64,000 nt of DNA, taken from positions 22,816,001-22,880,000 of the forward strand of contig OX597814.1 of assembly GCA_951406725.2 (NCBI GenBank), given 5' to 3'. Positions 1-64,000 of the stretch are shown here, piece by piece. This DNA comes from Octopus vulgaris. Its lineage: Eukaryota. A program made the translations under genes and the position numbers. The notes under the pieces are model-generated. The model made no database searches. It was not told the DNA's origin and saw only the letters and a program-made list of their open reading frames with translations. Positions within the stretch are counted from its first letter, which is position 1. Each line of letters starts with the position of its first letter.

Positions 1-363
1 GTAAGTTACATCACTTACTCAGGCTGTTTCATTGATTCAGACTACCTAATTGATTCTTAAGTCTGATGGCTTAGGCCAGCTACTTCATTGACTCCTACTA
101 CTTCACTGAGTTTGGCTACTTCATTAACTTCGGCTGCTTCCTTGACTTAGGTTCCTATGATGGCTCAAGCTACCTCACTAAGTCAGGCTACTTCATTGGC
201 TCAGGTTCCCTTCATGACTCAGGCTATTCCATTTACTTGAGCTCTCTTGGTAGCTCAGACTACCTCATTGACTCAGGATCCCTTAGTGGTTGAGATTAGC
301 TCATTGACTCATGCTCTTTCATTGATCCAGAATGTTATTAACTTAGGATACCTCAGTGCCTCA
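1..363. repeat. Degenerate ~18-bp minisatellite (consensus approx. GGCTACTTCATTGACTCA)
   Basis: Recurring variants such as gctacttcattgactc, ggctacttcattggctcagg and actacctcattgactcagg at ~18-bp spacing; stop codons interrupt the frames checked. Confidence 0.75.
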
Positions 364-2129
364 ATTATTTGAATATATTAGGTACTGATAAAATATTCAA
401 ATATTTGCACTCATATTCAAAATCTATAATTTTTCTAATGTTCTCATAAAATGACAGTCCATTAATAATTCTAAACTCTGGTGGTGTTATCTATAAATTG
501 ATCAAATTTTGGAAATTATATTTTTAATTTTGTAGAGTAGATAAGTTTGAGCTAATGACTTTTGGAGAATCTTTGAAATTAGTATGGTCATGGTAGTTAA
601 TGCCATTGATTTTCAGCCAGAATTTGTATAGTTTGGTGCTCATGAAATGCCTGGTCATGAAGCAGAAAGGGAGGATATGTAAACTTGTGAAAATACAGTA
701 TGATACCAGCTTGTTCGTTACACTGACAACAAATAGAAATCTATCCACAAACAGCAATGACACTAAAATATGGCAAGAACCCAGCAGGTTGATGTTTATT
801 TAGAATTCCTGAAATCAAATAGTTATAACTGCAAATATATTCGGGAAGCTGCAGAAAAACTATGGAAAAGCCCCACAAATTAATCCAGTTAACAGTTATC
901 ACTGTTATGCTGGAGGGAAAAATTTCACAAGACTGTAGTCCTGGGAAAGGGTAAGGTGGTTAGTGCGGTGCTTCATAAAATGAATTAGTAGTGATGAGAT
1001 GAGGAGTGACAAATACATCAGGTAAGATGATTGGATATGGTAGACAGTCTGTTTATTCAGAAGAACAGAAGCTTCTTGTGGCAATAGTAAAAAGAAGCAG
1101 AGATACAGGAAACAATGCCTCTGAGAGTCAGCGTTTGTAATGTATTGGTGAGCAAATTGCTGCCAATTGGTAAAGTTTTTATTTCTTTTATTGATATAGT
1201 CAGTGATATTAATGTGTCAGTAGTGCTACTCAAATATAAATATTTATTAATTTCCATTTATCCCACCAGAATTATTTACAAGATCATTAAGTTTGGAGGC
1301 ATGATTCTATGAATCATTTGTTTCCAAACAACACACTGCTTTAACATGACAGAATCCTTATAAGAGATGACAGTATTTCCAGTTGATAAATGAATTAGTA
1401 GTGAAGTGGAAGTGGTTTATCCTAAGGCATGTGTTTGTGCAAGTATTTAGCTGTACTATTTAGCAGCCAAAATTATAATGAAGTAATGATTAAATGTAGA
1501 AGAACATTTTCTATAATCTGTGTGTCTTTAAATATATCCAGCTGGATGTGTAAATTTATCAGAAAACAGTATGCTACCAGTTTCTTCATTATGCCCACAA
1601 TAAATAGAAACCTATCCACAAACAAACATTGTTGCTATAATATGGCAAGAACCCAGCTGGCTAATGTGTGTTTAGAATTCTTGGTAGTTATAACTATCAA
1701 CATAAGAAGGAAGATAACGAAAAACATTTCCCAGTTTTGGAAGATCCCCAAAATTAATCAAGTTAACAATTATGTTATGTTATAAAATGGTAAAGAGATG
1801 TACAGTAGATTAGTAACAATAGTAATAAGTAAAAGAAATGGGAAAGAATTCTCAGAGTGTTACAGAAAGAAACTATAGAACATTATTGATAAGAAAGAAA
1901 CGTGTTATAGAATGGATTAAGAAATAAAGTGTGCTGAAAATTGAGGAATGAAAAGATAGTTACAAACTATCTTGAAGTTGTTGAGATATTTAATATACTT
2001 GAAATACTAAAACCAAGAAAATCTATTAATCAAAAATAATTACCATAACATTCTTAGTTTATATTCTACCTCTTAAGAAACAATGTTATTAGATTCCTGT
2101 ATTATAGACAGAATTTGAAAGAAGTCCTA

Positions 2130-2358
2130 CTGTGTGTGTGTGTATGTGTTTGTGCATCTGTGTGTTTCCCACCACTGCTTGACAACCAGTGTTAGTGTGT
2201 TTCTGTCCCCATAACTTTCTGGTTTGGCAAAAGGACTGATGGAAAAATATCAGGTTTAAAAAATTAAGTATTGGTGTTGATTCGCTCAACAAAAATTCTT
2301 CAAGGCAATGCCCCAACATAACTGCAGTTTAATGACTGGAATAAGTAAAAAGATAAAA
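2130..2358 (+). mobile_element. SINE family A, 3' half (degenerate)
   Basis: Matches the 3' half of the full copy at 10391-10848 (ttgacaacc...gtgttt...gtcccc...ggcaaaag...cagt..aatgactg.aa.aagtaaaa). Confidence 0.75.
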
Positions 2359-2868
2359 CGTCAAGAGATATATGTATAGAAGTAGAAAAAAAAATGTATG
2401 TAAATATAGAACCATTTAATAACACACAAAGCTATTTAGATTTATTTCATGAGCCATCACTGACAAAGTTCCACTGCCATGAAACTGTGTTAGCAAACAG
2501 GTCACAGTTGTCCTATGAAATTTTGATGCCTCATGAAATAAATTTAAAGAGAATTTTACAACTTTGTGTGTTATTAAACAACTGTTCCATGATGTAGTTG
2601 CTTCAGTTTCAACAGACAGTCTCAGATCAATTCACTCGCTAGACTATTACAACTCAAAAAGTAAATAAAGATATTAATATTAAGTATTTTCAAGAGCAGT
2701 GGATAGCAGAATCCTTAGACTGACAAGCCTTCTGCTTTCTAGTTACAGAGTATAAATCCTGCCAAGGATGAATTTGCTTTTCATCTTTCTGAGGTTAATA
2801 AAATCAAGAGCAGTCAAGTATTGAATCAATTAAATCAACTACTACATTCCCACCACCACCACCACCTA

Positions 2869-3090
<222 letters not shown>

Positions 3091-3091
<1 letters not shown>

Positions 3092-3690
3092 GCATGGGAA
3101 AGGAAAATGTATGTAAACTTGGAAAAGAAAATAATCATAACAAAAAATAAAACAGGACACTTTGGAAATAAAGATAATCTCAAGCAGAGCATAGCAGCAG
3201 CAAAAACTTGTTACATAAAATGGTGTGAAAAATGTGAATACTTCCTCCAAGAAAATATAGAATTTGGAGTAAATACTAATAAGAACAGGCAAAAATATCA
3301 ACAAAAATAAGACACAATAGTAAATAGTGATTCAACAATATCAGAAATTCAGAAATACTGAGCAGAAAAGACAAATGAAACAAAAGTAGATAAGAAGAGA
3401 AGAAAGCTCAATAGCATCACAGATGTGGCCTACCCACACTATTAAGGAAATCCCTGACACATTGCAAACTGCTAGAAATTGAAAAATATGAGAAGCAGAC
3501 ATGGTCTCCAACTTCCAACTTAAACTTACCAGTACCCATGAACATATAGTAGAAGAATTTAGTTAAATGTTAAGAAGATCAGAATCAACACCTGACTGGA
3601 ATTCTAGAATGAAAAATTATTTGAACACCCCAAAATATAAACACCATACAACCACAAAATTATAGGCTTATGAGATGCCTCCAGACAAGA
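3091..3690 (+). mobile_element. Degenerate R4/Dong-clade non-LTR retrotransposon fragment
   Basis: Conceptual translation with stops (AWERK..LEKKI; ARN*K..EADMVSNFQLKLTSTHEHIVEEFS*ML...PDW; P.NYR) resembles the NWKxPGxDxIxNFWLK...PxWL...PxNYRPI region upstream of R4-type RTs. It abuts (TAA)n. Confidence 0.5.
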
Positions 3691-4255
3691 AAAATATCAA
3701 GCCCTCAAGAACAGCTAGTTACATATCTGGAAAGCAATATGGATTTACCAGAATAGTCTTGTCAAATTAGCAGGTTTTGTCAAAACATCTGTGAGATCTA
3801 CATGGAGTAGGGTGTAGATGTTTTCGAGAAACAACATGACCTTCTGCTGTTCAAGGTCGAAGATAAACCTATATCACAGCAAGAAACTCAAAAGAGGGCA
3901 ACAATATCGAACTCCTTCCTTCAACCAAAGCCATTCACAAAAGAAAGGTCATTGAAAAGGTGAAGAGCATTGCCAATGTCCCAGCAGGGCAATAGCTTTT
4001 GTGCTGGAGTGCATAAAAGAATAAAAGAATAAATACAGCCATGTTAGTATAACATTTTAGTGATGCATATTACTATATATATGTATATATGTGAGAAAAT
4101 AGCTCGAGGCCCTTCCTAATATCAATCACTTAACACAGTGTACTGGGTACACTTTTTGTGGCATTACCACTAGTGATGACTGTATGACATCTTGCAAGTC
4201 TAAGATCCAAAAGTGGCCTCTATAATTCAAAGAGAATAGAAGAGAATGTGCGAAA

Positions 4256-4490
4256 GGGCGGCGAGCTGGCAGAAACATTAACACGCTGGGTGAAATGCTT
4301 AGCGGTATTTCGTATGCAGTTATGTTCTGAGTTCAAATTCCGCTGAGGATGACTTTGCCTTTCATCCTTTTGGGATCGATAAATTAAGTACCAGTTACGA
4401 ACTGGGGTCGATATAATCGACTTAAACCCTTTGTTTGTCCTTGTTTTTCCCCTCTATGTTTAGCCCCTTGTGGGCAATAAAGAAATAAGA
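4256..4490 (+). mobile_element. SINE family B (tRNA-like head, Meta-like central domain)
   Basis: ggcggcgagctggcagaa...gagttcaaattcc (B-box-like)...gactttgcctttcatcctt..gg.tcgataaattaagtaccagtt...gggcaataaagaaata; imperfect TSD agaatgt. Confidence 0.85.
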
Positions 4491-5317
4491 ATGTATGATA
4501 GTCAGTGGTGGAGCAATGCAATGAGAGAGTGGTAAGTAAGAAGGAAGGGTGAGGAGAATGACAAGGGAGAGGAGAGAGATTAGTGACAAGCTTAAAGGAA
4601 AAGGGATGAATAGAGTTAGAAGGGTGAGAGTGTGGGTTGTGTAAAGGGAGTCTTTAGGGTTATGGAACATAATAAGTAGTAAGTATGGATAGAAAGTATG
4701 AGGGAAAGGGTGACTTGAAGAGAGTAATAGGCTAGAGTGGTAAGGAATCCTGAGTGAGTTATTAAAAGAAAGGGAAGAGTGGTGGGGTTGTGCTGGTGGT
4801 AGGTCAGAGTGGAAGTGTTGAGAAATGGTGTTGGGTGTTGGAAAAGCTGGGAAACTATCGGGGAGAGGCTGTGAGAATAAAAGGGGGCAGAGAAAGGGAG
4901 GTGAGAATTAGATACTGTAGGAAAAAAAGGAAGAACAGAGTGTAAATGTCACAAAAACACCATAGATGAGGAGGCAATGGAGAAGAAGGGGAGAGAGCGA
5001 GATGGAGGTAGAAGGGATATAGTGGATGGGTGCAGCAACAGCAAGAAAGGCAAGAGGGTATTCCAGAGGTGTAAGGGTGGCTAGCAGAATAAAAGTAAGA
5101 GGAAGTGTTGGGTGTCAAGAGAGGTAACTCAAGAGAGAGAAAGAGAGAGAGGGAGGAAGAGAGAGAGGAAGGGAGAGAGAGAGAAAGAAAGAGATCCATT
5201 TTCCAGGCACGCTAAAGGATTCAGAGATAGGATGCTTCAAGGTGCTATAATAACAACATCTAAGTATGTAGATATGTATACATGTATGCATGCATTTATG
5301 TATACATATATGTATGC

Positions 5318-5318
<1 letters not shown>

Positions 5319-5348
<30 letters not shown>

Positions 5349-5398
5349 CATACATACATACATACATACATACATACATACATACATACATACATACA

Positions 5399-5427
<29 letters not shown>
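5319..5427. repeat. (ATAG)n/(ATAC)n microsatellite
   Basis: Directly visible. Confidence 0.95.
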
Positions 5428-5429
<2 letters not shown>

Positions 5430-5764
5430 GTATGCATTTATACATGTAAGCATGTAATTGTTGAAATTGCTATTATTAGAACAAAAAAACAATCACTAAA
5501 ATTTTCCAGTATTTTTCAAAACACTGAAAATAAAATATTAATTCAAAAGAGAATTTTATTGAATTTTTTCTTTTGAATAATTTGCATAATTGCTTTATAT
5601 GCAAATTACAAAGTTTACCTGCATTTTGTAAAATATTAATACTTTGAAATTTACTTGTCACTTTTAAAGATTTCAGAAAATAAAATAAGATAAATAATTT
5701 CTTGGAAGTCCATCAGTCAGTCAGTAACCACAACTAAATGTATGAGTCTTGGAGGTTATATTTT

Positions 5765-5960
5765 TAATTTTTATCTTTTACATGTTTCAGTCATCTGGCT
5801 ATGGCCATGCTGGGGCACCGTCTTGAAGGGTTTAGCTGAACAAATCGACCTCTTAACTGATTTTTTTATAAGCCTGATACTTTGATTGCATGTATGTAAG
5901 CAAACCAATACCAGTAGTCAAGCAGTGATGGGGACAAATGCAAACACAAAGACAGACACA
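5765..5960 (-). mobile_element. SINE family A, 3' half
   Basis: Reverse complement of the family A tail (tttcagtcat...ggccatgctgg.gcacc). Confidence 0.75.
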
Positions 5961-6105
5961 TATAGATATATACATACATAGTGCCATATAAAAATTACCC
6001 ATGCCAGTGGCTGCATAAAAACCATCTGTGCTGATACCACATAAAAGACACCTGTGTCGGTGCCGTGTAAAAGGGAAATAATGCTGGTGTCACACATAAA
6101 GCACC

Positions 6106-7141
6106 CAGCTCCGTTGCATGATTTTCAGAGGCCCCCTGCAACTTTTTGTTTCGAGGCCATATCCCTTCAATCAAAATTCATAATCTATGCACCTTTTATT
6201 GACAACTGTATTTTACTTTATTCTCTCTGAAATTCAATATTTCATGTTATCCTAAAGAACATCTTTAAAAGTACAAGTTAAATTTATTTAGGTCTATTAC
6301 AAATTTCAATAGGTAAAACTTCCAGATATGAATAAAAGAGCACTTTTATAATCCAGGCAACTTTCAAAGACAAACACAGTGCTCTTTATGCTTTGCAAAA
6401 TCATTGATCAGTTCAAAATAATCAAGCTGAGAGCTAAGCTCGTGTTCAATAGATGTCATAGACAATTTACAAAGTCTTGTACACATCTATAGTACAACTT
6501 TTTTACTCTTTTACTTGTTTCAGTCATTTCACTGCGGCCATGCTGGAGCACCAACTTTAGTCAAGGAAATCGACCCCAGGACTTATACTTTGTAAGCCTA
6601 GTACTTATTCTATCGGTCTCTTTTTGCCGAACCGCTAAGTTACGGGGACATAAACAGACTAGCATTGGTTGTCAAGCGATGTGAGGGGGGGGGCAAATAC
6701 AGACACATAAACACACACACATATATATATACATATACATATATACGACGGAATTCTTTCAGTTTCTGTCTACCAAATCCACTCACAAGGCTTTGGTCGG
6801 CCCAAGGCTATAGTAGGAGACACTTGCCCAAGTTTCCACACAGTGGGACTGAACCCAGAAGCATGTGGTTGGTAAGCAAGCTACTTACCACACAGCCACT
6901 TCTGCACCTATGTAAAAATATTACAATGTGATATTTTTACAAGAACTTTGCAGGTATGTTGTATTACCATTTTATTTCTTGAAATTTGCTGTTAACACAG
7001 GTAGTTTAATTCTCATTCAACATCTTAACTGAAGTAAATAGGTGGCTCATCTATGTACTTCGATCTTAACATATGGCCCCCTCAATTGTGGGTGGCCCCC
7101 TGTGTGACTGCAGGGATTGCATGAGCTTAGTGGCGGCCCTG
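6106..7141 (-). mobile_element. Non-autonomous hAT DNA transposon relic with 8-bp TSD
   Basis: TSD AAAGCACC at 6098-6105 and 7142-7149; ends CAGCTCCG and CGGCCCTG. Minus-strand translation at ~6390-6480 (TRLCKLSMTSIEHELSSQLDYFELINDFAKHK) resembles the hAT transposase C-terminus. Confidence 0.75.
6501..6910 (-). mobile_element. SINE family A, full length, inserted inside the hAT relic
   Basis: Reverse complement of the 10391-10848 copy, including the tRNA-like head and gggcaagtg CORE-like motif. Confidence 0.9.
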
Positions 7142-7372
7142 AAAGCACCCATGCTAGTGCCATGCAATGGCACTGGTGCTGGTTCCATGTAAAAAGCACC
7201 TAGATTACTCTCTTAAGTGGTTGGCATTAGGAAAGGCATTCAGTCTTAGAAACCATGTCAAATCGGACAATTGGAATCTGGTGGAGCTCTCCAGCCGGCC
7301 AGCACTTGTTGAACCATCCAAATCATGCCAGAAAAGAAAACAGTCATTAAATGATCATAATAATGTTGATGA

Positions 7373-7375
<3 letters not shown>
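7142..7375 (+). mobile_element. SINE-like family C, 3' part (5' part at ~5980-6105)
   Basis: aaaaagcacc...gtggttggcattaggaa.ggcat.cag...catgc..g.aaa...ttaaatgat tail. Confidence 0.75.
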
Positions 7376-7418
<43 letters not shown>

Positions 7419-7679
7419 TAATATAATAACGGGCATAGTGTTTTTATATATTTGTCCATCCAGAATCACATCGGATGCAGAGGAGGAGAGAAAAAGGTAA
7501 TTCAGTGAAGAAGAAGTAGTGAGAGTAATAGGCCTGACTGAGTGGAAGTGAAAGTAACAGCAATGAGAGAAAGGAAGAGGTGATAGATGAATAAGGAAGG
7601 AAAAAGTGAAAAACAATCAGCATTTCAACTCTGTGTGAGTATGTGTATGTGTGTGTGTACAAGTATTTTTCATCAAGCA

Positions 7680-8796
7680 TATGTCAAGGTGTACTTAATG
7701 TAGTTTTTAATGCTGATTTCAAATATGCAATTAGTTTTTTGGCATCATGTACAGTTTTCAAGATGAGAAGGTTTTTTGGTTTTAGCTCATGCATTATAAA
7801 GAAATTTCAAGTAATGACATGTGTGCATGTATTTCATTTACATCATGGAAACATACCTTTAAAATAAACTACATTATTCATTGCTGCATAGTTCAGATGC
7901 AATATTCCATCATCTTAAATTAACCAATCAAGTTTTGTCTGATGAATTAGGTACCAACATCTCAAATTGTCCAGTCGTAATTGGTCTGGTGAAATATTTC
8001 ATTATCTCAAATTCAGTATAACTAGGGAAGAGAAATACCAGAGAGCTTGGTTATATTGTACAAAAGTTTCCCAAAATCATACAGGCAAAGTTGAATGAGG
8101 GTATCTCTGTCAGACCCCAAATTAGAGATGTACGCAAAGATGTCAACTACAAGACGACACTGGATGAACTGGAACTGCCTGCCTTGTATGCTTTCAACTG
8201 GATCTGTGAGAATTTCTTCAGCAACAAAAAGGCAATGGGCTACAAGGATGGCATCAAAATCTTCTGAAATATTACTCAGCAATGAGTTGTTGCATGTCAC
8301 TGAAAGTCCACTTGTTGGACTCCCATCTGGATTTCTTTGCAGATAACCTTGAAGCAGAGTCTAATGAACATGGTGAAAGACTTCACCTAGACATTAGTGC
8401 TATGGAGAAATGCCAAGGCTTCTGGAATGATAGTATGCTGGTTGACTATTGCTGGACACTTTACTATGATCAACCAGATCAGGAACAAACAGGAAATACA
8501 AATCACAATGTTTCTAATTCAATTGTTCTAACATTGTTTTGTCTGACCCATTTTTTGTGTCGAATGATAGGGATGATTTTCAAGTCAATAAACTCATTTA
8601 CTTTCTAAAAATTATGTGCCTTACGCTAATTATTTCATATATACAAATATGTAAATATTTGCATGTATCTATTGAAAAACTGATACATGTTGCATACAAA
8701 TGGAGTGAAATTTTGAAATCAGCATAAAAAATTAGTCTAAAAATGTTGGTTTGCATTCATAATGAGTATAATACATTTAATCTTTGTTGACCAGTG
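7680..8796 (+). mobile_element. Chapaev3-like (CMC) DNA transposon relic
   Basis: Translations KFPKIIQAKLNEGISVRPQIRD (8063-8130) and MSLKVHLLDSHLDFFADNLEAESNEHGERLHLDISAMEK..QG.W..SML.DYCWTL (8282-8470) match the conserved C-terminus of this transposase group. Right end tttgttgaccagtg|tta; subterminal atgctgatttcaaa is inverted between ~7710 and ~8715. Confidence 0.7.
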
Positions 8797-9112
8797 TTAT
8801 TATGTGCCTAATTTTGTACCTTATATATATATAAAATTCTACAATTAGCTGTCATTATTGATGGCACGTAGTCAGCTGGTATCATATAAGTATGGTGATG
8901 CAAACAGGAAAATTAAAACTCAAAATATGAGTATTCTTTTATTCCTTTATTTGTTTCAGTTATTGGGTAAAAAATTTAAACACAAGGCGATCAAACTATG
9001 TGCCTCTTGTTTATACATCCTAATTCTTTCAAAATCTACTATGCAGATGCAGCCCTTTGCCGGCAATAAAAAATACTAACTTTTAAAACCGAAGATTAAT
9101 CAAACATTTACA

Positions 9113-9592
9113 ATACTTATTCATATCAAAGGGAAATGGAAATTAATTAAAATTCTCATTTCCAGTGAAGGGTTGCATCTGTGCAGTAGATTTTGAAAAA
9201 ATTAGGATGTATAAACAAGAGGCACATAGTTTGATCGCCTCTGTTTTTATATATTTAATGCAAGGTGTTCCTGCTGAGGACGATTTCACCTACCGAGTAT
9301 ATGTTATTTACTTGCTAAACTAAAATCAGAAACCAATTGGTCCAGGAAACTAGATGGTAAAATGTTTTTTATTTTCATTTTGTTCCTGTTGAATTTTATC
9401 CCTGATTTTGTTGTTTTAGAACCTTGCTGTTCTTTCTAGCGTGAGGAATACCATGAGTGGATTCCTCATGTGTTTAAATGTACACTGTATTTTATGACTA
9501 ATACATAGTCTTTTGACTAAAGTTTTACACGTTAGGCCACTGGAAATGAAAATTTTAATTAATTTCCATTTCCCTTTGATACGATTAAGTAT
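9113..9592 (+). mobile_element. HHR-bearing non-coding element (Penelope-like pLTR/retrozyme-type), copy 1
   Basis: 9113-9167 is inverted at 9538-9592, and 8985-9057 is inverted at 9168-9240. Central HHR; sequence downstream of the HHR is colinear with 18010-18146; ends in (TA)n. Confidence 0.6.
9268..9348 (+). ncRNA. Type I hammerhead ribozyme motif, canonical core
   Basis: Helix I TTCCTG(9268-73)/CAGGAA(9343-48); core CTGAGGA (9274-80); helix II GATTT/AAATC with inner CGAGTA/TACTTG; GAAA (9329-32); palindromic helix III ACCAATTGGT; GUC site (C9342). The first helix II pair is a C-A mismatch. Confidence 0.8.
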
Positions 9593-10390
9593 ATATATAT
9601 ATTGATAAATAAATGGATAGGTGGATAGATAGATACATAAGAAAATGAACATTTTGTCTGTCTGCAATAATTTAGTATAAAAAGCTTATACACACAAACA
9701 CACACATGCAATCATACAGACACATACATAATCATCAGTGCATATGTGTGGATGCACACACTCACCCAAACACACACACATGCACACACATGCACTTGCG
9801 CACACACATGCACATGCACACACACACATACACACACACACACAAACATACTTGCTGAAAATGAGTCGAACAATAATAGAAAGAAATATGTTCTTACACT
9901 AATCTGTTTTCCAGAATATTCCATTTTGAAAAAAATAAAAAAATTAAGCATGAAATAAAGAAACGTATTGCATGGAGGAAAGTAATTAAGAATTGCACAA
10001 AGTATAAGTTTAAGACAGTTTTTTTTTAGATATGGTAATTTTATTGGAATACCATTAATTCTATGCTAATTCAGCAAGACTAATATATTGTTCAGTAGCA
10101 AAAATTTCTTTCCATTAAATATTTCAACTCTTAATTAAAATATGTATCATTCTAATTAACAGTTGTTATTAATACAACACTCATATATTCTGTAAAATTA
10201 TATGCTATATCAACATATTGATGGACTCTCTCTGCGCTTGATAACAAAGGTTATGATGTAACAGCAGACAACCAGAGAGATAGGACCCTTACTACAGATT
10301 GAGTGTGATTGCTTTTACCATCACATTTTCCATTTGGCTATTAATACCAAATGTACATCAAAGCAAATCACAGATATAATCTTAAACATA

Positions 10391-10848
10391 GGCGTAGGAA
10401 TGGCTGTGTGGTAAGTAGCTATAGGCGTAGGAGTGGCTGTGTGGTAAGTAGCTTGTTTTACCAACCACATTGGTTCCGGGGTTCAGTCCCACTGTGTGGC
10501 ACCTTGGGCAAGTGTCTTCTACTATTGCCTTGGGACAACCAAAGCCTTGTGAGTGGATTTGGTAGACGGAAACTGAAAGAAGCCCATCGTATATATGTAT
10601 GTATATATATATGTATGCGTGTGTATATGTTTGTGTGTCTGTGTTTGTTCCCCCAACATTGCTTGACAACCGATGCTGGTGTGTTTACATCGCTGTAACT
10701 TAGCATTTCGGTAAAAGAGACCGATAGAATAAGCATTAGGCTTACAAAGAATAAGTCCTGGGGTCAATTTGCTCGACTAAAGGCAGTGCTCCAGCATGGC
10801 CACAGTCAAATGACTGAAACAAGTAAAAGAGTAAAACAAGTAAAAGAG
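10391..10848 (+). mobile_element. SINE family A, full length with duplicated 5' head
   Basis: ggcgtaggagtggctgtgtggtaag (A-box-like, present twice), gggttcagtccc (B-box-like), ccttgggcaagtg CORE-like motif, internal (TA/TG)n, (AGTAAA) tail. Confidence 0.9.
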
Positions 10849-11462
10849 TATACAATGTAATACAGCTACACTACTGATTTTCCAACATCCCAGGTTCCAA
10901 AACCTTGACTGATTAACAGTTTTGCAGAACCATTTTTGGTCATGTAATTATATTTCATCGACACACCTCCAACCTCTTAACCAATGCAGCTACTTTATCT
11001 TGGTTTGATTTGGAGTAGTCCTTACATTTAATTGATGCTCTTAGTTCTCTAGCCTGTAGTGGCTACAGCTAATAATAACCTTAAGCTGAACAAGCAGGAG
11101 ATATCTCAAAATTTTGGTATCACTACTAACAAATTTAGTGTAAATAATGCATGTTAAATGCATGGTTTATACAGTACCTTCTGTAGCCATGCAGTGAAGT
11201 AGACTGGTAGCCATAGGAATGTGAAGTTCCCCCTTGTAATTTACCTGGATTAAAGGAGGTGACAGACTGCTAGAAAATTAGTGCTGTACTGATATATGTG
11301 ATCTTGATTTAACATCAAACCAGTTGCTGTCATAGTTGAGATTTTTTTAACAAGTCTACCCTTTTTTTTTTTGCTAGACTAAGGCAGAATACATGACTTT
11401 TTATGAAGCAATTTTTTGGAAATTTTCCTAAATAATACCTGCCTATTACGATTTACCCTATT

Positions 11463-11562
11463 NNNNNNNNNNNNNNNNNNNNNNNNNNNNNNNNNNNNNN
11501 NNNNNNNNNNNNNNNNNNNNNNNNNNNNNNNNNNNNNNNNNNNNNNNNNNNNNNNNNNNNNN
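11463..11562. other. Assembly gap (100 N)
   Basis: Run of Ns. Confidence 0.99.
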
Positions 11563-12576
11563 ACCCTATTACCAGATAATTGTTAGCTATATGTTGGGTT
11601 CATTTGTCCTTTGACATATCTTGCTTTTTCCCCTGATGGCTTTCTGGCAGCCTTCCTCATCAGATTATTCTTGTTAAGGTGTCAGTTTTATTGCCAATGA
11701 CCCAAATCTGTAACAGGTTGTGAAAGATTATATATTATCATTAGCACACAGAGTGACTTTCCATGTATATCATGACTTGCTATATATATTATGCATGTGT
11801 ATATACAACAATGTATACATTAATTAATTGTATGTATATATCAAGAATGACATTTTTGCCTTGTTATTAAACAATTTGGAGCCAATAACACAAGAACATG
11901 TGTGTTTGACAACTGAAAGAATGTGATTTTATCTGAGTTTGGTCTCATCAACTTTGGTGCAGATAAAACTATATGTATCTTCTAAACTTAACTTCTTATG
12001 TCATCATCATCATCATCATCATTTAATGTATGTCTTCTATGCTGACATGGATAGGATGGTTTGATCAGTGTTGGCAAGCTGGAGAGCTGCACCAGGTACC
12101 AGTGTTATTTCACATAAAAATAAATCATCTGATGACACAAATTTAACAATTAAAGTTCAAAGGCAAATATTTCAAATAAGTACTGGTATAACCATGTAGT
12201 CATAGAATTTACTTTTGCTACCTCATAATTTCATATTTGACCTCACTGTACCACACCTTTGTCTAATATATGTTAGTATATATGTTAGTATAGACATGAG
12301 TTAACCAACACTTTGTAACGAATAAGTGGAAATCCTGTGAAAGAATATCATATACTAAATATAATGCATATTCTTGATTTTAGGATCAGTCGACCATATT
12401 TCTGCATGGTGTAAGGAGACAAATAAAAAGTTAAATTCAGGAAAGGCATCTGACTATAAAGTTCTGCCTCAAAAGATTCATTTCCAACCTATTCTAGCAG
12501 GGGAAAGCACACCCAAAAATAATGAAGGTGAAGATATACATACTTATGTATGTATATGTGTGTGTGTGTGTGTGTG

Positions 12577-12622
<46 letters not shown>

Positions 12623-12640
12623 TAGATATATATATACATG

Positions 12641-12686
<46 letters not shown>

Positions 12687-12688
<2 letters not shown>

Positions 12689-13268
12689 AAACCAAATCAA
12701 ATCAGATATCAGAAAGCAGAACCCAAATCGAAGTCGATCAGCATCAATGGAAATTGTAGCTGTGATACCAGTGCCGGTGACAAGTAAGCGAACCGTCCGA
12801 TCGTGGCCGTTGCCAGCGCTGCCCCGACTGGCCTCCGTGCAGGTGGCACGTAAAAAGCACCATCCGTTCATAGCCGTTGCCAGCCTCGCCTGGCCCCCGT
12901 GCCGGTGGCACATAGCACCATCCATTCGTGGCCGTTGCCAGACTCGCCTGACTCCCGTGCCAGTGGCACGTAAAAAGCACCATCCGATTGTGGCCGTTGC
13001 TAGCCTTGCTTGGCCCCCATGCCGGTGGCACGTAAAAAGCACCATCCGTCCGTAGCCGTTTGCCAGCTCTGTCTGGCACCTGTGCGGGTGGCACGTAAAA
13101 AGCACCCACTACACTCACGGAGTGGTTGGCATTAGGAAGGGCATCCAGCCATAGAAACACTGCCAGATCAGACTGGGCCTGATGCAGCCTTATGGCTTCA
13201 CAGACCCCAGTTAAACCGTCCAACCCATGCTAGCATGGAAAGCGGACGCTAAATGATGATGATGATGA
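12687..13268 (+). mobile_element. SINE-like family C with internal ~62-bp hairpin minisatellite and (GAT)n tail
   Basis: AAATC-rich start, six GTGCCGGTGGCACGTAAAAAGCACC-type units, conserved 3' body ggttggcattaggaagggcatccagc...catgctagcatggaaagcggacg..aaatgatgat. Confidence 0.85.
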
Positions 13269-13294
13269 TATATATATAGATATACATGTATATG

Positions 13295-13349
<55 letters not shown>

Positions 13350-13354
<5 letters not shown>

Positions 13355-15620
13355 TCGGGGTGAGTACTTGATAATTATAAGCACCTGTGTATACCGTTTG
13401 GTGGTGTAGGTGGTGGAGTAAATTGGTCAAAATAAAAACATGATGCGAAGGATTCAGCGGTACATATGTTTCGGGCCTTTATTAGACAGATTTATAACAA
13501 TGCATAATGTATGTCTGTGGCCTTCTTCAGCCGCGCACAACAGCTTCCACAAGGACATGTGTTACATCAAAAATTCTTGGTTGGGGATGCAAATCCTCTC
13601 ATTCGCGTACGACATAATGCGGCAGCAGCATAGAATTGAAGCGTCCATCTCTTTCTTCTCTCAATGTAGAATGAGGAAATTTGGATGTTGAAGTAATGTA
13701 AATAAATAAATACATATATAGACGTGAAGATGGAGGGGCGAGAATTCAGGACGTGGGATAAAAAATGTATAAAAAGTGTAAGTATAGAAAAATATAAAAA
13801 TGTAGAGTATAAAGATATAAAGGGATATAAGGAGATGTCAAGGGGGTATAAAGAATATAAAGAAATATAAATAAATATAAATAAATGTAAAGGCATAAGG
13901 TTATAAAGTAAAAATAGAAATAGAAATAAAAGTAAAAAGTAAAAAAAAAGTAATAAAAAAATAAAAAAAGGAATAAACATGATAAAAATGTAAAAAAATA
14001 TAAAGATAAGGGATGTATAGAGGTTACGGACCAAACATGGTGGTCAGGAGATTGATAAAATTTAGTTGTAGAAGTTTTGGGTGTCAATAAATCAACAGTG
14101 TCGTCTGGGGACCTAATGTGTTGTAAATCAGAGCTGTTGAGCGTTTAATCTGGTTCTTTGAATTAATTGGTCATCTAGTACATACATACCATCATGGATA
14201 CATACACCCATATACACGCGTACATATACGCCTCCAAGCCTATAAGCATACACACGCACTCACGTGTAAACATGTACATAAACACACACACACCCACACG
14301 CACGCGCGTACATATACATACATACAACAGAATATCCGCATGTATACACGGACATTATACGTGTACACACCCATATGTACATACGTGCGCCCATCCTTAC
14401 ATACACATACGCATATGCCCACGCTTCCAGGTTTAGATATAAGATATTAAAGGATGTATATAAGAACGTATGTAAAGAATCACGCACTCACGTCTACACG
14501 TGCACGCACACACGGCTGTGTGTCCATATGTGCGTGCACATATACACTTACATACACACACAGAGACATACGCGCATATGGGTATAGCTATAAGATATTA
14601 AAAGATGTATACAAATAGGTGTAAACATATGAATATAAGAAAACATGTAAAAAAAAGAAATACGGGGTATGTACATCCAGACGTAGATGTTTACTCGTAC
14701 ATATGTACATATATGTATACGTATACATACGTACACGGACGCTCGTATAATCATAAAGTGGATCCATAGGTAAGTAAATAAGGGATAAGTAAAAAAATAG
14801 ACATATATAGAGATATAAAGCGATAACTTAGGGGTAAGAATGAGGGTAAGGGTAAAAATTAGAAATAAAATTAAAGTAAGAAATACAGTATAAAATAAGA
14901 ATAAGAAATGCAATGTAAAAGTTAGAAATGAAATATAAAAATTATAAAAATTATAAGAATTAAGATAAGGGATGAAAATAAAAATGAGAATAAATCGAAG
15001 TAGAATAAAAGTAAAAATAAAAGTAAAAATAAAAATAAAAATAAAATAAAATAAAATAAAAATATAATTTGGTAAAGTTTAACATGAGATGAAGGTGATT
15101 GAAAGTTAGAGGTGTGTGTTAAAGGTGCCCACGTAGGGGCGGGCGGGGGGAACTGAAAATTGGAAGGGTGGGAAAAAGAGTTTGGCGGTGTGCGTTCAAC
15201 ATCCGAGTTAGAAATGTGAAAGGGTATAGATATAGGGAAATAAAGAGACTATATAGGAAGGATATGGGTGTAGGAGAAGAAATATGTAGGGGAAAGAAGA
15301 CATATATGGGAGACAAAATTTGTATATATAGGAGGAAAATGCAGGGAAATATATATGCACATACACACACCCACACACCCACACACACACGCACATATAT
15401 ATATATATATACATATACGTACACATATGTGCACATACATATATATACGCACACATATACGCCTATACACGCACATATAGGAAAGCGGGATGTGCTGGAG
15501 CCGACAGGTTGCACCGGGTGGGAGGAGATTGCATGGGGGAGTTGGTATAATAACCTAAGCTTTGTAGTATTTGAAAGTATTAATAAGTTTGTGTATACAG
15601 GATGGTTTGAACTCTGACCT
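13350..15620 (-). mobile_element. Low-complexity ~2.3-kb element ending in an HHR and (TA)n; probable non-autonomous Penelope-like element
   Basis: HHR near its 3' end; CpG-containing unique islands separated by AT/CA-rich expansions; terminates at (TA)n. Boundaries approximate. Confidence 0.4.
13457..13534 (-). ncRNA. Type I hammerhead ribozyme motif, canonical core, long helix II
   Basis: Minus strand reads GCGG CTGAAGA aGGCC..AGACA..TGTCT..GGCCc GAAA CATATG TA CCGC. Helix III ACATATGT is palindromic; GUA site. Confidence 0.8.
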
Positions 15621-15635
15621 TTTGTTAATAAGATT

Positions 15636-15852
15636 GTGTTTGTATGTATGTGTATATTTCTGTGCCTGTGTTTGTCTGTCACCATTGCTTGACAACCAAT
15701 GTTGGTGTGCTTATGTCCTCATAACTTAGCAGTTTGGCAAAAGAGACTGATAGAATAAGTACTAAGCATACAAAGAATAAGTCCTAGGGTGAATTTGTTC
15801 GACTAAAACCCCTTAGGGTGGTGCTCCAGCAAGGCCGCAGTCAAATGACTGA
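15636..15852 (+). mobile_element. SINE family A, 3' half
   Basis: Matches 10620-10820. Confidence 0.8.
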
Positions 15853-15870
15853 AGGAAATTGGCAAAAAAT

Positions 15871-15904
<34 letters not shown>

Positions 15905-16295
15905 TACCCAATAACAGCAACCGAGGGTATTGTCAAGGAAGTTTCTTTCAATTGCATTGTTATACAAATACGTTAAGAAGTAGATATACAGTATAATGAA
16001 TACTACTTTGTTTGCAATGAAATGCACAGTAAGGTGGAAGTTATTGGATATAAAATAGTGCTTGCCAGCAGTTTTTTATTATTATACAAGAATTTTCAAA
16101 GGTACCATTAGCTTGGCTTTCTGTTATCTTAGATACCATTATCTTATAAGTTAGTTGCATATTTACTTCTGTGTATGTTATTGTGCGTGTGAGTGTGTTT
16201 AAATGTTTGTATTTGTGTTTGAGTCTTGATTGAGTACACTATTGAGAAACAGCGAACCATGCTGGATCCCTTTATGTTACAAATTTACTTAGCTA

Positions 16296-16512
16296 TGAGG
16301 GGTTGCTGAAAAGTTCCTGGCTTTAAGGGCATCGTGAAAAGTTTGGTTGGAGGCCCAGCCTTCTGAATTCTTTTAGAGGGCTTAGAAAAACTGAAGGAGC
16401 ACTGCAATATGTGTCTGAATCTGAGATGGGTATATGTTGAATAAAATCATAATTAACTAATCCTTCTGTATTTTCTTTTCCACAAAGCCAGGAACTTTCT
16501 AGTACCCCCTTG
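16296..16512. mobile_element. Mariner-derived MITE
   Basis: TIRs tgaggggttgctgaaaagttcctggcttt / aaagccaggaactttctagtacccccttg, preceded by TA; a related partial copy lies at 18331-18450. Confidence 0.75.
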
Positions 16513-16526
16513 TGTGTGTATATATA

Positions 16527-17818
16527 CGAGGGGCGTTCAATAAGTAATGCCCCTGACCCACCTCCCATAGCAGTAGAGCAACGAAACTTGGCACAGTTAT
16601 TAGACTTTTTCTACATAGGAAACACCCAGAGTTATGCATTTCTCCCATTGTTTGATGCAGCTCTGGTGACCGTTTTTGTAGAAGACCCCAGCTTGGTCCT
16701 CCAACCTGAACGTGACTTCAGAAATCAAGGCTGCATCATCTGGGAAAGGCTTTCCTTTCAAAAACAACTTCATGACTGGGAAGAGGTGAAAATCAGAGGG
16801 TTCAAGGTCAGGAAAGTAGGGGGGATGGGGGAGGAGTTCATAGCCATACGCCTATGCTTCTGATCTGGCGACAAGCGAGTTGTGGACCGGAGCGTTGTCC
16901 TGCAGGAGGAGGATGTCTTTGCTGATCTTGCCCCGCCTCTTGATTTTGATAACTTCTCTTAATTTCCTCAAAAGTGAAGCATAATAGGCTCCTGCAATTG
17001 TGGTATCCTTTGCCAGGAAATCTCTCATCACTACTCCGTCCTGGTCCCAGAAGACTGTGAGCATGACCTTGCCAGCAGAGGGCTGCACCCTTGCCTTCTT
17101 TGGAGGGGGTGAGTCACGGTGCTTCCACTGCATTGACTGGACTTTGGTCTCTGGATCATCGTGATGGACCCAGGTTTCATCCTGTGTAATCAGTCTTTTG
17201 AAAAATTTTGACTCATCTTCTTGGCACATCTCCAAATTCACCCTCGAGCACTCAACGCATTCTTGCTTCTGGAAAGGTATGAGCAACCTGGGAATCCATT
17301 TGGCAGACACCTTTTGCATATGCAAATGGTCATGAATGATAGTTTCCACAGACCCGGTACTAATCTTGACCTCATGGGCTATTTGGCGAATAATTATGCG
17401 TCGATCTTCCAAAATGGCAGCCTCAACTTGACGGACAGATGCCTCATCAATGGCAGAAGAGGGCGACCAGATCTGGGAGCTGTTTCCACAGAGTTCCGAC
17501 CATGTTTGAATTCACGATGCCAGCGTTTTACAAGGTCATATGATGGGGCATCATCACCATAAGTTACTTTCATTTCATCAAAAGTCTCCCGTGGTGTGCG
17601 TCCTTTCAAATACAAAAACCGGATCACTGCTCGACACTCAACAGGCTCCATTTCACACTTGACTTTGTTCAAACACCTGTAAATCAGAAACCACAATTAA
17701 TTCAGAGCTGTAATTTGCCACTTACTCTATAGAGATATAAATGATTGCACATGCAAAATTTCAGCTAGATCCAACAACTGCAAGTGGATCAGAGGCATTA
17801 CTTATTGAACGTCCCTCG
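16527..17818 (-). mobile_element. Near-full-length mariner transposon (1292 bp)
   Basis: TIRs CGAGGGGCGTTCAATAAGTAATGCC / GGCATTACTTATTGAACGTCCCTCG, TA on both flanks, transposase inside. Confidence 0.95.
16600..17651 (-). pseudogene. Mariner D,D34D-type transposase pseudogene (irritans/Himar-like)
   Basis: MEPVECRAVIRFL...WIPRLL...QDETW...SAGKVMLTVFWD...QDNAPVH...HPPYFPDLEPSDF. One frameshift near 17400-17460 and an in-frame TAG at 16852-16854. Confidence 0.92.
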
Positions 17819-17820
17819 TA

Positions 17821-18146
17821 TATATTATTAATAAATTCCAAGGTAGCAAAAAAAATTAAGAAAATTTCTTTGCTACCAGTGGTCTAGTGAGAAGGAAAAA
17901 ACTGGTCAATAGACTATATATTATTCATATAAAAATACAGTGTACATTTAAACACATAAGAGATGGCCATTTATTTGCTGAAGATAGCTTGAAACCATGG
18001 TATAGGAAATAGAGGGTAAATGTTTTTATTTTTCATTCCCTTTTGAAATTACCTCTAATAGTGGTTTGGAGTTAAACTACTCCTTCTAGCAGGTTAGATG
18101 TCCTGTTATGGCCATCTCTTATGTGTTTTAATGTACACTGTATTTA
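17821..18146 (+). mobile_element. HHR-bearing non-coding element, copy 2 (same family as 9113-9592)
   Basis: 17933-17970 is inverted at 18108-18145. Shares aaatacagtgtacatttaaacacat and the post-HHR tail with copy 1; ends at (TA)n. Confidence 0.6.
17969..18010 (+). ncRNA. Minimal type I hammerhead ribozyme motif
   Basis: atttatttg CTGAAGA(17978-84) tagctt GAAA CCATGG TA taggaaat. Palindromic helix III ACCATGGT; helix I is G-U rich; helix II is vestigial. Confidence 0.65.
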
Positions 18147-18151
18147 CATAC

Positions 18152-18241
<90 letters not shown>

Positions 18242-18248
18242 ATGTATG

Positions 18249-18284
<36 letters not shown>

Positions 18285-19480
18285 ATTCTTCAAACCAGGA
18301 ACTTTTCAGCACCACTTCATATATATATATATGAAGCGGTGCTGAAAAGTTCCTGGTTTGAAGAATATCAGGAAAAGCCTGGGCAAAGGCCCAAACTTCC
18401 AAGTTCTTTTACAGGGCTTAGAAAAACTGAAGGACCACTGCAATAAGTGCATAAATTTTATCAATTAATTTCTTTGTATAGATCCAACAGAAAGAATAAT
18501 AAATTATTAATATGAGTAATATACAATGGTGGATATTCAGCAATATTGTACCAAAGAAAATTATATTTAACCAATGAAAGTGTTGTCTGTGTGACCATTT
18601 GAAAAGCAAAAATAGCATTCAAATCTCCCTGCCTTAATTCCATCTTTAATGTCGTAGAAAAACAATATATTGGCTAAGGTAGTCTTGGTTATGTACAATA
18701 ACATGGTTACATCTGCATGTCTTTGATCAACCAGGGTTGACCTGGGCATAGAAACAGCAACTACAATAAAATATCTTTAAGACAATACTTCCATGTAAAG
18801 CAGGTAATAGTTTTCAACAGGTTGGCTAAATAATATTAATCAAAGATTACACCTCAACAAGTCTGATGTAATGTACTACAATATAACTTTCTTTCCATTA
18901 AATATAACACGTCAGAATATTAAATGAAAGCCAATATCCGAATAATAATAGACGGTGCATATTTGCAATTCCATAATGGGAATATATTCACAGTTATAAA
19001 CATTCATAGAATTCCAATACACTGTGTTTCATATATATTTAAAATATTTATACCAGATGAATTGAATTCAATTTCTAGTAAAGATAATGGCTACTAATAG
19101 TTCTATTTATTCTGGCTCTAAACTAATATAATTTACCCAAGATTTGAAGATTACATCATAGACACTGCAATGTATCGCTGTTTATTCAGAGAAAAAGAAT
19201 TAAAAGTGTATGTAGTGGGGTGGAGAAGTCTCGGCGTGTGTGGATAAGAGAGTAGAGAATGTGATTGATATGAGGAAAGGGATATAGAAAATAGAGAGAA
19301 CAGAAAGGGGGGGGGATAATGTAAGGAGTTACAACAGGCTGAGAGAAGGAGAAAGAGAAGGAGCAATTAATTAAGTTGAAAGAAAGAGGATTAGCAAGAT
19401 GTAAGAGGTGTAAAAGGGAGACAAGCAAATCAGTGATTAAGAATTCTCTCACTCATACACATACACACATACAAACATGA

Positions 19481-19523
<43 letters not shown>

Positions 19524-19685
19524 TGTCATTCTGTGTGTCGCACAGAAAGACATATGCATGCAAGCATATATACATACAGACAGATATACATATGCATACA
19601 ATACACACATATTCATCACAGGTGCATATGCACATACAGACATATATATACGTGTGTGTGTGTGTGTACATTGAAAGAAAGAGAG

Positions 19686-19724
<39 letters not shown>

Positions 19725-20376
19725 GACATGGGAAAGGAGAAAAGTAGAGGTTGTTGTGAAATATGCTAATTGAATTACTTGCACAATATTAAATACATTG
19801 GAATTAAAAGTAATTTACACTAGAAGTTTCTAACATTAATTGAACATTGATTAAATCATTTTCTTTGCAGCAACCCCTATGAACACTTTCTTCCTTGTAA
19901 CAACAACAACAACTACTACATCATAACATCTACAACAACAAATACAATGAATAACAACAACAACAACAACAACAACGACAACAACGACAACAACGACGAT
20001 GACGACAACAGCAACAACAACAATAAATTTTAATCAGCAAAATGGGTAAGCTGTGGTACTGAACGACTTTATAATGAATTTACATGATATTTTCGAAGTA
20101 GTAGTATAGTTGAGCAATGTTTATGTTATCCAATAGTAGAACGGAAGTTTCAGGATTATTTCAGCAATGTTATCTGTTGTATCTGATCCTAGTTACATTG
20201 AAATTATATTTATATAACATAAAGTATACTAGCCATCTCAATATGGCTAACCACTAAGGGTGGGTGTTACTGTAGCTTTTAGCTCCAGAAGATCATCGTC
20301 TCCAGCTGGCTTTAGGCACACTTTCTGTGTTCTTATGGTATTTGCAAAGGGAGGTCATCCCTCTCTCGCAAACCTA

Positions 20377-20437
20377 AGTGATACGCACGGACTGCAGTTT
20401 CGAGGTATTTGCCTCTTGTCAACGTACGGTAATCACC
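20377..20437 (-). ncRNA. Type I hammerhead ribozyme motif, U3:A8 core variant (left arm)
   Basis: Minus strand reads GTGAT tac CGTACG TTGACAA GAGG caaata CCTC GAAA CTGCAG TC CGTGCG t ATCAC. Confidence 0.75.
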
Positions 20438-20588
20438 GATTTACGATGAAAGGAAGACCTGTTTGCAAATACTTATGGGTTTTTCTTGTAACTTCCGTTA
20501 CTTGCAGACAGTTTTTCAAAATCAGTGGCGGAAGTTACTAGAAAAACCCATAAGTATTTGCAAACAGGTCTTCCTTTCATCGTAAACT

Positions 20589-20649
20589 GGTGATTACCAT
20601 ACGTTGACAAGAGGCAAATACCTCGAAACTGCAGTCCGTGCGTATCACT
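20589..20649 (+). ncRNA. Type I hammerhead ribozyme motif, U3:A8 core variant (right arm)
   Basis: Helix I CATACG/CGTGCG extended by GTGAT/ATCAC; core TTGACAA (20604-10); helix II GAGG/CCTC; GAAA (20625-28); palindromic helix III ACTGCAGT; GUC site (C20636). Confidence 0.75.
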
Positions 20650-21104
20650 TAGGTTTGCGAGAGAGGGATGACCTCCCTTTGCAAATACCATAAGGGCACA
20701 GAAAGTGTGCCTAAAGCCAGCTGGAGACGATGATCTCCTGGGGCTAAAAGCTTCAGTAACACCCACCCTGAGTGGTTAGCCATATTGAGATGGCTAGTAT
20801 ACTTCACGTTGTCAAGCAGTTACTGTTTACATCTCGTTCAGAGATTTATTATTGCTATATTTATATATTTTGCATTCAATTGGTGAACACTACATTCAGT
20901 GGTTACAGATTTCCAATGAGAAGATCACTGGTTCAGTGCATTTTTGATAGTGCAACTGACAGAGGTGTGTCTAAGAATCAGTGCAGAATAAATATCTCAT
21001 GGCTCTTCATTTGTACAATAATAATAAAAAAAAAACATTTTACAATCAAATATGCTTGTCAAAATCCTTTAGTGTCATAATTAAGTGTACTCTACATCAA
21101 ATTA

Positions 21105-22495
21105 TGGAAAAATTTTTGGGGAAAGTTTTCGGTGAAAATTTTCGAAAAATTTTAGGAGAAAAATTCGGTGAAAACTTTCGAAAAATTTTTGGGTAAAATT
21201 TTCGGTGAAAATTTTGGAAAAATTTTTGGGGAAAGTTTTCGGTGAAAATTTTCTAAAAATTTTTGGAGAAAATTTTCGGGTAAAATTTTCCAAAAAGTTT
21301 TGGGGAAAATTTTCGGTGAAAATTTTCAAAAAATTTTCGTGGAAAATTTTCGGTGAAAATTTTGGAAAAATTTTTGGGGAAAATTTTTCGTGAAAATTTT
21401 CGAAAAATTTTTGGGGAAACTTTTCGGTGAAAATATTCGAAAAATACTTCGAGAAAATTTTCGGTGAAAATATTCGAAAAATACTTCGTGAAAATTTTCG
21501 TTAAAATTTTGTTAAAATTTTTGTGAAAATTTTTGTTGGAAATTTTCGGTGAAAATTTACGAAAAATTTTTGGGGAAAATTTTCGTGGAAAATTTTCGGT
21601 GAAAAGTTTGGAAAAATTTTTGGGGAAAATTTTTGGTTAAAATTTACGGTGAAAATATTCGAAAAATATTTCGAGAAAATTTTCGCTGAAAAGTTTTGGA
21701 GAAATTTTCGAAAAATTATTGAGTAAAATTTTCGGTGACAATTTTCGAAAAATTTTTGGGGAAAATTTTCGGTGAAAATTTTCGAAAATTTTCTCCATAA
21801 ATTTTTCCAAAATTTTCAGCGAAAACTTTCCCCAAAACTTTTTCGAAAGTTTTCAGCGAAAATTTTCTCCAAAGATTTTTCCCAAAAAATACTTTGTGAT
21901 TTTTGGAAAATTATTGCCATACTTTGTGATTTTGGCACCGCTGGCTTTCCATACTTTGTGATTTCGGCACCGCTGGCCTTCCATACTTTGTGATTTTGGC
22001 CCCGCTGGTCTTCCATACTTTGTGATTTTGGCACCGCTGGCCATCCATACTTTTTACAAAATTTTCACCGAAAATTTTGCCCAAAAATTTTACCCAAAAT
22101 TTTTTGAAAATTTTCACCGAAAATTTTCTCGAAAAATTTTTCCAGTTTTTTCACCGAAAATTTTCCCCAAAAATTTTTCCAAAATGTTTTGAAAATTTTC
22201 ACCAAAAATTTTACCTGAAAATTTTTCGAAAATTTTCACTTTGTTATTTTGGTACCGTTGGCTTTCCATACTTCATGATTTTGGCACCGCTGGCCTTCCA
22301 TACTTTTTCCACTGAAAATTTTCCCAAAAACTTTTTCGAAAGTTTTCTCGAAAATTTTCACTGAAAATTTCACCAAAAAATTTTTCAAAAATTTTCACCG
22401 AAAACTTTCCCCAAAAATTTTTCGAAAATTTTACCCAACAATTTTCCCCAAAAAATTTTCCCAAAAAATACTTTGTGATTTTTCGAAAATTTTTG
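21105..22495. repeat. Composite satellite block 1 (37-bp and 32-bp units), orientation flips near 21790
   Basis: 37-bp unit GGTGAAAATTTTCGAAAAATTTTTGGGGAAAATTTTC on + up to ~21790, then on -, with 32-bp units on - at ~21890-22050 and ~22240-22305. Confidence 0.9.
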
Positions 22496-22503
22496 GTAGA
22501 TAC

Positions 22504-22565
<62 letters not shown>

Positions 22566-23035
22566 GCATGCATGCATATATGTATGTGTGTGGATGTATG
22601 TATGTATGTACGTATGTATGTATACGACGGACTTCTTTTAATTTCCTCTAGCAAATCCTTACAAAGATTTGGTCGGCCTGAGCGATCACTGAAGACACTT
22701 GCCGAAAGGGATGTTTTTAAAAAGAAATTATTTTAAAACTTAGATAAACCAAGAGCTAAACGTGGTTAGAAATTTTCAGGCTAACCTATCCTGCGATATG
22801 ATGATTGTTTTTCACACCACGTAGAATATAAAAGTAGTGTATAGTACTGATTGACAAGCCCATATGTCATGACTTTCAGCACTCTCTTAAACTATATGTA
22901 TGTTAATGTGTGTGTATGGTTGCATCTATAAATAATAAATAAATAACCATATAAAGCATATGAACGTGAACGTTTGTGAGTGTGTGTGTGTGCGTGTGAT
23001 ATTCTTGTGAAACGATAGCTGAAATAAATACTCAA

Positions 23036-24465
23036 AAAAAAATTTTTGGTAAAATTTACGAAAAATTTTTGGGGAAAATGTTCGGTGAAAATTTTCGAAA
23101 AATTTTTGTGGAAAATTTTCGGTGGAAATTTTCGAAAAATTTTTGTGGAAAACTTTCGGTGAAAGTTTTGGAAAAAGTATGGAAGGCCAGCGGTGCCAAA
23201 ATCACAAAGTATGGCAGGCCAGCGGTGCCAAAATCACAAAGTATGGCAGGCCAGCGGTGCCAATATCACAAAGTATGGAAAGCCAGCAGTGCCAAAATCA
23301 AAGTGAAAATTTTCGAAAGATTTTCGGCGAGAATTTTCGAAAAATTTTTGAGTAAAATTTTCGGTGACAATTTTCGAAAATTATTTGGGGAAAATTTTCG
23401 GTGAAAATTTTCAAAAATCTTTCGTTGAAAATTTTCGAAAAATTTTTGGGTAAAATTTTCGGTGAAAATTTTGGAAAAGTTTTTGGGGAAAATTTTCGAA
23501 AATATTTTCGGGTAAAATTTTCCCTGAAAATTTTCCAAATATTTCTGGGTAAAATTTTGGGTGAAAATTATGGAAAAATTTTTGGGGAAAGTTTTCGGTG
23601 AAAACTTACGAAAAATTTTTGGAGAAAATTTTCAGTGAAAATTTTCGAAAAATTTTTGGGTAAAATTTTCGGTGAAAATTATGGAAAAATTTTTGGGGAA
23701 AGTTTTCGGTGAAAATTTTCGAAGAAGTTTGGGGGAAAATTTTCGTGGAAAATTTTCGGTGAAAACTTTTGAAAAATCTTTGGGGAAAATTTTTGGTGCA
23801 AATTTTCGAAAAATTTTTGGGGAAACTTTTCGATGAAAATATTCGAAACATACTTCCAGAAAATTTTCGGTGAAAATATTCGAAAAAATATTTCCAGAAA
23901 ATTTTCGTTAAAATTTTGGAAAAATTTTTGGGGGAAATTTTCGAAATTTTTTGGGGGAAAATTTTCGGTGAAAGTTTTTGAAAAAGTATGGAAGGCCAGC
24001 GGTGCCAACATCACAAATTACGGAAGGCCACCGGTGCCAAAATCACAAAGTATGGAAGGCCAGCGGTGCCAAAATCACAAAGTATGGCAAAAATTTTCGA
24101 AAAATCAAAGTATTTTTTTGGAAAAATTTTTGGGGAAAATTTTCGAAAAAGTTTTGGGGAAACTTTTCGGTGAAAATTTTCGAAAAATTTCTGGAGAAAC
24201 TTTTCGTTGAAAATTTTTAAAAAATTATGGAAGGCCAGCGGTGCCAAAATGACAAATTATGGAAGGCCACCGGTGCCAAAATCACAAAGTATGGAAGGCC
24301 AGTGGTGCCAAAATCACAAAGTATGGAAAGCCAGCGGTGCCAAAATCACAAAGTGAAAATTTTCGAAAAATTTTTGATTAAAATTTTCGGTGACAATTTT
24401 CGAAAAATGTTTGGGGAAAATTTTTGGTGAAAATTTTCAAAAATTTTTCGTTGAAAATTTTTAAA
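23036..24465 (+). repeat. Composite satellite block 2
   Basis: 37-bp units interspersed with runs of the 32-bp unit GGAAGGCCAGCGGTGCCAAAATCACAAAGTAT (23176-23300, 23986-24090, 24228-24352). Confidence 0.9.
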
Positions 24466-24550
24466 AGGGAGTTTATCTTCCCTATTTCTAGATAGACTGA
24501 AGTCTTTAAATTTTCCTGAACACATAAAGTGAAAAACTATTGCATGTAAT

Positions 24551-24925
24551 TACTCTTTTACTCTTTTATTTCTTTCAGTCATGTGACTGTGGCCATGCTG
24601 GAGCACCGCCTTTAGTCAAGCAAATCTACCCCAGGACTTATTCTTTGTAAGCCTAATACTTATTCTATCAGTCTCTTTTGCTGAACCGCTAAGTTACAGG
24701 GATGTAAACACACCAGCAACAGTTGTCAAGCAATGTTGGGGGGACAAACACAGGCACTCACATACATATACATATATATATATATATATGTATATACGAT
24801 GGGCTTCTTTCAGTTTCCGTCTACCAAATCCCCTCACAAGGCTTTGGTCGGCCTGCAGTGGGAATGAACCCGGAACCATGTGGTTCATAAGCAATCTACT
24901 TACCACACACCCACTCCTATGCCTA
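24551..24925 (-). mobile_element. SINE family A (internal deletion)
   Basis: Reverse complement of the family A consensus. Confidence 0.88.
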
Positions 24926-25553
24926 TGATAAAGAGCATTAAAAGCAAACTACAAATGAATATACTAGGGAATAATAAGAAAAATGTATTAGTAAATGATT
25001 GATACCACTTTTGTCTACAACAGGTAGAGAAGACAACTCACGACAAGTTTTGGTCTTATTCTTGCTTCCTTAATTTTCACTGTAATTGCCAGTCATTAAA
25101 TAAATTGTATATTTGTTGAGGTATGGAAACAATAATTTATAAATTAATTAGTTTCAAGGTACCTTCCATAACTGAAGCCATAGATAAGATTCTGTTAACA
25201 TATAATGCATAGGACATTAAAAACTAACTAGAGAGAAATGGTTCATGAGAAAACTAGCACATAGCCAAATACTATCAGGTAGGGTGCTGATATTGTCAGA
25301 TGCTGGGTATACTAGTGTCTTGATCAAAGGCAATCAGAGAACTACATTCATAAAATAATATGAATCAGCAATAGAATGTGTACTAAGCACAACAAAAAAG
25401 CTGTACCTTCTTTTTCCTTTTGAGTTATCCTCTTAATTGAGATTACATTTAGAAAGTGGGTAGGAAAAGAGAAAGAGTATATGGTATATTTGAGTGAAAT
25501 ATAGAACGTGTGTGTATATCAGTGTGTGTGTCTGTTATGTTGGCAGTAATATA

Positions 25554-25972
25554 AGGCAGTGAGCTGGCAGAAATATTAGCACACCAGGCGAAATGCTTAG
25601 CGGTATTTCATCTGCTGTTATGTTCTGAGTTCAAATTCCGCCGAGGTCAACTTTGCCTTTCATCCTTTTGGGGTCAATTAAATAAGTACCAGTTATGCAC
25701 TGGGGTCAATATAATCGACTTAATCCGTTTGTCTGTCCTTGTTTGTCCTCTCTGTATTTAGCCTCTTGTGGGTAGTAAAGAAATAGGTATTTCTTCTGCC
25801 GTTATATTCTGAGTTCAAATTCCGCCCAGGTCAACTTTGCCTTTCATCCTTGCGGGGTTGATAAATTAAGTACCAGTTACGCACTGGGGTTGATGTAATC
25901 GACTTAATCCCTTTGTCTGTCCTTGTTTGTTCCCTCTATGTTTAGCCCCTTGTGGCCAATAAAGAAATAAGT
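25554..25972 (+). mobile_element. SINE family B with tandem-duplicated body
   Basis: Head plus two bodies joined at aaatag|gtatttc; TSD agtaatataag. Confidence 0.88.
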
Positions 25973-27488
25973 AATATAAGAGTTTTAAAGATAAATGAGA
26001 TTAATGTGATGGTAATTTATTTCAACTAATGCTTTACTTGTTATTGGTACCAGATGGCTGGGCAGGAATTTGGGCTTAATATGACATGTTACTCCATAAG
26101 GCTTATTGGCACAGAATGACATTTGAGGAAACTGACACTAAATAGCTGACTAGTTTCGTATTTTAGCAACTCTAGAGAAATGGAAAGCAAACTTAACTTC
26201 AGTAAGATTTGAGCTGAGAATGTAAAGAACTATTTCAAATGCTGCTAGGCTTGATGCTCTAACAATTCTGTTGATTCACCATCAAAATGTATAACAATAT
26301 ACTGATTATTATGTAAAGTGAGTTATTATTAACATTTAAGAAATAACTCTCAAGTTCTTGAGAAAGTTTTGGTTATATTATTTATGCAGCTTTTGCAATA
26401 ATGCCCACTCATGTTCCACATACTAAATAAGTTCATATTCGTGATTTTGCTCCTTTAATTATTGGTATTATCATCATTACTATTCATAAGTTTTTTCCTC
26501 TCCTCATTTCCTTTAGTATTTACTCATTGTTCATGTAGCTTTCGGCATTTTATAATCATATTCATGCCATTATAAATTATTCAAAAAGCTAGATTAATCT
26601 GACATTTCCTGAAGATCATGTTTAGATATCAACAATTACTTCATCTGTTGATTGAGTTATCCACAATTACAGAATGGTTTTCTGAATTAATGATAAGATT
26701 AGGAAGAGAACATTGCTGAAGCATATCTGCCCACTAAGTTTCAAATTAATGTGAGGAGCTAAAGATTTAATGCTGTAGGCTACTTTGATTTTGCTTTTGT
26801 CCTATCAAAAGATATCACTTCTACAAAAATGATAGCAGAATCAGACAACGGCATCCAGGCAATATATATTTTGATAGCAATAATATAAAAATGTTTAATA
26901 CTATTTCACTGATTGCTTTTAACTTCATAATTCCACATTTTCTTTCATAGTAGGAATTTTGATAATTTTCATAGAAAGATTTTTTTTAAATGTTTTAATT
27001 GTTCAGAATCAAAATTCCAGTTTGATTAAAATTCGATTAGTAGCTTCTGTTTTTAATCATCAGTTGAAGAGTCCATTTAACTTTTGTCTTTAATTTTTTT
27101 CTTGTGTGTGTGTGTTGTTGTTGTTTCTGTTGTTGTTGTTGTTGGAACTTCATACAACACTCAGAAGAAATAAATTCATCTTTTTCATATCATCTTTTGA
27201 AGTTCAATTAAGTAGGAGATATGGAGATATTCATGAGAAAAAAGGAGAAATTTTATTAGATAATAGGTTTAAAAATCTAGAAATGATAAAACTATATGAC
27301 TAAACACTAGTGAAGTTATTTAAATGACTCTGTACATTACAGACTGTATATATATAAATCAAAGACAGAATATGGCAATTCAATAGCTTGCATTAGTCAT
27401 ATTTTGTCATCTCAAGTCCACACAAACAAATTTAGGTTCTAATCAATCAAATGAAGTCTAGAATTACTCCTGTTTGAGAATATATACA

Positions 27489-27862
27489 AGCACGGGAGTG
27501 GCTGTGCAGTAAGTAGCTTACTTACCAACTACGTGGTTCTGGGTTCAGTCCCACTGCGTGGCACCTTGGCAAGTGTCTTCTACTAAAGTCTCAGGCCAAC
27601 CGATGCCTTGTGAGTGGATTTGGTAGATGGAAATTGAAAGAAGCCTGTCATATATATGTATATATGTGTGTGTTTGTGTGTCTGTGTTTGTCCCCCACCA
27701 ACATCGCTTGACAACCGATGCTAGTGTGTTTACGTCCCCGTAACTTAGCGGTGTGGCAAAAGACAACGATAGAATAAGTACTAAGCTTTCAGAGAATAAG
27801 TCCTGGGGTCGATTTTCTCAACTAAAGGCGGTGCTCCAGCATGGCCGCAGTCAAATGACTGA
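27489..27862 (+). mobile_element. SINE family A
   Basis: Matches 10423-10815. Confidence 0.88.
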
Positions 27863-28334
27863 TGGTTGATGGTTTGATTCCCATCATTAGAACTTCATTC
27901 ATTCCAATGTTCTGTGTTTCCACTGTGTGTGTTGGCACAGTCTACCAAGCTATAACTAATTAATATTGTGAGGTAATGATAAATAATGCATTTTAACTGC
28001 TAGCATCAAGAGTACTGCATTGTTGTTTGTTGTTATTGCATAACCCTAGGTCAACTCTGATTAAACAGATTTATAATTAAAGGCATTCTATCCATGACTG
28101 TCCATTTTTTCTCAGACATTCAGTATTGCTTTTTTTTTTTCTTAATTGGAAAGTGTAATTTACACAGTGAGATGATTGGGTGTTTCTGTTTGGACGCTAG
28201 TGGTTTGGCATTGCTGACTGGACATAGAGCCTGCTTTGCAGACAGTACTTTTTGGCTGTAGTGGTAAACACCGATATGCACAGAAATATAAACATAGATA
28301 TAGAGAGTGAGAGAGACACATTTATCAGTTCAAC

Positions 28335-28840
28335 ATCATCATATCATCATCATCATCATCATTTAACGTCCATTTTCCATGCTAGCATGGGTTGGATGAC
28401 TTGACTGAGGACTGTCGAACCAGATGGCTGCACCAGGCTCCAATCTGATCTGGCAGAGTTTCTACAGCTGGATGCCTTTCCTAATGCCAACCACTCCGAG
28501 AGTGTAGTGGGTGCTTTTGCCTGCCACCGGCATGAGGGCCAGTCTAGTGGTACTGGCAACGACCATGCTCAAATGGTGTATTTTACATGCCACCTGCACA
28601 GGAGTCAGTCCAGCGGCACTGGCAATGACCTCACTCAAATGTTTTGTTCACATGCCACCGGTATAAGTGCCAGTAAGGCAACGCAGGTAACAATCACGCT
28701 CAAATAGTGCCTTTTACGTGCCACCGGCATGGAAACCAGACAGCTGCTCTGGCAGTGATCCAGCTTGGATGGAGCTGTTAGCGCTTCACTGGCACAGGTG
28801 CCAGTCATCGAATTTGGTTCAATTTCGGTTCGATTTCATG
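28335..28840 (-). mobile_element. SINE-like family C with internal minisatellite
   Basis: (CAT)n tail, conserved body, several gtgccaccggca units. Confidence 0.85.
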
Positions 28841-29535
28841 ACTGACAAAAACATTCTCTCCTTTCTTTATACTCATAAAGAGAAATATGCTCATACACTT
28901 AAGCAGAGAGAGAGGTGGGGGGAAAGAGGGAAAGAGAGAGGGAGGGAGAGAGAGAGAGATAGTGGGTAGGGTGGAGGAGAAAGAGAGAAGCATTAAAATA
29001 TCTGATGTCAAATAAGTCTGTTAAATCAGCAATGTGAAAGAGGCAGTGTCAAGCGATGTGAAATAGGCAGTGCCAACCAGTTTCATCCCTTATAAATTAA
29101 GAGATGTTCATCTGCTACTTCTAACAGTTTAAGTGACCACGTAGAGACTTCCTGTATGTAACAGCGTCTGTTTATTTGTTTGTTGGCTGCAGTAATTATC
29201 AAGGAGAGACTCTTCTGCTGTAGTCATTTAAAGAGATTCAGAAATTGATCCTGAGATCAGCTGAAATTTTTAGTATCAGCAGAAACTCATCCTTATCATC
29301 TCCCTTTCAATAAAACGAAATAAAAGGAGAGACAACAAGTAAATTATGTGCTCAATAAGGCCAAAATTCATGCTCTCAGAAAAGACAGATAATATATTAT
29401 TTTTCAGGTAAATCTTTTTAATATAATTTCAATGCTCTACATCCCAATACACACTCACACACACACACACACGCATACACACACATACACACACATGTAT
29501 GTGTATGTATGTATGTATGTATATATGTATGAATC

Positions 29536-29579
<44 letters not shown>

Positions 29580-29581
<2 letters not shown>

Positions 29582-29840
29582 CTTGCTGGTAGCACGTAAA
29601 AAGCACCAACCAATCGTGGCCATTGCAAGCCTCTTCTGGCCGTTGTGCCGGTGGAACATAAAAAGCACCCACTACACTCACGGAGTCATTGGTGTTAGGA
29701 AGGACATCCAGCTGTAGAAACACTGCCAGATCAGACTGGAGCCTGGTGCAGCTGCCTGGCTTCCCAGACCCCAGTCGAACCGTCCAACCTATGCTAGCAT
29801 GGAAAACAGACGTTAAACGATGATGATGATGATGACGACG
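29580..29840 (+). mobile_element. SINE-like family C, 5'-truncated
   Basis: Two minisatellite units, conserved body, (GAT)n tail. Confidence 0.85.
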
Positions 29841-31049
29841 ATATATCAGTGTATTATTCTCTGATACTAAATTGATTATTCATGTTCTGATATAAAGCCA
29901 ATGACTCATTTCTAAAAATGTTTAATGTTCTCATATGCCAATTTCCATATCTACCTCATATCTAACAGAATCTCAGAAAACTATTTATAATCAGTTTTTT
30001 AATTTTTTACTTTTATTTTTCCAAACAATGTAAATTATTCATCACAACTTACATAGTCTAAATCGTATCAAACCAATCAATCTCATATATTTAGTGAAAA
30101 AGAAGTAAAAAGAAAATATAAACAAATAACAAACACTAACTTGGAATTAATTATATTCATTTGAACAATAAAGAATAATTTGATAATTTTATAAACAACT
30201 TACTTTCTAAAGTAAGTTGAATAAATAATAAATCAATGTAAATACTTCAAAGTTTAACTGACAGCTTAAATAACTGTTATAACAGTCTAAGTTGTTGTTT
30301 GTATTCTCTTTACATTGAGTATGAACCAGTAATTTAACCAATTACAGCTTACAAGAACAGTAGTTAACAATGAAAATTTGAAAGAGGATTGACTTGTTGG
30401 TTTGCCAGAAAACTCTTCTATAATCAATGTAATTTAAGTCAAGTTATGCTGAAGGCTCCACTCGTAATCTTATACATTAAATTAGAAGTAAGCCTTAAGG
30501 GAAAAGACTGAAACGTGGCTCTTATCCTTCAGAGCTTAAATATTACAGTCAGTTAACCTCAGGCTAATGTTTAGAAGTTGTGTAAAGCAGAATCATGAAT
30601 AATCTTCACCTACTGGAAATCATCATCCTTCACGTGTTTAAGATGATTCAAACAGCAATAAGGTAATAAGACGAGAAATTCAGATAGCACAATTGCCATT
30701 TGAGAATAAAAATTGACACTGAATAAACTTTCCAACAGTTAAAATAGATTAAGCTAGAATAATGAATATAGCAAGTTATTACGTAAACTAGTGTACAGGG
30801 ATAAGGTTGATTGTCAATTTGACACTAACTGAAAATTTCAGAAAGCCTATGTGGCATGCCAAAAACTAGTGATGTAGCTTTATGGTTAAGGTGTCAATCT
30901 CATCACGTTTTGAGTTCCAAGTTTAAATGCTTAGACAGTGTTTATCGTTGCATGCTGGGTAAGTTGTTTTAGTTGCCAGAAACTTCTTACCTAGAAATTA
31001 TTTGTTCTTTCAAAGTGTATACAGTATCTACATGGACATTGACTATTGT

Positions 31050-31370
31050 TACATGGCTTAGTGGTTAGAGTTTTCTGCAGACAATCATAAGATCATGAGT
31101 TTGATTCCCTGTGGCATGTTTTGTCCATGGGCAAGACACTTTATTTTATGCTGTTCCTATCCACTCAGCTGGTAAAAGTGAGTCGTACTTGCATTTGGAA
31201 GGGCTAAACTTGTCATATTCTGTGTCATGCTGAATCTCCCTGAGAACTACATTAATGGTATGTGTATCTGTGGAGCGCTCAGCTGCTGCTTGTATGTTAA
31301 TTTTATGAGCAGGCTATTCCATTGATAGGGTCAGCTGGAATCCTTGTCATCATAACTGACAGAGTGCCTG
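31050..31370 (+). mobile_element. Older tRNA-headed SINE (family D-like)
   Basis: tggcttagtggttagag...gagtttgattccc...ggcaagacactttatttt; shares its 5' region with 33130-33260. Confidence 0.6.
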
Positions 31371-31500
31371 TATAGTAGACCAAATTCATAAGTAGTCATG
31401 ATAAGCACTAGACGTTAATGAAGTAAATTATCAACAAAACGATACATCATTTTGAGACAATATGCAGAAATATTGCAACACACACACACACAAGCACACA

Positions 31501-31549
<49 letters not shown>

Positions 31550-31939
31550 GGGACATGAAAATACAAGAAGACAAGTTAAAAAACAGTGTATTAGGGTTAC
31601 ACTCAGGGAAAAGGTAAAAAGGAAAAGTTTTTTATGTATACACTCTTCTACTGTTTTCCACCAACCGTTCCTGATCCCTGTCCCTATTCATTCTTATTTT
31701 CACCTTCCTGTATATTGAAAGTAGATTCTGGTACCTTTTCACCAATATTTTTGTCTTCTTTCAAGCTTTTCCCACCCGCCTTTATATAATGTTGGATACC
31801 CATGTATTTCCTCTATCACAAGGTACCTGTGTCAATCCTTTTATCATACTTTAGACTCTCAACACAGGTTATTAAACCAACTGCCTCTCTATTTTAACCT
31901 CACTCAGTCGAGGGGACTTTTTCTGTCTTGACATGTTGA

Positions 31940-32560
31940 GGAATTTAAAACAATTTTTGAAAGATAGACAACCATACAAGAAGCCACTACAAGAGCCTGC
32001 TTTGTGCTTACTTATAAAATTGCCAAACATAGCAAACTATTTTCTTAAGCAGAATTTTTAAAGGAATGTATGCTTAATGCAGTTGATATTGTCTATCCAG
32101 GTTTAAAAGCAGAAATTGATACTATATCTCCATCAGGGAGAACTATAGCTCTTTGTAGTAATGTGATTTCACAGAATCTGTCAGAAAAGTGACTTGAAGG
32201 TGGCAGGTTTATTTGTGTGGTACTCACAGGCAATACCTGAGAATACTGACATACAAGACCTGGCTTAATTGCTCGTATTTATTAGAGGTATTGATGTTAA
32301 TTTTGCAATTACTTAAAGGTTGCTGTCAGTGGAACTGTTAAAGAAAACCACAACAAGCTAAGATTTGTATGGCTGTTAAACACAGCTTGGATAGATGTAG
32401 TTTATCTTGGAAGAAGCTGACAATCATTACAACATATGGCACATCTTCACTAACAGGAAAATATGCTTGTCTCATAAAGCTGCTTAATGATAAAGTGAAA
32501 GACGAGAAGTTATGTTATGCTCTGTAATCATTCCATTGTATTATTCATCAGAAAAGTCTT
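31940..32560 (+). mobile_element. Degenerate hAT (SPIN/Charlie, GTF2IRD2-like) transposase fragment
   Basis: Translation with stops: ATTRACFVLTYKIAKHSKLF..EFLKECML..VDIVYP; ENTDIQDLA*LLVFIRGID; SWKKL..ITT.G; FHCIIHQ. Confidence 0.75.
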
Positions 32561-32892
32561 ATGAGTTTCTTGTACCTTGAATGTTTCTCTGGCATCCCAC
32601 TATCACTACCACATTTAAATCTTTTCCAGCTGCTCCCTTCCACCCTCGCATAATGCAAGGTAGCATGTATCTCCTCTATTTAACAAGATACCTGTGCATG
32701 TCTCTCTAGCCTTAAACATCTGGTATAAAGCTACTTGCTTCTCTCGCAAATACATTCCCACTCAGTCAAGTGGGGTGTTTTTCCTTTTTCCTTTTTAGCC
32801 TTGCAAGTTAGTTGGTGACTTCACTAGTGCTGATGGCATGTAAAAGGTATTCAGTACACACTGTGAAGGTGCTTGGCTCAATAGTTTAAATA

Positions 32893-33126
32893 CCTATTTC
32901 TTTACTACCCACAAGGGGCTAAGCACAGAGGGGACAAACAAGGACAGACACATGGATTAAGTCGATTATATCGACCCCAGTGTGTAACTGGTACTTATTT
33001 AATCGACCTCGAAAGGATGAAAGGCAAAGTCGACCTCGGCGGAATTTGAACTCAGAATGTAGCTGCAGACGAAATACTGCTAAGCATTTCGCCCGGTGTG
33101 CTAACAATTCTGCCAGCTCGCCACCT
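32893..33126 (-). mobile_element. SINE family B
   Basis: Reverse complement of the family B consensus; includes the first bases (ggtattt) of a second body. Confidence 0.88.
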
Positions 33127-33129
33127 TTT

Positions 33130-33455
33130 GGTGGTTTGAATACTGGGCTCACACTCATGAGCTAGTGAGTTTGATGCCTGAACCAGACTATGTGTTGTAT
33201 TCTTGAGCAAGACACTTTATTTCACATTGCTCCAGTTCACTCTGCTGTAGAAATGAATTGCAGCATCACTGGTGCCAAGCTGTATTGGCCTTTACCTTTC
33301 CCTTGGATAACATCAGTGGTGTGAAGAGAGGAGGCTGGTATGATGAGCAACTGCTGGTCTTTTGTAAACAAACTTACCAGAATTTGTGCCTCAGAGTGGA
33401 ACTTTCTAGGTGCAACCCCATGGTCATTCATGATTGAAGGGGGTCTTTACTCTTT
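33130..33455 (+). mobile_element. Older SINE (family D-like)
   Basis: cttgagcaagacactttatttcacattgctccagttcactc central motif; tail gggggtctttactcttta. Confidence 0.6.
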
Positions 33456-34273
33456 ATACACTGTAAGTTGGACAGAATTAGAAAGGGCATCAAGCTGTGA
33501 AAACCATGTCAAGCTGATATTGAGATCTTATGCAGCTCTGCAGCTTGTCAGATCCTGTCAAACCAAACAACCAGTACCAGTATGGAAAATGAAGGTTAAA
33601 TGATGATGATGGTGACAAAGATAATTATGACGTGTAAATTGTTCTGATTTTAACCCTGTGACTAAACATGATTTTGTCTTTATTAGAGTTAGGGGGCTAA
33701 ATCCCAGACTGTTCAGAAATTTGCAAAATAATCTGAAATGTAAATTTTCAGATGTAGTGTATCCATTGCAATACATAATGACGAAACTAAGAAAATATTT
33801 TGAAAAGTGTGTGGGATCTGAGAGAATAACATATGTTCTTTCTTGAAATGAAGAATATTATTTGTGAATGTTTAAGTAACACAGAAAAAAATAAAAAAAC
33901 AGAACGGCTATGCACAACTTTCAAATATTCAATAAACCAAGTGAACAGAATATTAAGTTACATGGGAAAGGTGTTTTGCATATGAATTGTTTGTCGCAAT
34001 TAAATCATTTCAAGTAAAATTTGTTGTTCTTTCCAAAAAACTCTGAGCATAATTTTATGAACAGAAATACAGTCAGATAACTGATGGCTGTATTTCTGTT
34101 CAGAGAAACACAGCCAGCAGGTATTTGATTTAAAGGTGAGTTTTCTTGGTGGTTTACAGAATTTAAATCTACGAGAGATCAGACCAGTATTTTGAGTTAC
34201 ACTCTACCAGAGCAAATATTCTGAAAGAATTTTTATGAAAATTAAACTGACTAAATTCTCTGCATCACTCAAA

Positions 34274-34662
34274 TCATCATCATCATCATTATCTAACGTC
34301 CGCTTTCCATGCTAGCATGGGTTGGACGATTTGACTGAGGGCTGGCGAATCAGATGGCTGCACCAGGCTCCAATCTTGATCTGGCAGAGTTTCTACAGCT
34401 TGATGCCCTTTCTAACGTTAACCACTCCAAGAGTGTAGTGGGTGCTTTTACGTGCCACTGGCACGGGGGTCAGTCAGGTGGTACTGACAACAACTTCACT
34501 CGAATCTTTTTACACATGCCACCGGCACAGGTGCCAGTAAGGCAATGCTGGTAACGATCATGCTCCAATGGTGCCTTTTACATGCCACCGGCATGGAAGC
34601 CAGTTAGCCGCTCTGGCAACGATCACACTCAGATGGTGCTCTAAGCACCCTACTAGCATGGG
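34274..34662 (-). mobile_element. SINE-like family C
   Basis: Conserved body plus minisatellite units. Confidence 0.85.
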
Positions 34663-35852
34663 GCTCATATGTATTCTTTGCTAGAACCTTTATGTGTTAA
34701 CAGACATTCTCACATATGAACATTTACAAATCAAGGAATATGCCTCTTCTAACAAACTCAAACTTGCACACTCTCTTCATATAACTATAAACAGGCTGAA
34801 TCCTGACTATAGAAAATATGTGTAGGCTTGCGCAAAATTGCATAAATCTCATTAGGAGTTTGTGTAGCTGTTCAGTTACAGTAATATTAATGCAAAATAA
34901 CATTAAATTCAGTTATATCACTTCCATTGTGTACCAAATAATTCTGTTGCTTGAAAAGTAGTTATATTTTTAAGTAAAAAATATTTTTTTTTATTCTGTA
35001 ATTTTAGTTATTTGTTGAATTCAGCCTGTTAGAAACCTTACAGATGTTCATAAGAAGCTTTTGGAGAAGAGTTTACCCAACTCAATATATATTTATTATT
35101 CTTATTTTGTACACCAACATGAGATAAAATGTCACTTAAAATTAGCTCAATCATTAGAGATAAACAAACTCAATGCAATGCATCCCCCACGACACACTCA
35201 ATGTAGCATTCACACACACACACACACACATGCCCCACTATATATATACACACTTTTATTCTTTAATATTTATAAGATGCAGTTTAATTTCTGCCTGCAT
35301 TTCAACTGCGTTTTATGTATTATGGAGATGAATACACACACTGTAGGAAAAATAGTATTATGTAATAATATGCATATTGAACTTATATAAAGGCAGCAGA
35401 TGTTGTGCCTGTCCAACATCAAAATAGTAGCCATTTACAGAATTACTACATATAATTCCATGCATTAAATAAACATTTTTATAAGGAATTGGAAATCATT
35501 TATTTTATCATTTAATAATTTATACTTACAGTTTTAGTCCAAAGCAGTACCACCTACTTTGCTTTCTAAGACAGTACATCCCTTATATATGGTGAGAAAT
35601 AACTGACATGTTGAATTTGTTTTGCTTATTTAGTTTGAGGAAGAAATAATCATAACCTTTTCAGGACCTCACAAGCAGTTCAGTTTCAGTCTCTGAAGTT
35701 TGATATCTAAAGGGAAAATATAAGCAAATAGAGTGTTCTAGAAGGATCTATTTCTGAGACAGAAGAACTTGGTGAAATATATAGCACTGAGTGTTAAGTA
35801 AGATATGGTATGGATGATGAGAGATGCAACATACAGGTAGAAATGATAGATA

Positions 35853-36078
35853 AGGCAGCAAGCTGGCAGAAAAGTTAGCACGCCGAGCAAAATGCTTAGT
35901 GGTATTTTGTCTGCTGTTACGTTCTGAGTTCAAATTCCGCCAAGGTCGACTTTGCCTTTCAATCTTTCAGGGTCGATAAATTAAGTACCACTGGGATCGA
36001 TGTAATCGACTTAATCCCTTTGTCTGTCCTTGTTTGTCCTCTCTATGTTTAACCCCTTGTGGGCAATAAAGAAATAAG
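35853..36078 (+). mobile_element. SINE family B with TSD agaaatgataga
   Basis: Consensus match with flanking direct repeat. Confidence 0.88.
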
Positions 36079-36399
36079 AAATGATAGAGAAATGATAGTG
36101 CTAGTGTAAAAGTGACAAATATTACTTACTGAAACAAAAGGAAGAAGCAGTGACCTTAGCTTTTGCAGACTCTCCAAAACTGGTGAGACTGATGCTAATA
36201 ATGCCCCATTAAACAGTTGTAAATCAAGAGCAGTACTGAAGATATAAGTAGGGGGGAGATTCTAGATGAGCAATGTTCTGAGGAAGAAAACCCAAGCATA
36301 ATGGTTTGCATGGGATCTTGTGGATACAAGGATGACAAAAAGAGACAATTCGGTCAGAAGTGGCTGAGGAAGTACAAACCAGCCGGCACCAAGCAAAAG

Positions 36400-36900
36400 A
36401 GGCCATTATATTAGACATTGAAAAGACAGGAAGTAGATATCCTGCATTTGAGGACTAGTAGCTAGAGTGTGTTTGTGGGTAATTTTATGCTACTTAGTCA
36501 AGTGTTCCTTTTCTGGATATAGTCCTAAAGGTTTGTGTATGCAGCAACACAAATAATGCAGATGTAGAAGTCATACTGCATCGTGGGCCTCACTTGAGTT
36601 TTGAAGTGCCAGTAACTGGGGTGAGCTGAAATATTTTCTGGCCCTGAAGAGAAGGGCCAATCTTTGGAATGCAGTCTTAGAAATATTTTGCTGAGTGAAA
36701 ACTTGCTAGTTGGTGCAATGAATACATTTTCAGTAAGATCAACTATACTTGTGTTAATCCATCACAGATATGGTAGGAATACTCTAATGAAGGACTATTC
36801 CAGTTTTAGCAAGGATCAGCAACACCTCAGGACTCAAGTAGTTTCTGGCCTTAAAAAGAAAGTTTAACCTTTAAAACGACACTGTAGCTATGACGTGCAT
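36400..36900 (-). mobile_element. Degenerate LINE RT C-terminal fragment (CR1/L2/Jockey group)
   Basis: Minus translation QNISKTAFQRLALLFRARKYFSSPQLLAL..TQVRPTMQY resembles the AxKxLGFLxRxxxYF...LYKxQIRPxLEY motif. Confidence 0.55.
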
Positions 36901-37275
36901 TGAAATTTAGAAGAGAAAGGTAAATACCACTAGTGAGTTACAGAACTTTTGAAAGAAGATTTGTGGGTCATTTATTTATCTAAAATGTTAATTTTATCAA
37001 CATTTAAGATGATAGCTGTGATTGCTTCAACAATTTTATCAAGAACAAATAAGTTTTTATTTCAAGGAGTTGCTGTGTGGTAAGTAGCTTACTTACCAAC
37101 CACATAGTTCCGGATTCAGTCTCACTGCATGGAATCTTGGGCAAGTGACTTCTACTATAGCCTCAGGATGACCAAAGCCTTGTGAGTGGATTTGGTAGAG
37201 AGAAACTGAAAGAAGCCCGTCGTATATATATATATATATATATATATATACTTTATTTAAAAGCAGCAGAAATTC

Positions 37276-37328
37276 AACAAAACTTGTTACTCAGAGTTTC
37301 ACGTTCCCATTCGTCGGACAATTTTGTT
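37276..37328 (-). ncRNA. Minimal type I hammerhead ribozyme motif, U4C variant
   Basis: Minus strand reads AACAAAATTGT CCGACGA ATG ggaa CGT GAAA CTCtGAG TA ACAAgTTTTGTT. Confidence 0.7.
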
Positions 37329-37336
37329 AAAATTTT

Positions 37337-37389
37337 AACAAAACTGTCCAATGAATGGGAACGTGAAACTCCGAGTAACAGGTTTTGTT
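37337..37389 (+). ncRNA. Mirror HHR motif with decayed core (CCAATGA, G5A)
   Basis: AACAAAACTGT CCAATGA ATG ggaa CGT GAAA CTCcGAG TA ACAGgTTTTGTT. Confidence 0.55.
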
Positions 37390-37479
37390 GAATTTCTGCT
37401 GCTTTTAAATAAAGCATATTACTCTACCCCTGGTATTTGTGTACTTTTTTTCCACCTTGTTTCACATTTATGTGTTTAC

Positions 37480-37510
<31 letters not shown>

Positions 37511-38409
37511 GTTTGTGTGTCTGTGTTTGTCACCCCAACATTGCTTGACAACTGATGCTGGTGTGTTTACGTCCCTATCACTTAGCAGTTCAGCAAGAGA
37601 GACCGATAGAATAAGTACTAGACTTACAAAGATTAAGTCCTGGTGTCGATATGCTCAACTAAAGGTGGTGCTCCAGCATGGCCACAGTCAAATGATTGAA
37701 ACAAATAAAATAATAAAAGAAAGTATATTTCAATGAAAGTATAATTTCGATAATCTGTTATGGTTTTAACACACTTATCTATTAATATCTTTATCATATA
37801 TCTTTCTCCGCATTATCATAATTGTGAAGATCTTGGACAATCCTGATGTTTGAAAGAATTCAGGAATTATGGTTATTTGTTAAATCCTGAAATAGATATG
37901 GCATGCATTTTATTAACAGGTTGAATGCGGTTAACAATATGCTTTGTCTAAAGGGACAGAGGTTAATAGATATTTTATCGTCTTAGGCCGAAGACCTCAC
38001 ATTGCAAATTCCAAATTTATACAAATTTTTCAATTTTTCATTACTGAAATTACTTCAGAGAACACTTTGTTTCAAGTTTCTGTAATATTGATCTTTTTAT
38101 CTAAGTATCTTTTTGCATTCAATAAGGATTCTAACTAGTTTGTTTCCCGATAGCCTTAAAAGCAATTATGTTAGTAGAGATTATCTTTCGTAATTTATAC
38201 ATTGGAGATATATGGTGAACATCAATGTCACCCCTAATGTCCTACTATACCATCCTAAATGAAAATTCCAGTCATAAGCTATCAAATATTTGATATCTGG
38301 AAAGGATATTGTTTAGTTATAGATAATTACTGATACTCATTTTATTAAATTACTGGCCTGTTAACAATGTTTTGTTTCAATGCTGTGCTGAAATACAGGA
38401 TGTATCTAT

Positions 38410-38896
38410 AAATATTTTACTAATACTGCATGTATATTTATGGATGTAAACATTCTGTATACAATATGCAGTAATATGTATCTGGAAGATCCTGGAAGGA
38501 ATTGTGCCAAATTTTGGCATTGAAAGCTACACCAATGCCAGAATGTGACGACACTGCATAGTGCCAAAGATCCCAGCAATGCCATCATGCTTCAAGACCA
38601 GTTACTGCAACAGCCTGGGTTTCAAGGGCCTACAACTTTTTAATATTCTCCCAAAGAGTCTGAGGAACTTGCACAAAGTAGATGTAGGGGTTTTTAAAGC
38701 AAAGCTGGACCTCTTCCTGTCGAGAGTCCCAGATGAACCTACCTCACGGCAAGAGGTGCAAATGAGGGTAGCTACATCAAACTCTATTCTTCACCAAGTG
38801 CCACATATTAGAGGAGGCTCTTAGTAATAACAGTGTAGCAAAATGGCGGTGCATCAGCATGGCTGCAGCTCTGAGCTGAAACTAGTAAAAAAAAAA
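38410..38896 (+). mobile_element. 3' end of a CR1-like LINE (ORF2 C-terminus plus 3' UTR)
   Basis: WKILEGIVPN...NSLGFKGLQLFNILPKSLRN...FKAKLDLFLSRVPDEP...SNSI; 3' UTR ggcggtgcatcagcatggctgcagc...ctgaaactagtaaaa. Confidence 0.75.
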
Positions 38897-40369
38897 TCTT
38901 TGTGGATAGCAAAAGAGGGATCAACCAAATTAGTTTCAATCCTGTATTAGAATTTCACCAACAACTGAATACCTTCTTTAATTCGCCACAGAGACATGGC
39001 TTATAGATTACCTTATAAAAATTCTGCTTGTCATTATGTTACTTAGCCTGTTGGTAACACTTTCATGTAATTAGAGAAAAAGCAGGAGAAAGAGAAAAAG
39101 AGAATAAGGCATAAAGTGAGGCAGAAAGAAAGAAAGAGAAAGAAAAAGAGGGAGAGTGAAGCATCCATGAAATTTGGTAGGGGGAATGTAATATTTATTA
39201 TGTGGTTAAAAATGTTAGTTGGAGGTAGTGATATAGATGAGAGTTAGGAATATAATTTTAGCAGAGGAGTGATGTTTTGATGGTGAGATTAAAGAAAGAC
39301 AGAGAGTGAGGACAGAGAGAGAGAGATGATGGTGGTGGTGACAATAGTGGTGGAGGTGGCAATAGTGAAAAGTAATTTTTTAATTTAAACTAAGTTTCTT
39401 ATATCACCTATCATTTGATGCATGCACATCCCAAGCGTGTCCTTCCCTTTAGAAAGAAACCAGTTTCCCATTCACCTGTCACATGCAATGACTATCAACA
39501 AATCCCAAGGGCAGTTTATTTGATAAAGTGGGGCTGTTCTTGCCTGAACCTGTATCCAGCCATGGTTAGCTATATGTTGCATTCTCAGGTGCTCGCAAAT
39601 TATCTGATGTAAAAGTTAAAGTTATCAACACTGACAAACAAGGGAAAAGAAGGAGAACTTATATGAAGGACAGAGTCTGCTAAGAAGTATTGGATTGATA
39701 GGTGCATGCAAACTGAAATTTATATTGGCTCTGACCCATCACCTTGACTTATAAGTTACCATCGATGTGCTTTTCAGTGTATGCCATGTTCCATTAAATT
39801 TTTAGCCTCATAAAACTGTAACCCCTATATCATCATCATCATTTTCAATGTCATTTAACTGATGCACTGGTATTAGTCATGCATGAATGGTGCTTTTTAC
39901 ATACCACTGGCATGAGAGCTAGTCAGGTACACTGGCATCATCCACACTCAAATGGTGCCTTTTATGTGCCAGTCAGGTGGCACTAAAGTAGTTTTTTTAC
40001 TATAAAATTTTTGTTTTCTAGATATGAAACTGAGACCATGTAAATTTTAACATGTAATTTTTCTCTGTATTGGAAATATGGAAAAATAAGAGTGAAGGTT
40101 TATTTTATGAGTGCTGTGTATTAAGTCTATAAAATTGCACATAAAGTATAAAAAGTATATATATAAAGTGCATTAAGTAATCATCGTATTCTAATTTCCT
40201 TCACTTTTCAATGAATAGCAGATGAGCAACTATCTTTTGATACAGACACAACACAGGCTATGCTTTCAGGTTTTTTGGATAAAATGTTTCAAGAATAACC
40301 CAATAGCTTTACTATTAATTCTGTGGAATATTCACAGGTCCTGCTAGTTATTAAGGATGGATGTGAAAG

Positions 40370-40562
40370 TGGCACACTGGGCAAAATGCATAGTGGTATT
40401 TCGTCTGCCTTCACGTTCTGAGTTAAAATTCTGCAGAGGTTGACTTTGCCTTTCATCCTATCAGGGTTGATAAATTAAGTAACAGTCAAGTACTGGGGTC
40501 GATGTAATCAATCATCCCTCTCCCAACAAATTCCAGGCCTTGAGCCTATAGTAGAAAGGATT
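40370..40562 (+). mobile_element. SINE family B-related copy
   Basis: gacttt gcctttcatcct..gg.tgataaattaagta.cagt domain; alternative tail cctatagtagaaaggatt. Confidence 0.7.
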
Positions 40563-41484
40563 AAGAATGGACATGAATTGAAGACTGAAGTAAAGTAGAT
40601 AAGGTCCAATATACCTAATACCCTTATTAATAGGGTTTGTAATTAGCATCCTCATGGATAAGGAGTTTTAGAGGGGCACTCAGTCATCGGGGAAATCCCA
40701 AAACATGACTGAATCAAATTGGGATTATCTCTTTTTTTTTTTTCTGTCTACAAACATGTTTATATGTTTCCATATATCTATCAGTGGTTAAGAATCTATA
40801 GATATTTTCTCTAGTATAGAATAACATAATTTTATTGAACATAAATAGAAAAAAAAAGATAAAGTTGATTCATACTGAATTTGAAAATGAAAATAATGAT
40901 GCTTTTACCAGTTGGGCTAAACCAACTCCAAAATAAAGTTAAGCATTATTTCCATATTTATGCAAAAATAAAATTTGATGGCGACTTTCTGACTGAATAA
41001 CTACCAAAACCGGATAGTTAATAACTAATTAATAACCGAGATGTCTTAGTTAAAATAATCCACCCTACTAAATTGATTAAATTTACATTGTATTAATGGA
41101 ATTCAATCATATAACACTCTGGCATATGTAATATCATGCTGGCCACTCTCACTATCTGGTGTACTAAATAATGATTAATCAACTAGCTCTTTACTGTCAC
41201 TTTACTTAAGCAAAATGTATCAGAGTTTCAAAATATAATTTTATCTAATGAAAGTATGGTAAAGAAACTTGCTTCTGTTACAGCTCTGAGCTGACCAAAG
41301 TCTTGTAAGTGGATTTAGCAGGTACAATAGCTTAGCACAGACCTCTGGTTCATCTGTTTATGTTGAACTGTCCAACCTATGCCATCATAGAAAAACGGAC
41401 TTTGAATGATGGCTATGCTGCATGTACGTGTGTGTGTGTATGTGTGTGTGTGTGTGTGTGTGTGCATGTGTGTGTGTGTCTTTG

Positions 41485-41712
41485 CTTTGATATCATGGTT
41501 GTAAATGAGCATCACCCTCATACAAGCCACATTATTCATTTGCAGTCTTCTGTGAAAAACTTGTCTAGTCATGCAGAAATATTACCTTGCTTGGAAATAG
41601 GTAATGGCTGATGGTAGGAAAGGCATCTAGCCATAGGAAAACTGCTTCAACAAATTCTGCCTGACCCATGCAAACATGGAAAAGTGGACATTAAATGAAA
41701 ATGGTAATGATA
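41485..41712 (+). mobile_element. SINE-like element sharing the family C 3' end (also ~59080-59290)
   Basis: aggaaaggcatctagcc.tag.aaa...cccatgc...atggaaaagtggacattaaatg tail. Confidence 0.6.
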
Positions 41713-41954
41713 ATAAGAACAGAATGTAGATATTTAATAAAGGAAAATGGAATATTGCTACAGCCACACTTGTTGGAGACATGCCATGCAAATAAAAACA
41801 TGCTACTCTAATAAAAATTTCAACCTGGCTTGTAGAATAAGCTAAATCAGATTTTGCCTATAATCTACATTGCTTCTCATAGCTTCTGAAAGTAATACTT
41901 TTTTAAATTAGAACTAGGCTAGATATTTGGGAGCACAAGATGTTATAAACAGAA

Positions 41955-42512
41955 TCGTCATCATCATCATTGTTTAATGTCCATTTTCCGTGCTGGCATG
42001 GGTTAGACGATTTTGACTGAGGGCTGGCGAACCAGATGGCTGCACCAGGCTCCAATCTTGATCTGCAGAGTTTCTACAGCTGGATGCCCTTCCTAACGCC
42101 AACCACTCTGAGAGTGTAGTGGGTGCCTTTTTACATGCCACCGGCATGGGGGCCAGTCAGGCGGTACTGGAAATGACCTTGCTCGAATCTTTTTACACAT
42201 GTCACTGGCACAGGTACCAGTAAGGTGACGCTGGTAATGATCACGCTCGAATGGTGCCCTTTTACGTGCCACTGGCACGGAAGTCAGGTAGCTGCTCGGG
42301 CAACGATCATGCTCAGATGGTGCTCTTGGCACCCTACAAGCACGGGAACAAGTGCCAGTAAGGCAATGCTGGTAACAATCACACTCGAATGGTGCCTTTT
42401 ATGTGCCACCGGCACGGGAGTCGGTTAGTCATTCTGTCAACAATTACTCTCGGATGGTGCTCTTTGCACCCCGCTAGCACGGATGCCAGTCATCGAATTT
42501 GATTTTGATTTC
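41955..42512 (-). mobile_element. SINE-like family C
   Basis: Conserved body, ~6 minisatellite units, (GATTT)n end. Confidence 0.85.
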
Positions 42513-44529
42513 ACTATTCTCAACAAGTCTTCACAAAATCATTCTTAGAATATAACTGGTACTTATCTTACTGCATCTCACACCTAGATTGCAACTTATA
42601 AAAAAGCAATGTCGATCCTGTTTAAGAATTGAACGCAGTATGTAGGAGATGGAATCTAAATACAGTGCAATATTTAATTTAGTGCTCTTCTGTTTTGGTT
42701 GCACCACCACCACTACAACCGCCACCACTGTCATGCTCCTGAAAATATTAACGACGAACTAAAAAAAAAAATGGTAATAAATCAATATCGGTGTGAAAGA
42801 AGATAATAAGACAAATTGTTATCATCAGGAGAGTTTTCTAAGTGGTTCTATTCTAGCAAAATAGCCGCATAATTTCAGACTAATCTATACATCAATAGCA
42901 CTTCTGCGAAATGATCTGATGCTAATAAAAAAAAAAGCTGTAAGATGTATTAATTTGAATAATACAAAATTGTCTAATATCTAATCTTTGCATGAATTCT
43001 ACTTCCTGAGAGTGCTGTCAAACAAAAGGAAGGGAATTTATCATTGTTCTTGTGACACAGCTGCTACATATCCCATATAAATGTTGACCTCAGGAAAAAG
43101 CAGCCAAATCTTGCTCAAATCACACTCTTCTCTTTTGCAAACAGAAGGCTATATTAGATCTATGGTGTTCCCTTATAAAGTGTATCTGACAAGGTGATGG
43201 GATGATCATAGTTGGAATAATAGTTCTACTCAGTCAGGGCTCATTTGGGCTAAAGTATAACACATGTAAACCAAAATAATATTTAAGAAAATAATAGCTG
43301 AGCTTAATTATTCAAGTTACTGTCAGATTGAAACTCTCACCAGTAAAGGTGGCGTAGTGGGTATGGCAGTAGGTACTGACTATGGATTGAATCAATGATA
43401 TTTCTCATTACATATGTCTCATTGGTTAGCTGGGAGCTGTATTGTTTGGCCTGGCTGCTTGCTGAACCTATATAAAATCAATCAATGATATTTAATTTTG
43501 ATGAATCATATTTATTTCTATATCGATGTTACAAAGTTTACTTACCGGAGGCTGTATTGCTGAATGCAAGAAGTGGGTTTATGTACATATGGTAAGAAGT
43601 GAGATCAGTATATATCATGCTAGCGAGATATGAGAATGTCCTACGTCCTTGGTAGGTGAGGTGGTCCTTTTTTAATCTGAGGTTAACCAGCGTAGCTTAC
43701 CAATAAACTCCTTCCAAACCTCTGTCTTCTCTCGAATCTCTGCCCTCTTTTGAACCTCTGCTAAGCCCGTACTGCGCATCTCTGTTGGTGGCCGTGTTAT
43801 TTTCTCTTTTTTTTGTGTGTGAGGGAAATGTGTGGAAGTTTCCATTTGAATCATATGATTTTACAAATGCACCTGAAGTATGATTGGTTGAAATATAAGC
43901 AAAGATCACCTGATATGTCATGGCAGAAGTCCGTTAGAAAGTTGTCGCAGTTTCGAATCTTAACTACTGCTACACGCAAATGAAGCAGTTGAAATTAGGT
44001 AAAGTGATAGAGAGGTGCTGGGGGAAGTGAGTTAGAGTTATAAGGCTAATAGTAGAGAGAGAGGTTAAATATGGAATGATCAAATGCTGTTTTCCGTTAC
44101 ACCATGGGGGTGGAACAGTAGATAGGATTGAGGGACTGTGATTGAGTGACAGATGAGTGTTTAAAGAAATGGAGAAGGAGAATCATTTCATATCTTCCTG
44201 AGTGTCACTCGGGCTCAAGTTCCAGCCACTTCTTGCGATTGGTATTTTTTTGTACAATTGATGTTCTTGGTATCTTTTATACAGTATGCCCATGCTAGTA
44301 GTTTTCTCCCTTACATTCTACATTCTTACTAATAAAGCTGGATTTTTTCTCAGCTCATTTGAACTCTGTTGCACAGGCACAGAGTGCTCACTTTATTTCT
44401 GTCTAATCATCAGAGGTCACACACACATACATGCACACACACACACACAAACATACATACGTACATGCATACATAAGTACCTACATAAATACATACATAC
44501 GTACGTACATACATACATGCATGCATACG

Positions 44530-44561
<32 letters not shown>

Positions 44562-45773
44562 TCTACATGCATACAAATATATACATGCAAACACCTGTAC
44601 TCATTTTCCTTTTCACACATGCTTGCATATGGATACATAAAAATGCATATACACATATATGTGTGCACACATATACCTATGAATGCACATAAAAAAGTGA
44701 TATATGTGTGCCTGTGTGTGTATGTAATTTTTTGTACAATTCATTTGAAATGAAGATATTTTAATAATAAGAACACCAAGGGTTGAGATTAGCATATTTG
44801 TGGATTATGATATATGGTAAACAGTGCATTTTCACAACGTAATCGGTTTATTCATCAATAAAAAACCCGCCTGAAACAGCTGTAGAGAACCATAGTCCAT
44901 TTCTGTTCTTTACACACACGCACACACGTATTTTTATACAAGCATAGTCAAGTGTATGTGTATAAATCTCATGTTCCCTAGTTCCCTAAAGAAGAGCCGC
45001 AAGGAGTAGCAAGATACATCGTGTCATTTTAAAATATAATAAATACAATATAAGGGTTAAGAAAATCCATATTAGTGTTTGAACATCTTAAAAGACAGGT
45101 TTTATTACTTTGTTATATTGAAGTATGATTAATAAAGCAAAGTACGCAATAGTTTTCATTATTTTTTCTATTTCTTTTTTTTTTTATTTTGCTTTCATTT
45201 TAACATTAAAACATACCTTGTACTCAACTTTTTATGCGAAGTGCACCAGTAATTTTTTCCATATTTTATTTAATCACTAGTGTACCAGAAAATTTATTTT
45301 TTATTTAATCTATACTTTGGTACAAAATGAATAATATAAACGCTTGCGTGTCAGTATGAGTAAGTGTGCACGAGTAAGACTGTGTATATGTGTGTGATAT
45401 AAATACACACATACATATATGTTTGTGTGTGTACGTGTATGCATGTCTCCATGTGTATAGACTCTATCTGCTTTTCTTATTAGTCATATTTACATTAGTT
45501 TTTCTTCTTTCATTTACTCTTTCTCATATACATTTTCTTTAGAAGCATTTCTTTTTCTGCTTTTGATACTAATGAAGAAATGTGTTTCAAATATTTTCTC
45601 ATTATTATTTTTCAGTTCTCATTCACCATGTTGTAATAAAAAAAAACCCGTCTCCACCTCCAGTATTCGTTCATATACTTTAGTTTGTAGTTTAGCTTAT
45701 TGATGAGCATTCACTACTGAGCATACTCACAAAACTGGGAGTAACTATAGAGAGTAGTCTTAGCATTATTATA

Positions 45774-47345
45774 CAGGTTGTCCCAAAAGTAACTGATGGA
45801 TTTCAAGTTTTAATAACTTCCTTAACTTTGCAGATATATGCCTAAAATTTGGTTGCAATATAAAGGACATAGTGGACATTAATATACATGAGTCAAAATT
45901 TGCAAAACCACTATATCATTAGCACCACTACATCACATAAAAATTTGGTGAGTTTACTGTTCCTATGAAGAAAAGAAAATCATCTGCCACCAACAGAATC
46001 ATTGAAATGATAAACCTCAGGGGTTAAGTGTTGCATGGCATAGAAATTTGCCAGATGTAAACAGCGTAATGGCTGAATGATGGGTTACAGAGCGACATAG
46101 TAAAACTCTGAGGATATAGCACGTTTGTTTTTGTTTACTGTTTTACAAGCAATAAACAGGGCCTTTTAATACCAAAATATCAGCGTCATGAACCACAGAG
46201 CATGAACAACTTGGCACTAATGCTGTGAAAGTGATGGATTTAAACTCACTTCTATAATTCAATTTAATGTTCACAGCAGACGGATCACAAGGTGTATGCT
46301 GATATATAAGGTCAGTTCACTGAAAGAAACCGAACTTCTAACATCATCGCACCAACCAGTCGACAAAGCATGTTCAAGACTGTAGTGTTTAGTACAGATG
46401 ACCGTATCTTTTAATTTTATAAACACCACCTCTATTTAGCATGTTTGGCAATTTGTTAAAAGTTGTAAATGAAGGGTTTGGAAGATCAGCATATTTGGAG
46501 AAATTCTGCTTCAAATTATGAAAAGAAAAAGACTTTTACTCAGAGAATTTCTAATGCCAGCATTTCAAGTCGTGAAAGACATATCGAATATAATCTTAAA
46601 TCTGGACAACTTTTCACTTCGAAAGTGAATGCTGTGATCAGTAAAAATTGTTGAGTTACTGTGAAGTTTCCTTAGATGTTGACATTTCTAAAATTTGTAT
46701 TCCATGATGTTAAAGAAAACTTAAAGATACATCCTGTTGCTGTAAAATTTGTGCCACAATTGACTCACAGTCAATCAGGAAGACTTTTTTATCATTCAAA
46801 TTTTGAAAGATTCTCTTTGAGAAAGAAGGTGGAAAATGTGTGTTTACCATTACAGGGTCACAACAAAGCAATCATTGCTGTAGCATAGATCCTCATCGCT
46901 GCAGCAGAAAAAGCACATCAATGTTGCTTAAACTTAAGGGTGATATTGATCATGATTATGCCATTTGAAAGGTGACCTCAATCCTATGGTTGCTCTAGTA
47001 GGTAGGCATGCAAGAAGTAGCCATACGTTGATAACTCGAAATGTTAACGAGAGCAGAGGAAGAAGTCTGAAGTATAAGCATAACAAAACCTCGTACATCA
47101 CTCTTTATCGGAGCTTTTGTAGCAAAACATAAGATGCCTCACATCCTCAGCCATCCTCCTCTGTGGATTTGGCTTCTCTTAGATTCCGGTTTTGAAATCC
47201 ATTGTAAAAGGTTACCGACTTCAAGCGTTAGATGAAATGGAAAGAATATTTTCTACAAGAATTGTACACTGACCCTGTAAGCAAGTTTCAGGATGTGTTT
47301 CAAAACTGTTATAATGGAAGGCAAGGTTTACAATATTGGAAGAAT
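45774..47345 (+). mobile_element. Highly degenerate Tc1/mariner remnant(s)
   Basis: TA|CAGGTTGTCCCAAAAGT terminus at 45774; AVKFVPQL at ~46738; PQPSSSVDLA...LKSIVKGYRLQALDE...FQDVFQN at 47140-47310. Confidence 0.55.
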
Positions 47346-47377
47346 ATCGTCTTCTTCTATCATCTTTTTGTTCTTCG

Positions 47378-47764
47378 TGTAGTTCAGGCTTCCAGCAGGC
47401 GAAGAGAAAAGGCTTCAAGTACAAATGCTATTTACAACTGGTTTATTTACAAGATTCACAGTATGCAGCTCTCAGCTACCATCTTTAGCTGTGTGCATTG
47501 TGTAGTAGCTCTCTTAGTGCGGGCTCATTGCCTCTGGAGATACACATGCAGAAAGCCTCAGACAACGGTGGTGTTCAACCAGCACTGCTGTGAGGTGGCG
47601 CCAAAATGAGAGAGATCTAAACCAGGTTTTCCCTTTATATAGTTTGCCATCGCAAGCCTCGTTGTGGCAAATGAATGCAGGTGGGGTCTCGCTCCAGTCT
47701 CAGAGATGGCAATGGCTGCTGCAAGATCTCATCCAGTATGGTGCTAGCTGCTTGTGCCACTACA
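47378..47764 (-). mobile_element. Probable solo LTR
   Basis: TGTAGT...ACTACA termini; minus-strand TATATAAAG (~47633-41) followed downstream by AATAAA (~47442-47). No clean TSD. Confidence 0.5.
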
Positions 47765-48574
47765 CTGTAAGAACATTGGAAACAATGTATCAGCAGTGGA
47801 CAGGACTATTTTCATGATTAAATTGTTAAGTAAATCAATATATTTTTTTTAAAGTTAGCTTGCTTCTGGTACAGATCCCTTATGAACCTTGTGTTTATTT
47901 ACTAAAAATTCAATTGCAAATTCTAATATACATCTTCAAAGAAGCTGACATTTTTATATTGATTTGTATAAGGCCTTTCTAAACTCTTGTTTATGGTTTA
48001 GCCATTTTTGTCGATGATTTCATTCTTCAAAAGTCTATACTTTACCATCGATCAATAAATAAAAAATGTCTCGTACTTATTCAGTATTTAAAATGCAAAC
48101 AAGTTTTCTCTCAAGTTCCCAAACAGATCAATGCCTCTATAATGTAATCATTAGCATGTTTTAATGGTCGACAATAGATATGTGATTTCTCTAACAAAGT
48201 TTATCACATTTTCCTTTGATTTTAATGTTTATGTTTCTATATTGATTAATATTGACTCACATGAGTATTTTAGAATTGTTGCATGTTGTAGAGCACTGGA
48301 CAAGAGCCTAAAATTTTCAATTTGTCTTTAATCATTCTTAGTTCAAATATCACCCAAATCAATATTAACAGGAAAACACTGAATCTGGATGAATTATTTG
48401 AAGACAACACTTCACTAAGTATTTCCATTATTTAGGTAGTAAACACACGAAGACTGCATTTGAAGACAAAAATATTCATAGAATATTTAGTATTATTTGA
48501 TGTCTATGTAATTCTCATTAGAGTTTCTTTCACTACACCTACCTTATATACACATACACACACACATATATATA

Positions 48575-49448
48575 CTGGGTGCGGTGAATATACTGTCATC
48601 TAAATTACACAAAAATGAAAATAACACTGAAATCTCATTTTAACAGATATGTTTACCAAAATTACATGAAAATATCTTGAATTACCTAAGAGTAAATTTA
48701 TTCAATAACACTACAATTTGCTTCAACCACGGCCTCCAGACAACTTCAGAATCTTCTGCAACTCTTCTGGACAGTCTCTTTGTTTACGTTGGTGAATGTT
48801 GCCATAATCCTTGCCCTTGGTTCATCTTGGGTGTTACAAGGAGTTTTGTTGGTCTCTTGCTCAACTGCGCCACACACATAATAATCAAGAGGGTTGCAGT
48901 CTGGGGAGTTAGGTGGCCAGATGTTAGGGGTGATGTGGTTGCAGAAATTGTCTGACAGCCACGACTGGGTTCTCCAACTTGTATGGTATGGTGCAGAGTC
49001 ATGTTGCCAGACATAGAGTCTTCCAGCAGCCACCCTCTTGACCCAGGGTAGCACTACCTCCTCCAAGCACTTGATGTAGTTCTCTGTGTTGGGTATGAGG
49101 CCGTGTGGGAAGATGAAAGGAGGCATAACGTTGCCATCACTATTGATCACTCCAAACACCCTGATGTTGACTGGATGTTTGATTTTTATCACTCTCGGTA
49201 CATGTCCTCAGATTGACAGCCAAACATTCTGAAAAGCTCGTATTGGAACTCCTGGCATGAATGCCAGGCAGTACAGCATGTCGTTTCCAAATTTCTGGCA
49301 GAGTGAATTGCATCATGGTGCTGTTTTTCTCACAGACAGTACCCAACTGACCCTACGATATTGTGTGGTTGACAAAGTCAAAAATAAACAATGTACATGT
49401 GGGAAATAAAAAAATATAAAATGGCAGCAATTTACCCATCGCACCCTG
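48575..49448 (-). mobile_element. Internally deleted DD37D (maT) Tc1/mariner element
   Basis: TA-flanked TIRs c.gggtgcg...; ORF 48746-49192 contains QHDSAPYH...WPPNSPDCNPLDY with 37 residues between the two aspartates. Confidence 0.85.
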
Positions 49449-49458
49449 TATATATGTT

Positions 49459-50186
49459 ATTTACTTCAGACTGTGATCATGCTGGGACTCCATCTTAAAA
49501 TGTTTTAGCTGAACCAAGTTGACTTCAGTACTTATTTTTAAAAACTGGTAATTATACTATCGATCACTTTTGCCAAATCTCTAAGTTACTGGGGCGTAAA
49601 CAAATTAACACTGGTTGTCAGGTGGTACCAGAGAACAAACAGCAGATACAACGACACATATACAACACCTATATATATATGTACATACCAACACAAATAC
49701 ATATATACATACATACATACATACATACATACATGCATGCATGCATGCATGCATACATACATACATGCATACACAATGAGCTTCTTCTGTATACCAAAGC
49801 CACTCACAAGGCTTTAGTTAACCTAAGGCTGTAGTAGAAGAATACGCCCAAGGTGTGAGGCAGAAGGACTGAACCTAGAAGCAAGTGGTTGGGAAGCAAT
49901 CTTATTTCTTTATTGCCCACAAGGGGCTAAACATAGAGGGGACAAACAAGGACAGATGAAAGAATTAAGTCGATTACATCGACTCCAGTGCATAACTGGT
50001 ACTTATTTAATCGATCCCGAAAGTTTGAAAGGCAAAGTGGACCTCAGCAGAATTTGAACTCAGAACGTAACGGCAGACGAAATACTACTAAGCATTTCAC
50101 CCGGCGTGCTAACGTTTCTGCCAGCTCGCCGCCTTCTTACCACACAGAAGAAGCAATCTTCTTACTACACAACTGCGTCTGCTCCT
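49459..50186 (-). mobile_element. SINE family A interrupted by SINE family B (49903-50133)
   Basis: The family A head is split around a full family B copy. Confidence 0.75.
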
Positions 50187-50832
50187 ATCATCACCATACC
50201 ATTTTCGTCATCATTTTCCGTCCGTTTTCCATACTGGCATGGGTTGGACGGTTTGACAGGATCCAATGAGCTGCAAGGCAGCAGCAAGCTCTGGAGTCAG
50301 CTTTAATGTGGTTTTTATGGTTGGATATCCTTCCTAATGCCAACCGCAATACGGAATGTACTGAGTGCTTTTTTCATGCCACCAGCATTGGTGAGGTTGC
50401 TATGTAACTTGCAAGACAGGAAAAGAACTGACGAAAAACTCCCACTACCAAAAGGGGAGTATTCGAGAGGGGAAGGTGGTGGTGCGTGGCTTCATGCTAC
50501 ACGTTTATAGGCTAAAGACAAAGTGACAGAAAGTCAAGAGGGCCCCAATAATGTATGTATGTATGTATGTATGTATGTATGTATGTATGTATGTATGCAT
50601 GCATGTATGATTGAATGTATGTATGTGCGTGTGTATTTGTGTGTAAGTATGTGTTTGTGTGTGTATGTGTGACTGGCTTGTTTCAGTTTCCATCTACCAA
50701 ATCCACTGACAAGGCTTTGGTTAACCTGGGACTATAGTAGAAGACACTTGCCTGGAATGCCATGCAGTAGGACTGAACCCAGAACCATGTGGTTGGAAAG
50801 CAATCTTCTTGCCTCACAGCTTCATCTGTGAC

Positions 50833-50880
<48 letters not shown>

Positions 50881-50990
50881 ATCTATCTATCGATCGATCG
50901 ATCAGTCTATCTATCTATCTATCTATCTATCTATCGATCGATCGATCAGTCTATCCATCTATCTATCCATCTATCTCAATATGAATATTT

Positions 50991-51038
<48 letters not shown>

Positions 51039-51129
51039 TGTTTCTTCATTTTGTTTTAACTTCTACTCTTCAGTATCATCAACAACTGCAAGCTAGAAGT
51101 ATTCCACTTGTTCACATGCTTTGAATCGA

Positions 51130-51660
51130 TCAAGTTCTTTCCAGAGTCTGAGTTTAACAGGTGGATTGGAAGAGTAGCCACAACATTTGTCAGGCTGGAA
51201 ATACGAGTCTGTAAAAAACTGTAAGCCAATGCTGCATACCAAGCTGTAATCTATATATCATTTGTCCTCACCACAATGATTTACGACAGCGAGATTTGTA
51301 GCCTTTGCTACAGACAAAAGTTGCTCTTCAGTTAATTCTACCAGTTCAACCAGAAACAGATCCTATACATCAAGAAGACTAATTGGGTCACTTAAAAATA
51401 AAAGTGCAGCTCACACTCAGATACTTTACAATGATGCTCCTACCAGTTGGATCACATATGCTCTATGTCAGAAGTGGGGTCCAAAAAACATCCATTGTAT
51501 AGTAAGCTACCTTCTGACAAGAGAACGCAGGAGGGATCTATCTTTTTCGCCACTAAGATAGCTGCAAGATAAATATGAAATCAATACAAATGTTGGAAAG
51601 TGAGCTAACATTGCATGTGACCAGTTCCACTGTGCTGTGTGGAGATGGACATACCAATAA
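51130..51660 (+). mobile_element. Degenerate RTE (BovB-like) LINE fragment
   Basis: TKL..Y...VLTTMIYDSE; LDHICSMSE...K..LYSKL...KR..GG...D..K.NMK. Confidence 0.55.
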
Positions 51661-51684
51661 AAGACCAAAGTTTCCTCTGTCTTA

Positions 51685-51999
51685 GGGTGGAGTGAAAATA
51701 AAAAGTTGTAGAAATTGAAAATGCCTGAGGGGTAAAATGTTGCTATATTTACATACTAGAAAAATGCTATATTTTCACTGAGATCAATCAAGAGTATTTA
51801 CTTCCTCAAGCTCCCAAAACTTCGAAAATGGGGTATTTTGTAGATTTTTTTACAATAGCGGAGTTTGAGGAGTTTGAAGGAGTAAATGCCCATAACTGAT
51901 CTAAGCAAAAATTTAGCATTTTTCTAGTAATAATATATAGCAAGAGTTTAAGCCTCAGGCATTTTAAATTTCCTCAATTTTTTTATTTTCACACCACCA
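51685..51999. mobile_element. Foldback MITE (PIF/Harbinger-like)
   Basis: Imperfect palindrome over its whole length (gggtggagtgaaaataaaaa / tttttattttcacaccacca; aaaatgcctgagg / cctcaggcatttt; actagaaaaatgcta / tagcatttttctagt); TTA and TAA flanks. Confidence 0.75.
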
Positions 52000-52279
52000 T
52001 AACACACATGTATGTGTGAGTGGGTATTTAGATTGTGTAATCTAGGGTGGAGTGAAAATAAACTAGAACAATGTGAAATGAAGTGTTTTGCTCAAGAACA
52101 CATGTCGCCTAGTCTAGGAATTGAAACCACAATCTTATGATCCTGTGTTCAACACTCTAACCACTAAGCCATGCACCTCCATACTAGAACGGAATGAAGT
52201 AAGATTTGCACTTTGACTTCATAAAACCCTCACCAGCCCCGACTACCCAAAATAGACCCTTGGGCTGGAAGGTTCTCAC

Positions 52280-52590
52280 TTGAGTGGTGCAAAGGTGTCA
52301 TCTGCAAGAAATAGGGAATCACCAACAAATTATTGATGCAGTGGTGCACAGTTACAGTGCATGGCCCCATACTGTTATTACTTCCACTGGAGGTTGTAAC
52401 TAAGAATACATTTAAATTGACAAGATAAAGATTGAGGTTTGTTATGGATAAAAATGTAGCCAATGGAAATACGGAACCAGGACAACACTGATAGATAGTA
52501 CCTTCAAATGCAGTCATTGCAGATGGTACTGCCACTCTCATATTGGTTTTAATAGCTATGGGAAAAGCTGCTTTGCAATCAAAACCAAAG
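52280..52590 (-). mobile_element. Degenerate LINE reverse transcriptase fragment
   Basis: CPGSVFPLATFLSITNL (PQGS-like) followed in a shifted frame by LFLADDT. Confidence 0.5.
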
Positions 52591-52667
52591 CAAGAAACTT
52601 CAGCTATTGATACGAAGTCTCACAAAACTAATGGCTATCATGCTTTTCTTTGCATGTGTGGGTGTGT

Positions 52668-52704
<37 letters not shown>

Positions 52705-52705
52705 G

Positions 52706-52945
52706 TAAAAAGCACCATTTGAGCATGGCCATTGCCAGCACCGCCTGACCGGCCCTTGTGCTGGTGGCATGTAAAAGCACACTACACTCTTGGAGTGGTT
52801 GGTGTTAGGAAGGGCATCCAGCTGTAGAAACTCTGCCAGATCAGATTGGAGCCTGATGCAGCCATCTGGTTCGCCAGACCTCAGTCAAATCGTCCAACCC
52901 ATGCTAGCATGGAAAGTGGATGTTAAATGATAATGATGGTGATGA
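52706..52945 (+). mobile_element. SINE-like family C, 5'-truncated
   Basis: Conserved body and tail. Confidence 0.85.
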
Positions 52946-52974
52946 TATTAGAGAGAGAGAGAGAGAGAGAGAGG

Positions 52975-53047
<73 letters not shown>

Positions 53048-53689
53048 GAAGACTCGCCTTATTTTCTCTGATGAGCATATCAACTTTGTTATAGTTGCTC
53101 ATAAATACATGCATATATGCTGGCATCTCTTTACCAGATTTATAAAGTGCATTTATACATACAGTAGATATCATCTTCAGCACATTGTTGGTATTAAATT
53201 GGTTTACAGGATAAAGATGAAATTGTGTGAAATAATTTAAATAAATTGAGATTATTAAAGAGAAAATGAGATTGGCTGAGAAAAAAGAGATTGAAGAGAA
53301 AGAACAAGGGAATGAAAGAAAAGTGCGACGATGGTTCATTTATATTTTGACACTAAAACAGATATGATGAAATTGGTTAGACATAGCTGCGAGATTTGAT
53401 TGATATGAAGATAATATCATATTTGACCTTTCATAATGTCCATCCCAATCACTTACATAGAATGCAAAAGTAGAGAAAGAAGGACGACTGAAACGGTATT
53501 GATTGTGGAATCATCATATTTTTATTTTTGTATTTTTTGTTTTTGTTTTTTTTTTCTTTTTAATTCTAACTACGATGGAACTCTGTGGACTTAATTATCT
53601 TTAATTGGCATGTATTTAATAGAAAATATAACAACTTGCTATCTAATTAGATGCTTATGCAATTTTCTAACTCATCTAATCTTTTTTTT

Positions 53690-54110
53690 ATTATTATTGT
53701 TATTTTCATTAACACCACTATTATTACTATTATTATTGTTATTATTGTTATTACTATTATTATTGTTGTTGTTGTTGCTGCTGTTGTTGTTATTATTACT
53801 GCCACTTACTTGTTCATGACGTTTTTCTTATTTCTTTTACACTACTTCAGCTTCTTGCTATTATCATTTTGCTATTATTATTACAATCTCCTTGTAATAA
53901 ATCATCATCATCGTCATCATCAACAACAACAACAACAGCAGCAACCACAACAACAACAATACCATAGCAGCAACAATAGCTGCCATACCAGCTCCACCCT
54001 CTTTAACTTCAACATTATTAATTTCACTATTGTTATTGCTGATGGTTAGAGTTATGATGGAGACATTATTGTTGATTTTATTATTACTGCTGTTGTTGTT
54101 GTAGTTGCCG

Positions 54111-54187
<77 letters not shown>

Positions 54188-54190
54188 TCT
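53690..54190. repeat. Compound trinucleotide microsatellites (TTA/TTG/CAA/CAT)
   Basis: Directly visible. Confidence 0.9.
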
Positions 54191-55010
54191 ATTTCTGTTT
54201 CTATTCAATTTAATAGCTTATTTTCTTACTTTATTTCAAACTTTATTTTCATTCTTTTTCTTTAATGAGGATCTCTAATTGAAGTATCTACTCATTACCA
54301 TAACACATCAATATATTTTGTATACTTGCATAGTTAAAATTTCATTGAGAAAATTTGTTTTCATTTCACACATATCTAATTTATTTTAGTATGTAGAATG
54401 TCCTTACCAAAACAAAATCTGATAAATTTTAATTACTAAAATTACATCTCACTTGAGAAATAGAAATAATAACAATAAAATTTTTGTACTGGAAATCAAA
54501 TAAATTATATAGATATAAACCATCTTAGAAATTAATTGTTTTATTGAAAATTTGAAAAGAGAATTTAAGTGACAATAGCACAGACCTTTCAAGCCAGAAT
54601 AAAAAAATTAAATATTATATTAGTAATATTTAACAGAATCAGTAGAAAAGTGAGACAAAATGACATGTGATGTTTACTTATGACTGTTAACATTCTGAGT
54701 TCAAAACTTAATGGGGGTTAGTGAAGTAAAGTACAAGGTAAATAATATTGGTGGGGTGATGTAATTAATTAAACCCTATGATTATCAGTATGGTTATAAA
54801 GCTGTTAGCTGGCAGAGTCATTAGTGCATTTTGCACAATGCTTAGTGGTATTTCTTCCAGATCTCAGTTCAAATTCCAGTGAGGAGTGACTTTACCTTTT
54901 ATCCTTTTGTGGGTTAACAACGTATGTAACTATTAAGCCCTAGGTTTGATGTAATCGACTAGTTCTTTCTCCCAAAGCATTTCAGTCCTTGTGTCTATAG
55001 TAGAAAGGAT

Positions 55011-55200
55011 CATTACCCCTGCCTTAGCGAAGGCAGAGGTATTGTTTTCAGTGATGTTTGCTTGTTTGTTTGCCTGTAGACAAGATACCCCAAGAACCGC
55101 TGGATAAAACTTTCAGGGATGTTTGGCTTTGTGCTAGTCATGAACGGGTTAGATTTTGAGATTGATCTGGAACCGGACAACGATTCTGAATTATTTTCCC
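55011..55200 (+). mobile_element. HINE/Helentron-like non-autonomous element, 5' fragment
   Basis: 5' hairpin cc.ctgcctt agcg aaggcag agg followed by tattgttttc, a (GTTT)n microsatellite and ggat..aaactttcagg. Confidence 0.55.
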
Positions 55201-58200
55201 TGTTTTTTTTAATTAAAATATTGAGCCATGTATTGATGGAGAACATTAGTAAATGCTTCATCTAGAAGTTTGGGATTGTATTCGAAGCAACAATAGTTTA
55301 TTTCCCCTGATATCAATTATATCTGCCACAGAAATATCTGTTCCACTTCTGTTGTAGGGAATAATACAATATTTCTTTCTTTTAATTGTATGTCTTTGCT
55401 GGAACCTTTGTCTTCGTTGTTTATTTTTATGCTCAAGTTATGCTCATTTTCTTTTTTCTTGTTTCATTCTTTTCTCAAACCTATGCAGTAAGACATACTT
55501 TCCACCTTTTCAATCAGCCTTTATTTTGTTGTCTTGAATGGGAAGGCTCAGTAAAACATTACAGTCTTTATTCTACAGTCTACTGTCTTAAAAAGAAGGC
55601 AGAGTGAATTTGTGAGAGAGGGAGAAAGACAAGGCTGTCAAGATATGGACTGAAGGCTCTTGATAACAGTTTAGCCTATTTCAGATCGAACAGGTACCTA
55701 AACAACAACTAGAGCATCTTTCTTTTGTTTCTTTGAATTCTTGTTCTTCCTTATTATTAAGTTTGCATTGCTTTTTGGTAGTTTGAGAAACAGGGGATAA
55801 TGTACTGTATTTTGCTGTGGAACTCATTTATATAATAGTTTTCTCAGTTAGCTCCTGTTGAATTATTTTCTTGCCTATTTGACTGTCTGTTATCTATTGT
55901 CTTATTTCCTCAATAGCCTCCTACACCATCAGCTTTAGTTGCTGAACATAGCATTGTATATATTAGCAGCTGGTTTATATATATGTTATATTTGTGTAAT
56001 TTATTTGCCATGTAATTATTTATATAATGTGATTATTTATATAATATGATTAGCTAGCTTGATAAGAGTGTAATTTTGTATGCTATATGACACCTGACTG
56101 GTTTGTGATCTGTCTTCAATTTATTTTTTATCTTTTATCTTTCCAAATTTTGGTTTAATTTCCTTCGTTATACTCTGAATGTGGCTGCAATCATTTATTT
56201 CTGTTAACACTGGACATTTATTTTCCTTATTTATATTTGTCTGTGCTATGTATGACATTGTGTCTTCCTTGATTTTTGTTACTACAGCTGTTGTTATTGA
56301 TTAGCCCCAGGTCAACATTAACAACCAAAGGCATTCCAGCAGTACCATCTTATCTTTTTGCATATTTTTATTTTTGACTACATTTACCAGTGCCGCTGAC
56401 TTTGCCACAGTTAGGGATCAGTAGCAAAAGAGGATTGGCCACTGTTGAGTGCCCAACACCTGTTATGTTGTAGACTACACTGAATGGGAAGAGATGAGGA
56501 TGGGAAGAGAAGAACAGCACTGACCAATATATCATTCCTTTTCCCAGGTAATTTGGTTTTATTAGAATTCATTATTATCAACTTTTAAGTGTTTCTTCTT
56601 TATATGCTAGGGAAGACCTGTCCATTCCATGCAAACTGGTAAAACTTGCTTAAAATGATGGCAATGATGATGATGTTGATGGTGTGTCTGTCCAGTAAAT
56701 GTTTTTCAGATACTCTTTTCAAGGGTCCAGATTCATGAACTCTGGCCATGCTAGGACACCACTTTCTAGGGTTCTTGCCAATTTCAGTCTTGTACCTAGT
56801 TTATCAATTTTGATTTATTGAGGTTATTGTTCTGTAGTGGGAAACAACTCTACATATCTTTCTACACCAGTATACAGAAGTAGTATCTTGAAACTTCATT
56901 TTTGTTTATATTCAGCAATACAAATTTTTTTTTTTTGATTTTCAGGATGTTTCCTAATTTAACAAAGAATGGGACTTGAAATCTATGTAAAATTCCTATT
57001 GTAGCCCTGAGTCAAAAGAAGGTTAAGATTGAAAGATTGACTAATGTATCTGATCCAAAGAAACAGACACTACATTTCATGGTAGTTTTACAGCTCAGAA
57101 ATAGCAGTTAAAAATATCCTTCAAATCATATCCCACTGGCTTTAAAAAGGGAGCACACAGTAGATAAGGTGTTCCAAGATATACATAAATGACATCTTTT
57201 ATGTTCAGCTAGGACTACATCATAGAATATGTAATTCTTTTTTGGTTGCACACTGTCTGAATATTAGAATACCTTTGACCATCTATCTGTTTAATCAGGA
57301 CTAACCTGGGGTTAAACAAAGCAATCTATTGTAATTCTCCAGCTGCTTCAGTCTCATTAACAAGCTCTTTCTGTATTTATTGTTTTCAACTCATTGAAAT
57401 CACATTATTGATAGGTCTAGAAAAAAAATGTATATTGATTTAATTATATTATATTCTAGCCTCCTTGAAATGTTCAGAATCATGATAGAAGACTAGTCAC
57501 TATTACTCTCATAGTTGAGACATAATGCAGTGTAATAGCAATGAGTGAACTTGAAGTAAACAAGCAATAAAATGCTTTAAAATCGAGCCTTCAGCTACCG
57601 ATATCAATCACAAACTTTTTCTCTTATTTTTTTTTTTGTCTGCATGCATTCAAGAACAATAGCCTCATTGGGTGTTTGAACTTAAAGAGTAATTCAACAG
57701 GTCAATCATTGGTTTATTGTATTGTCAAAAATGTGAGTGACTTGAAGTGATATGCATTTGGCTTTTGAAATGTTTCAAAAATAAAATTTTCTTACCTAAA
57801 AGTTGTGAAAATGCTTAATTTTTCTCAGTAGCACATGATTTTTGTTTAAGTGTTCAAATTTTTCTCATCAACATGACTTCTCTTAGTGGTAAAATTTAGT
57901 TTCATTTCATTTATTATTACTAATTATTTTCCCATTCATTCTTCATTGTCTTCTATTAAATACACCATTTATAGTCATTAGCTTTTTGAGATTTTTTTGT
58001 TATTTGTAGTGTTCATTTTTAACCAGTATTATGTCCTTATATTTCATGATCCATGAATTTGTTCAGTTTTCATGGATCATAGAATCTAATGACATAACAT
58101 TCATAACTCTGTTAATTGGAACTTTGTGAAAATGTATTGGATGTGATCTGGTTGTCAACCATGTTCATTGTGGGTTACAGTGCTAAGTTCTCCCTGAGGA

Positions 58201-59303
58201 TGGAAGTCTGAATGAATATGGGACTACAGTGACATAATTACTTAGAAGACAATTGCATATGTAACAATTGTTCAGGCAACAATTGATTATAGAGTTTTTT
58301 GCTGAACAACTTCAATTGTTTTTATTGTAAATGAAGATTTTGAAAAATGATGGAAATTTTTATTATATAACAGAAAAGTGTCCAAACACCCATCTCCTTT
58401 TCCATGTTTGTTGATGTTTACATCTTAGTCACTGCAATGTAAATAGCTGCACTTATGTTGACTATTCCAAATCCTTGGTAAAAAATACATGAAATTATGT
58501 TCCACTATGATCTCTACAAATGCATTGAGCTTAATTACTTTTGTAAAACTATATATAGATCTTTTAACCTAACTGTTTTATAGAATAATTTATGAAGTTG
58601 TCTAATGTCTAAACAGTTTAAAATGTCTGGTACTCTTTTCATCTTACTCAGAGTACTTTCAGGAAAAATTTGTGAAGAAACTGGAGCAAAAAGGACTTTC
58701 TAAGTGTTATTTTAATGAAATAGTGAAGTACAGAAGGCTTGTGTTATAAGGTTAAAGAATATATTTAAGTCGTTATGTTAGAAAAATGTTATAAAATTTT
58801 GTGTATAGTTTTTGGAGAAATAACCGGTTTCAAATTTTCTTTTCGAATTTCTCAAATTTCTTTACCTACATCGTGTCATGTCTTCGCTATGTTGTGAAAT
58901 ATGGAGTTCCAGGCAGGGGAAGGTAATCAGGGATAAATATATATATATATATATATAGTGTACTGTTCTGTAATGGTAAGATCAATAAAAAAGTATTCAA
59001 TCTGGTGAGAGATAACTATTATATGTAATATTTATATGTGAATGTAAGTTGGTGTCACCTTTTCCTGGTATCACTTGGTAGTTGAAATGAATGGCCCCAT
59101 CATACAGCAGTGTTCTTCATTCCCAATCTCCTGTAGAAAGCATGTCAGGCTATGGAGAAACATTACTTGACTTGGAAACATGTAGGATCGAGGATAGTGA
59201 GGCTATCCAAATATAGAAAATCTGCTTCTGAAAATTCCAGCTAGCCCATGTGTACATACAAAAGTGGATATTAAAACAATGGTGATGATGACGATGTGTG
59301 TGC

Positions 59304-59368
<65 letters not shown>

Positions 59369-59679
59369 CCTATGCAATAACTGTCTACGCTGCTATCCAC
59401 TCACATTTGTGAATTTACTGCTACCTTTGTAAAGGTAATAAAGTAATTATTATTACCATTACCATTATCAAGGTGCAGTCAATTACTTGGGTTATTAAAC
59501 TGCATTCTTTTATGTTCTAAGTTCAATTCCCACTAGGGTTGACTTATCTTGAACTACTCAACTACTGGAGAAAATTCAATACAGCCAATTAACCAACTAG
59601 AAGTAGCAGCTACATCTCCCTCATATCATACTTTGCTGCTTTAAATACAGAAAGGACACATTGTATAATGTAGTCCTAT

Positions 59680-60070
59680 TTCTTTACTGCCCACAAGGGG
59701 CTATACACAGAGAGGACAAACAAGGACAGACAAACGGATTAAGTCGATTATATTGACCCCAGTGCGTAACTGGTACTTATTTAATCGACCCTGAAAGGAC
59801 GAAAGGCAAAGTCGAGCTCGGCGGAATTTGAACTCAGAACATAGCGGTAGACGAAATACCTATTGTTTTACTACCCACAAGAGGCTAAACACAGAGAAGA
59901 CAAACAAGGACAGACAAACGGATTAAGTCGATTATATCGACCCCAGTGTGTAACTGGTACTTATTTAATCGACCCTGAAAAGATGAAAGGCAAAGTTGAC
60001 CTCGGCGGAATTTGAACTCAGAACATAATGGCAGGCAAAATACCACTAAGCATTTCGCCCAGTGTGCTAG
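59680..60070 (-). mobile_element. SINE family B with tandem-duplicated body and 14-bp TSD
   Basis: TSD taatgtagtcctat at 59666-79 and 60071-84; same body-body junction as 25554-25972. Confidence 0.9.
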
Positions 60071-63000
60071 TAATGTAGTCCTATATACCCTAAAAAGACA
60101 AGAATGCTTATAGCTCTTATGTTCAAGGCTAAGCTAGGGCTAGATAGCAACAATAAGAACAACAACGTTTCACCCCACCGCCACAATTTGCAATCTTGTG
60201 CTGAAGGTAGAAATTAATATCATTTTTATTGGTTTTGCTTCTGTTGATTTTATTATAATTTTACCAGATTTTACTTTATTTTTCTTAGCTCAAGAATCAA
60301 TAAAATCCTTTACAGGATATACTAGGGCTGATTCAAATATCTCTGTTTCTGCCAACAAGTTTGAGATCTGCTGTTTATATTGTCACAAGGGGGACACATA
60401 CTCCATTGATATCATTCATTTCTCTTAGGTGCTGTAAGTTTATTAACATTTTTATTTCTCTTTTATTATTCATGTTTGCCTGGGAATGTGAGCTTTCCCT
60501 ATGTGCACACCCTTTGATGTTCATGCATGGCAGTTACATTTAGACATCTTTTGCATTTATTGCATTAATAATTTTTACACGATGATGAGCAAAGGCAGTG
60601 AGATTATTAACTTCATAATGATCATATGTTTCCAATAACCAGAATGATCATAAAGATTATGGGTCTCCATTGCTTTAAATAATACACACCTATGACCTAG
60701 CTCATTTTACCTGATACATATGTTGATTGACATTCTCTATGATCCTTTACTGAGGTTAATTTAAATTTGAAGGTGAAGCTGATAATGATGACAGTAATAT
60801 CAGTGCTGACTATTCAGTGCACATTGTTCTGTTTTCTAATCTAAGAGTCATTTTGTAACATTACCAAGTCATAAAAAATGTCAAACTACTCTTAAAATTA
60901 TTAAAAATAAAATTTCATTACTCTTCAACTACTGGTTTGGATGTATTGTAAATATGCAATACAAATTCTCATAATTTCTCACAAGTTCTTGATACTCCAA
61001 ATGTCAGAATGGAAATATGAAATAAAAATACATACAGAAAAATAGATGCTGCTTTTAAACTAATAGAAATATTCAGAAATGTATTAAAATATCTATTTGA
61101 AAAAAGTATAGATCATGAGGAAACTAATGATATCTTCAGAGGGCAAATAAGATTTCTAAAAATGAAAGTGGCATGAGATTTGTGTTTCAGCTTTTGTGGG
61201 TTGGGTCCTTCTTCAAATAAATGATAAAGTAGCCTTCTTGTTTTCAATTTAAAAGATTTGGAAACTATAACTGCTATATATTTAAAAAAAAAACATTCTA
61301 AAAACTGATATATATTTCTTCAGTTTTGCAATTATATTGCAAGACCTGATGCTTATAATATTTAACAGTTACTCTGTCTTGCTTAAACTGTACCTTATGA
61401 ATTTGATTATAAATTACAAAGATTCTTAAGGCTTAAATTGCAATTCTCATTTCATTAAGCAGATGAGACACAAATCTCTCTACCTCTTGACAAGGTGTTA
61501 ATCTACTACTGAATTCTAAGGAAGAATCTTATAACGTTTTCATAAGCTATGCAAGCAGAACTATTGTAAATGTGAATCTCATTGCATTCTCTTGGCATTT
61601 ATGAAGCCTAATCATTATAGAATGACAAGTTAGATTTGTAACATTCATAATGTTCCAAAGTCATTAGTAATTTAAGAACTGTTAAAAACAAATACAATCA
61701 GAATTTTTCATCAGGGAGAAAAGCATTGACCATGGCCACTTACTAGTTCTCTGAGACTGGTAGAAGGAAGAGAGGAAAGTGTTCTCTGCTCTAAATATTT
61801 ATTACAGAGTGGATGCCATTAGGGCACTCAAGGTTCCACATAGTGGTGTTAAACAGGGCAATGATGAACAAAGTGGGATATAGCAGGATTTGAAATCAGA
61901 AAACAAAGAACCAACCAGTCAAAACATGGAACAAAACGTTCCCACAGTTTCCACAGTTCATATTTCCTTGGATTGGCATTTTTCTTTATTGAAACGGAAA
62001 AGATAGAGAGCAAAGATGATTTCAACAGGATTTGAACTCAGAGCACAGAGAGAAGTGGAATGCACACTGCAAAAGTATTCTGGTCAAATCTTCAAATAAC
62101 TATACCAATTCACTGCCCTCAGGTCAAGGAATGGTCTACCAAGAACTTAATTTGTTTTCTTTTTTTTACATTGTTTATATTCTAATCATTGCATTGAGTA
62201 TAAAATGTAGTACCATATAAACAAAATTTATTATAACTTTTTCTAATCATTTTCCTCAGTAAGGTACTGTGTCACTGTATAAGACTGGATTTTTCTTAAG
62301 CAATAAAAGTAAGTGAAATCAAATGGCTACATTGATAACAGTCCTAAAATATCAACATTTTAGAATACCAACAGGAATTTCACACTCCATGTAAGGAAAT
62401 TGTGCTTGAAATTTGTACTCAATGAATTCTGTCACTAACTTCTCTTTCATTTAATGTGATTTAACATTGCTTTCATTTAAGTTGACAGTAAATCGGCTTC
62501 TCTTTCCTTCTCATACAACACTTGCCACTATTATTATCACCACCATTTCCAACACCTCCACCACTACCGTCACCATCACCACTTTATTTCTCATTCCACT
62601 CTTGCTGTCTTTAAACACACATTTTATTTTTTGCTCAACTCTTTCTAGCTTCATTACAACCTCTTCTAACAAGATTCACCTGTTTCTTTCTTTGCTTATT
62701 TCACTCTTTCAGAATTATTTTCTTTATTTCTCCCCTTCTGTTTTTATTTTTTATTACTCTCTTCACATCATACTTCCATTCTCTTTATTTTGTATGTTTT
62801 CATTTTCTTTCTCTTTCAGATCTTCACCATTTCTTCCCCTCTTGTGTTTTATTTTTGTCTTTATTCTCTTCCACTTCTGTTACTTTTCTCTCTAGTTTTG
62901 TGTTGTTGCTTGTATACTTTTTATATCTATATATTTCTTTTCTTTTTTGTATTTCTGTCTATTACATCGTTTCTTTCTGTGGCATTTTGTCTCTGTAATA

Positions 63001-63190
63001 TTGTTCAGTAACTTTCATTTTCTCTCTTCTTCTTTTTCTTCATTGTTAGTAGTAAAGTCAATGCAGTGATCAGAATACTGAAATTATTAGCTGCAACATC
63101 ACTGAAATCGATGTTTACTGGTAGTACACTTGACACCTGCAGTTTAGTGGTTCAAATTCCATTGATATCAGCATAGACCTTTACCATTCC

Positions 63191-63235
<45 letters not shown>

Positions 63236-63527
63236 CAAAGATTCCATTGATTAAAGTTGACTATGCATCCTCACAAGTATGTGTAGACCCAGGTAAGTTA
63301 ACTGAAGAAGACATTAAATTTCCCATGCTTACAAAACACCCCTCTCCATGATGCTGAAATTTACATAAGGAAAAGGCTACTGTCTTGGACCCAGCTAGCT
63401 TGACATTGCTATCAGCACAGAGAGCTGATTCAATATTCTTTCTTTTGGAACCATCACTGAGTAATTTATATGCATTAAATTTTTAAATGTAATGATAAAA
63501 TGTAATAATTTAAAAATTTTCACCATA

Positions 63528-63869
63528 GGCATAGAAGTGGCTGTGTGGTAAGTAGCTTGCTTATGAACCACATGGTTCTGGGTTCAGTCCCACAGTGTGG
63601 CACCCTGGGCAAGTGTGTTCTACTATTGCCTCGGGCTGACCAAAGCCTTGTGAATGGATTTGGTAGATGGAAACTGACAGAAGCCCATCATATATATGTA
63701 TGTGTGTGTATATGTTTATGTGTCTGTGTTTGACCCCCAACATTGCTTAACAACCGATGCTGGTGTGTTTATGTCCCCATAATTTAGCAGTTTGGCAAAA
63801 AGAGACCGATAGAATAAGTACTAGGGTCGCAGTCAAATGACTCAAACAAATATAAGAGTAAAAGAGTAA
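63528..63869 (+). mobile_element. SINE family A
   Basis: Matches 10423-10840 with a 3' deletion. Confidence 0.88.
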
Positions 63870-64000
63870 AATAAAATCTATTAGGAAGCGAGGCTGCACA
63901 CATTTGAGGACTGGCTACATGTAAAACCATCCCTCAAAGAACAAACAGTACAAGACACAAAACGAAGAACCATTGTGGAAAAAAGGAATATTAGAGACAT

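Follow-up and report, generated by a model that had tools for sequence, protein, structure and literature searches.

Hammerhead-bearing ends of Penelope-type elements (PLEs) number in the thousands in animal genomes. In PMC8557442 and PMC3846280 such ends are described as showing an inverted 5'-truncated copy, an optional tail and a bias towards (TA)n. A short intron in a PLE pseudo-LTR and the 75-bp intron in the 5'-UTR of D. virilis Penelope are mentioned in PMC8557442, and the latter ends at the 5' strand of helix I according to PMC4209133. Non-LTR retrozymes are presented in PMC7229834 (Cervera and de la Pena 2020) and bioRxiv 10.64898/2026.07.22.740005 (Li, Clavereau and Pollet) as non-coding tandem derivatives of PLE pseudo-LTRs. 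Regarding the enzyme, the PLE protein of Anolis nicks both target strands where they are AT-rich and extends them; synthesis starts at internal positions of the RNA, and uncut RNA is used (PMC11167929). For cephalopods, PMC13282606 reports genomes containing Penelope families, 31 of them recently active in O. vulgaris, and PMC6962438 reports hammerhead matches, 235 of them in giant squid.

Here, we analysed a locus within a 64-kb window of the Octopus vulgaris genome (the window being the whole stretch of DNA under study). In our judgement 9168-9592 together with ~8963-9167 is fairly probably an old insertion of a ~480-nt repeat unit that is non-coding and stems from Penelope elements, a pseudo-LTR derivative with the organisation of an animal non-LTR retrozyme, and the element family as a whole would be classed as a retrozyme-like PLE pseudo-LTR derivative of the non-LTR kind. 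The link of the ~480-nt unit to PLEs is one of architecture alone. The locus is largely ordinary, its one unusual extra being a possible intron directly behind the hammerhead cut site. Its features are as follows:

8963..9167, reverse strand: inverted 5'-truncated piece, its end between 8963 and 8985 being uncertain; in element sense it runs from the last 55 nt of the unit (9167-9113) over the head-to-tail point 9113/9112 into 55 nt termed X (9112-9058), then 73 nt termed A (9057-8985), and probably on to ~8963
9167..9168, no strand: single inversion junction, with 1 nt of exact and a few nt of imperfect microhomology
9168..9592, forward strand: 5'-truncated piece of 425 nt
9268..9348, forward strand: type I hammerhead motif with a long unbranched helix II, a palindromic helix III and a predicted cut after C9342
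9357..9439, forward strand: candidate spliceosomal-type intron of 83 nt (GTAAAA, CTGAT at 9402, pyrimidines, TAG)
9465..9492, forward strand: block with the highest conservation in the family, directly behind which a second copy has the end of its forward piece
9542..9573, forward strand: 3' hairpin, ~20 nt before the main 3' end; the second copy has one there with another stem sequence
9590..9601, forward strand: (TA)6 at the main 3' end, probably target

Part of 8700-9600 was found in 20 of the 24 public sequencing runs listed, none of which contained more than 40% of its words. Four runs (three DNA-like and one guessed to be RNA; contigs throughout) were aligned to 8800-9690 at 80% likeness, and the results listed for them comprise 40 of 140 variant rows, 19 distinct joints (15 of 30, plus 4 more), 24 of 868 loose ends and 32 of 8496 pieces. 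The three DNA-like runs gave 2776, 1954 and 3340 matching contigs, totals that include an unrelated abundant repeat at 8920-8979, and within the element up to 72-78 contigs stand behind single variant rows. The element is thus a multicopy family, with further copies seen in the contigs of all three DNA-like runs. Summed depth within it is highest at 9460-9489 in all four runs, and an exact search with the conserved 25-nt block returned 0 matches in metagenome contigs and 0 in viral contigs. Eight of the 19 distinct joints listed connect the inverted part, at 9046-9153, with the forward part, at 9158-9507, in one contig each, and other copies therefore have like junctions at other places. The guessed-RNA run, which may contain DNA, has contigs over 9086-9142 and 9310-9581 and none over 9160-9309, and so counts neither in favour of expression nor against it. 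There was no empty-site joint among the 19 joints listed, rows 9583-9690 having been skipped as repeats, no tandem dimer of the unit in the 64-kb window, and none of the listed contigs, which are short, spans the whole unit. An initial annotation had proposed a Penelope-type insertion of a structured RNA, and this is supported by the multicopy family together with an architecture matching that described in PMC8557442 and PMC3846280; the structured nature of the RNA is borne out by 9268-9592, which folds better than 200 of 200 shuffles (z -3.4).

Both inverted pairs reported initially are present, 8985-9057/9168-9240 with 5 mismatches in 73 positions and 9113-9167/9538-9592 with 3 in 55, and the outer arm extends probably to ~8963/9263, where mismatches are more frequent. 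The forward piece is covered by overlapping paralogue contigs (9170-9318, 9170-9351, 9203-9385, 9319-9494 and 9417-9581), and the inverted piece by paralogue contigs at 8994-9136 and 9000-9135, with 22 other letters each. Because paralogous contigs are continuous through 8994-9136 and 9170-9351, 8985-9112 and 9168-9267 are element sequence, and because such contigs cross the arm 9168-9240 uninterrupted, this arm is the natural sequence before the hammerhead. One junction at 9167/9168 therefore explains both inverted pairs, and the multiple template switches that had been postulated are unneeded given this continuity of the paralogues. The junction is not an assembly artefact, since in run X3 one contig extends across 9017-9203 with 1 other letter and 1 gap. 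At the point between X and the end of the unit, the overlap in two listed pieces is only 23-24 aligned nt, below the 31-nt rule applied; the variant rows 9105/9107, with 7-20 contigs per DNA-like run and lying up to 43 nt from the contig end, likewise point to 8985-9112 continuing into the 3' end of the element. The unit closes as a ring of X, A, hammerhead, body, 3' hairpin and again X (425 + 55 = 480 nt), in which there is no long ORF, and the interleaving of the inverted pairs follows from a tandem or circular template. One event and one template lineage are indicated by the T that both A arms share at 9048, where the paralogue majority is C (373/485, 232/266 and 791/908), and by the equal divergence of the two arm pairs (5/73 and 3/55).

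An alternative explanation, unlikely in our view and itself retaining the single junction, is that the pieces represent the ends of an autonomous PLE with two tandem pseudo-LTRs in its master copy; the 480-nt ring would then belong to a longer element and would not be mobile on its own. PLEs typically form partial tandems (PMC8557442, PMC3846280), and the summed depth in the three DNA-like runs falls ~10-fold 5' of 9310, a drop that 5' truncation would produce, as would subfamilies that differ in their upstream part; one loose end of 7 contigs before 9310 has such a different upstream sequence. However, no coding remnant adjoins any piece, and A, which follows the 3' end at a distance of 55 nt and precedes the hammerhead by 27 nt, is separated from neither by an ORF. 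Six frames of 7001-21402 contained no RT or GIY-YIG remnant by Pfam, which found only two mariner domains, and for the 51-residue open frame at 9168-9320 none of 8 candidates among longer proteins was retained at E up to 1. The single match of this frame in 1.84 billion representatives was rejected, being an unnamed tandem-repeat ORF aligned in seven weak stretches (best, 9 of 14 identities).

Alignment of the locus with 17821-18146 revealed a diverged second copy, 67-72% identical and of like layout:

17826..17970, reverse strand: inverted 5'-truncated piece, equivalent to ~9455-9592 (72% over 142 columns)
17971..18146, forward strand: forward 5'-truncated piece, equivalent to ~9306-9492 (67% over 206 columns)

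The alignment score of its forward piece exceeded that of 1000 of 1000 shuffles. This piece carries the hammerhead 3' half and the intron-like stretch, followed by (TACA)n(TA)n, and the inverted piece reaches ~100 nt further 3' than the forward piece, at a (TA)n site, where it adjoins the TA end of a mariner element. The mariner element (16520-17825) is frameshifted, with Pfam matches to Transposase_1 and HTH_48 and 42-nt inverted ends. A CTGAAGA at 17978 was considered as a minimal hammerhead core and is a doubtful one; of the 4 pairs in its weak helix I, 3 are G.U or terminal, it does not fold as a hammerhead, and it aligns with the 3' strand of helix II of the locus copy.

The surrounding window is AT-rich, animal-type DNA, rich in microsatellites. 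At ~7700-8800, decayed DNA-transposon-like ORFs (8022-8608), with no Pfam match, lie between inverted 23-mers at 7701-7723 and 8712-8734, and 21025-24350 is a long AT-rich satellite with units of 11-13 nt in both orientations. Foldback elements occur at 18281-18370 (98% self-complementary), 37246-37419 (93%) and 51678-52006 (75%), the first two in or beside (TA)n, and the hammerhead motif scan found no site in any of the three. A second, unrelated hammerhead family is represented by a type I motif at 13455-13536 on the reverse strand, with a 4-bp helix I, a CTGAAGA core at 13530, a 51-nt helix II with A.C at its base (10.1/11.1 unpaired) and an 8-nt palindrome, and with a (TA)n end ~110 nt later. 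At 20216-20810, inverted 287-nt arms that are 95% alike, with their 3' ends outward, constitute a third Penelope-type family, and each arm has a clean U3-A8 hammerhead (TTGACAA, at 20422 on the reverse and 20604 on the forward strand) with a G10.1-C11.1 pair. The 3'-ends-outward layout is common to our locus, its second copy and the unrelated family at 20216-20810.

In the locus copy, the perfect 6-bp helix I described initially pairs TTCCTG 9268-9273 with CAGGAA 9343-9348 (6 of 6 pairs), and the core CTGAGGA at 9274-9280, the 10-nt palindrome of helix III at 9332-9341 and the GUC site (GTC 9340-9342) were found as described, as was a GAAA box at 9329-9332. Helix II does occupy 48 nt between the core boxes (9281-9328); it is not branched, as had been claimed, and consists of two stacked stems with an internal loop between them. 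Among the type I characters, C3UGANGA9, G12AAA15.1, U16.1-H17, three helices and an open helix I are present, and the G10.1-C11.1 pair adjoining the core is lacking, the base of helix II being a C9281.A9328 mismatch with a G-C pair one step further out. This pair is highly conserved in hammerheads according to PMC4209133. The term canonical, used in the initial annotation, does not hold for a motif without this pair, without an Rfam match and with a hammerhead fold that is not the minimum-energy one. Rfam gave no hammerhead at gathering score across the window (0 matches), nor any among the 88 matches over 8400-18600 at E up to 10. As it stands, 9262-9354 adopts the hammerhead fold at -12.5 to -14.1 kcal/mol, against a minimum of -14.6 kcal/mol (0.5-2 above the minimum), and the folding of 9255-9365 is no better than that of shuffles (z 0.07). 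Nevertheless, the motif itself is far above chance. A scan for CTGA.GA, GAAA, a palindromic helix III and TH with a helix I of at least 3 bp found 3 sites in the 64-kb window versus a mean of 0.09 in 300 block-wise dinucleotide shuffles, and a site as strict as 9268-9348 (helix I of 6, palindrome of at least 8) was found in 0 of the 300. Single copies in which helix III is palindromic are expected to cleave inefficiently (PMC4209133, PMC7229834), and in bioRxiv 10.64898/2026.07.22.740005 cutting was absent in 8 of 9 tested Xenopus dimers; the lone copy at 9268-9348 is probably inert.

At the family level, G is the majority letter at 9293 (611/626, 547/573 and 1699/1809 of the depth in the three DNA-like runs, 94-98%), and with this G helix II is lengthened and the hammerhead becomes the minimum-energy fold (-20.7). 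Two copies co-fold via the palindrome as a dimeric hammerhead at -36.2, versus 2 x -12.5. At 9274 (core position 3), T is found in most of the overlapping paralogue depth (811/1198, 451/889 and 2211/2539, 51-87%); a U3-A8 variant is known in Schistosoma PLEs (PMC4209133) and also occurs within the window at 20422/20604. At 9269, A is found in most paralogue depth (796/1171, 596/991 and 2214/2398) and by itself lowers helix I pairing from 0.85 to 0.37, breaking a pair unless 9347 changes too. No compensating change at 9279 (position 8) or 9347, and no change at 9281 or 9328, occurs among the 40 of 140 variant rows listed, an absence that decides nothing because the expected rows 9043 and 9052 are also absent there. 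GAAA and the 3' strand of helix I are retained in the second copy, whose palindrome has another sequence. These observations also bear on the proposal that the locus is some other sort of repeat (SINE-like, MITE-like or a foldback arising at the DNA level) with a chance or dead hammerhead motif made canonical-looking by changes in the locus copy. Such a reading would fit the minority status of C3 in paralogue depth, the missing G10.1-C11.1 pair and the missing Rfam match, but we regard it as highly improbable, because chance would yield the motif in fewer than 1 of 300 windows, a copy only 67% identical retains its 3' half with a different palindrome, the family letters strengthen helix II, and the 5' truncation and inversion point to reverse transcription.

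Turning to the 3' end, the (TA)n ending reported initially is indeed there, and the site agrees with the AT-rich or (TA)n targets of PLE ends, at which target-site duplications are short or absent. There is no clear target-site duplication here, the longest word common to the two boundaries being 5 nt. Directly left of the insertion, 8932-8964 is the first 33 nt of a very abundant dispersed repeat whose continuation is absent on the right, and target DNA may therefore have been lost. All three short 3' hairpins of the initial annotation were recovered (9443-9467, 9506-9519 and 9542-9573). The first of them, the GAGGAAT..ATTCCTC stem, is partly special to the locus copy, most paralogue depth differing at 9444, 9445 and 9467. 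The hairpin at 9542-9573 starts at the same GG in both copies, and 4 of its 7 pairs are changed on both sides when the copies are aligned by structure; RNAalifold on a plain alignment of the two copies did not recover it, the 3' arm being placed one step off, and DNA-level palindrome correction could give a like hairpin picture.

By analogy with the Anolis PLE protein (PMC11167929), the layout would be explained if both strands of an AT-rich target had been cut by the reverse transcriptase/endonuclease of a PLE, supplied in trans. The first strand would then prime cDNA at the main start site behind the 3' hairpin and yield 425 nt, through an uncut or religated hammerhead; on a template that is tandem or circular, the second would prime at a point ~150 nt further on and yield ~205 nt; and the two cDNAs would be joined at their truncated ends at 9167/9168. 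The shorter piece crosses the head-to-tail point and so repeats both ends of the longer piece, giving two interleaved inverted pairs, and as the forward piece spans the cut site the template was uncut or religated. If the hammerhead is active at all, two copies would most likely pair through the palindromic helix III and, as such a dimer, trim tandem transcripts to the length of one unit. On this reading, the locus preserves the trace of a tandem or circular template exceeding one unit and of another priming site ~150 nt from the main one, which bears on how the inverted ends and tails of PLEs arise. Several template switches during insertion, with A and X as host flank copied back on itself, is the least probable of the readings and largely refuted, for although the junction has imperfect microhomology and 6 of the 19 joints listed end at 9447-9459 inside a hairpin (structure may steer switch points, and alignment ends near the conserved block could cluster likewise), A and X both occur in many copies and, in paralogues, adjoin the hammerhead and the 3' end without a break.

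The intron-like stretch starts 14 nt behind the cut site C9342, and at 9402 the family letter gives CTAAT. Like intron signals occur in the second copy at 18016-18089 with indels between, so that both of the two copies have them. Of 5000 shuffles each, 0.16% and 0.52% match the pattern, which was defined after seeing both copies; for 10000 positions in the window the figure is 0.09%. No spliced joint is among the 19 joints listed, and in the guessed-RNA run, which may contain DNA, contigs are unspliced across 9439. A frame of 22-24 codons behind the intron, with a common TAG stop in both copies, was rejected as a gene, its conservation being at the nucleotide level. We consider it doubtful, but worth stating, that the family is an intron-bearing retrozyme, in which the hammerhead of the 480-nt unit would cut 14 nt before a real 83-nt intron, and the cleaved, circularised RNA would keep this intron and be reverse-transcribed. 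In general, a cap favours splicing of the first intron. Cleavage would leave an uncapped 14-nt first exon, which would be spliced poorly, and the intron would be kept in the circularised RNA. If true, an intron-bearing retrozyme would provide a concrete mechanism, and a minimal natural substrate, for the unexplained intron retention of PLEs, and if the stretch is truly spliced, the family would offer a small, protein-free system for studying how self-cleavage and splicing compete.

The locus itself is of little weight, with three unrelated hammerhead families within one 64-kb window. In the open-licence literature, exclusive of repeat libraries, we found neither the ~480-nt octopus family nor an intron inside a retrozyme unit described; the PLE consensus files of PMC8557442 or the repeat library of PMC13282606 may already list the family.

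Among known systems, the non-autonomous Chlamys element MRC1, as portrayed in PMC8557442, is likewise a non-coding PLE derivative with pseudo-LTRs and head-to-tail insertions; the Chlamys elements differ in being green algal and mostly without canonical hammerheads. With the pseudo-LTR ends of EN+ PLEs (Penelope/Poseidon, Neptune, Hydra), the locus shares a type I hammerhead with a palindromic helix III and a long helix II, an inverted 5'-truncated copy beside a forward copy (in the locus, the second copy and the paralogue joints), staggered 3' ends, an AT-rich or (TA)n target and a short intron-like stretch near the ribozyme. It differs from an autonomous EN+ PLE in that no telomerase-like RT and GIY-YIG ORF was found in 7001-21402, from the published PLE tail (30-40 nt) in the 3' offsets of the locus family (~100 and ~150 nt), from the D. 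virilis Penelope intron, which ends at the 5' strand of helix I, in the position of the intron-like stretch behind the cleavage site, and from EN+ PLE hammerheads, with their G10.1-C11.1 pair, in the C.A at the base of helix II in the locus copy. Compared to non-LTR retrozymes, the locus is an inverted pair of partial units, with no dimer or array in the window, and carries a candidate intron inside the unit, a feature reported for none of the units in the published portions consulted. In line with animal non-LTR retrozymes as characterised in those portions, it has a unit that is non-coding, low in GC, a few hundred nt long and equipped with a single type I hammerhead, is multicopy, and shows head-to-tail continuity and dispersed partial copies, its ~480 nt lying within the reported 51-972 bp.

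What the first reader, a model, noticed from the sequence alone, without database searches (positions are those of the whole stretch)
20222..20804. 580-bp palindrome with a non-canonical U3:A8 hammerhead in both polarities
Seen: 276-bp arms with about 10 mismatches, each holding CRTACG-TTGACAA-GAGG(caaata)CCTC-GAAA-CTGCAG-TC-CGTGCG. Further hairpins follow downstream (GCACA gaaag TGTGC; AGCCAT attgag ATGGCT; TTTGCGA..GAGG gatga CCTC..TTTGCAAA). Established: C3 and G8 form a tertiary Watson-Crick pair, so a joint C3U+G8A change is compensatory; core searches for CUGANGA would miss it. Inference: transcription from either strand gives a ribozyme plus a long dsRNA stem, i.e. a structured non-coding mobile RNA rather than an ordinary MITE.
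Basis: partly seen in the sequence, partly recalled or inferred. Interest (0 to 1): 0.85.

Follow-up and report, generated by a model that had tools for sequence, protein, structure and literature searches.

The report
Head-to-head retrozyme insertion with Penelope ends
The palindrome is two back-to-back copies of a 355-base non-coding repeat carrying a hammerhead ribozyme motif, and across this genome such pairs almost always end at two different fixed sites, which likely means a Penelope-type enzyme copies the RNA from both cut DNA strands at once.

Summary
It is one insertion (20216-20856, 10-12-bp TSD) of a 350-364-nt animal non-LTR retrozyme with at least 1,688 hammerhead cores in G000, a 10-unit tandem array and a covarying fold. 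U3:A8 is fixed in this subfamily. It is a published natural variant, and sister subfamilies use C3:G8 (620) or U3·G8 (585); C3·A8 occurs 3 times. A transcript of the palindrome is predicted to bury the ribozyme, whereas tandem copies fold into the active double hammerhead. The useful result is an insertion rule. Of 214 outer 3' ends, 191 fall at two sites 46 nt apart (A and B). Inversions are head-to-head in 69 of 69 cases, and 51 of 52 classifiable ones carry one A and one B end. The same holds in 13 of 13 autonomous Penelope-like elements. Inverted copies with a one-sided tail are known; the strict pairing and independent arm lengths favour priming from both target strands at different start sites. 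No autonomous partner was found, and cleavage and expression are untested. The scan noted similar palindromic Penelope insertions in other genomes.

The parts
20205..20216 (+). left target-site duplication TATATTTATATA (10-bp core 20206-20215; one base at each edge is ambiguous)
20216..20498 (-). left arm: 5'-truncated retrozyme copy, unit positions 248 to 176 (numbered from the ribozyme cut), 3' end at site A facing the left flank
   Evidence: 95% to a real tandem unit
20384..20428 (-). type I hammerhead motif, U3:A8 core, helix I 6 of 6 pairs, palindromic loop III (CTGCAG); predicted cut after C17 at 20390
20498..20856 (+). right arm: about one full unit, positions 218 to 222, 3' end at site B facing the right flank
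20598..20642 (+). type I hammerhead motif, U3:A8 core, one A·C mismatch in helix I; predicted cut after C17 at 20636
20695..20711 (+). hairpin of the unit's predicted fold (mirrored in the left arm)
20778..20795 (+). conserved hairpin about 15 nt upstream of site A
20811..20856 (+). 46-nt 'tail' between sites A and B, present on the right end only
20856..20867 (+). right target-site duplication (10-bp core 20857-20866)

Best explanation
This is a single, decaying insertion of a 355-nt non-coding hammerhead repeat (an animal non-LTR retrozyme), and its palindrome was likely made during insertion, when a Penelope-type reverse transcriptase/endonuclease likely extended both nicked target strands, one from start site A and one from start site B of the RNA. 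Shown: the unit, tandem arrays, two fixed 3' ends 46 nt apart, head-to-head polarity, one-of-each pairing, TSDs and independent arm lengths. Inferred: tandem loci are transcribed and cut by double hammerheads; an uncut multimer or a circle is the template; an enzyme dimer makes a staggered cut of about 9-14 bp in AT-rich DNA; the two truncated cDNAs are joined at their far ends. The palindrome itself is predicted to be ribozyme-dead.
For: Unit of 355-357 nt with a 10-unit array on C4 and 2,821 first-look candidates. In that subfamily the minimum-energy fold of a real tandem dimer is the double hammerhead (helix III pairing 0.81-1.0). The consensus fold of 8 units has 94% of cells paired and 20 well-kept two-sided changes, against 38-44% and 0-3 for slid controls. 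Loop III is a perfect palindrome in 66 of 77 distinct variants. 191 of 214 outer 3' ends lie at A (103) or B (88). Head-to-head 69, tail-to-tail 0. A/B 51, A/A 1, B/B 0; 50 of 51 against 0.46 expected gives p=4e-16. The one A/A (L024) ends in B-site sequence after a deletion. Autonomous PLEs: 11 of 11 and 2 of 2 are A/B. TSD of 8 bp or more in 12 of 20 non-microsatellite head-to-head inserts against 0.5% of shuffled flank pairs. Arm lengths are uncorrelated (rho -0.10), and 23 of 45 cannot be a fold-back copy in either direction. Arms of one insert are closer than random copies (4.5% against 6.1%, p=7e-5). In vitro a PLE protein extends both strands and starts at two internal sites bounding the tail (PMC11167929).
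Against: No autonomous PLE with sequence similarity to the unit was found among the 76 PLE loci examined, so the partner is inferred from insertion anatomy alone. 17 of 69 head-to-head inserts have an end outside A or B and were not scored. At least two A/B pairs are duplicates of one event (L185/L190 and the two copies in L208), leaving about 49 independent. Loci were chosen by best BLAST score or by intact cores, which favours long, young copies. For this window's copy alone a fold-back is not excluded (B arm 362, A arm 286). Dimer helix III pairing is weak in 3 of 9 units (0.01-0.28). U3·G8 cores are common (585) and occur in young subfamilies, so a Watson-Crick 3-8 pair may not be needed for spread. 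Cleavage, expression and circles are untested.
Confidence: 0.8

Rival explanations
1. Same element, but the inverted arm arises by self-priming or fold-back (or from an antisense template), and the endonuclease then trims one end to leave the tail on one side, as proposed earlier for PLEs.
For: It gives head-to-head polarity and a one-sided tail (PMC3846280 discussion passage; PMC8557442). This window's copy fits a 30-nt loop. Arms of one insert are more alike than random copies.
Against: A fold-back copy must lie within the first arm. 30 of 45 A arms are too long to be copied from the B arm, and 23 of 45 fit neither direction. Arm lengths are uncorrelated, and most junction overlaps are short (1-6 nt).
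Confidence: 0.12
2. The palindrome is a selected functional unit: a two-polarity ribozyme RNA or a dsRNA source.
For: 641 nt folds at about -535 kcal/mol, so it would be an editing or small-RNA substrate if transcribed. Both cores are intact.
Against: The two-arm structure differs in every insertion. 76 of 145 inserts have no inverted arm. The arms differ at 13 of 283 sites, with mostly arm-private changes. The ribozyme is predicted buried on both strands.
Confidence: 0.05
3. A MITE or fold-back DNA transposon, or an assembly artefact.
For: Near-perfect long inverted repeat with a TSD.
Against: The termini are not mirror images (A on one side, B on the other). The family occurs as tandems and 5'-truncated single copies. 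Arms are 4.6% diverged. Dozens of independent loci follow the same end rule.
Confidence: 0.02

Closest known systems
Animal non-LTR retrozymes (Cervera and de la Pena 2020, PMC7229834; Li, Clavereau and Pollet 2026, 10.64898/2026.07.22.740005)
   Same: Non-coding 350-364-nt unit, one type I hammerhead per unit, monomers to multimers, palindromic loop III suited to dimer cleavage, TSD longer than 4 bp, PLEs in the same genome.
   Different: The core is U3:A8 or U3·G8 in 1,061 of 1,688 copies, so CUGANGA descriptors would miss them. In the text I read, those papers link retrozymes to PLEs by co-occurrence and pLTR homology, not by insertion ends. Circular RNA and cleavage are untested here.
Insertion units of endonuclease-positive Penelope-like elements (PMC3846280, PMC8557442, PMC11167929)
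   Same: 5' truncation, adjacent inverted head-to-head copy, a tail at one end only, 8-14-bp TSD, AT-rich or (TA)n targets, two internal RT start sites bounding the tail.
   Different: No ORF. The tail is 46 nt against the 30-40 nt reported. The papers call the tail optional or 'often' one-sided; here it is counted as near-strict one-of-each in retrozymes and in two autonomous families.
U3-A8 hammerheads (PMC3088659; Schistosoma Cercyon PLE, PMC4209133)
   Same: The same compensatory core change. A 781-aa PLE family in this genome also has a U3:A8 minimal hammerhead-like motif in its 3' repeat.
   Different: Here one family holds C3:G8, U3·G8 and U3:A8 side by side with C3·A8 nearly absent; U3:A8 appears in two separate lineages.

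Membership tests
Animal non-LTR retrozyme | type I hammerhead in each unit | tested here: met
   (Rfam match below the gathering score)
Animal non-LTR retrozyme | tandem repeats of 150-450 bp, dimers to multimers | tested here: met
   350-364-nt units; 10-unit array on C4
Animal non-LTR retrozyme | non-coding, highly self-paired unit | tested here: met
   z=-6.3 for one arm; covariation beyond slid controls; the unit is too short to encode an RT
Animal non-LTR retrozyme | TSD longer than 4 bp when present | tested here: met
   9-14 bp in 12 of 20 scored head-to-head inserts
Animal non-LTR retrozyme | no LTR, primer-binding site or polypurine tract | not tested
   no LTR layout seen; PBS and PPT not searched
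Animal non-LTR retrozyme | self-cleavage as monomer or dimer | not testable with these tools
   folding prediction only
Animal non-LTR retrozyme | accumulates as linear and circular RNA | not testable with these tools
   only contigs of runs not on record as RNA were available
Penelope-type insertion | fixed 3' ends with an optional tail, variable 5' truncation | tested here: met
   191 of 214 ends at A or B; 5' ends spread over the unit
Penelope-type insertion | adjacent inverted head-to-head copy inside one TSD | tested here: met
   69 head-to-head, 0 tail-to-tail
Autonomous Penelope-like element | RT plus GIY-YIG ORF | tested here: not met
   none in or attached to the element; such ORFs exist elsewhere in G000
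Derivative of an identified PLE pLTR | sequence homology to a PLE terminal repeat | tested here: inconclusive
   none in the 76 PLE loci examined; most PLE families of G000 not examined
MITE / fold-back DNA transposon | mirror-image termini and uniform element structure | tested here: not met
   the ends differ (A against B) and structure varies per copy
Viroid-like RNA with ribozymes in both polarities | a ribozyme on each strand of the unit itself | tested here: not met
   tandem units carry the motif on one strand only; the second polarity here comes from the inversion

The most novel reading that the evidence does not exclude
Penelope-type integration is an asymmetric two-strand reaction: an RT-endonuclease dimer primes both target strands, and the two halves must use different RNA start sites. 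The one-A-one-B rule, seen in six retrozyme subfamilies and two autonomous families, would explain the inverted repeat and the one-sided tail together. It would also be direct insertion-level evidence that animal retrozymes ride on Penelope enzymes.
Probability: 0.55. Interest if true: 0.7.

Novelty: new member of a known kind. Interest (0 to 1): 0.48.

Why it matters
The element class, the U3:A8 core and inverted Penelope insertions are each known. What this family adds is a counted rule on an open question, how PLEs build their tandem and inverted structures and tails. It gives a sharp prediction for the existing in vitro system: start sites on the two strands of one product should be anti-correlated. 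It also offers a 355-nt minimal template for such assays, and a natural C3:G8 / U3·G8 / U3:A8 series for testing whether ribozyme cleavage matters for spread. About 63% of these cores would escape canonical searches.

Tried and rejected
1) Partner search. A 76% match beside a PLE ORF (L140) proved to be a separate diverged retrozyme about 600 bp past the PLE's end. The 775-aa and 781-aa PLE families show no blastn or nhmmer homology of their own ends to the unit. 1.4-1.6-kb periods of one subfamily were tandem duplications with flanking DNA, not ORF-bearing elements. The 1.9-kb-spaced pair in L061 has an unrelated ORF between the arms. A shared 5' breakpoint at position 275 had no common upstream sequence beyond about 10 nt. 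One loose-end motif had 0 matches in G000. 2) Classical L1-type twin priming, where the inverted arm's 3' end abuts the other arm's 5' end: rejected, since both 3' ends are fixed and the 5' ends are free. 3) Template starting at the ribozyme cut: 5 of 164 5' ends lie within 5 nt of it against 4.6 expected (sample biased toward intact cores). 4) An apparent B/B autonomous insert (L159) was an alignment artefact of a (TA)n run; it is B/A. 5) Expression: no RNA holder listed; contigs of guessed-RNA runs lie on the unit but show no strand, ends or circles. 6) Rfam miRNA hits are generic hairpin matches below the gathering score. 7) The 5' sides of most 781-aa PLE copies were not examined, so that family gives only 2 scored inversions.

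Full report
Observation. Both arms hold a type I hammerhead motif with U3 and A8, G10.1-C11.1, a 6-bp helix I and a palindromic loop III. The right copy continues 46 nt beyond the palindrome to 20856, and the whole insert sits in a 10-12-bp TSD. The host is a 2.8-Gb animal genome; I did not determine its taxon.

The unit. One arm has 2,821 first-look candidates in G000 (40 scored), including ten head-to-tail copies on C4 with a 355-357-nt period. A relaxed core pattern gives 1,688 matches and 0 for the reversed control. Nine real tandem units of 350-364 nt, 70-100% identical to the reference unit, represent six subfamilies. The consensus fold of eight units keeps 94% of cells paired with 20 well-kept two-sided changes, against 38-44% and 0-3 when slid. 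The structure was derived from these same sequences, which favours the unslid score. For the window's subfamily the minimum-energy fold of a real tandem dimer is the double hammerhead; this is strong in 4, middling in 2 and weak in 3 of 9 units. These features match animal non-LTR retrozymes (PMC7229834, passages and parts 2-3 of 6 read; preprint 10.64898/2026.07.22.740005, parts 1-3 of 5 read; its supplements were not seen and might list invertebrate families).

The core. Of 1,688 cores, 620 are C3:G8, 585 U3·G8, 476 U3:A8, 3 C3·A8 and 4 other. These are copies, not independent events. U3:A8 occurs in two lineages separated by supported branches that include U3·G8 units; the order of changes needs a root and is not claimed. 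Loop III is a perfect palindrome in 66 of 77 distinct variants. U3-A8 was reported in nature and called active in vitro (PMC3088659, passages), and about 1,300 such motifs were found in Schistosoma with the Cercyon PLE (PMC4209133, parts 1-2 of 4 read). A young 781-aa PLE family in G000 carries a U3:A8 minimal motif too. The activity of U3·G8 is untested here.

The palindrome is a by-product. Folding the 641-nt insert on either strand gives zero probability for helices I and II: a transcript holds one sense motif paired to its antisense and no second sense motif. The arms differ at 13 of 283 sites. They share one rare variant (7 of 102 segments) and two subfamily variants, and otherwise carry their own changes, which fits one event followed by neutral decay. 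Across 24 inserts the arms are closer to each other than to other copies (4.5% against 6.1%).

The insertion rule. Numbering from the ribozyme cut, 103 outer 3' ends lie at about 176 (A), 88 at about 222 (B) and 23 elsewhere. Of 145 non-redundant insertions, 76 are single-orientation, 69 head-to-head and none tail-to-tail. Many head-to-head loci were fetched because two opposed cores were listed, so 69 is not a genome frequency. Among head-to-head inserts, 51 are A/B, 1 nominally A/A, 0 B/B, and 17 have an unclassified end. The A/A case ends in B-site sequence after a deletion. At least two A/B pairs are duplicates of one event. The rule holds in all six subfamilies. 49 of 69 have a (TA)n flank; among the other 20, 12 have a TSD of 9-14 bp, against 7 of 43 single-orientation inserts with 8 bp or more and 0.5% of shuffled pairs. 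The window's copy is A on the left and B on the right. Autonomous elements follow the same rule. A very young two-ORF family (775-aa RT plus GIY-YIG, 75 further copies identical over 573 aa) is A/B in 11 of 11 inversions with both ends read, and the 781-aa family in 2 of 2.

Mechanism. A purified PLE protein nicks AT-rich DNA, extends both strands, starts at two internal RNA sites that bound the genomic tail, is predicted to be a dimer, and does not need ribozyme cleavage for insertion (PMC11167929, parts 1-2 of 4 read). I infer that each target strand primes one cDNA, one at A and one at B, and that the truncated cDNAs join at short overlaps (mostly 1-6 nt). The earlier proposal of self-priming, with the tail left by endonuclease resolution (PMC3846280, passages; PMC8557442, passages), requires one arm to lie within the other. 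23 of 45 simple A/B inserts fit neither direction, and arm lengths are uncorrelated. This window's near-symmetry is fortuitous and does not itself exclude fold-back. 39 of 90 arms exceed one unit and 5' ends do not cluster at the cut, so the template is an uncut multimer or a circle; I cannot tell which.

What is missing. No autonomous partner with homology to the unit was found in 76 PLE loci. Cleavage, expression and circles are untested.

Novelty. The class, the core variant and inverted PLE insertions with a tail on one arm are published. I found no statement of a strict one-of-each rule, or of Penelope-type ends on retrozymes, in the text read or in searches. [quoted passage not shown] Earlier notes of this scan report similar palindromic PLE insertions in other genomes. 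Verdict: a new member of a known kind, with a mechanistic observation worth testing.

Noticed in passing
G000:C3:5852500-5862499 (L162) and 75 further loci: Very young two-ORF Penelope-like family: 4,270-bp unit, a 454-aa upstream ORF with no Pfam match, a 775-aa RT plus GIY-YIG ORF, (TA)n targets, and no convincing hammerhead found by my pattern.
   Followed up: partly
L131-L139 (e.g. G000:C16:20835500-20840500): Second PLE family with many intact 781-aa ORFs, a U3:A8 minimal hammerhead-like motif about 1 kb past the ORF and a roughly 40-nt one-sided tail.
   Followed up: partly
G000-wide; e.g. L219, L223, L224: 585 cores carry a U3·G8 wobble, including subfamilies whose copies are 98-100% identical, so they spread recently without a Watson-Crick 3-8 pair.
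   Followed up: partly
window 21025-24350: A/T-rich 37-bp satellite in blocks of opposite orientation, with 32-bp repeats at the turns, forming kilobase-scale inverted repeats.
   Followed up: no
window 18281-18372 and 16283-16420: 92-bp perfect-looking hairpin with a (TA)n centre; its right half begins a 138-nt repeat also found 2 kb upstream, near a transposase-like frame at 16852-17511 (the Tc1/mariner resemblance is recalled, not tested).
   Followed up: no
L207 (G000:C1:94320500-94329500): A retrozyme copy co-amplified with a LINE RT fragment in a 1.38-kb tandem array.
   Followed up: partly
runs listed: Words of the unit are held by runs labelled as five different coded organisms, so the family probably spans related species; only organisms A and B were laid.
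   Followed up: partly

What the first reader, a model, noticed from the sequence alone, without database searches (positions are those of the whole stretch)
37251..37480. Spacer-less HHR palindrome inserted into a SINE's (TA)n, with a compensatory pair between arms
Seen: 82-bp arms with no loop, inside the (TA)n of a family A SINE, followed by AATAAA and a 66-bp unpaired tail. The core is CCGACGA (U4C) in the left arm and CCAATGA in the right. One helix I pair is U-A in one arm and C-G in the other, which is a covariation supporting the fold. Inference: a Penelope-like 3' end with an inverted 5' copy that targets TA repeats and is younger than the host SINE. The two arms may derive from different template molecules.
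Basis: partly seen in the sequence, partly recalled or inferred. Interest (0 to 1): 0.7.

Follow-up and report, generated by a model that had tools for sequence, protein, structure and literature searches.

The report
Hydra-type Penelope retrotransposon end, folded back
A 230-base insert made of an 82-bp palindrome plus a tail, with a damaged hammerhead-ribozyme motif in each arm, sits in the TA repeat of a SINE and is likely the truncated, inverted end of a Penelope-like (Hydra-type) retrotransposon: a known insertion pattern and probably a dead relic.

Summary
In detail: 82-bp arms with no spacer (37251-37332 / 37333-37414), 5 mismatches, a 66-nt tail, inside the (TA)n of a SINE whose 5 comparable window copies lack it. 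Each arm is a type I hammerhead (HHR) motif (0 of 20,000 shuffles give such a fold). By eye it matches published HHRs of Hydra-clade Penelope-like elements (20 identical nt with Hydra-2_Ajap), 26 of 27 of which target (TA)n. Head-to-head inverted copy plus tail is the described Penelope insertion pattern. The insert is younger than the SINE (non-CpG 1.4% against 7.2%, p=0.007).

The 'compensatory pair' is real in one register but weak: a neighbouring bulge lets the register slip, so mixed states lose no energy; all five differences fit GC-to-AT decay; chance is about 1%. Two templates stay possible (about 0.2); fold-back of one cDNA is likelier. The locus is predicted to be inactive: both cores carry U4C, the right also G5A, and the hairpin outweighs the ribozyme fold by about 70 kcal/mol. 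No genome-wide copies could be collected; one diverged relative was seen only as a translated fragment. Verdict: new member of a known kind; interest 0.27.

The parts
37066..37222 (+). Host SINE, 5' half
   Evidence: BLAST and alignment to 5 other window copies
37223..37250 (.). Left (TA)14 target tract; 37246-37249 also match the continuation of the arm (4-nt microhomology beyond one mismatch at 37250)
37251..37332 (-). Left arm: inverted, tail-less copy of the element's 3' end; ends 37 nt after the cleavage site
37273..37331 (-). Left type I HHR motif: core CCGACGA (C3 37317, U4C), G12 37300, helix III 4+1+4 palindrome, A17 37288, helix I 14 bp with one bulge
37327..37338 (.). Spacer-less junction (centre 37332|37333), A/T-only self-complementary word; candidate fold-back or annealing site (inferred)
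   Evidence: sequence
37333..37414 (+). Right arm: direct, 5'-truncated copy of the element's 3' end
37334..37392 (+). Right type I HHR motif: helix I 37334-37347 with 37378-37392 (bulge at 37381 or 37382), core CCAATGA 37348-37354 (U4C and G5A), helix II 37355-37364 (3 bp, GGAA loop), GAAA 37365-37368, helix III 37368-37376, A17 37377
   Evidence: same layout as Hydra HHRs
37408..37413 (+). AATAAA inside the arm (mirror 37252-37257); function untested
   Evidence: sequence
37415..37480 (+). 66-nt unpaired tail; ends 102-103 nt after the cleavage site
   Evidence: the translated relative P0001 covers core to tail
37480..37499 (.). Right (TA)10 target tract; no target-site duplication can be read in TA repeats
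37500..37720 (+). Host SINE, 3' half

Best explanation
The insert is an 82-bp spacer-less palindrome plus tail inside a SINE's (TA)n, with a type I hammerhead motif in each arm, and it is likely the heavily 5'-truncated 3' end of an undescribed Hydra-type Penelope-like retrotransposon, probably made by fold-back of one cDNA and now predicted to be inactive. Inferred steps: the element's GIY-YIG endonuclease cut the SINE's TA tract; reverse transcription began at the tail end (37480), ran 148 nt through the ribozyme and stopped at 37333; the cDNA folded back at the A/T palindromic word and copied itself for 82 nt; it then jumped to the other target end where the element's own ATAT word matches (TA)n, leaving the tail uncopied. 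The arms were then identical, and the five differences are later GC-to-AT decay (3 at CpG). In the active parent the ribozyme would cut after GUA as a dimer through its palindromic helix III. Here the two motifs lie on opposite strands, each is transcribed after its own antisense copy, and any read-through RNA is predicted to form a long hairpin instead.
For: Shown here: anatomy and mismatches; HHR fold beyond chance (0 of 20,000 shuffles per arm); helix III segment self-pairs at -7.8 and -7.9 kcal/mol; absence from 5 of 5 aligned SINE copies; younger than host, non-CpG 2 of 148 against 23 of 318, Fisher p=0.007; all five differences fit loss of a G or C, 2 in the right arm and 3 in the left; hairpin -121/-126 against -49/-50 kcal/mol with the HHR helices enforced. 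From Craig 2021 supplements (PMC8557442, compared by eye): 26 of 27 Hydra families list (TA)n as target; 5 of 25 with an HHR row have helix III ACTC-N-GAGT; Hydra-2_Ajap shares 20 consecutive nt with the right arm and Hydra-2_Amil shares helix I CTGT/ACAG. Cleavage-site-to-end distances of 24 Hydra consensus sequences fall at 30-48 nt (10) or 88-153 nt (11), and the two arms end at 37-42 and 102-103 nt. Inverted 5'-truncated copy plus one-sided tail is described; head-to-head palindromic junctions were read as self-priming (PMC3846280); internal initiation at two sites explains the tail in vitro (PMC11167929). A translated relative exists elsewhere (P0001, 25 of 40 identical, E 1e-5 in 1.8 billion proteins).
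Against: No ORF, so the protein features that define Hydra are untestable, and no Penelope domain was found in 123 window ORFs. No second DNA copy in the window or in the collections open here. Rfam gives no hammerhead match at any threshold, and a single arm folds no better than shuffles (z 0.42). All 25 listed Hydra cores have U4; both arms have C4. Helix II opens with A-U, not the usual G-C, and the tail (61-66 nt) exceeds the 30-40 bp in print. The only two non-CpG differences fall on partner positions, which single-template decay gives in under 1% of draws. The Hydra comparison was by eye, not aligned by a tool. The purified Poseidon protein extends both target strands, which favours the two-template rival.
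Confidence: 0.62

Rival explanations
1. Same element, but two templates: a dimeric PLE protein cuts both strands of the TA tract, each end primes its own cDNA (one at the tail site, one at the short site) on two slightly different RNAs or on two pLTRs of one tandem RNA, and the cDNAs anneal at the A/T palindromic word. The U-A / C-G difference was then already present in the templates.
For: The only two non-CpG differences are helix I partners (chance 0.3-0.8%). Published Hydra families vary at this pair (C-G, U-A, U.G). The Anolis Poseidon protein cleaves and extends both strands, is predicted to be a dimer and starts at two internal sites.
Against: Mixed states are isoenergetic through a register slip, so selection need not couple the sites. 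The arms are identical at 72 of 74 non-CpG sites and share the unusual U4C. Both changes are ordinary GC-to-AT transitions. The pattern was noticed after the fact in one copy. Both cDNAs would have to stop at the same base.
Confidence: 0.2
2. One template, but the paired change arose later by short-range template switching between the helix I strands during DNA replication.
For: Helix I is a 14-bp inverted repeat about 30 nt apart; template switching can create compensatory changes in RNA stems (10.1101/2021.04.15.439925, abstract).
Against: The bulge and the U.G wobble were not corrected, so the tract would be 4 nt or less; no rate estimate for this genome.
Confidence: 0.07
3. A single direct PLE end inserted first; the inverted arm was added later by a replication or repair event unrelated to retrotransposition.
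For: The window holds another local inverted duplication beside TA tracts, on a mariner-like end (18281-18370).
Against: The copy stops at the distance from the cleavage site where short Hydra consensus sequences end, and head-to-head junctions with a one-sided tail are typical of PLEs.
Confidence: 0.06
4. A MITE or fold-back DNA transposon, a microRNA-type hairpin, a non-LTR retrozyme, or an assembly artefact.
For: Long inverted repeat flanked by TA; sub-threshold Rfam microRNA-model matches.
Against: A one-sided tail and an HHR in each arm do not fit a MITE; the microRNA scores are below gathering and follow from any perfect hairpin; retrozymes are head-to-tail tandems; five decay-type differences between arms exclude an assembly fold-back.
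Confidence: 0.05

Closest known systems
Hydra-clade Penelope-like elements (Craig et al. 2021, PMC8557442), closest Hydra-2_Ajap, Hydra-1_Ajap and Hydra-2_Amil
   Same: (TA)n target; type I HHR near the 3' end with helix I ending TGT / starting ACA, a U before GAAA, helix III ACTC-N-GAGT; 3' ends at about 40 or about 100 nt from the cleavage site; Penelope-13_HM is listed with a 5'-truncated inverted copy.
   Different: No ORF here; U4C in both cores and G5A in one (all 25 listed cores have U4); helix II only 3 bp; helix I 14 bp against 3-11 listed; not Hydra-1_Obim, whose HHR differs throughout.
Penelope/Poseidon insertions with inverted pLTR and tail (Adineta Pen2a, PMC3846280; Anolis PAc, PMC11167929)
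   Same: Head-to-head inverted copy, palindromic junction, tail on one side, AT-rich target.
   Different: Tail 61-66 nt against 30-40; whole insert only 230 bp; their minimal HHRs have a shorter helix III and a longer helix II.
Octopus Naiad elements (Naiad_Obim, Naiad_Ovul)
   Same: (TA)n preference and inverted structures.
   Different: No canonical HHR; their 3' ends do not resemble the insert by eye.
Non-LTR retrozymes (PMC7229834; 10.64898/2026.07.22.740005)
   Same: Non-coding, type I HHR, derived from PLE ends.
   Different: Head-to-tail tandems that allow dimer cleavage and circles; here the two motifs are on opposite strands.

Membership tests
Type I hammerhead ribozyme (PLE type) | Three-helix junction with open helix I, GAAA and NUH triplet | tested here: met
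   Both arms; 0 of 20,000 shuffles with helix I of 10 bp or more
Type I hammerhead ribozyme (PLE type) | Core CUGANGA | tested here: not met
   U4C in both arms, G5A also in the right. U4C is a known weak natural variant (PMC3088659); G5 being essential is recalled
Type I hammerhead ribozyme (PLE type) | Short palindromic helix III permitting dimers | tested here: met
   4+1+4 palindrome, self-duplex -7.8/-7.9 kcal/mol
Type I hammerhead ribozyme (PLE type) | Conserved G10.1-C11.1 pair | tested here: not met
   A-U here; many Hydra rows also have U before GAAA
Type I hammerhead ribozyme (PLE type) | Self-cleavage | not testable with these tools
   Needs an assay
Type I hammerhead ribozyme (PLE type) | Covariation across copies | tested here: inconclusive
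   Two arms only; register degenerate; distant Hydra families vary compatibly, by eye
Penelope-like element (EN+) | RT plus GIY-YIG ORF | not testable with these tools
   Fragment has no ORF part; no such Pfam hit in 123 window ORFs; no eukaryotic genome collection open
Penelope-like element (EN+) | 5' truncation with adjacent inverted copy and one-sided tail | tested here: met
   against descriptions; tail longer than the 30-40 bp described
Penelope-like element (EN+) | HHR motif in the 3' end (pLTR) | tested here: met
   motif present, core degenerate
Hydra clade | RWK and DKT motifs, no CCHH, CxCX5C linker, C-terminal endonuclease | not testable with these tools
   Definition; no coding sequence in the insert
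Hydra clade | Insertion into (TA)n | tested here: met
   26 of 27 families; also typical of Naiads, so not diagnostic alone
Hydra clade | HHR sequence and layout like described members | tested here: met
   20 identical nt with Hydra-2_Ajap, same helix I and III words as Hydra-2_Amil; by eye, no tool alignment
Non-LTR retrozyme | Head-to-tail tandem units each with an HHR | tested here: not met
   Inverted arrangement; no tandem repeat here
MITE / fold-back DNA transposon | Terminal inverted repeats at both ends | tested here: not met
   Right end is a 66-nt unpaired tail

The most novel reading that the evidence does not exclude
The two arms are separate cDNAs: a dimeric Hydra-type PLE protein opened both strands of the TA tract and reverse-transcribed two different RNA templates from the short and the tail start sites, then joined them head to head. 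The family would carry a U4C hammerhead kept under selection on helix I. Arm pairs of such mini-palindromes would then be a genome-wide natural read-out of how Penelope-like elements make their inverted repeats, an open question.
Probability: 0.2. Interest if true: 0.6.

Novelty: new member of a known kind. Interest (0 to 1): 0.27.

Why it matters
As one locus it is an ordinary decayed retrotransposon end. It matters modestly in three ways. It points to a Hydra-type family not among the 6 new consensus sequences or 26 HHR rows read in Craig 2021 (Repbase itself was not searched). It shows both 3' end classes in one insertion, suggesting Hydra tails of 60-100 nt rather than 30-40. And such mini-palindromes allow a cheap test of fold-back against two-template models of PLE inversion, which Craig 2021 lists as unresolved. 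If common and transcribed, they would also be ready-made double-stranded RNA; A-to-I editing aimed at repeats is reported in cephalopods, but the host being an octopus is my recall of the SINE, not a tool result.

Tried and rejected
Rfam: 0 matches at gathering in 64 kb; 25 sub-threshold matches over the insert, none a hammerhead family, best ones microRNA hairpin models, rejected. Other copies: none in the window (only 2 of 15 helix-III-like sites have a core); GTDB scan 1 gave 0; scan 2 gave 21 loci, none extending meaningfully beyond the 17-mer (longest 32 nt at 81%), chance; plasmids and phages no match. Protein searches: the open frame 37339-37479 and the two read-through frames found nothing in 3 word-index searches or the Atlas; full HMMER gave 2 hits. 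P0001 was used; P0002 (32% identity, 5 stretches, 1277 aa) was not examined and is probably chance. I do not read the 47-codon frame as a gene. P0001 cannot settle the pair: the 5' site is silent in that frame; its Gly fits the right-arm G, and its Leu is compatible with a canonical U4. Octopus Naiad ends do not match. Lunse 2017 (PMC5785218) is not held and Cervera 2014 supplement file 1 could not be searched; either may already list U4C variants. Supplements of the two bioRxiv preprints were not seen. A-to-I editing as the source of the arm differences was considered and dropped: the two non-CpG changes would need editing on opposite strands.

Full report
Observation. The window shows (TA)14 at 37223-37250, an inverted repeat with arms 37251-37332 and 37333-37414 and no spacer, a 66-nt unpaired stretch, and (TA)10 from 37480. 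The arms differ at 5 of 82 positions, all transitions. As DNA the hairpin folds at -76.7 kcal/mol, z -21.7. The flanks are two halves of a SINE; the 5 other window copies I aligned (of the 10 or so partial BLAST hits per half) run straight through a short TA/TG tract without the insert. AATAAA lies inside the arm. The window is AT-rich repeat-dense DNA (GC 30-42%); the only Pfam hits in 123 ORFs are two mariner transposase pieces. That the SINE is of octopus type is my recall; no call names the host.

The ribozyme motif. A relaxed type I descriptor finds both arms and one weak unrelated site in 64 kb on both strands. Each arm has helix I of 14 bp with one bulge, a 3-bp helix II with a GGAA loop, GAAA, a 4+1+4 palindromic helix III and GUA at the cleavage site (A37377; mirror 37288). 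In 20,000 dinucleotide shuffles per arm the descriptor hit 3 and 10 times, never with helix I of 10 bp or more. Against this, Rfam has no hammerhead match and one arm alone is no more stable than its shuffles (z 0.42). Both cores have C at position 4; the right core also has A at position 5, which fits decay of the CpG that U4C created. U4C is a known natural variant with much reduced activity (PMC3088659, passages and section 8); that G5A abolishes cleavage is recalled.

What it belongs to. Craig 2021 (PMC8557442; passages, section 11, supplement parts 2, 24, 52, 53 of 59 and keyword look-ups) lists 27 Hydra families, 26 with (TA)n targets, and HHR rows for 25. Five of the 25 have helix III ACTC-N-GAGT; Hydra-2_Ajap shares 20 consecutive bases with the right arm and Hydra-2_Amil shares the CTGT/ACAG helix I. 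None of the metazoan minimal HHRs in the part of Cervera 2014's alignment that I saw has that helix III (supplement file 2, part 2 of 3). These comparisons are by eye. From the table's numbers, the distance from cleavage site to 3' end in 24 families (Penelope-18_HMa and the inverted row of 13_HM left out) is 30-48 nt in 10, 88-153 nt in 11 and otherwise in 3; the left arm ends at 37-42 and the right at 102-103. The octopus family Hydra-1_Obim has a different HHR, and octopus Naiad ends do not match. All 25 listed cores have U4. The clade's defining protein motifs cannot be tested on a fragment without ORF, so I call it Hydra-type, not a proven member. A diverged relative exists elsewhere: an unnamed 80-residue predicted protein seen on 5 contigs matches the core-to-tail frame at 25 of 40 residues.

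The architecture is known. An inverted 5'-truncated copy next to the 5' end, with a 30-40 bp tail at one end and microsatellite bias, is the described PLE pattern (PMC8969392 passages). Arkhipova 2013 (PMC3846280, passages) reports abundant head-to-head inverted repeats with palindromes at the junction and reads them as self-priming. Frangieh 2024 (PMC11167929, parts 1-2 of 4) shows a Poseidon protein cutting AT-rich DNA on both strands and starting reverse transcription at two internal sites that bound the tail. PLE hammerheads with palindromic helix III work as dimers and weakly (PMC4209133 parts 1-2 of 4; PMC6765202 passages). Searches for a paper on this family or on octopus PLE hammerheads returned only these general works; Lunse 2017 was not available.

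Age. The host SINE differs from the majority of the other copies at 23 of 318 non-CpG sites (7.2%); the arms differ at 2 in 2 x 74 (1.4% per arm), Fisher p=0.007. CpG loss, 9 of 15 against 3 of 8, points the same way but is not significant (p=0.40). Homogenisation between arms would make the insert look younger than it is.

The compensatory pair. Three differences are CpG decay; the other two are 37344:37381 (C-G) and 37321:37284 (U-A). Position 37382 is a second G, so the fourth pair can slip by one. With helix I formed, both registers score the same, C with A scores as C with G (-9.2) and U with G as U with A (-6.9). The 3' change is thus neutral in either background and two sequences cannot show covariation. 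Still, two random changes land on partners in only 0.3-0.8% of draws, and the drawn register is the one seen in Hydra families, where this pair is C-G, U-A or U.G. I weigh this as plain decay most likely, two templates about 0.2, and replication template switching (10.1101/2021.04.15.439925, abstract only) about 0.07.

Mechanism. Shown: anatomy, HHR layout, nesting, relative age. Inferred: endonuclease cut in (TA)n; priming at the tail end; synthesis of 148 nt; fold-back at the A/T palindromic word; self-copying up to the element's ATAT word, which matches the target; joining; decay. Predicted present state: inactive. The whole hairpin folds at -121 or -126 kcal/mol against -49 or -50 with the HHR helices enforced; on either strand the antisense arm is transcribed before the ribozyme arm; the two motifs cannot dimerise in cis.

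Verdict. Real, well observed and largely correctly read, but a textbook PLE insertion form. New member of a known kind. The Hydra-type assignment, the long tail and the testable two-template idea keep some value. Interest 0.27.

Noticed in passing
window 18281-18370: Second palindrome: 45-nt arms around a TA tract, beside a long (TA)n; the right arm continues into sequence 80% similar over 120 bp to 16294-16413, next to the mariner remnant. Looks like a local inverted duplication of a mariner-like end.
   Followed up: partly
window 16855-17696 (-): Frameshifted mariner transposase: Pfam Transposase_1 (E 2e-23) and HTH_48 (E 7e-10) in two frames.
   Followed up: partly
window 21099-24462: Complex satellite of 13/37-bp A/T-tract units interrupted by 32-bp units, with blocks in opposite orientation that form inverted repeats, e.g. 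21725-21866.
   Followed up: no
Craig 2021 Files S1/S2 (not in the window): Hydra consensus 3' ends are bimodal relative to the HHR cleavage site (10 short, 11 long, 3 other of 24), suggesting a clade-typical tail of about 50-110 nt; not remarked on in the passages I read.
   Followed up: partly
window 37397-37455: By eye, words at the arm end and in the tail resemble the 3' ends of Hydra-2_Ajap and Hydra-1_Crog (13 of 15 nt in the latter); chance not evaluated.
   Followed up: no
window 19030 (-): GAAA followed by a 4+1+4 palindrome like that of Hydra-1_Crog, but no core or helix I upstream; probably chance.
   Followed up: partly
window 24540-24925 (-) and 63530-63900: Two SINE copies with clean internal deletions, one in the 5' half and one in the 3' half.
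   Followed up: no
window 25602-25973 and 59675-60027: Tandem dimers of a 184-bp unit in opposite orientations, apparently a second interspersed repeat; also 137-bp and 62-bp tandems at 42203-42482 and 12821-13106.
   Followed up: no
window 38549-38824 (+) and 48746-49207 (-): Open frames that look like a LINE ORF2 C-terminus and a Tc1/mariner DDE piece (recalled resemblance; no Pfam hit).
   Followed up: no
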